Shown here piece by piece: positions 1-38,422 of a stretch of 38,422 nt of DNA. Source of the DNA: Octopus sinensis (taxonomy: Eukaryota). Numbering within the stretch: position 1 is the stretch's first letter; each line of letters starts with the position of its first letter. A program made the position numbers and the translations under genes. The notes under the pieces were generated by a model. The model ran no database searches. It saw only the letters and a program-made list of their open reading frames with translations, and was not told the DNA's origin. The stretch spans positions 1 to 38,422 of the forward strand of contig NW_021831894.1 in the NCBI RefSeq assembly GCF_006345805.1. Reading direction: 5' to 3'.

Positions 1-89
1 TAATTAATTTCTGGAGCAAAACTAAGGTGATGCAGTCTATAAGACTGAGCCATTTAATTGTATGTGCAATCCATTCGCAAGTTTCCACA

Positions 90-220
90 TAGTTTCCGTC
101 TGTCTAATTTCACCCACAAAGCTTGACCAGACACGAGAAGTTGATGAAAAACACATGGGCCTAAGATGTCACATTGCAGAATCGAAACCGGGACTTCATG
201 ATTGGGAAGCAAACTTCTAT
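90..220 (-). mobile_element. Degenerate family B SINE fragment (head region)
   Basis: gtttccgtc...aatttcacccacaaagctt...gggaagcaaacttct aligns by eye with the full copy at 33440-33828. Confidence 0.55.
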
Positions 221-338
221 AGCACCCGACTACGTTTTATCAAATAAATATCCACAAAGTCGTTCCAAGCTACCTAAAACCTAAAAGCAATGTAATCTGT
301 CCGAGATGTATAATTGTACACCGAAACGAAAAACTCTT

Positions 339-1282
339 GGATCTGTCCTTGGTCCCCTCTTGTTTGTGGCATACATTAACGACATAGATGCCAATTAAAG
401 AATGCCACAGTATTGAAATATGCAGACGACATCAAGCTGTACCTTGAAATCAAGAGGACAGATCCTGATTCTACAACTCTTTTCCTGCATCAGACCTAGA
501 TACAATTGCAGCAATGGATCCCAGACTGGCAACTGAAACTGGCTGTGGACAAGTGTACCACCATGCATTTTGGGAGAAAAAACCCTGCGTTCACATACTC
601 CCTCCACAACACTGATATCAAGAAATCCTCTTGCGAGCGTGACCTAGGCATCACTGTCAGCAGTGATTTGCGTTGGTCAAAGCATATCTCTAAGATTGTC
701 AGAAGGCGAGGGTGTCTTGGCATCACTCAGCAGGTCTTTTGTTAGCCGCTCTCCACGCCATCTATTTAAAACTGTATACAGCTATGGTACACCACACTTG
801 GAATTCGCATCATCAGTTTGGAACCCCTATCTTGCACAGAACATTGACCTCCTGGAATCTGTCAGAGACGTGCAACCAAACGCATACCCTCCATCAGACA
901 CCTACCATATTCTGAGCGCCTTGTTTCCCTGGGCATGGATTCACTGAAGCTCCGGCGTTTGGCGACGACTTGGTAAATTGAAGTAAACACCACAAAGTTA
1001 TCAACCACCTCACCAACAACAACACTGAACACCTTTTTGATCTCCATGTGTCTAACACACGTGGACATGCCTACAAAGTCAGAAAACAATACAGCTCCCA
1101 TGACTTTCGAAACATTTTTTCACGCTCAAGTTGCTGAAGCATGGAAATAAACTGCCTGCGTCAGTTGTGACTGCCATGACACTGCATCTTTTAGGCCCTC
1201 ATGCTTTCCGAAATCCGCCGAAACTACACCTGATTATATATACACTTTAGATGAGTTGTAGTGCACCTGAGCACTGTACACA
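339..1282 (+). mobile_element. 5'-truncated, decayed CR1/L2-group LINE (RT C-terminal half plus 3' UTR)
   Basis: Translates to GSVLGPLLFVAYINDID, LKYADDIKLY (YADD catalytic motif), WQLKLAVDKC, ERDLGITVSSDLRWSKHI and PHLEFASSVWNPY, with stops and frameshifts; 3' stem-loop tgtagtgc-acctga-gcactgta lies just before the (ATT)n tail. Confidence 0.9.

Positions 1283-1364
<82 letters not shown>
1283..1364 (+). repeat. (ATT)n tail of the CR1-type LINE
   Basis: Pure trinucleotide run directly after the LINE 3' end. Confidence 0.9.
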
Positions 1365-1366
<2 letters not shown>

Positions 1367-1404
1367 ACTCAAGTAGGTGTACATAGTCAAGCAACGAAAT
1401 GGCA

Positions 1405-1502
1405 GTGTTGGAAGAACGCTTGAACCGTATTTGCTCCAATACTTTACGCTCAGTGTTCAAATCCTCTCAAGGTCACATTCTTTTTTCTTTTTTATCATTT
1501 CA
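1405..1502 (+). mobile_element. Degenerate family A SINE fragment
   Basis: cgtatttgc...ttacgctcagtgttcaaatcctctcaaggtcac resembles the head and B box of family A. Confidence 0.45.
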
Positions 1503-1672
1503 AGCTGCTAACTGTTCCTCAAATCCTACCTCACGCTTACTAATGTCGTCATAGATAATGTGCTTACACTATGCCTGAAGAAAAGACTGAATCTGATTGA
1601 ATCTGTAGAAACCTGTAAACAATGATGCTGTTGTAGACAAAAACGAGATTTAAAGAAGATACGTTTATATAG

Positions 1673-1840
1673 ACGCAGGCATAATCGTGTAGTTAAGAAG
1701 GTCAGTTTGCAACCACGTAGTTTAGGGCTTAGTCACACTACGCCGTAACTTGGGCAAGTGTCTTCTACTATATCTCCGAGTCGACCAATGCATCGTGATT
1801 GAATTTGGTAGGCGGAAATAGTGTGAAACCCTGTCATCTC
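1673..1840 (+). mobile_element. Family B tRNA-derived SINE, 5' part
   Basis: gcaggcataatcgtgtagttaagaag...cttgggcaagtgtcttctactata...gaatttggtaggcggaaa matches the other family B copies. Confidence 0.8.
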
Positions 1841-2161
1841 TCTCTATATATATATGTATATATATACAACGACCTCGAACCCACAAGAGTAAACAAGAGA
1901 GACAGAGACAGGCAGAACCAAGGAAAATGCCACTTGTATTTGAACACTATACAATCATTCTTTCAAAAATACTTTTCTTTTAATTCTTCAAAATTTAATT
2001 GTTTTCCAAACATACAATTGAAAAAGTCTGAATGACTGGAACCGGTACTGAAATGTTTTTTAAAAATTATTTTAGTATTTTCTATCTTGACTTTTTTCCA
2101 TATATATATATATATATATATAATATATATCCTAATATATATATATATATATAATATATAT

Positions 2162-3425
2162 ACAACTGAATTTTCCGTGGTTGCTCGAGTTACTGGTGTT
2201 CTTATTCAGATTAGTAAACAATAAATATGAGGATATGTTTCTTCTCATAATTATTTCAAAATCTCCATATTTTATTTAAAGATATCCGAATTGTAATGAT
2301 AATAGAATTTAGAACTGAAAATCTGTCACTGTTGAAGCACCTCCGGGTAAACAATATTCATTGTGTAATTTGTTGTTGGTATCCAAATGAATAAATTGTT
2401 GCTGCTTCCAACTCGTGAGCGACCAGCATAGAGTTGGCTGTAGGAGAAGCATGTAGTAGAGAGATCAAATCCAACTACCTTGAAGGATTGACCCTGAGGT
2501 TTGTTAGTTGAAATACCAAAACCTAGTTTGACTGGAAACTAAAGCATCTTAAGTTCAAATGGAACATCTGTAGGTATGAGAGGAAATTTTGTGACTAGTT
2601 GTTACGATTGTTGCCTGTAAGACATGGGACTTCATGGAAGTAACAATTACGCGTGTTCCATTCCACAGGCAAACTGGGTGAAGATTCTTAAGCAACTTAA
2701 TGAGAGCATCCAGCTCTAGTGTCAAGTTATGCAGTGGCATCCCAGTGGATTTAAGTGTGTTCAGAAATTCAACAGGGTATTGAACAGCCTGATCTTGATC
2801 GACTGTCGTTTGAATTGATGGAAAAGCCATTTCTGATGTATCTGTTAACTTTTGAAGTTCATGATTGAGTTTATCAACCATTTAATTAGTTGGAGCTAGT
2901 ATAGCTCTTTCACATTTTACCTCAGTGTAATTGACAATCACACATACACTTTCACATACATCGACACACACATACACTCCACATACACTCACTCACATAT
3001 ACTAAGTCAGACACACGCAGACATACATTTACGTAACGAACACGCAAACACACACACACGCACAGACACATACACACTCATATACAAGATGTGTTGTAGT
3101 GGTAGTGGTATACAATCTCCTTTACTATACCGTACGTAATGAACGCGCAAACTCACGCGCACTCACAGACACATACACACTCATACACAAAATGTGTCGT
3201 GGTGGTAGTGGTGGTATAAAATGTCCTTTACTATAATTGACTACAGAAAGATTATTTTAGATAAAATAATATATTGTTTTAATCCAAATGAAATTTAAAA
3301 TTATATGTTGACACTCGCAGTGTCTAATGCTTTTACCTTGTAAAATGTGATATGATCTGGTGGAGCCGTTTGAGAATGCATAGGAAACGGACAGACAGAC
3401 AAACAGACTGAGAGACAAAGAATTT
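2162..3425 (-). mobile_element. Internally deleted Helitron retaining the C-terminus of the PIF1-type RepHel helicase
   Basis: Minus-strand translation QYPVEFLNTLKSTGMPLHNLTL...LLKNLHP..LWNGTRVIVT, then FPVKLGFGISTNKPQGQSFKVVGFDLSTTCFSYSQLYAGRSRVGS...NIVYPEVL; degenerate 3' end near 2162-2190; (CTGT)n-containing 5' region near 3360-3425. Outer boundaries are approximate. Confidence 0.85.
3031..3234. repeat. About 100-bp tandem duplication inside the Helitron
   Basis: acgtaacgaacacgcaaac...cctttactata (3031-3129) is repeated as acgtaatgaacgcgcaaac...cctttactata (3134-3234). Confidence 0.85.
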
Positions 3426-3447
3426 CATACATACATACATACATACA

Positions 3448-3522
<75 letters not shown>
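3426..3522. repeat. (CATA)n(TA)n compound microsatellite
   Basis: Direct reading. Confidence 0.95.
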
Positions 3523-3526
<4 letters not shown>

Positions 3527-4014
3527 GTATAATCTTATATATACATATATACAGGTATGTTTCTTTGTATTATATATATATATACAGGTATGTTTCTTTG
3601 TATTTGTGTTTCCCGCACCAGCGCTTAACAACCTTCGTTGGTTTGTTTATGTCCCAGTAACTTAACAGGTCGGTACGCGTCCACGTTCTTCAAATTCTCA
3701 CTTCTTTGGCGGAGGGCGTAATTCATCCCCCATCTCAACACCACCAACCAATCTTTAGGTATTTTTAACGGAGTTTACTGTATTGCAAATGTTCGGACCA
3801 GATGTCTAGTTTGAGGATAATTTAGTCCTTTCCTTTCATCAGTTTCGGAGGCCCAGTGAGATAAATGGGTATGAGAGCTGTCCTTGACTAAACGATAAAG
3901 AAAATTATTGTAATCAGCTTTGACAAGCGGTCACAATACTAATACTATTTCAACAGATTTCTCTTTCTCTCCAGTAAACACGTGGCCTTGGGTTACAAGA
4001 TTTGAATACAGTAA

Positions 4015-4218
4015 TTTCAAATTTTGACACAAGGCCAGAAATTTTGGGGAAGGACGCCAGTCGATTACATCAACTCCAGTGTTCGACCGATACTTATTTT
4101 ATCGACCCGAAGGGGTAAAAAACAAAGTCGATCTCGGCAGAATTTGAACCCAGAAAGTAAAGACGGACGAAATGCCGTTAAGTATTTTGCTCAACGTGCT
4201 ATTTTGCTAGCTCGCCTT
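4015..4218 (-). mobile_element. Family A tRNA-derived SINE
   Basis: tttatcgacccga...aaagtcgatctcggcagaatttgaac...gctagctcgcc is the reverse complement of the family A head and body. Confidence 0.85.
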
Positions 4219-4316
4219 AAAAGATCTGAATATATTAATGGTATTGCTGCCTAGCTAAAATAAAGCTTTGATCATCCAATGTGTGCTTACATTATTTTAA
4301 TATGATAAGATAAAAA

Positions 4317-4530
4317 GGTGGCGAGCTGGTAGAATCGTTAGCAGGCCGGGGAAAATACTAAGCTGTGCTTCATCTGTCTTTATGTTCTGCGTTCAAATTG
4401 CGCCGTGATCGACTTTGCCTTTCATCCTTTCGGAGTCAATAAAATAAATAGCAGCTGAGTCCTGGGGTCGTTGTAATCAACTTATCCCTCTCACGAAATT
4501 GCTGGCCTTGTGCTAAAATTTGAGACCAGT
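4317..4530 (+). mobile_element. Family A SINE
   Basis: ggtggcgagctggtagaatcgttag (A box)...gttcaaatt (B box)...gcctttcatcctttcggagtcaataaaat. Confidence 0.9.
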
Positions 4531-4545
4531 ATAATAATGTAAGAA

Positions 4546-4765
4546 GGCGGCGAACTGGCAGAACCATTAGTATGTTGGGCAGTATACTCTGAAGCATTTC
4601 GTCCATCCTTGCATTCTTCTTTCAAATTCCGCCGAGGTCGACTTCGCCTTTCATTCTTTCGTGTTCAATAAAATAAGTACCGGCTGAGTCCTGGGGTCAA
4701 TGTAATTGACATGCTTCCTTCCTCCGATATTGTGGCCTTGTAACAAAATTTGAAAATTTGAAATC
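4546..4765 (+). mobile_element. Family A SINE, tandem to the previous copy
   Basis: ggcggcgaactggcagaaccattag...ttcaaattccgccgaggtcgacttcgcctttcatt. Confidence 0.9.
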
Positions 4766-5199
4766 ACTATGATAAAATAAAAACTAAGGAATATTTTGAT
4801 TGAAATCTATGGCAGATGAAGTGACACATCAGTGACCTCTCATTGGCAAACAAGTAATGAATGTAGTCGTTTTCTTTTTAGGCCAGAGCAGTCCTACTTG
4901 AGTAGACATACGATCAATGATATTTCAGGCTTGGCAAATCTGATTTTTCTTTTTGTACATATGTAATTACATTATGTAATGAGTCCTTCCTTTCTTTGCT
5001 AACATCTAGCTCAGGTAAGCCCTGATCGAACATGCATATTCAGAGATATTCTAGCCATGTTCAACCCATCGTTTTATAAATCTAGGACTATTCTGTGAAG
5101 TTTCCCTTAATTTTTTAAAGTCAGGAGTGTATAATATATGATTTGAAACCCAAGACTGGGGTAAATGACCGGCTTCTCCTATAATGGTTATTCTAAGAG

Positions 5200-6170
5200 T
5201 AGGCTGTATAAGTGCCCGTGGCCTTGGGGCTGCGTGCAGGCATGGTCACCTGCTCAAAGATCTTAGGTCACTATGTTTGAAAGTAATAACCATTAGCAAG
5301 ACTAGGATTTTCGATACGTAGTCGCTTGCCCTCCTTCTGGACGACTTCGAAGTTTATGCTTTCACCAGTCGACCTCGATCGAGTGATGAGGCGGTACTCT
5401 TTCGAAAAGGGCTTAACGGAAATATGCGTACTATTTTCCTAGATCCGGTCGGTAGTTTGGTGGTCCTAGACATAAGCAGTTAGGAAGTTAACGGTAAAGC
5501 CATCAGGCTAGTGGCTGTATATGCTCCAATAGGAGCCTGACAGCCAGATTTCTTTGGCTATCTCAAGACTTTCCTGGGGACATTACGCTTAATAGTGTTA
5601 GTGGACAACTGTAATGGGATGTGTGAGCAAAGATTATATGGGAGCATTTGATGGGAGAGAGTGGTTGCAAATGCCTCGCAAATTTGAGCATTTCCAGCTG
5701 TTTAACAGACTTCACCTCGATTTCACTAATACACCAATGTGAAGTTGATCAAACGACAGTGAGTCGTTCAGTTCATACTTAAATAAGGTTTTTATTCGGC
5801 TAGCACATAACCACTGTATAAGTTGTCCAGTTTCAGAACATTTGTTATTTAGACTAAAAGAATAGACAAGGATCCGGTTACTGGAAGATGGACGCATCTT
5901 TCTTGGCTCCAAAAGATTTCAGACATCAGATTAGTATACTACTTAAACGGCAATTGGCGGGAACTATCATCAACATCAAGTGGTGGGTTTCTTTAAAACA
6001 GAAAATCTGTTAGTTTTAGCAAAGACATTGAGAAATCGCTTTAGGAAATAAAACAGTAGAATAAGCACATAACAGCAAAAACGGCCCTCAACCATTTCTT
6101 CAACGCGAAACACGAAGGTTGCATTATCTGAGCTAAAGTTTGTGAGCTGAAACAAAGACTTAAAAGACAT
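5200..6170 (+). mobile_element. Decayed Tx1/L1-group LINE, APE endonuclease region of ORF2
   Basis: Translation GCISARGLG..HLLKDLRSL; DPVGSLVVLDI..IRLVAVYAP..QPDFFGYLKTFLGT..IVLVDNCN (GDxN-like); GSGYWKMDASFL (G.GYWKLN-like); multiple stops. Confidence 0.75.
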
Positions 6171-6179
6171 TGGTTGAGC

Positions 6180-6830
6180 TATATGTCTATTTTTTCGTGT
6201 ATATATCTTTTTTCACCTTTCTTCATGACTTTTCGTGGGTGAAAAGGGAATGCAACTGCAATTATATCTGGTCCCTTTGTCCACCACCACCACCACTAGG
6301 TCCGGCTTGTTGCGCTCTAGCACCTGGTCTGTTTGGATTGAGAAATACCACGAGATTTTGCAGGTCACCGATTCCGCCATTCTGCAGTTTGTGCTCATAC
6401 CACGTCTTTCTTCTCTCTAGGACTCCTTTTCATATGGCTTCTAATGTAGCACTTTCGCTACCTCATCGTGTCAGCACAACTTATAATAGTTTTGAGCAAG
6501 CCTAGAGCATTCGTTCGCGATATAGGCAATAGTTTTATCAACTTTGTTATAGATTCAGCACAGTGGAGATACTTGTTAATTCATAAGGTTAACCTTCCAA
6601 TTTGTGGCCAATGTTAAGTCTTATGCTGCGAGTATGATGCCCTCTGTTTCTTTGTTCAGTGTTCCTTTCTGCCGCCAGTCTCATCTATGCTCTCTAGCAA
6701 CTTCAGTAGTGACCACACAGAATTGATTGTGTAGTCCCGTGCTGCGTATTGCTTCTTCATGTCCTTGTAAATCTTGCTTTGTTTTTCCCTTTTTCTCTGC
6801 TTTCAATGCGCACTCATCCCTAACTGACAG
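6180..6830 (-). mobile_element. R4/Dong-type RLE non-LTR retrotransposon fragment B (decayed)
   Basis: LHNQF..DWRQKGTLNKETEGIILAA, RHDEVAKVLH and WYFSIQTDQVLERNKPDLVVV (PD motif of the restriction-like endonuclease). Confidence 0.8.
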
Positions 6831-6834
6831 CATG

Positions 6835-6985
6835 GAGAAACCGTTCTGCATGCCCTCGTTCAGTGTCCGGGCATTGCTGAGGTTATGGCGAACAGCTACT
6901 GTCACGTGTGGGACGGATCTGTCTGTCAGCCGAGGCTGTAGTGATGATCGCAGCGCCGCTCTCCTTGAATCGGGCAGGCAGCATG
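6835..6985 (+). mobile_element. Tx1-type LINE ORF2 C-terminal (zinc-knuckle) fragment
   Basis: gaaaccgttctgcatgccctcgttcagtgtccg = ETVLHALVQCP, the end of a CCHC knuckle, followed by GRICLSAEAVVMIAAPLSLNRAG. Confidence 0.6.
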
Positions 6986-7553
6986 ATACATTTACATTCT
7001 ATACGAGTAACACTTTCCTCTTTTGATTTGCATAACCTACATAAGGAATCTACTTGGTTTTTGTCATCGTGGTTTTATCCAAATAGTCTTGAATGCCTAA
7101 TCTTGTGCAGCTACTAATGAGCTTTCTGTCTCCCCTTTCAGCCTTCCTTTCTGCAACCATAACTATGTCTCACTTGTACTATTTGTTGCAACTGTCTTTC
7201 GGAATCTACCATGCAAAGCCTTCTCCTGCCAGTCAGATCATTTCTGTTCTTTTTTCTGGTTTTTAAATTCGCTTGGGATTTTTCGTTTCCCTATGTCTTG
7301 CTGTGGCTCTAGCAGCTCTTGATAAACTTTCTTCACTATTACCTACATAGGAATCTATATCTATTCTATCTAACACCATGTAGTCTTCTAATGATATTAG
7401 CCCTCTTCCACCTTCCTTTCTAGGTAAGTATAATCTTGCTACCCCTGCCCTTGGGTCGAGTCCTTCATTCATATTGAATTCCTTCCTAGTTCGCCTGTCA
7501 AGCTTTGCTAATTCAGTTTTTTTCCAAGCTACAAAAGCTTCTGAGTATCTAAG
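6986..7553 (-). mobile_element. R4/Dong-type RLE retrotransposon fragment A (decayed)
   Basis: LRYSEAFVAWKKTELAKLDRRTRK..GLDPRAGVARLYLPRKEGGRGLISLED; DWQEKALHGRF; WLQKGRLKGETESSLVAAQD. Confidence 0.85.
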
Positions 7554-7561
7554 TAATAATG

Positions 7562-7593
<32 letters not shown>

Positions 7594-7605
7594 TATTATT
7601 ATTAT

Positions 7606-7698
<93 letters not shown>

Positions 7699-7795
7699 TA
7701 ATAATAATAATAATAATAATAATTATAATAATATAATAATAATAATATAATAATAATATAATAATAATAATAATGATAATAATAATATAATAATA

Positions 7796-7843
<48 letters not shown>
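7554..7843. repeat. (TAA)n microsatellite with a short inverted (TTA)n patch
   Basis: Direct reading. Confidence 0.95.
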
Positions 7844-7844
<1 letters not shown>

Positions 7845-9110
7845 GGATGCACCACCCAAAGGCAGACGTAGATCGCCTTTACCTTCCCAGAGCCCAAGGA
7901 GGTCGAGGCCTGATCCAATTTGAACTAGCTTACAAAACAACCACAATTGGACTGGCCAAATATCTCGAAATATCGAATGACTGGATGCTAAAGCTCGTGG
8001 AAAATCACGAGAGACGAAAGAAGCTTCATTCTATCATAAAGGAAAGCAAGCAATTTGCTATTGATCTCGTGCAGGATACCCAAACTGAACAACCCGAGCG
8101 AAGTACGGCAACTATTGTTGCAAAGAAGGTGAAAATGATGGCAATGAAAAAAGCGCACGAGCAATTGGCTGATAGGTGGGAGGAGAAACCTCTGCACGGC
8201 AAATATGTGACCCGCAGCAAACAAGCTGATGTTGACCAGAAGCAAACCCATCAGTGGCTACGGAGCTCAGGGCTAAAAGCAGAGAGCGAAGGTTTTATCC
8301 TGGCTGCTCAAGATCAAAGCCTATTAACCCGGAACTACCAGGCCAATGTGATGAAAAATGGAGCAGACCCAAAATGCCGATTCTGCAACGACATGATTGA
8401 AACAGTGGACCACCTAATCTCTGGATGTAAAGTCTTAGCACCAGTGGAGTATAAATTAAGACATGACAGAGTTGGCCAATATCTCCACTGGCTAATAAGT
8501 CGGCATTACAATATCAAAACTGCCGACAAGTGGTATAATCACCACCCTGAGGCTGTAACTGAAGGAGAAAATGTAACCATTCTGTGGGACTTTCCAGTAC
8601 ATACAGACCGAACCATCAAGGCCAATAAACCAGATATTGTTGTGAATGACCAAAACAATAAAGTTTGCTTATGATCGACATGAGCATCCCCTGTGATCAT
8701 AATATCTCAGCGAAAGAGGTTGACAAGCTCAGAAAATATAAAGACCTACTCATTGAAATTGAGAAAATGTGGCATCTCAAGGCGGTTACAATACCAGTGA
8801 TCGTAGGAGCACTAGGAATGATCAAGAAGGGAACCGAAAATTATATGAGAATGATCCCTGGCTTACCATCCCTGCAAGAAGTGCAAAAGATTGTCTTAAC
8901 TGGTACATCACACGTATTGAGAAGAGCATTGTCGATGTGAGAACTGTTGCTGCTCATGTATTTTAATTTAACTTTAAAAAAGAAAAAATGAACGAACTAC
9001 TGAGTTTGGTTTAATGGCCTACCAATGTATACTATGAGTTTCTTTGCCCTAGGAGTCGGGAAGACATTCGGCGAGAAATGGAAGCAAATTTGAAAGAAGA
9101 AAAAAAAAAG
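7841..9110 (+). mobile_element. Young 5'-truncated R4/Dong-type RLE retrotransposon C (post-RT region, CCHC knuckle, RLE domain, 3' UTR)
   Basis: ORFs 7847-8674 and 8665-8940: HHPKADVDRLYLPRAQGGRGL, LHGKY, AAQDQ, CRFC...HLISGC, RHDRV, LWDF, KPDIVV..IDMSIP..KEVDKLRKY, PVIVGALG; a single 1-bp frameshift near 8670 (the sister copy reads CLLVDM); flanked by (TAA)n on both sides. Confidence 0.93.
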
Positions 9111-9115
9111 TAATA

Positions 9116-9199
<84 letters not shown>

Positions 9200-9236
9200 T
9201 AATAATAATAATAATAATAATTATTATTATTATTAA
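9111..9236. repeat. (TAA)n switching to (TTA)n near 9220
   Basis: Direct reading. Confidence 0.95.
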
Positions 9237-10650
9237 TATCAGTTTTTTCCTCTTTCAATTTTGTTTCCATTTCTTGCTGAGTGTCTTCTCGACACCTAAG
9301 GCAAAGCAACTCACTGTGTACATTGATATGCCATTAAAATGTACATGCCAGATTCTTCATAAACAAAGTCAAGTTATGTGAAAGATATAAAAAAAAAGAA
9401 AAGGGAAGAGAAAAAGAAAAAACAAAAAAAATATTCACACGGATTGTAATCATACTCAGAGCGACAATGCTCTTCTTAATACGTGTGACGTATCAGTTGT
9501 ATATAATCTTTTGCACTTTCTACCATCAATGGTACTGCGACCGCCTTCAGGTGCTACATTTTTTCGATTTCAATCGGCAAATCTTTATATTTATATTTCC
9601 TAAGCTTGTGAAATTCTTTTGCCGAGATATTATGATCACAAGGAATACTCATATCGACCAATAAACAAACATTATTGTTTCTGTCTTTCACAACAATGTT
9701 CGGTTTATTAGTTTTGACAGTTCTGTCTGTATATGCTGAAAAGTCCCAAAGAATCGTTAGGTTTTTCCCCTCAGTCACAGCCTCAAGGTGATGCTTATAT
9801 CACTTATCAGCAGTATTAATTTTATTATGCCGACGTATGAACCAGTATACATAACGGCCCACCCCGTCATGTCTTGATTTACTGATGCTAAGACTTTACA
9901 TCTAGAGATTCTGTGGCTCACTGTTTCAATCTCATCATTGCAGAATCAGCACTTTGGGTCTACTCTATTTTCCATCACATTAGAATTAGTATTACCTAAG
10001 TCTCTAAAATATTATACAACAAACCAATCTCAACATTTAGTTTTAATTATAACAAATATGTATATTTCTAAATACATAACAGAAACATTGAATATCATAA
10101 CACCATTTATATCAAACAATCGGATCAGTAACCTTTGAGCTTGAGCAGCAAAAAAATGCCTTCTCTCTCTGCCTTTAGCCCGAAGCTCCGTAGCCTCTGA
10201 TGAGTGTGCTTCTCATTAACATCAGTTTGCTTGCTACGGGCCACATATTTGCCATATGCCTTTGTTCACGCCCTTTTATTCCTTGCCATCGATTTCACCT
10301 TCTTCGCAGCAACAGTTGCTGCACTTCCCGCATGCTCTTCAGCTTAGGTATCTTGCATGAATTCAGTAGCAAATGTTTTGCTCTCCTTCATGACAGAAAG
10401 AAGCTTCTTACGCCTCGTGATTTTCAACGTGTTCTAGCATCAAGTCATAAGATGTTTCATGATATTTAACTAGCTCAGTTGTGGTGGTTTTGTAAGAGAT
10501 TCAACCTTCTTGAGCTTTGGGAAGGTAAAGACGACCCGCGTCTGCCTTTGGGTGGTGCAACCTATTGCAAGTTAGCAGTTTACGAATTTTCCCGTCAATT
10601 TTCTTTATCTAATTGTTATTCTAGTTCACCACAACAACGCGTCCAATATG
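9237..10650 (-). mobile_element. Older R4/Dong-type copy D, same family as copy C
   Basis: TEGKNLTILWDFSAYTDRTVKTNKPNIVVKDRNNNVCLLVDMSIPCDHNISAKE; HHPKAD and IDGKIRKLLTCNR at the 5' end; 3' UTR aligns with that of copy C; AT-rich insertion at about 9990-10118. Confidence 0.9.
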
Positions 10651-10760
10651 TCTTTCCTTGAAATAGCTACTATTTCATGCAGGTTAAGTGACCACAAAAA
10701 GGCTCCATCGTATACGAATCAATAGCTTCGTTGTTGTTTTTGGATTGAGGACAGAAATAC

Positions 10761-10791
<31 letters not shown>

Positions 10792-10836
10792 ATAGTAGTA
10801 GTAGTAGTAGTTGTAGTAGTAGTTATATTAGTAGTT

Positions 10837-10877
<41 letters not shown>

Positions 10878-11041
10878 GGTGGTGGTGGTGGTGCAAGTTG
10901 TAATATTAGTAGCAGTGCTAGTGTTAATGGTAGTAGTGTTAGAATTGGTAGTGGCTGAGGATAATTGTCGTGGTGGTAGTGCTGCTGTTAGGAGTAGTGG
11001 TAGCATACTACTACTACTACTACTACTTACTACTACTACTA

Positions 11042-11097
<56 letters not shown>

Positions 11098-11100
11098 ATA

Positions 11101-11149
<49 letters not shown>

Positions 11150-11220
11150 TATTGTTGTTGTTGTTATTATTATTATTATTATTATTATTAGCAGTAATAG
11201 TAGTTATGATGGTGGTGACC
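10761..11220. repeat. Compound trinucleotide block (GTA)n(GTG)n...(CTA)n(TAA)n(TTG/TTA)n
   Basis: Direct reading. Confidence 0.9.
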
Positions 11221-11544
11221 GGTAACGGTGTTGATGTTAAGTATAGAGGCTCTTTAAGAATATCTGTCGATCTGTCTGCCTGCTGGCCTGTCTGAGTGTC
11301 TGTCTGTTCGTCTGTTTATATTTACCAACTCATCTATCCGTGCATCCATCATTCTATTTATCCAGCTATGTTTCTACGATTTCAACCATCCGTATAAGTA
11401 TCTACCGCCCTACCTCCTTCCTATCTCTCTCTCTCTCTCTCTTAGTCTCTTTTCACATTCTCTCTCTCTCACTCTCATACACACAGACACACACATACAT
11501 ATATACGCGTGCGCTCACACATATGTATACACATACATAGGAGG

Positions 11545-11862
11545 AGACCCCCCCCCCGGTCATGAATGACCACGGGATTGCACCTAAACACAAGTCAAGG
11601 CAAGATTGTTTGTGGAAGGCTAGCAGTCGCCCTTGCATACCGGCCTCTCCTCTCCATACCACTGATGTTATCCAAGGGAAAGGCAGAGGCTGATTCAGCT
11701 TGGCATCAGTGACATCACAACTCATTTCTACAGTTGAGTTAACTCGAGCAACGTTAAATGAAGTGTCTTGCTCAAGAACACAACACACAGCCCGGTCCGG
11801 GAATCGAACTCACAACCTCACGATCGTAAACTCTACGCTCTAACCACTCAGCTATGCTCCTT

Positions 11863-11865
<3 letters not shown>
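11545..11865 (-). mobile_element. Family C tRNA-derived SINE
   Basis: Reverse complement begins gtgaaggagcatagctgagtggttagag (A box)...gagttcgattccc (B box)...ttcttgagcaagacacttcat. Confidence 0.85.
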
Positions 11866-11910
<45 letters not shown>

Positions 11911-12133
11911 AACATACATATATATGTGTATGTATATATACATGCATATACATACATACATACATATATAATATATACACACATACATTTATACAACCAT
12001 TCATACAGACTTACATTACACAGACATATGTGTGTCTGTGTGTCTGTGTGTGTATATCTAGATATATATATATTCACACATGCTTACATAACCCACATAT
12101 ACACATACATTCACAAATATATGCTGCTGCTGT

Positions 12134-12193
<60 letters not shown>

Positions 12194-12215
12194 TGCTGCT
12201 TCTGCTTCTGCTGCT
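11866..12215. repeat. (TA)n / (CA)n / (CTA)n microsatellite patchwork
   Basis: Direct reading. Confidence 0.85.
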
Positions 12216-13102
12216 AGTCCCATACCACCCGGCCTTTCCAACACCGATAGCGTGTCTTGTCAGTAGCTGCTGGAAATACGGATTTCTCGCTGGGATTTTC
12301 CATCCCATACTTTCGGCGAATCTTGATGGAAGCGTGTCTCTTCTTATTTAGCTATTATTGCAATTGTTATTGTTTTTGCTAAAATATTTTTGTTCTTTTA
12401 ATTCTTAGTATTTATGTAAGTCACGTTGTTGTTGTTGTTATTATTGCTGCTACCGTTGTTCACTTTGTTGTATAACTCCCTCCCATTTTTTTTTAATTCC
12501 CTTCCCCAGCTTTCGTATTTGTTAAAGTAGCCCCCTCCCCATCCACTGCCCGTTCGTTGTTGTATGGCTCTTATTGTTGTGTTTCAATTGCCGCTGATAG
12601 TGTGATGCCTTGAGGTCTCTATTTGATGTAACTATTTTCTTGTTATTTATATTATTACGCTTTTCGTTTAGCTCCTGATCGGCACTGATCGTTCAGACCA
12701 AATGACCAAAGATCTTCCACTCCTGACACACGCCCGTTTTTCTTTCCTTTTCATTATTATTTTTTTTTTTACAAGCATAATAGATCAATGACTGCATCAC
12801 TAGATGCGTGGTTTCTCTTTAAAAATTAACAAGAAATTCTTAACAAATGAACACAGAGGTAACAACAAAACAAACGAAGGGTTTGAAATGAGAAGAATTT
12901 GGTTTTCAGTACAGTGTTTCGCAACCATTTTTGCCTATGGAATCACTTGATTCCTGTTTTACTTGGATGCACCCTCCTAGCCATCCGATGTTTAAAACAT
13001 ATCGCTTATAATTAAATATTATAAGGAATTGTACAAAAACAAAAAACAAAAAAACATTAGAATAGTTTGTGTATTGAAGACATAAAACCAATTCATTATA
13101 TT

Positions 13103-13367
13103 TTATCTTTTAATAGTCTCAGTTATTAGACACCGGTTATGCTGGGGCACCGCCTTGAAGAATTTTTTGCTGAATGAATTGAGGAATAATTTTTGAAGGC
13201 CTAGTACTTATTCTATCAGCTTCTTGCCGAAACGCTAGGTTATGGAGACGTAAACACACCAACACTCGTTGTTAAGCGATGATGGGGAACAAACACAGGC
13301 AGAAAGACACACTTTCATAAATACACACACACACACGTTCTTTATCTCCCTAATATACACACACATA

Positions 13368-13455
<88 letters not shown>

Positions 13456-13563
13456 CACACACACACACAAACGATGAGCTTCTTTCAGTTTCCGTTTACC
13501 AAATCCACTCACGAGGCTTTGGCCAGCCTGACGCTATAATAGAAGACACTTGCTCAAGGTGCA
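13103..13563 (-). mobile_element. Family B SINE lacking its head, with an internal (CA)n
   Basis: gctggggcaccgcc, tacttattctatc and tttcagtttccgtttaccaaatccactcac...agaagacacttgctcaaggtgc. Confidence 0.85.
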
Positions 13564-13680
13564 AGTGAGATCGATGGAATAAGTACCAGGCTTAAAATAA
13601 GATTTGTCGACTAAAATCTCTTGAAGACGGTGCCCCAGCATGGCCGCAGGCTAATGACTGAAATAAGTAAAAGATAAAAG
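13564..13680 (+). mobile_element. Family B SINE 3' tail fragment
   Basis: gaataagtaccaggctt...cggtgccccagcatggccgcag...tgactgaaataagtaaaagataaaag. Confidence 0.8.
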
Positions 13681-13909
13681 ACGCATATGCGTGTGAGCGT
13701 GTGCGCGTGTGTGTATAGTTACAGATACACATAAATATATAATACTCTATATGGATTGCGCCCAATCTATAACGCCGGCTTCAATGTTTTAGCTCTTTAG
13801 TAGTTCTTTAACCATTTTAGTTGAAAAAATCAGCCCCAGTACTTATTCTATGTAAGACTGTTACTTATTCTATCGGTCTCTTTTACTGAGCCATTGAATT
13901 ACGGGGACG

Positions 13910-14140
13910 GGAAGGTGTTTATAAGCCATTTAAAAACACACATTCAGTAGGAAGTTTGTCAGTGAACAAGTTGCGGTTGTTAACGACGAAAATATTTTGA
14001 CAAATTAAATCTAAATGTTGAAGTGAACCTAACGGTTTGTGTTTTTAAATGGCCCATAAACACATTCCACGCTGCAATTGTTTTTGTTTCAGCACACGAT
14101 CTCAGATCTGGTCACTTGCTTTGTAAGTACATCTCCGTAA
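13910..14140. mobile_element. Short element with a 31-bp inverted repeat, ending at (TA)n; possibly a Penelope-like relic
   Basis: 13910-13940 ggaaggtgtttataagccatttaaaaacaca versus 14038-14068 tgtgtttttaaatggcccataaacacattcc (28/31 complementary). Confidence 0.5.
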
Positions 14141-14601
14141 TATATATATAAAGAATACAAAAGGAACAAGAACTCAACAGGCGACAAGACATCCAGACAG
14201 ATGATACAAAAAATGACAAGAAAAAACAAGGACGGGTCATTCAGAGTTTTCTTTCGTCAGTCGAGTTCCAGGTTATCTTTGAATTTTCGGCTGGTTATAC
14301 TCGAGACTGCTCCAATGTGGCCATATGTATATATATTCACCCCACCAGGTCAAAGAGGGGAAGACCACCCACAATTACATCAGCAGTGACGAAAAGCACC
14401 GCAGAGCACTGGAGTGGCTGGACCATACCCAACCAAGATCCTGAGAACAACAGTCAGATGGATGAAAAGAATGATTGAACATGCAATAGGCGCTAACATA
14501 AGGACCACCTTGACGAACATAGTAAAGTTTAACAGGAAACTATACATAGAGGCTCAAGGTGCAGCGATTGGTGTATATATATATATATATACACATATAT
14601 A

Positions 14602-14653
<52 letters not shown>

Positions 14654-14674
14654 TACCAATCGCTATGTATATAC

Positions 14675-14815
14675 ACGACGGGCGTCTTTCAGTTTCTGTC
14701 AACTAAATCCACTTACAAGGCTTTGGTCAGCCCGTGGGTATATTAGAGGACATGTGCCCTAGGTCCCACGCAGTGAGTCTGGACATGGAACCATGTGATT
14801 GGGCAGCAAACTTGT
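14675..14815 (-). mobile_element. Family B SINE 5' part
   Basis: cgacgggcgtctttcagtttc...ggaaccatgtgattgggcagcaaactt. Confidence 0.8.
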
Positions 14816-14929
14816 GTGTATTATGCATAAGTAATTGCCTTTGTGTCCACTTGTACAAAAAGGCTCTATCGACATCGGATTACTTTTAGTGAAAAATTAA
14901 CTTAACCATTCGCCAAAGGGAGAACAACA

Positions 14930-15035
14930 ATACAAGTACCAGACTAAAAATAAGTACAAGGGTTTTGATAGGATTCCTTAAAATGTTGGAAAGCGCTGTT
15001 TCAGCATGGCCGCAATTTGTTTGCTGAAACAAAGT
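14930..15035 (+). mobile_element. Family B SINE tail fragment
   Basis: aagtaccagact...cagcatggccgcaatt...ctgaaacaaagtaaa. Confidence 0.6.
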
Positions 15036-15389
15036 AAATATTGTAAATATAATAAAGAGAGCAACTAAATGAAATGGCTTCAGAGAAGAAATATAAGCAT
15101 TTTAATGCTAAGTAGTGTAATACGAAATATCCTTCCTGCTTTTCATCTGTTAATTGTTCAAGCAATTTCTGCACTCTAAATGCGCAACCTGGGTGCATTT
15201 TACAGAATTTAATGCGAACATAAGTCAACGTAAATGTGAATGAGACAATCCGAGCATTAACTTGTGGCTTGTAAAAGTCTAAAAGAATTTGCCAAATACG
15301 TTTAACCCACCATATAAACGAATTAAATGTAAGCTTAATAGAAAAATCCCTTGTTTAAATCGGTATTATAAACTGAAATGAAAAACACA

Positions 15390-15427
15390 AATGATAATAA
15401 TGATGATGACGGTAATAATGACGATGG

Positions 15428-15458
<31 letters not shown>

Positions 15459-15582
15459 AATAGTGGTGGTGGAGGTGACCGGGTTGTGTGCTGTAACAAT
15501 GTTGATGGTGGTTTTGGTGGTAGATGTGGTTTAGGCGGGAGTAGTATGTAGTGGTAGTGGTGATAGTGATGATGATGATGAA

Positions 15583-15633
<51 letters not shown>

Positions 15634-15752
15634 GGTGACAGTAGTAATATTGGTGATGGTGGTGGTAGTGACGACGAGGACGACGACGATGATGACGACT
15701 ACGAAGATGATGATGATGTGGTGGTGGTCATTATGATGCTGATGGTGATGAT
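15390..15752. repeat. (GAT)n/(GGT)n compound trinucleotide repeat
   Basis: Direct reading. Confidence 0.9.
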
Positions 15753-16221
15753 TTCGCAAATCAGCACGAAGTCGAAGGAAGCTGAGGTAATTATTTCGAT
15801 CCAGAACAAAACACCACGCAATACTTTGCAATGACATACGATTATTTTACTGGAGAGCGCTGGAATGCTTACGCGAACCCCCCACCGCTACCTCAACCCA
15901 CATATACACGCACAAACCTCCGCATGTGCAACTACATATAAACACATATGTGCATACATGCACATTGCATTTACATGCATACAGACATGGATATATGTAT
16001 ATGTGTATATTTTTACGTACGTAGATAAAATACAATTATATAGATATTTAAATAAATGTTTATTTCAGATATACTACTGAATCCGTTTTAACAAGCACAG
16101 GTTCCAGCTTTTAGTATACTTATATATTTAATTTACTTTATACATTCATTTGAGGAAACATCCGTCTGTTTCTCTCCCATCCTCTTACTCTCCGTCCGTC
16201 TGTCTCTCTCTCTCTGTCTCA

Positions 16222-16230
16222 CTCAGTGTA

Positions 16231-16308
<78 letters not shown>

Positions 16309-16318
16309 TTATATATAT
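16222..16318. repeat. (CA)n(TA)n microsatellite
   Basis: Direct reading. Confidence 0.95.
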
Positions 16319-16499
16319 CAAGTTTATAGAAAAATAAAGACGAAGAAAGATATAGGAACAACAAGCAAATGAATTAGTTTGACGCTCAGGAAAATGGAAA
16401 AGTTTTTCACATTGTGAGGCTACGCTCTTCGACAGTTGGGAATAAGATGAAATAAATAGAAAGAGGATAAAAAAAGACGTGATGTATATATATATATAC

Positions 16500-16740
16500 G
16501 TCTTTGATGAAGGGATATATAAAATATCCCGGAAACAGCTGCAAGACCTTCTCTTTATAAATGTTCTGAAAAATATTCACAGCTTTGAATTTTTTCTTTA
16601 TCTCATTCTGTGAAGTTTTACGTTGGACTCCTCATTCCTATCATTATCGAACCTAGAGCTTAACTGTAGTCTGTCCATAGCACTTACTCAGCATTACTAG
16701 ATATCTTTGGGTCTTCTTGACGCCAATACCTCTCATACCC
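16500..16740 (+). mobile_element. (TA)n-flanked short element starting with a degenerate type I hammerhead motif (Penelope-like relic)
   Basis: GUCU-UUGAUGA-A-GGGAUAU(auaaa)AUAUCCC-G-GAAACAGCUGC-A-AGAC: stems I and II intact, core mutated at C3 and U16.1. Confidence 0.55.
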
Positions 16741-16994
16741 TATATATATATGTGTGTGTGTGTGTGTGTAACAGCTTAGTAGCATGTACTATTAGCCTTT
16801 TGTTAATTGTTTTATTTGTCTATTAGTCACAACAAGCAGACATATTTTTATGACCCTTTTTTTACCCGGTGGCACATGCAGGCTGTAAGGGCTATAGAAT
16901 AAGATGGAGAAGGCATTAGAATCTAGCTGATGCGCATTTCAAACACCAGATACTAAATCAGTGTAAAACAAAGTTCAACGACCCCATGCTCCCT

Positions 16995-17068
16995 CCGGGT
17001 CCGGAATTGAACTCGTAGCATTATAATCGCTAACCGAACATCCTAACCATTAGGCCATTTCCCTTCAC
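16995..17068 (-). mobile_element. Family C SINE head fragment
   Basis: ccgggtccggaattgaactc...taaccattaggccatttcccttcac. Confidence 0.7.
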
Positions 17069-17687
17069 GACTGGTTTTAGAGGGGTCCATATTTCAGAAA
17101 GAGAAAAATGTCAATGCTTGAACTAATAATTTTTGTTGCTACTGTTGTTGTTGTTATAGTGTATCTCCAGGTCGGTCGTGATTGAGCAAACCTAGAACCA
17201 AAAGACGTTACGGCCATGGACATCTCATTTCTTAATCAAGCATTGTGTATACAAAATTACATCGTCAAAACGTACATCTTTTGTTTCTTTATAAGATGAT
17301 AAGCAAGAATTTGTGGGGGATTTAGTCCCTATTTTTAGCATGTACATTTACTACGTTATCTTGATAACTAATAATAATTATTATTGTAATAATTAACAAA
17401 GGTAGAAGAAGCCGCCATGTTGTATCAAAATATATATAACATTAATATGTTAGAATACGAAAGCAAAGTGGCATGCTGGCTTTCAGGTATTCACTCGTTC
17501 TTAGCCTCTTTGGGTACAGGACTTATCGGTGGTTTTCCCCTTGCACTAAAGCTTACTGCATACTATGAGGGATCCTGAGCACTTACACTAAAAGTGTTGC
17601 TTCTCTCGAGCGACTAAACTACTGGGAGTGATTAAAAGATTTAGAAGGTTTGGTTCCCTGAATGTGCAAAGGGAATGATGTACAATC

Positions 17688-17760
17688 ATATACATACATA
17701 CATGCATAATAAATACATACATACATACATAATACATACATACATACATGCATACGTATG

Positions 17761-17815
<55 letters not shown>

Positions 17816-18117
17816 GCAAACGCACACGTAAATGCATGGACGCATACATATATCCATGCATACATACATACATACATACGTATACACATACGTACACAAC
17901 CATAAATATATTATATATATATATATATATGCACATAGAGAAATACATGCTTACATGTACGCATGTATACACGCGCACGTATATGTTAATTTATATTATA
18001 TTTGAGTATGTAAGAATGCAACGAAAATATACTTATAAGTCATTTTAGTCGAGTAATAAATACATGGCTGCGTGTACATAAATATATATATGTATGTATG
18101 CATATATATTATATATC

Positions 18118-18163
<46 letters not shown>

Positions 18164-18195
18164 GTGTTTATATATATATGTGTTTATATATATAT

Positions 18196-18232
<37 letters not shown>

Positions 18233-18342
18233 CTATATATATATATATATACATACATACATACATACATACAATATATATACATATATACACAATAATA
18301 TATATGTATGCCGATATATGTATACATGTATATATATATATG

Positions 18343-18380
<38 letters not shown>
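17688..18380. repeat. (CATA)n/(TA)n/(TG)n microsatellite field
   Basis: Direct reading. Confidence 0.9.
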
Positions 18381-18383
<3 letters not shown>

Positions 18384-18503
18384 TATATAGAAGGAGCTTC
18401 TACAGGACTAGTACTGTTTCATTCAAGAAAATCTTCAGGAAGCTTCCTGAAGATTTCTCTTGAATGAAAGTACTAGTCCTGTAGAAGCTCCTTCTATATA
18501 ATA
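18381..18503. repeat. Loopless palindrome of about 123 bp centred on AAGCTT (18440-18445)
   Basis: tattatatagaaggagcttctacaggactagtac...tcttcaggaag|cttcctgaaga...gtactagtcctgtagaagctccttctatataata; the arms differ by two small indels. Confidence 0.95.
18395..18444 (-). ncRNA. Candidate type I hammerhead ribozyme
   Basis: Minus strand reads AGCUUC-CUGAAGA-UUUUCUUGAAU-GAA-ACAG(UACUAGUC)CUGU-A-GAAGCU: 6-bp stem I, intact CUGANGA and GAAA core, stem III ACAG/CUGU, GUA cleavage triplet; stem II is weak. Confidence 0.6.
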
Positions 18504-18574
18504 ATTAATTTTACTCTGCTATGTATTGAGTACCTTACTTACTGTGTGTTAACCCGGATCAACCCGGGACCTAC

Positions 18575-18575
18575 A

Positions 18576-18610
<35 letters not shown>

Positions 18611-18659
18611 TATATATATATATATATATAATATATATATTATATATATATATATATAT

Positions 18660-18746
<87 letters not shown>
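18575..18746. repeat. (TA)n(GATA)n microsatellite
   Basis: Direct reading. Confidence 0.95.
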
Positions 18747-19208
18747 TTCATATATTCATATGTCTGTGTGTGAAAGATGTGCACGTATGAATGTATATAA
18801 GTTACACACACACACTCATGCACGCACGCACACATACACACATATTCATACGCATGTCTTTACTTATATTTAATCCAACTATATAAGTGTGTTCCTAATC
18901 TGTCTTATATAAGTGTGTAATATTCTTCTATTCAGCTAAGCACGGTTGCGTGTTCAAGTACAAAGTGGCTCTTTCTCAGAGAAATCCTACAAATGGTATT
19001 TAGTTTTACCTAATTTATTTCTCCATTGATTCCTGCCGAGCATGCACATGGATCAGATTTTTACCTGTAGCATAGCGATTGGTTTATATGTATATATGTG
19101 TGTGAGTGTATATGTATGGGGGCGGTGGCAGAGGCTTGTGAGTGTTATTGAGTGTGTGTGTGTATAAATATATATATATATCTATATATACATAGATCGA
19201 TATAAAAA

Positions 19209-19248
<40 letters not shown>

Positions 19249-19310
19249 ATATATAGGTGGATAGATAAATAAATAGATCGACATATAGATAGATAGATAG
19301 ATAGATAGAT

Positions 19311-19368
<58 letters not shown>

Positions 19369-19391
19369 ACGACAAATAGGTATATAGATAA

Positions 19392-19522
19392 GTTTCTTTA
19401 TTGGCCACACAGGGCTGCACGCAGATGGGACAACTTACAAGGTAGAGCTTTTCTTTTGGTGGAGAAAAAAAAAAGGTGGCGTAGGTTTTCGATCAAAAGG
19501 GATCGTAAAAGGGAAAAAAGGG
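19392..19522 (-). mobile_element. Probable LINE 3' UTR end (Tx1/L1-like) embedded in (GATA)n
   Basis: Reverse complement ends ttgtcccatctgcgtgcagccctgtgtggccaataaagaaac, similar to the long tail of family A SINEs; (TCTA)n lies on both sides. Confidence 0.5.
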
Positions 19523-19774
19523 TATATAGATAGATAGGTATATATATAGATAGGTATATAGATAGATAGATTGACAAGTAGATGGATAGGTAAATATACA
19601 TATACATATATGCACATATTTATGTATATTTATACAAATATACACATACACATACAAACATAGTTGTATATGCATTTATTCATACATATATTTATATATA
19701 ATTTATGTATATATTATCCAATCTATCTGTGTGTCTGTCTATCCGTCTATCTATAAATATTTATATATCTTTTA

Positions 19775-19950
19775 TCTTTTATCTTTACTTGTTTCAGTCA
19801 TTATAATGCAACCATCCTGGGGTACCGCCTTGAATCGGAAATAGTGGACCCCAGTACTAGTATTGTTTAAAGTCAGGTACTCATTCTGTCTGAATCTTTT
19901 GTTGAAACGTTAAGTGACGGTGACATGAACACACCCACACGGGTGTGGGA
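19775..19950 (-). mobile_element. Family B SINE 3' part
   Basis: tttacttgtttcagtcatt...ctggggtaccgccttgaa...gaccccagtact. Confidence 0.75.
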
Positions 19951-20199
19951 CAAAGGACTTTTTGAACCAGACAGCTACAACACTATGTGCCATGTTCTGT
20001 TTTGGTTTTGCATTTTCTTTTCTTTTAATAAGAATTGTTTGCAGAGCCAAGAGGTGTAAATGAAATATAAATTAAATCGAATATATGGAACACCTGTGCG
20101 TGAAATTCCACCCCATTCATTTCCTATGTTGCAATAAAAGAATGTAATAATCACCAGTACTTTTATTGCATTCTTACACTGCCTTAATAAACTCATTTC

Positions 20200-20420
20200 T
20201 TATTTCTTTATTGCCCACAAGGGTTTAAACATAGAGGGGGCAAACAAGGACAGACATCGACCCCAGTGCATAATTGGTACTTAATTTATCGATTCCCGAC
20301 CCGAAAGGGATGAAAGGCAAAGTCGACCTCGGCGGAATTTGAACTCAGAACGTAGCGGCAGACAAAATACCGCTAAGCATTTCACCTGGCGTGCTAACGT
20401 TTCTGCTAGCTCGCCGCCTT
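20200..20420 (-). mobile_element. Family A SINE (long tail)
   Basis: tatttctttattgcccacaaggg...gatgaaaggcaaagtcgacctcggcggaatttgaactcagaacg...gctagctcgccgcc. Confidence 0.92.
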
Positions 20421-20509
20421 CATAATAAACTCATTTCTATTCACCTTCTAATTATACTCTTAAGGTTGTTGAATTTTCTATTTTATTAACAATATCCAGC
20501 TGTAAAAAT

Positions 20510-20870
20510 ACTCAACCCCAGTGTTTCACTGATCATTAATTTATCGACCCCGAAGGGAATGAATACCAACGTCGACCTCCCTAGTGGTATATGAACTCAG
20601 GACATAAATACGAATGAAATTCCACTAAGCTTTCTGCTCGGCGTTCTCTGTTCTCCATGTGCTGAATATTGGTTTCTGATTTTGGCACTCAAGGTCAGAA
20701 ATTTCGGTGAAAGGGTTAAGTTGTTTACATCGACTGCAGTGCTCAATTGGTACTCATTTTAACGACTGAGAAAGATGAAAGACAAAGTCGATCTCGGCGG
20801 CATTTGAACTGAGGACCTAACCGTAAAGCAAATTGCTCGGCGTGGTAACGATTCTACCAGCTCGTCGCTT
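20510..20870 (-). mobile_element. Two older family A SINE copies (about 20510-20645 and 20670-20870)
   Basis: atttatcgaccccgaaggg...tgaactcag; gatgaaagacaaagtcgatctcggcggcatttgaact...ccagctcgtcgc. Confidence 0.75.
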
Positions 20871-20984
20871 TACTATGTGTGAATATTATTAAGACATGGC
20901 GGGGTTCTCGGAATGCCTTTATCTGCATGTCCGTTTTAAATAATTCTCAAGGCATCTATTATTATAGGGGTTATTTTTGAAGCC

Positions 20985-21425
20985 AGGACGTAATGACAAA
21001 CGAAATACCTATTTCTTTACTACCCACAAGGGGCTAAACACAGAGGGGTAAAACTAGGACAGACACACGGATTAAGTCGATTATATCGACCCCAGTGCGT
21101 AACTGGTACTTATTTAATCGACCCCGAAATGATGAAAGGCAAAGTCAACCTCAGCGAAATTTGAACTCAGAACTAGTGGCAGACGAAATAACTATTTCTT
21201 TACTACCCACAAGGGGCTAAACACAGAGAGGACAAACAAGGACAGACAAATGGATTAAGTCGATTACATCGACCCCAGTGCGTAACTGGTACTTAATTTA
21301 TCGACCCCGAAAGGATGAAAGGCAAAGTCAACCTCGTCGGAATTTGAACTCAGAACGTAACGGCAGACGAAATGCCGCTAGACATTTCGCCCGGCGTACT
21401 AACGTTTCTGCTAGCTCGCCGCCTT
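20985..21425 (-). mobile_element. Family A SINE multimer (one head, two bodies and a stub)
   Basis: Unit tatttctttactacccacaagggg...gacgaaat is repeated at about 21009-21190 and 21192-21373; single head at 21374-21425. Confidence 0.9.
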
Positions 21426-21459
21426 CACCCCCTTCATGATGATAATAATAATAATCCTT

Positions 21460-21915
21460 TCTATTTTAGGTACAAGGCCTGAAGTTTTGAGAAAGGGGAC
21501 TAGTCGATTACAAAGACCCCGCTTTCCAGTGTTTCACTGGTACTTAATTTTTCGACCCTGAAAGGCAAAGTCGATCTCGGCTGAATTTGAACTCGGAACG
21601 TAGTAACGAGCGAAATATCCCTAAGTATTTCGCCCAGCGAACTATCGATTCTGCCAGCTCAGCTGACCGCCTTATGTAACAGCAACAATATTAAGAGGAA
21701 GAATAGTACCAATAATGGCTTTAAATTTTGGCACAAAGCCAGCAATTTTAATAGGGGTGGTTAGTCGATTATATCGACCTCATTGCTCAACGGACAATTT
21801 TTATTGACACAGATAGGAGGAAAGATAAAAGTGACCTGAGCAGAATTTGAACTCAGAACTTAAAAAACCGGAACTGTTACTGTACATTTTGTCCGACACA
21901 GTGACGGTTCTGCCG
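21460..21915 (-). mobile_element. Two further family A SINE copies (about 21460-21672 and 21715-21915)
   Basis: aaaggcaaagtcgatctcggctgaatttgaactcggaacg; gcagaatttgaactcagaac. Confidence 0.8.
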
Positions 21916-22202
21916 AATTATAAGCAATACAAAGGATGAAGAACTAAAAGAAAAACAGAACTGAAAAGAAGGCAAGGTAGGATGGCTACCAAGAGGAGGG
22001 TGAGTTATTGGAGAATGAGGAGGTGGAGGAGGAGGAGGAAGAGTGGTGAGTAGTAGTAGTAGTAGAAGCAGTTGTTGATGTTTTAGTAACGCTGTTGTGG
22101 AGTTAAAAAAAGAATTGGTTGCACAAAAAAAGGAGAGAGAAAGGGAGAATGAAGAAAGGGAAGGAAGAGATCGAAACACAAAGAGAATACATGATAGCGA
22201 GA

Positions 22203-22236
<34 letters not shown>

Positions 22237-22254
<18 letters not shown>

Positions 22255-22872
22255 GAGAGAATAAAAGAGAGAAAGAGAGTAAGGGAAAGACTGAGAGAGA
22301 GAGAGAGAATAAAAGAAGAAAAGAGATAAGGGAAAGACTGAGAGAGAGAGAGAATAAAGAGAGAAAGAGAGTAAGGGAAAGACTGAGAGAGAGAGAATAA
22401 AAGAGAGAAAGAGAGTAAGGGAAAGACTGAGAGAGAGAGAGAGAATAAAAGAGAGAAAGAGAGTAAGGGAAAGACTGAGAGAGAGAGAGAGAATAAAAGA
22501 GAGAAAGAGAGTAAGGGAAAGACTGAAGAGAGAGAGAGAATAAAAGAGAGAAGAGAGTAAGGAAAGACTGAGAGAGAGAGAGAAAAAAGAGAGAAAGAGA
22601 GTAAGGGAAAGACTGAGAGAGAGAGAGAGAATAAAAGAGAGAAAGAGAGTAAGGGAAAGACTGAGAGAGATAGAGAGAATAAAAGAGAGAAAGAGAGTAA
22701 GGGAAAGACTGAGAGAGAGAGAGAGAATAAAAGAGAGAAAGAGAGTAAGGGAAAGACTGAGAGAGAGAGAGAGAATAAAAGAGAGAAAGAGAGTAAGGGA
22801 AAGATTGAGAGAGAGAGAGAGAATAAAAGAGAGAAAGAGAGTAAGGGAAAGACTGAGAGAGAGAGAGAGATA
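22237..22872. repeat. Purine-rich minisatellite of about 48 bp, 13 copies
   Basis: Unit (GA)n-ATAAAAGAGAGAAAGAGAGTAAGGGAAAGACT; the TAAGGGAAAGACT anchor occurs 13 times with minor variants, spaced 48 bp apart in the last copies. Confidence 0.92.
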
Positions 22873-23164
22873 AAGGGAGGCGGAGTTTAAAAACAAATTA
22901 AGAGGAATTGGGAGTTTGGCCAAAGAATTGGTAAAAAGATTTTGGGATTATATTTACAAGTATTTAAGTACGGAAATTCAAAGATTGTCGAATTTCTAAG
23001 ACAGAAATGGCGTTTATGTTGCTTAATAGTTATTAAAATAATCTTACTCATTTGCTGCAGTTATATACGTATATATAAAGAGATATAAAAAAAAACAAAA
23101 CAAAGACTGCTTACCACGAGGGTTTTAGCAATGTTTATAGCATGTGTGGATGCGTGTATGTAAA

Positions 23165-23182
23165 TCTATATCTATCTATCTG

Positions 23183-23236
<54 letters not shown>

Positions 23237-23245
23237 CATCTATCC

Positions 23246-23288
<43 letters not shown>

Positions 23289-23397
23289 CATCTATCCATC
23301 TATCCATCTATCTATCTATCTATCTATCTATTCATCTATCCATCTATCCATCTATCCATCTATCTATCTATCTATCTATCCATCTATCCATCTATCC

Positions 23398-23481
<84 letters not shown>

Positions 23482-23690
23482 CCATTCGTCTCTCTTTCTA
23501 TATATATATATCTCACTCTCACTCACTCATTCTATCACTCTCTCTCACTCTCTATCTCTCTATCTCTCTATATGTATGTATATCCATTCGTCTCTCTTTC
23601 TATGTATATATCTCACTCTCACACACTCACTCTATCACTCTCTCTCTCTCTCTCTCTCTATCTATCTTTCTGTGTGTCTGTCTATCTATA
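23165..23690. repeat. (TCTA/TCCA)n, (TA)n and (CT)n microsatellites
   Basis: Direct reading. Confidence 0.92.
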
Positions 23691-24137
23691 TACATATATG
23701 TGCATAGATACAAACTCTCACACGCATATATACATACATACCTACACACACACGCACACAAATACATAGATTATATACATACATATATACATACATACAC
23801 ATATGTATGTACACTCACACATATATATGGATCTAAAATTTTCATATGATAGCGAATATATACGTACTTAACACTTATTCACAAATATATGTATATATGT
23901 GTGTGTGTGTGTGTGTGTGTTTGCGTCGGTGTCTACATTATATTTACAACAAAACAAATATAATAATACCCACGTGCTTTCATACATACATACATACATA
24001 CATACATACATACATACATACATACATACATACATACATACATACATAAATACATTTCCTTCAGTTTTTTTTCTGCCCCGTTCCTTTCTCCCTTTCTCTG
24101 AGTATATGAATAGAAAAAAAATTATACGAATATATAT

Positions 24138-24168
<31 letters not shown>

Positions 24169-24355
24169 GGATAAATACTAGTTATTCCTACAGAGATTAG
24201 AACGAGAACCCGCACAACAGCGGCGTTTTGTTACTTTTAAGCGTGCGTGCCGATTATCATTAGAAATCAAGATTTGAGAGAATTTTACTACCACGTAGAT
24301 ATAGATTCTCCACCCACCTAATAGGTATTTCAAAACAATCTATCCATCCATCCAT

Positions 24356-24407
<52 letters not shown>

Positions 24408-24434
24408 TCTATATATATATAATATATATATATA

Positions 24435-24492
<58 letters not shown>

Positions 24493-24524
24493 GTTAAATA
24501 TTTGTTGTGGCAAGATTTTTTATC

Positions 24525-24561
24525 TGTGTGTGTATATATATATAAATATGCATATATATGC

Positions 24562-24592
<31 letters not shown>

Positions 24593-24762
24593 ATATATAT
24601 ATGTAAAGTCAGATTTACTGGACTAAATATAATACTCACCAAGACTATTTTATACACAACTATCCCCAAACATACACAACACACACGAATATACAAGTAT
24701 ATGTTTTTATTGGCTAAACTGGCAATATGACCATTCCGAAGTATAACAATATTATATATATA

Positions 24763-24815
<53 letters not shown>

Positions 24816-25071
24816 ATATATGTCTATATATATATATGTATATACATACATATACATATATATATATATGATTGTATGTATATATTATATATGTATAGTT
24901 ATATAATTATACATACATGGATGCTTCTATATATATTATATATACATATATACACACACATGCAAAAAATATATATGTAAATACGTAAAAAAGATACATA
25001 CATATATAAATGTAAATGTGTGTGAAGTAGTGTGTGTGTATATATATATAATATGCATATATATGCCTATA

Positions 25072-25102
<31 letters not shown>

Positions 25103-25210
25103 ATATATGTAAAGTCAGATTTACTGGACTAAATATAATACTCACCAAAGACTATTTTATACACAACTATCCCCAAACTTACACAAACACACACGAATAT
25201 ACAAGTATAT
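24525..25210 (+). repeat. Direct duplication of a unique core of about 100 bp (24601-24701 and 25107-25210) within (TA)n
   Basis: atgtaaagtcagatttactggactaaatataatactcaccaa...cacacacgaatatacaagtata occurs twice. Confidence 0.9.
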
Positions 25211-25312
25211 AGCTTTATGTATATGTCTATATGAGTGTGTAGGATATTTTGTTATTTGCTGTCTTGGCTTAAGTTTTTGTTTTACCTACAATGTTTATCT
25301 ACGTGTATGCAG

Positions 25313-25346
<34 letters not shown>

Positions 25347-25464
25347 CAACAACAACAATTTTCTCAATACATGCTTTTATTCATATTTTCATTTCTTTAT
25401 TTGCCACTCTCTGTTCGTCCTCTGGACAAACTTACAGGAAAATTTCTAAATATAATAACTTAAT

Positions 25465-25670
25465 TCTATGGGCATAAGAGCTGAAATTTTGTGGGAAGTA
25501 CCCAGTCGATTACATCGGCTCCAGTGCTTAATTGGTATTTATTTTATCGACTCCGAAAAGTTGATAGGTAAAATCGACCTCGGCAGAATTAGAACTCAGA
25601 ACGTAAAACTGAAAGAAATTCAGCTAAGCATTTTGCCCAGAGCGCTAACGGTTCTGTCAGTTCGTGCCTT
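25465..25670 (-). mobile_element. Family A SINE
   Basis: ttttatcgactccgaaaag...aatcgacctcggcagaattagaactcagaacg. Confidence 0.8.
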
Positions 25671-25729
25671 ATTTACATCTACGCATGTACAAACATATAT
25701 TACACACGCTCAAACATATATTATGTATT

Positions 25730-25774
<45 letters not shown>

Positions 25775-25792
25775 GTATATATATATATATAA

Positions 25793-25936
25793 GCGCAGGA
25801 ATGGCTGTGTGGTAAATAGCTTGCTTACCAACCACATGGTTCCGGATTCACTAGTAGTGTCTTCTACTATAACCTCGGGCCGACCAAAGCATTGTGAGTG
25901 GATTTGGTAGACGGAAACTCAAAGAAGCCCGTTGTA
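25793..25936 (+). mobile_element. Family B SINE 5' part (internal deletion)
   Basis: gcgcaggaatggctgtgtggtaaatagcttgcttaccaaccacatggttccgg...gatttggtagacggaaactcaaagaagcccg. Confidence 0.88.
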
Positions 25937-26369
25937 GGCAATATCCTTATATTCTATCATGAATTAAAGATAAATTAAAATAAAATAATTCAATTACTTT
26001 TATCCCTGACCAGAATAGCATTTACTGCTTGACTATTCTCATAATATACATGTTGGCTGTCGTGAGGAAATTTAAAATTGACTTTTCTTGGATCTATACG
26101 TGCAAATAATTGTATGTAGACGTGAGAACCTGCTTTGGACGGTATGTACAATAATCTGGACTTATATTTCCCCGTGTATTGTGTTGACGAAGAAAGAAAG
26201 CTATTTTTCGCTTTAATCCAGAAATTGGAACCAATTCACAATTAACGTGGTGTCTCATTAGGCCGCTTTCAGCCATGTGTATATTTATCTGGAGATTTTG
26301 GTATTTTTAAGGTATCGGCACTTCAAGCACGGTGGAGATAGGTCGTTTTCGCCCTTGCTCCCTTAATAA

Positions 26370-26406
<37 letters not shown>

Positions 26407-26409
26407 AAT

Positions 26410-26670
26410 TCTTTTATTCTTTTATTTGTTTCAGCCATTTGACTGTGGCCATGCTGAAGCACCACCTTGAAGGATTTTAGTCGATTATTTTTTAAGCCTA
26501 GTACTTATTCGGTAACCCGTTTTTGCCGAAGAGCTAAGTTACGAGGAAGTAAACACAGCAACACCGGTTGTCAAATACTGATGGGGGTACAAACATATAC
26601 ACAGACATACACACATTCACACATACACATACACAGCTACAAGGCTTTGGTAGGCCCAAGTCTATAGTCG
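26410..26670 (-). mobile_element. Family B SINE 3' and middle part
   Basis: ttgtttcagccatttgactgtggccatgctgaagcacc...tacttattc...caaggctttggtaggccc. Confidence 0.8.
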
Positions 26671-26772
26671 CGAGATATGATGGTGAATTCTTGCCATAGC
26701 CGTTACAGAATATATCATTTCGAAATGGTGTTTTCGCTTATAGGGTTTTCAAGTGGTGGTGACGACACAATG

Positions 26773-26799
26773 ACACACGCACGCACGCACACACACACA

Positions 26800-26845
<46 letters not shown>

Positions 26846-26870
26846 TACACATATATACACACACACATAC

Positions 26871-26903
<33 letters not shown>

Positions 26904-26985
26904 TACACACACACCACACACACACACATACACACACACACACACACACACATACACACACACAAACACACACACACACACACAC
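26773..26985. repeat. (CA)n microsatellite
   Basis: Direct reading. Confidence 0.92.
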
Positions 26986-26999
26986 GTATCTATATTATA

Positions 27000-27152
27000 C
27001 GACGGACCTCTGCACAGTTACTATCTGCCATATTCACGCATAAGCCTTTGGTGAACACGGGGCTATGGTAGAAGACACTTGCCGAGGTACCACGCAGTAG
27101 GATTGAACCCGAAAGCACGTGGTTGCAAAGCGGGATTCTTAAACACATGGCT
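27000..27152 (-). mobile_element. Family B SINE 5' part
   Basis: gtagaagacacttgccgaggtaccacgcagtaggattgaacccgaa. Confidence 0.78.
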
Positions 27153-27159
27153 ATTGCTA

Positions 27160-27437
27160 CATGTACATGCTTGCATACATGCTTGCATACATGTACGTAC
27201 ATACGTAATTTGTACTATGTATGTATGTATTATGTATGCATGCATGTATTTGTTGCGTGGGTGTGTATGTATGTACGTATATATGTATGTATATACATAC
27301 GTACGTATGTCTGTATGTATGTTTACATGTACGTACGTATGTATGTGTGTATGTATGAATGTATGTATGTATGGACGTACGTACGTACGTATGTATGTAC
27401 ATACGTATATATGTATGTATGTGCGTACGTATGTATA

Positions 27438-27476
<39 letters not shown>

Positions 27477-27680
27477 CGAATGAATGTATGTATTATGCAC
27501 TACGTAGGTGTATATGTATGTACGTACGAACGTACGTATCTATGTATGCACGTATGTATGTATGTATATATGCATGTATGTATGTATGTATGTATGTATG
27601 TATGTATGTATGCTTGTATGTATGTATGTATGTATATATATATATATGCATGTATATATGTATGTATGCTTGTATGTATG
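27160..27680. repeat. Degenerate (TATG/TACG)n microsatellite
   Basis: Direct reading. Confidence 0.9.
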
Positions 27681-27727
27681 TTATTTATGGCCTTATAAAT
27701 ATATGTTGCTTCTTCTATACTAAAATA

Positions 27728-28232
27728 TGATGTCTGACCGAAAGTATCAGGCCTGTTGCTATAAGAACTCGTACCAATTCGGTATTAAATCTCTTTCAAA
27801 GTAGTTCCCGTTTGAAGCCACAACACTTTATCCTGCGTCGTTTCCATCGATGGCAGCTTCCTCGAACTTCCTTTTGGGGATAGTGAGCAGCTCCCTCGTT
27901 GCATTCTCTTGGATTTCATCAGCATCTTGAAGTCTTGCCCCTTTCAAGTGGGTTTCTTATCAAGCCTTAGTTATGATCGTTTTCAAAAAACTTTCGTCAT
28001 CCTCGACAGAATTAAGGAGTCACTGAAACCCTATCCTCTTTTTTTTTAAACGACCACACTCTACACACTTTACTTCCAAGCATTGCTATAAAGAACGGGA
28101 GTGAGAACGTTATAATTTATAAGTGCGCATGCGCGACAGAGCTCAAGTTCAATCTGTGCCAAGTGGCTTCACTCAACGTAATTTAGCTCCGTTACCATAG
28201 CAACATTCCCGATACTATTTGATCAGACCTCG
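27728..28232 (-). mobile_element. Non-autonomous mariner (Tc1/mariner) deletion derivative with TIRs
   Basis: Left TIR TA|tgatgtctgaccgaaagtatcaggcctgttgctat; right TIR atagcaacattcccgatactatttgatcagacctcg; minus strand encodes THLKGARLQDADEIQENATRELLTIPK, a mariner transposase C-terminus. Confidence 0.85.
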
Positions 28233-28369
28233 TTCACGTATGCAGCAAAAGCATCGTTCTTTGCAGTCCGTACATCTGACTCATTTGAGTTCGTGTCGCC
28301 ATTTCTTCAGTTACATAAATGAAGTGAATAGTTATCCAGGGTTATCCTTTATCTTCATTTTTATTTTAT

Positions 28370-28427
28370 TTTCCTCTTCCTTTCCTTCCTCACTCCTCTC
28401 TTCCATTCCTCGTTCTTTCCCTATCTT

Positions 28428-28459
<32 letters not shown>

Positions 28460-28538
28460 CCTTCCTGCCTTCTTCCTTCCTTCTTCCCTTTTTTCTTTCT
28501 TCTCTTTCTTTCATTCTTTCTTTCTGTCTTTCTTTCTG

Positions 28539-28574
<36 letters not shown>

Positions 28575-28880
28575 TCCTTCATTCTTTCTTTCATTCCTCT
28601 TTCTTTCTTTCTTTCTTTCTTTCCTTCCCTCTTTCATTCTTTCTTTCTGTCTTTCTTTCTTTCTGTCTTTTCTTCTTTCTTTCTCTTATTCTTTCTTTCC
28701 TTCATTCTTTCTTTCATTCCTCTTTCTTTCTTTCTTTCTTTCTTTCTGTCTTTCTTTCTTTCCTTCCGTCTTTCTTTCATTCTTTGTTTCTGTCTTTCCT
28801 TCTTTCTTTCTTTTCTTCTTTCTTTCTTTCTTTCTTTCTGTCTTTCTTTCTTTCGTTCTTTCTTTCTTTCTTTCTCTCTA
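28370..28880. repeat. (CTTT/CCTT)n polypyrimidine microsatellite
   Basis: Direct reading. Confidence 0.92.
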
Positions 28881-29278
28881 TGTATTTTGTCTGTTTCCTC
28901 TTGTAGGGACAGATATATCTCGCTATTTTATAAGTTAACACATCGCTCCGTTACGTAAAAAAAGAATGCTGGAAAGGTCGATCAGTCTCAGCATGTAATA
29001 TTTCATAAAACCAAACAAAAAAAACCCCAAAAAAACCGTACGATTGCACTGAATAGCATTGCACAGTACTTTGCACTTCTTAACTTGGAGATTTCTCAAC
29101 AGTTTTTCTCACGCACTGACAAATCACAACTTGATCCTTTGACATGGCGTGGTCTGCAAGAATCGCCTTATTAAAACACATTCAAAATGGACATGTTCCA
29201 AGAGAAGCGAATTAACGTCTGTGAGGCTGGAATAGCCACTATCATCCTTATTAGCATTATCATTATTATTATCGAACC

Positions 29279-29306
29279 ATTATTATTATTATTATTATCA
29301 TTATTA

Positions 29307-29373
<67 letters not shown>
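29279..29373. repeat. (ATT)n microsatellite
   Basis: Direct reading. Confidence 0.92.
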
Positions 29374-29374
<1 letters not shown>

Positions 29375-29939
29375 TTTTAAAAATTGTGTTTCTATCATCT
29401 GCTTGTCTAAATTAGTCAGCTCCTGTACCAGAATAAAGACAAAACTTCCAAATACTTGCTTAATCTAATGGTTGCTGACTAAATGATGTATTTGTAGGAA
29501 ATAAAAAGAGAGAAAAATATATAAATAACCAAGAAAATGGAATATTGTGCGTGTGTGTGTGTGTGTATTTGGATACACGTACACAGCATACGCATGTGTA
29601 TATAATAAGTTATATTTATCAAATTTAATCGGCAGAACGATGCAAAATTAATTAACTGAAGGGCTGAGTTTCGTGCATGGCATTTAGCAAGTCAGTTGGA
29701 TAAGTGGTGCAACAAATTTCTCGGTCCTTGCCCTCATGTACTGATTTCTAGTAATCTTGTCTGTCTGCTCAAGCCTATACACACGCACGCACGCGCACAC
29801 ACATATATATGTGTGTGAGTGCATGTATGTATGTATACACATACACACAGAGACGCACACATATACATGTATACATGTCACGAGTTGATTCCACCAGGTA
29901 TGCATGCAAAGGTAAAGAAAAATTATCCTCACGATTCAT

Positions 29940-30157
29940 ACTGGCTCACAAGGTCCGGTTTCCCGATTTCATGGCGTGTATATTCCCCACCTGGATGGGA
30001 CGCCAATCCGTCGCAGGATTACTCATTTTGCTGGCTGAGTGAACTGAGCAACGTAAAATGAAGTGTTTTGCTCAAGAACACAACGCATCGCCCGGTTCAG
30101 GAATCAAAACCAGAACCATACGATCATGAGTCAGTACCCTAACCACTAGACCACGTG
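29940..30157 (-). mobile_element. Family C-headed SINE with a different 3' body
   Basis: aaatgaagtgttttgctcaagaacacaacgc...ggaatcaaaacc...cctaaccactagaccacg; body ccccacctggatgggacgcc. Confidence 0.8.
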
Positions 30158-31074
30158 TATGCATGTATGTATGTACGCATATATGCATGCATTAAGCGTA
30201 TGAGAGTCAACTAAATGTGAGGTTTCGGCTCACAACGTCCGAGAAATCCTGGATGACTTCAATGCGATGTTCCACAATACACGTTCACTAACTGTAACGG
30301 CGATTATTTTACAGCACTACATACGGAACATGATTTAATTGTTACAAAAATACAGTTGCAGAAAATAATGGCCGAGGCAGAATCTTTTGGACACACACCC
30401 AACATAGATTGTGGCTGAGGAAGAGATACCTGATGTTCTTACGGATTTCAGTATCACTCAATGCGTTCAACACATAAAAACTGATAATCTAAGGCAAGAA
30501 AAACATCCTTGGTAAGATGGCAGTCTCCACGATGTTCTTATGAATTTTGATCATGGAGATCTCCGACCTTTTTCTCATATAACAGTAAGTTTGGTATGGT
30601 TTATTCTATAATATTATCCGAATGCCAAAATCTGAGAATCTTTGAAAGCTCGACAACTACTATGGCATTGTTCGCAATGTATAATTTCAATAATAGACAA
30701 CAGTGTGACATTAACTCGGATGCTGAGCATCAGCTCTCCAACACATACACTTGAGAGAGAATCAAAGTAATATTCTACAATTAAGAATCATGGAAACTCA
30801 GATCTTGACCATAAAGTGGGTCATTGTGGAATTATAGAGGAGCTGAAAAAGGACAAACTGATAGCGACACTCTGATTCACTAATTTCAAAAAGACATTTG
30901 ATGGTGAAAATATCAAGTGAGATTCAATGTCGAATAACACTGAATAACCGGCGTTCTATATATATATGTATGTCATTATTCAGTTTATTTCAAGATTTCT
31001 TGCCAATACAGAAAGAACCGGTTTCTAACCTAGATCCAAGGTTCCTTCATTGGAATTTCAACATCAACAACAGG

Positions 31075-31236
31075 GTATGTATGTATGTATGTATGTATGT
31101 ATGTATGTATGTATGTATGTATGTATGTATGTATGTATGTATGAATGTATGTATGTATGTATGTATGTATGTATGTATGTATGTATGTATGAATGTATGT
31201 ATGTATGTATGTATGTATGTATGTATGTATGTATGT
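31075..31236. repeat. (TATG)n microsatellite
   Basis: Direct reading. Confidence 0.95.
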
Positions 31237-32394
31237 GCAGATTTGTATGCCTTATGTATGTGTTCTCGTGCATATAGTTACATATCTAGACATGCTCATA
31301 TATATTTAAATGATGTAGGTTCCAATGGTATTCATTGCAGTTGAGTATCATATATTCTAGGTTAAAATTTGATAAGATTAGCCAATCATTTTATAACATA
31401 CACACTCACACACACACACGCTCTCTCTCTCTCACTCTCTCTCTCTCCATCTCTTTCACACACACACGCGCGCACTCAGACACATGTAGACATACGCACA
31501 CGAATATATTACTTTGGTCAATAGCCGTTAAACCTCGAAGTCACCGTTACCACTTACCCTTGTGAACATAAGCACCAAACTTTACCCCTATGTATTGAAA
31601 GCTTCTTCGGCCAAACTTTGTCTCTATGTACATTTACACATCACACACGACACTTTATGTGTATGCTTGTGTGCATGTGAGTGTATGTGTGCATACGTGT
31701 TTATTTGTTAATACATTTAATTCCTTTAATTTTGGATCTTGGTAAATAACTACTGAATTGGAAATAGTTGATAGAGTTGAATATTTAGCTTTAAATAGAC
31801 CATATATAACACTTAGGGATTACGTCAGACTTTTATTTGTAATCCAGCTTACAAATGGAAAAAAAATTTAAAATATAAGCCGGGTAAAGTTAATAAACGG
31901 ACATTAAACGCAGTAATCCTTGAAATTAATCAAACACCCGATTTACCTTTATGAAGTAACAGTATTTCCGTTATTTATTGGCTTGGAAGCATTTGCAATA
32001 AGCATCTTCATCGATTCACCCAATTTAGTATAATCGAATTTTACCCTTCAATAACTAAATCTTTGCTTTAAAATGCACCAGTTTTCACCAGGAATTCATA
32101 TCAATCAATGATTTCGTTATTAAAATAATTATGCGTGCAATAAGATCATTGATTTCTTTCAATAATATTCTATGGCTAATGAAAGATAATTCTAATTCTG
32201 GACTCTACTAGAATTTGCTAGCTTATTGATATTCACAATTCAATTTTATCACTTGAATTTATATTGCGATTTATTGCGAATGAAAATGCTTATTACACTT
32301 AATATGCATGCTTAATAGTTAAAAAAATCTTATTGAGTTATTTGAAAGTTTACATCTGAAGATTACTGTTGATAATAATATATTACTAGCGGAA

Positions 32395-32782
32395 GGCAGC
32401 GAGCTGGCAGAAACGTTAGCACGCCGGGCGAAATGCTCAGCGGTATTTCGTCTGTCTTTACGTTCTGAGTTCAAATTCGGCCGAGGTCGACTTTGCCTTT
32501 CATCCTTTCGAGGTCGATTAAATAAGTACCAGTTACGCACTGGGGTCGATATAATCGACTTAATCCGTTTGTCTGTCCTTGTTTAGCCCCTTGTGAGTAG
32601 TAAAGAAATAAGTATTTCGTTTTGAGTACAAACTCCGCTGATGTCGACCTCGCCTTTCATCCCTCCGGGGTCGATTAAGTAAGTACCACTTACGCATTGG
32701 GGTCGATGTAATCTGCTTAATTCTTTTGTCTGTCCTTGTTTGTCCTCTCTCTATGTTTAGACCCCTGTGAGCAATAGATAAA
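32395..32782 (+). mobile_element. Family A SINE dimer (one head, two bodies)
   Basis: ggcagcgagctggcagaaacgttagc...gtagtaaagaaata|agtatttcgt, then a second body ending gcaatagataaa. Confidence 0.9.
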
Positions 32783-32806
32783 TAAATATATATATTCCTG
32801 GCGGAA

Positions 32807-32905
32807 GGCGGCGAGCTGGCAGAAATGTTAGCACGCCGGGCAAAATGCTTAGCTGTATTTCGTCTGTCTTTACGTTCTGAGTACAAATTCTGCTGAGGTC
32901 AACTT
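32807..32905 (+). mobile_element. Family A SINE head, 3'-truncated
   Basis: ggcggcgagctggcagaaatgttagcacgccgggcaaaatgc...gaggtcaactt. Confidence 0.88.
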
Positions 32906-33339
32906 CATATATATATATATATATATATATATTGATTTCTAACATAGGTACAAGGCCACGAATAACTTGAGGAGAGGCAGGAAACAATACAGTATATCGA
33001 ATCCAGTACTAGACTGGTACCGTATATCATCTCTCTCAGAAAGATAAAGACGGCTTCTAAGAAGAATGTAAACGAGGCCAACGGCGGCGTTTCTCTGGTT
33101 TTTGCGCGATCTGGTAAAAATAGCAACGAAACTCTTCTAAATCAAACACATTGTTTTTTTCTCTCCTGGCGTTTAAAACGCTTTTATTGCAGGATCCGCA
33201 CTTTACATTTGTGTTTATGCGACCAATATTTTGCTGCAATCGACTGGAATTCGAGCCCAAATATATGACGGTTAAAATATGGATGAATGTCAAAGGCGAG
33301 CTCTGAAGTATGAGAAAAATGTCCGTTACCGATGTATGG

Positions 33340-34110
33340 GAGGCAGAGTCGATCCGGAAGTATAAGGAGTAGAGTCGACACCAGAAATAAGAATCAAAGT
33401 CGACGAGAGAATATGAAAGATAAAATCTGCTCCTCGATATTTACTCTTTTACTTATTTCAGTGATTTGACTGCGGCCATGCTGGGGCACCGCTTTTAATC
33501 GAGCAAATCGACCCCAGGACTTATTCTTTGCAAGCCTTGTACTTATTCTATCGGTCTGTTTTGCCGAACCGCTAAGTTACGGGAACGTCAACACACCAGT
33601 ATCGGTTGTCAAGCGATGTTGGGGGGACAAACACAGACACACAAATACACACACACACATATATACGACGGGCTTCTTTCAGTTTCCGTCTACCAAATCC
33701 ACTCACAAGGCTTTGGTCAGCCCGAGGCTATAGTAGAAGACACTTGCCCCAGGTGCCACGCAGTGGAACTGAAGCCAGAACCATGTGGTTAGCAAGCAAG
33801 CTACTTACCACATAGCCACTTCTGCGCCTCTATAATAAGGAAAATAAATTGGCTCCCGAAAATAATCAAGGACAAAATCTTCATGAATGAAAAATGTGAG
33901 GGTTTCGAGAAGCAAAATCGACCCGGAAGCTTGAAAAGTAGATTTGATTCTGAAATAATGAGAGTCAAAGTCGACCTGGAAATATAAGAGACAAAATATA
34001 CCCCTAGAAATAATGAGAGAGAAAAAAACCCCTCGAAAGCCGGAAATAATCGAGGGCAAAGTCGTCACAGAAATATAAAGGAACCGACCTTGGAAGAATA
34101 AAACGTGAAT
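33340..34110. repeat. Old degenerate tandem array of about 25-27 bp, interrupted by a family B SINE
   Basis: Recurring aaagtcgac(c)..gaaata(a)tga..g units at 33345-33430 and 33840-34100. Confidence 0.55.
33440..33828 (-). mobile_element. Full-length family B tRNA-derived SINE
   Basis: Reverse complement: ggcgcagaagtggctatgtggtaag (A box)...ggcttcagttcc (degenerate B box)...ctggggcaagtgtcttctactatag...(TG)n...cagcatggccgcagtcaaatcactgaaataagtaaaagagtaaa. Confidence 0.92.
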
Positions 34111-34481
34111 TCTAAGAGCGATAGAACTTGAAAGCTGAAGAACTAAAAATGCCATACAATAAATACTTCCAGACAGACTCTACTGCTCTACCAATTCTGC
34201 CGCATCGTCACCATCTTCTCCCCTTAACAAATATTACAAATATTAAGAAGTGATTATACTCTTTGCTTTATTAGTTCAGCAGTCCCTTTGGGATCCCATT
34301 GAAAATACCGCGTGTTTATTTTCTTTTGTAGTTGCTTTCCCTTCTTTATTTGATTCAGACTCCCTTTCTCCACCCAACTTTGGCACGTCGTCAATATTGG
34401 TAAAGCTGCTTTAAGCAGATTAGCTAAAATGGCCTTTACCCCCTACACACACCCTCTCTCCCATCACTATTATCATAAACA

Positions 34482-34606
34482 TTTCTTCTTCTTCTTCTTC
34501 TTCTTCTTCTTCTTCTTCTTCTTCTTCTTCTTCTTCTTCTTCTTCTTCTTCTTCTTCTTCTTCTTCTTCTTCTTCTTCTTCTTCTTCTTCTTCTTCTTCT
34601 TCTTCT
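34482..34606. repeat. (TTC)n microsatellite
   Basis: Direct reading. Confidence 0.97.
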
Positions 34607-34763
34607 TTGTCTTCGTTTTCTTCTTTCTCAACGATGTCCCATTTTAATTTTTCTTATTCATATTTTCCTGTCTGAAATGCAATTTCCATCTTCGGTCTTC
34701 GTTCTTGTTCTGTTCCTCGCATCCTTCAATATTTCTGCTCTATTTCTTTTTCTATATATGCCA

Positions 34764-35091
<328 letters not shown>

Positions 35092-35727
35092 CCATATGAA
35101 TGCACATAGTTGTGCATATATTTATGTTTTTGTATATACCTGCATGTATATCTGTGTATCTATATGTGTGATTTGTGCATGTTACTCGTCTCTCTCTTTT
35201 TCTACACACATACACACACACACTCGTATGTGTTTGTGTGCATATACATAATATTATATAATATACATATGAATGTATATGTGTGTATGCATATAAATAT
35301 ATGTGGCAATGACTACAGAGAGAGAGGGGGGAGAGGAAGGTAAAGACTAAGTGGATAAAAAGAGTGAGACTATTCCACGTACACACGTACTTAACTAATA
35401 TACATGTTAACGTTACAGTGATCTTGACCGGCAAGGCAGTAGTGGTTTGTTCTATTCAGTGATTTACTATTATTTACCACCAATTCAGGGATCTAGAGCA
35501 GAGGGCCAACCCGCCAGCCCGCCAGCCCACAAGCCCTCCAGCCCAACAGCCAACCCGCCATGAGACTGCTTCTGTTTTATTACCTTCCCTCCCTCCCTCT
35601 CTCCCAATCAGCAGTGATTATTTTATCATATTTTTGACTTTGAAGAGGATTAACTGGCAGATTAACGACGAATTTGTCCGGCTCACAGAACTTAAGCTCT
35701 ATGACGTTTGAACCCCCATTGCCGGGG

Positions 35728-36256
35728 TCTTCCTCTTCTTCTCTTCTTCTTCTTCTTCTTCTTCTTCTCTTCTTCTTCTTCTTCTTCTCTTCTTCTTCTT
35801 CTTCTCCTTCTTCTTCTTCTTCTTCTTCTTCTTCTCCTTCTTCTTCTCCTTCTTCTTCTTCTTCTTCATCTGCTTCTCTATCTTCTTCTTCTTCTTCTTC
35901 TTCTTCTTCTTCTTCCTCCTCTTCTCCTTCTTCTTCTTCTTCTTCTTCTCCTTCTTCTCCTTCTTCTCCTTCTCCTTCTTCTTCTTCTTCTTCTTCTTCT
36001 TCTTCTCCTTCTTCATCTTCTCCTTCTTCTTCTTCTTCTTCATCTGCTTCTCCTTCTTCTTCTTCTTCTTCTTCATCTTCATCTTCTCCTTCTTCTTCTT
36101 CTTCATCTGCTTCTCCTTCTTCTTCTTCTTCTTCTTCTTCATCTGCTTCTCCATCTTCTTCTTCTTTTCCCTCTTCTTCTTCTTCTTCTTCATCTGCTTC
36201 TTCTTCTTCTTCTTCTTCTTCTTCTTCTTCTTTTCCTTCTTCTTCTTCTTCTTCAT
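35728..36256. repeat. Long interrupted (TTC)n array
   Basis: (TCT)n with recurring CCT and TCATCTGCT interruptions. Confidence 0.93.
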
Positions 36257-36473
36257 TATTTTCCCTAATTTTCTTCATTGTCTTCTTCCCCAAAACATAA
36301 ACCCCCACCCTCATCTTTATAAAGATAAAGAATGGATACATTGCATACTATGTTTTAGTTCTAGATATATATGTGGAAGGGATGGTCACTGTTGGAGCGT
36401 CCTTGCTTGATCAAGGCAAATATGGGAATAAACCACCACGGATATTAATTCCATATATTTCTTTATTATTGAT

Positions 36474-36635
36474 ATGGCTGTGTGGTGAAGAAACTCGCTT
36501 TGCAATCCAGTGCTGTCGGGTTCAATTTCACTGCGCAGCATCTAGGGCCAGTGTCTTTCACTATAGTCCTGGTCTGAACAATTCCGTTTTGAGTGAATTT
36601 GGTAGACAGAAATTACTGGAATCTCGTCGCGTATG
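36474..36635 (+). mobile_element. Family B SINE 5' part
   Basis: atggctgtgtggtgaagaa...gggttcaatttcactgcgcagc...gtgtctttcactatag...gagtgaatttggtagacagaaa. Confidence 0.8.
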
Positions 36636-37604
36636 TACACACACACACACACACACACACATATTAATGTTGGGTTTTATGTTCACTTATAATAAAAATA
36701 ATTTTTCATTAGTCTGATGGCTTACTCTTTACTTCTCAGGAGTACAAATTTATTATTCTTCAACAAGGATATTATTGACAGTAACTTCGAAGTCCGTCCG
36801 TCTGTCCGAGCATCCGTCCGTCAATCCGTTCATCTGTCCGTCAGTCTGTCCGTCCGATGTGATTTAGATATTCTCGGTATAGAAAGCACCTTGTAACGCT
36901 CAAATGATTAAAACTTAAATTCCGATGTCTTTACGAGGGACCAATTCCGCGAGGGTAAAGAAAGGCTATAAGAGGAATCAAGTTGAGCAGATATGAAGGC
37001 AATTATGCGGATGAGCAAATTGAATATAGCAGCTTGGATTTGATATACGAAATATGTATATATGTATTGTATGCAAAACGAGTCATCAGTCTTTGCTTTC
37101 TCTCGTTTTGTATGTATACCTATATATTTATTTTGTATATATGTATATATGTATGGCTGTGTTAAATAATATTCTACTCCAGCGACGTAGCAGTGAACAA
37201 ACGCGTTGAAATTGTGACAATCCCATCTTTGTTTAGACATCACATTTTGTCTTCCGTCTTCAAAAGAGAGCATTGTACAGAAACTAGAATAGAGGACTAA
37301 GATTATTGTTGCTGATGTTTGGCCCCAGGTCAGTGTCGAATTAGCAGTTCTATGATCAAATGAGGTGGCTTAGCTCTGACCATCGCATCCTTTGTTCAGA
37401 TTTGTTTTCTGTTTTCACGATGAAATTTGGAATCAAGTACAATAAAGTGGTTTATCATTGTTTGCTGGAATTGTTGATGTTGTTTAACCCCAGATTAGCA
37501 TTGTATTAGCAGACCTAAGATTAAAGTAGGCTACGCACCCATGACCGTCCCATTTGTTGGGGAGGCATAAATTTATGTCTCCTGTTTCCAAGATAGAACG
37601 TAGA

Positions 37605-38382
37605 CTGGTACTCCATCGTTTACGACAATGACGATTCTATTTGATCCGATCAACTGGACAGTCTGCCCGTGAAATTAACGTGCATCTGGCTCAGAACTCC
37701 ACAGATATGTTACATAACTTTCCACAGACATGTTACATAACTTTCCACAGACATGTTACACAACTTTCCATAGACATGTTACATAACTTTCCATAGACAT
37801 GTTACACAACTTTCCACAGACATGTTGCATAACTTTCCACAGACATGTTACACAACTTTCCACAGACATGTTGCATAACCTTCCACAGACCTATTACATA
37901 ACTTTCCACGGATATGTTACATACTTTTTCCACAGGCATGTTACATAGCTTTCCACAGATATGTTACATAACTTTCCACAGACATGTTGCGCAACTTTCC
38001 GCAGGCATGTTACACAACTTTCCACAGACCTGTTACATAACTTTCCACGGACATATTACACAACTTTCCACAGACATGTTGCATATCTTTCCACAGATAT
38101 GTTACATAACTTTCCACAGACGTGTTACACAATATTCCACAGACATGTTACATAACTTTCCACAGACCAGTTATATAACTTTCAGGAAGATTCAGCGCGA
38201 CAAGGAAAGTGATAAGACTGGCCTTTTGAAATACAGGTACAACTCATTTTTGGCACCTGAATGGATTGGAGCCACGTGAAATAGAGTGTCTTGATCAAGG
38301 ACACAACGCGCTGCCAGGTGTCGAACTTACAACCTTATAATCTTGAGCCGAATACGTTAACCACTTAGCCACGCACCTTCAC
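37605..38382 (-). mobile_element. Family C-headed SINE split by an internal minisatellite
   Basis: Head (reverse complement) gtgaaggtgcgtggctaagtggttaac...aagttcgacacc...tgtgtccttgatcaagacactc; body continues on both sides of the array (gtgaaattaacgtgc...ctccacaga | ttcagg..attcagcgcgac). Confidence 0.8.
37699..38182. repeat. 23-bp minisatellite, 21 copies (CCACAGACATGTTACATAACTTT)
   Basis: Head-to-tail units with no spacers, counted directly. Confidence 0.97.
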
Positions 38383-38422
38383 AAATATCGAAAATGTGTA
38401 AAACAAGGTAGATAGAATATTA

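Follow-up and report, generated by a model that had tools for sequence, protein, structure and literature searches.

A hammerhead palindrome in Octopus sinensis as a truncated, twin-armed insertion of a Hydra-clade Penelope-like element, probably copied from a capped RNA

Results

A twin-armed insertion in a (TA)n tract

We analysed a 38,422-nt stretch of Octopus sinensis DNA (the window; contig NW_021831894.1). A sequence-only reading had described positions 18381-18503 as a 123-bp hairpin between (TA)n tracts, built from two back-to-back hammerhead ribozyme copies, one of them apparently intact. The hairpin itself stands out clearly: its computed fold reaches -90 kcal/mol (z about -19), and none of 200 shuffled sequences folds equally well. 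It has no spacer, and its axis lies between 18442 and 18443 within the AGCT at 18441-18444, which agrees with the earlier placement of the axis in a stem I shared by both copies; as AGCT is common to both arms, each arm retains the 6-nt stem I strand. The palindrome is only part of the true insertion, which runs from 18378 to 18578 (201 bp) in (TA)n and is made up of two ends of a Hydra-clade Penelope-like element (PLE), both 5'-truncated and set back to back, with a 73-nt tail on one of them. The earlier reading missed this tail, which separates the hairpin from the right-hand tract. Element positions take the first base of stem I as +1, with the parent copy L057 as reference. The features are as follows.

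18078..18377, no strand: left (TA)n-rich target tract
18378..18444, minus strand: tailless arm, element +1 to +68, 98.5% identical to parent copy L057; its outer end (18378) lies at the first fixed 3' end (+68)
18395..18444, minus strand: type I hammerhead motif with core and stems I and III intact and a 1-nt deletion in stem II
18441..18444, no strand: AGCT overlap of both arms; its first base is the putative transcription start of the parent
18441..18489, plus strand: another hammerhead motif, disrupted by the loss of 2 nt where GAAA joins stem III
18441..18578, plus strand: tailed arm, element +1 to +141, 96.5% identical to L057 over 142 nt
18506..18578, plus strand: one-sided 73-nt tail, part of the parent 5' leader (ORF start at +183)
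18579..18755, no strand: right (TA)n/(GATA)n tract

The tail contains a G+C hairpin (18553-18568) directly before the second fixed 3' end. No target-site duplication is distinguishable inside the flanking microsatellite. The 2-nt deletion after GAAA in the plus arm had been noticed before and is there; the claim of one intact copy holds for the core and stems I and III of the minus-strand motif and fails for stem II, which is 1 nt short of the family form. Both small deletions are private to the window copy, most family copies having two perfect arms, and they may be errors; the 2 nt absent from the plus arm are present in contigs of all four sequencing runs examined. The only contig that spans the palindrome axis does so with fewer than 31 letters per side and was not counted. 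The window copy has no TATA box and was likely dead on arrival, an ordinary stub.

Other repeats share the window. A 305-codon end fragment of a non-LTR retrotransposon (7757-8674, plus strand; weak zf-RVT match, E 4e-4) starts in (TAA)n, and a portion of it appears again in inverted orientation at 9661-9881. A short dispersed repeat, likely a SINE-type family, has copies at 20976-21426, 32392-32750, 4311-4484 and 25504-25675, two of them in tandem with a 183-nt period and others inverted. A 23-nt minisatellite of about 21 or more copies occupies 37606-38274.

The hammerhead motif

Scanning both strands of the whole window with a type I hammerhead descriptor, a check that the sequence-only reading had proposed, returned a single match, whose core starts at 18438 on the minus strand and whose predicted cut lies between 18401 and 18400. 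In the conventional hammerhead numbering the family form has a 6-bp stem I, a 3-bp stem II between U and U, and a 4-bp stem III, with CUGANGA, GAAA, UH and the three stems in type I order. The minus copy in the window keeps this pattern with a weaker stem II; the plus copy does not. The assignment to type I is upheld by agreement with the motif layout listed for Hydra-clade elements. The proposed Rfam search, by contrast, gave no hammerhead family at E<=10, either in window positions 17000-20000 or in the intact L057 copy, and the fold of the hammerhead monomer alone is not unusual against shuffled sequences (z 0.0 to -0.8). The ribozyme reading therefore rests on motif order, context and conservation.

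Recurrent changes within +1 to +51, scored in 41 arms that had not been selected by their core, are confined to N7 and to loops II and III: they affect 5 of the 15 free sites, as against 0 of 36 fixed sites (p 0.001, or 0.02 for the three common changes). This pattern suggests selection on the ribozyme. Conservation of core and stems, which the earlier reading had named as a check, is thus seen, and covariation is not: there are no compensatory stem changes in a family too young to show any, and a metagenome scan for relatives found none, so that no covariation set could be built. Stem III is computed at -15.2 kcal/mol as a duplex and -1.4 kcal/mol as a hairpin, in line with the suggestion that it works as a dimer and with PLE hammerheads, whose stem III pairs better between two molecules. 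Computed folds also bear out the suggested competition between hairpin and ribozyme, as both ribozyme folds would be buried if the hairpin were transcribed in full.

A family of insertions and its parent element

A search of the 2.7-Gb genome of the same species gave 1062 candidates, and all 40 that were scored are full-length palindromes (95-100%). At each of 18 fetched loci the same extra 73 nt lie on one side and the insertion is located in (TA)n. The exact window-type junction is present in 464 copies, on many contigs and with different flanks. An exact 44-nt core pattern has 525 matches, which, among the matches listed (100 of 525), are mostly minus/plus pairs from 4 bp to 9 kb apart. The window palindrome is the shortest size class in a continuum of twin-armed insertions.

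These counts bear on the concern, raised with the original observation, that the palindrome could be a fold-back artefact of sequencing or assembly. In favour of such an error, the window makes up an entire 38-kb contig and 1-nt indels are frequent in the copies, but the same junction recurs on chromosome-sized contigs with unrelated flanks, the tail is asymmetric and the structure is family-wide. We regard an artefact as practically negligible.

Long insertions carry the parent frame of about 715 aa, with YRDD and a GIY-YIG-type C-terminal end, interrupted by 1-nt indels in every copy read. This supports the Penelope origin proposed from the window alone, and the long pairs show the linkage of the palindrome to RT/GIY-YIG ORFs. 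Pfam and PDB sequence searches with the parent protein gave no match; in the nearest Atlas clusters (0.95-0.97) some members carry RVT_1, GIY-YIG and HTH_animal. The parent has the motifs DKT, RWR (one change from RWK), CNCxxxxxC, CDLC and CMH, one C between the GIY and YIG positions, and no CCHH. Seven copies (L057, L173, L176, L177, L181, L183 and L184) have the arrangement pLTR-ORF-pLTR, with two direct hammerheads 4.6-5.8 kb apart. This unit of 4.6-5.8 kb exceeds the length of under about 3 kb given for the clade, which the covered part of the source words as a tendency ('generally' short; PMC8557442). Because ORF order and motifs fit the clade definition in that paper, the parent is, by its sequence, assigned to the Hydra-clade PLEs, as a family either undescribed or unlisted.

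Often a family copy has another one 0.2-1.5 kb away (L015, L061, L064, L092), either inside the (TA)n flank of the first copy or as a local duplicate. In L126 a third 3' end lies about 20 nt past the tail, and a run of A separates it from the (TA)n flank.

The earlier suggestion that the palindrome is itself a retrozyme-like unit does not fit the size continuum, the lack of a TATA box or the head-to-head, not head-to-tail, arrangement. More generally, the 200-bp palindrome might be a non-autonomous element of its own, MITE- or retrozyme-like and amplified as a unit, as its 464 identical junctions and near-identical copies could be taken to indicate. We find this quite improbable: in addition to the continuum of sizes, long arms and minimal insertions alike include both core variants, dozens of distinct junctions cluster at the same base, and the minimal insertion carries no promoter motif and would be transcribed into a 60-bp duplex.

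Two fixed 3' ends and a 5' stop at +1

In the parent copy L057, TATAAA lies at -29, a T at -1, the predicted cut after +45 and the ATG at +183. TATA boxes are typically placed about 30 nt ahead of the transcription start. Among 89 arms with native upstream sequence, TATAAA is at -29 in 67 and at -28 in 11; genome-wide, 1708 arms have native upstream sequence. The 3' ends of the arms are fixed at +68 and +141, as a rule one of each per insertion, and 34 of 51 tailless arms end exactly at +68.

For the 5' ends we compared 91 distinct arms from the core matches listed (100 of 525), with duplicates merged, one segmental duplicate kept and one match unfetched. Upstream sequence continues in 48 of the 91, and 43 are short; 27 of these 43 stop exactly at +1, 14 at +2 to +7 and 2 upstream. 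All 20 arms that abut eight A/T bases were read at -1, where the parent has T: the base is G in 15, C in 3, T in 2 and A in none. G follows eight A/T bases in the background at 5.3%, and the excess remains significant even at an assumed 25% (p = 4e-6). Five insertions carry the extra G on both arms, and one of them has a single filler base, too short for a hairpin. A further 372 matches have a non-native base at -1, after a filter that drops most window-type junctions; a hand count among the matches listed (100 of 372) gives 69 with G, many of which are attributable to microhomology or 1-nt assembly errors, so that only the 20-arm set with A/T flanks is clean. A weak, single-contig indication comes from sequencing run X16, where a G precedes +1 at a head-to-tail joint.

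Extra G at LINE-1 5' junctions has been read as copying of the cap, in the covered part of PMC11702581. Because of the extra G at -1, the TATA spacing and this LINE-1 parallel, +1 is likely the capped start of a sense RNA that was read twice, from two internal priming sites. The openly accessible literature passages covered held no report of a cap G at PLE junctions. We also considered a splice origin of the G. The native TAG at -1 to +2 is acceptor-like, but the arms retain AG, no shared upstream exon was seen and there is no GAGGT within 700 nt upstream.

As the arms stop where stem I has its outer base pair, an alternative is that reverse transcriptase is halted by the folded hammerhead and adds the G as terminal-transferase noise. 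Against it, the enzyme would already have passed the 3' strand of stem I before reaching the stop, 48 of the 91 arms read through, G rarely precedes ends near the cut site, and a second family, described below, shows neither a sharp stop nor G at its own stem I (78 matches). Stalling is thus highly improbable as the source of the hot spot.

Two cDNAs from one source

The longer arm is the tailed one in L049, L053, L061, L062 and L065 and the tailless one in L050, L058 and L056. The arms also agree in sequence: among the window-type junctions listed (50 of 464), 26 pair CUGAAGA with CUGAAGA, 24 pair CUGAUGA with CUGAUGA and none is mixed, and private substitutions are common to both arms in 4 of 15 long insertions, some substitutions being found in one arm only. 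This concordance could reflect one RNA or two RNAs from one locus; gene conversion, or subfamilies that were active in different periods, could produce it as well.

Perfect arms with identical variants would equally be expected if a single cDNA or antisense RNA snapped back at AGCT and copied itself into the second arm. Self-priming of antisense RNA has in fact been put forward for head-to-head PLE palindromes in the covered part of PMC3846280, and several long insertions, such as L054 and L029, come close to symmetry, their tailed arm exceeding the other by a few bases, as such a route would leave them. A longer tailless arm, though, cannot arise by fold-back of a single cDNA, and L050, L058 and L056 therefore require two independent cDNAs; loops of zero or one base cannot make a priming hairpin, which excludes that step at those junctions; and single arms abutting (TA)n stop at the same base, with the extra G on the sense strand. 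We consider self-priming unlikely. For two independent cDNAs there is a biochemical counterpart: a PLE protein cuts and extends both strands in vitro, starting at two internal RNA sites that bound the tail, on an uncleaved template (portions covered of PMC11167929).

Cut-site ends, read-through copies and tandem arrays

Truncations at the +45 cut site are rare and no commoner than at neighbouring bases. Searching for a base other than A before the 3' cleavage product gave 15 matches, about 4 of them true truncations. As a control, a hand count among the matches listed (100 of 199) found 3 insertions ending at the cut, 4 one base and 3 two bases beyond it, and about 11 ending one to seven bases before it, which is no excess at the cut. 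The near-absence of such stops indicates that cleaved linear RNA is not the usual template. In one insertion (L072/L073, G000:C5:98103531) both palindrome arms end exactly at the predicted cut, with a 4-nt filler; this may be a rare copy of cleaved RNA.

Of 55 copies that run from the tail into the ORF, 30 were fetched and 20 of these reach the core; 18 of the 20, representing 14 independent insertions, extend at least as far as -33, and the other 2 stop near +1. Read-through to -33 is out of reach for a linear RNA with its cap at +1 and calls for a circle, a read-through multimer or a template jump.

Two loci contain tandem arrays with one hammerhead per unit: L143 (G000:C16:42874000-42878800) has a 251-nt unit and 8+5 cores, and L144 (G000:C9:87419500-87423500) a 425-nt unit and 3+4 cores. 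Both consist of back-to-back pLTR units within a single twin-armed (TA)n insertion, with one deletion joint repeated in both arms and the native T at -1. To judge from this sequence organisation, they are apparently retrozyme-like arrays born from a PLE. A circular template has been proposed for PLE hammerhead elements (PMC4209133, as covered) and would be the simplest account of the arrays, if a less firmly grounded step; alternatively, the arrays could have grown after insertion.

A second Hydra-type family

A second, larger and very abundant Hydra-type family was met in the same genome (L165-L172, L045:1700-3044). It has intact frames of 867-923 codons, 40% identical to the parent over 336 aa. 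Its hammerhead lies 237 nt below TATAAAA and has a long stem II and a stem III that is palindromic throughout. Its insertions have the same twin arms, with two fixed 3' ends about 155 nt apart. The hot spot predicted 29-30 nt below TATAAAA was not found: most of the 19 matches are indels and no more than 2 have an extra G. At the family's own stem I the ends are scattered. Either our guess of the start in this family is wrong, or the run-off class is family-specific.

Discussion

The account that we hold to be probable is that the window copy is a truncated two-armed Hydra-clade PLE insertion and that, at a (TA)n target cut in both strands, each strand served as primer for reverse transcription of a single sense RNA, capped and uncleaved, with run-off at the 5' end of that RNA. 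On this model +1 would be the capped RNA start and the message would open with the hammerhead as its initial 51 nt; the tailless arm would result from priming at +68 and the tailed arm from priming at +141. Both cDNAs would run off the 5' end and finish in AGCT(C), after which they could anneal through the 4-nt AGCT palindrome or be end-joined with filler; in a window-type junction both would end in AGCT and then anneal. Other axes also lie on short palindromes (TTTAAA in L144 and L029), and the hot spot at +1 may in part be sequence-driven joining, AGCT being itself a palindrome. More speculatively, copies that extend upstream of +1 and the tandem arrays may derive from a second class of template, either a circle joined at the ribozyme site or a multimer produced by read-through, and this class might be the route by which the element regains its promoter.

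These steps can be joined into a fuller cycle, which we offer tentatively, at rather less than even odds: reverse transcription would start twice near the capped 5' end of a single sense RNA, minimal insertions would be run-off products, the hammerhead would circularise RNA, allowing synthesis to continue beyond the start site and to rebuild the TATA promoter, and small circles of deleted copies would give rise to retrozyme arrays in the two arms of one insertion. Retroviral strong-stop DNA is a familiar parallel for such short run-off products.

In the portions covered of PMC3846280, PMC8557442 and PMC11167929, the origin of inverted PLE ends, the RNA strand that is copied and the role of the hammerhead are stated to be open. 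If the extra G is the cap, the template was the sense message and self-priming of antisense RNA is unnecessary. The value of the family lies in its record of junctions, which makes the questions of template and ribozyme testable; being young, it yields predictions at the level of single bases: a capped start at +1, priming at +68 and +141, a cut at +45, and circles of 251 and 425 nt.

Comparison with known systems

The comparisons below extend to the covered portions of the papers cited. Hydra-clade PLEs, including Hydra-1_Obim (Craig et al. 2021, PMC8557442), share with the parent the order of RT followed by a GIY-YIG-type domain at the C terminus, DKT, RWR in place of RWK, a CxCx5C linker, the absence of CCHH, CxxC and CxH, the (TA)n target and the hammerhead layout CUGANGA-U ... 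U-GAA. The hammerhead sequence found here matches none of the Hydra rows listed there; its stem III loop is near-palindromic and 8 nt long, as against 1-3 nt in those rows, and the unit, with a long microsatellite-rich 3' region, measures 4.6-5.8 kb rather than under 3 kb.

EN+ PLEs with inverted pLTRs and a one-sided tail (PMC3846280; PMC8557442) likewise have head-to-head truncated copies, a palindrome at the junction, a tail at one end and a TATA-like box in the pLTR, and pairs of minimal hammerheads on opposite strands are known from PLEs (PMC4209133). The tail is 73 nt here and 30-40 bp there; in the octopus family, in contrast to those elements, hundreds of copies have the same junction, placed at the first base of stem I, and 5' ends are marked by a non-templated G. 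Poseidon PAc in vitro (PMC11167929) is alike in its two fixed priming ends bounding the tail, its AT-rich target, the hairpin at the distal start and the uncleaved RNA template. It belongs to another clade, its priming sites lie inside the ORF whereas those proposed here (+68 and +141, with the ATG at +183) lie in the 5' leader, and the portions covered of that paper do not explain inverted arms.

Non-LTR retrozymes (PMC7229834; bioRxiv 10.64898/2026.07.22.740005) are head-to-tail repeats of 150-450 nt, with one hammerhead in each and expressed as circular RNA. L143 and L144 resemble them in their 251- and 425-nt head-to-tail units, each with a type I hammerhead and derived from a PLE pLTR; the window copy, being head-to-head with no tandem unit, does not, and both arrays differ from retrozymes in being single insertions inside a twin-armed PLE structure. 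LINE-1 twin priming (PMC11702581) also sets two target ends on one RNA, with joining at microhomology and an extra G at complete 5' ends; the LINE-1 halves cover different stretches of the RNA, while the arms described here overlap fully and are primed near the 5' end. The layout of an inverted pLTR with a one-sided tail is already published, and what the octopus family adds is the stop at +1 and the extra G.
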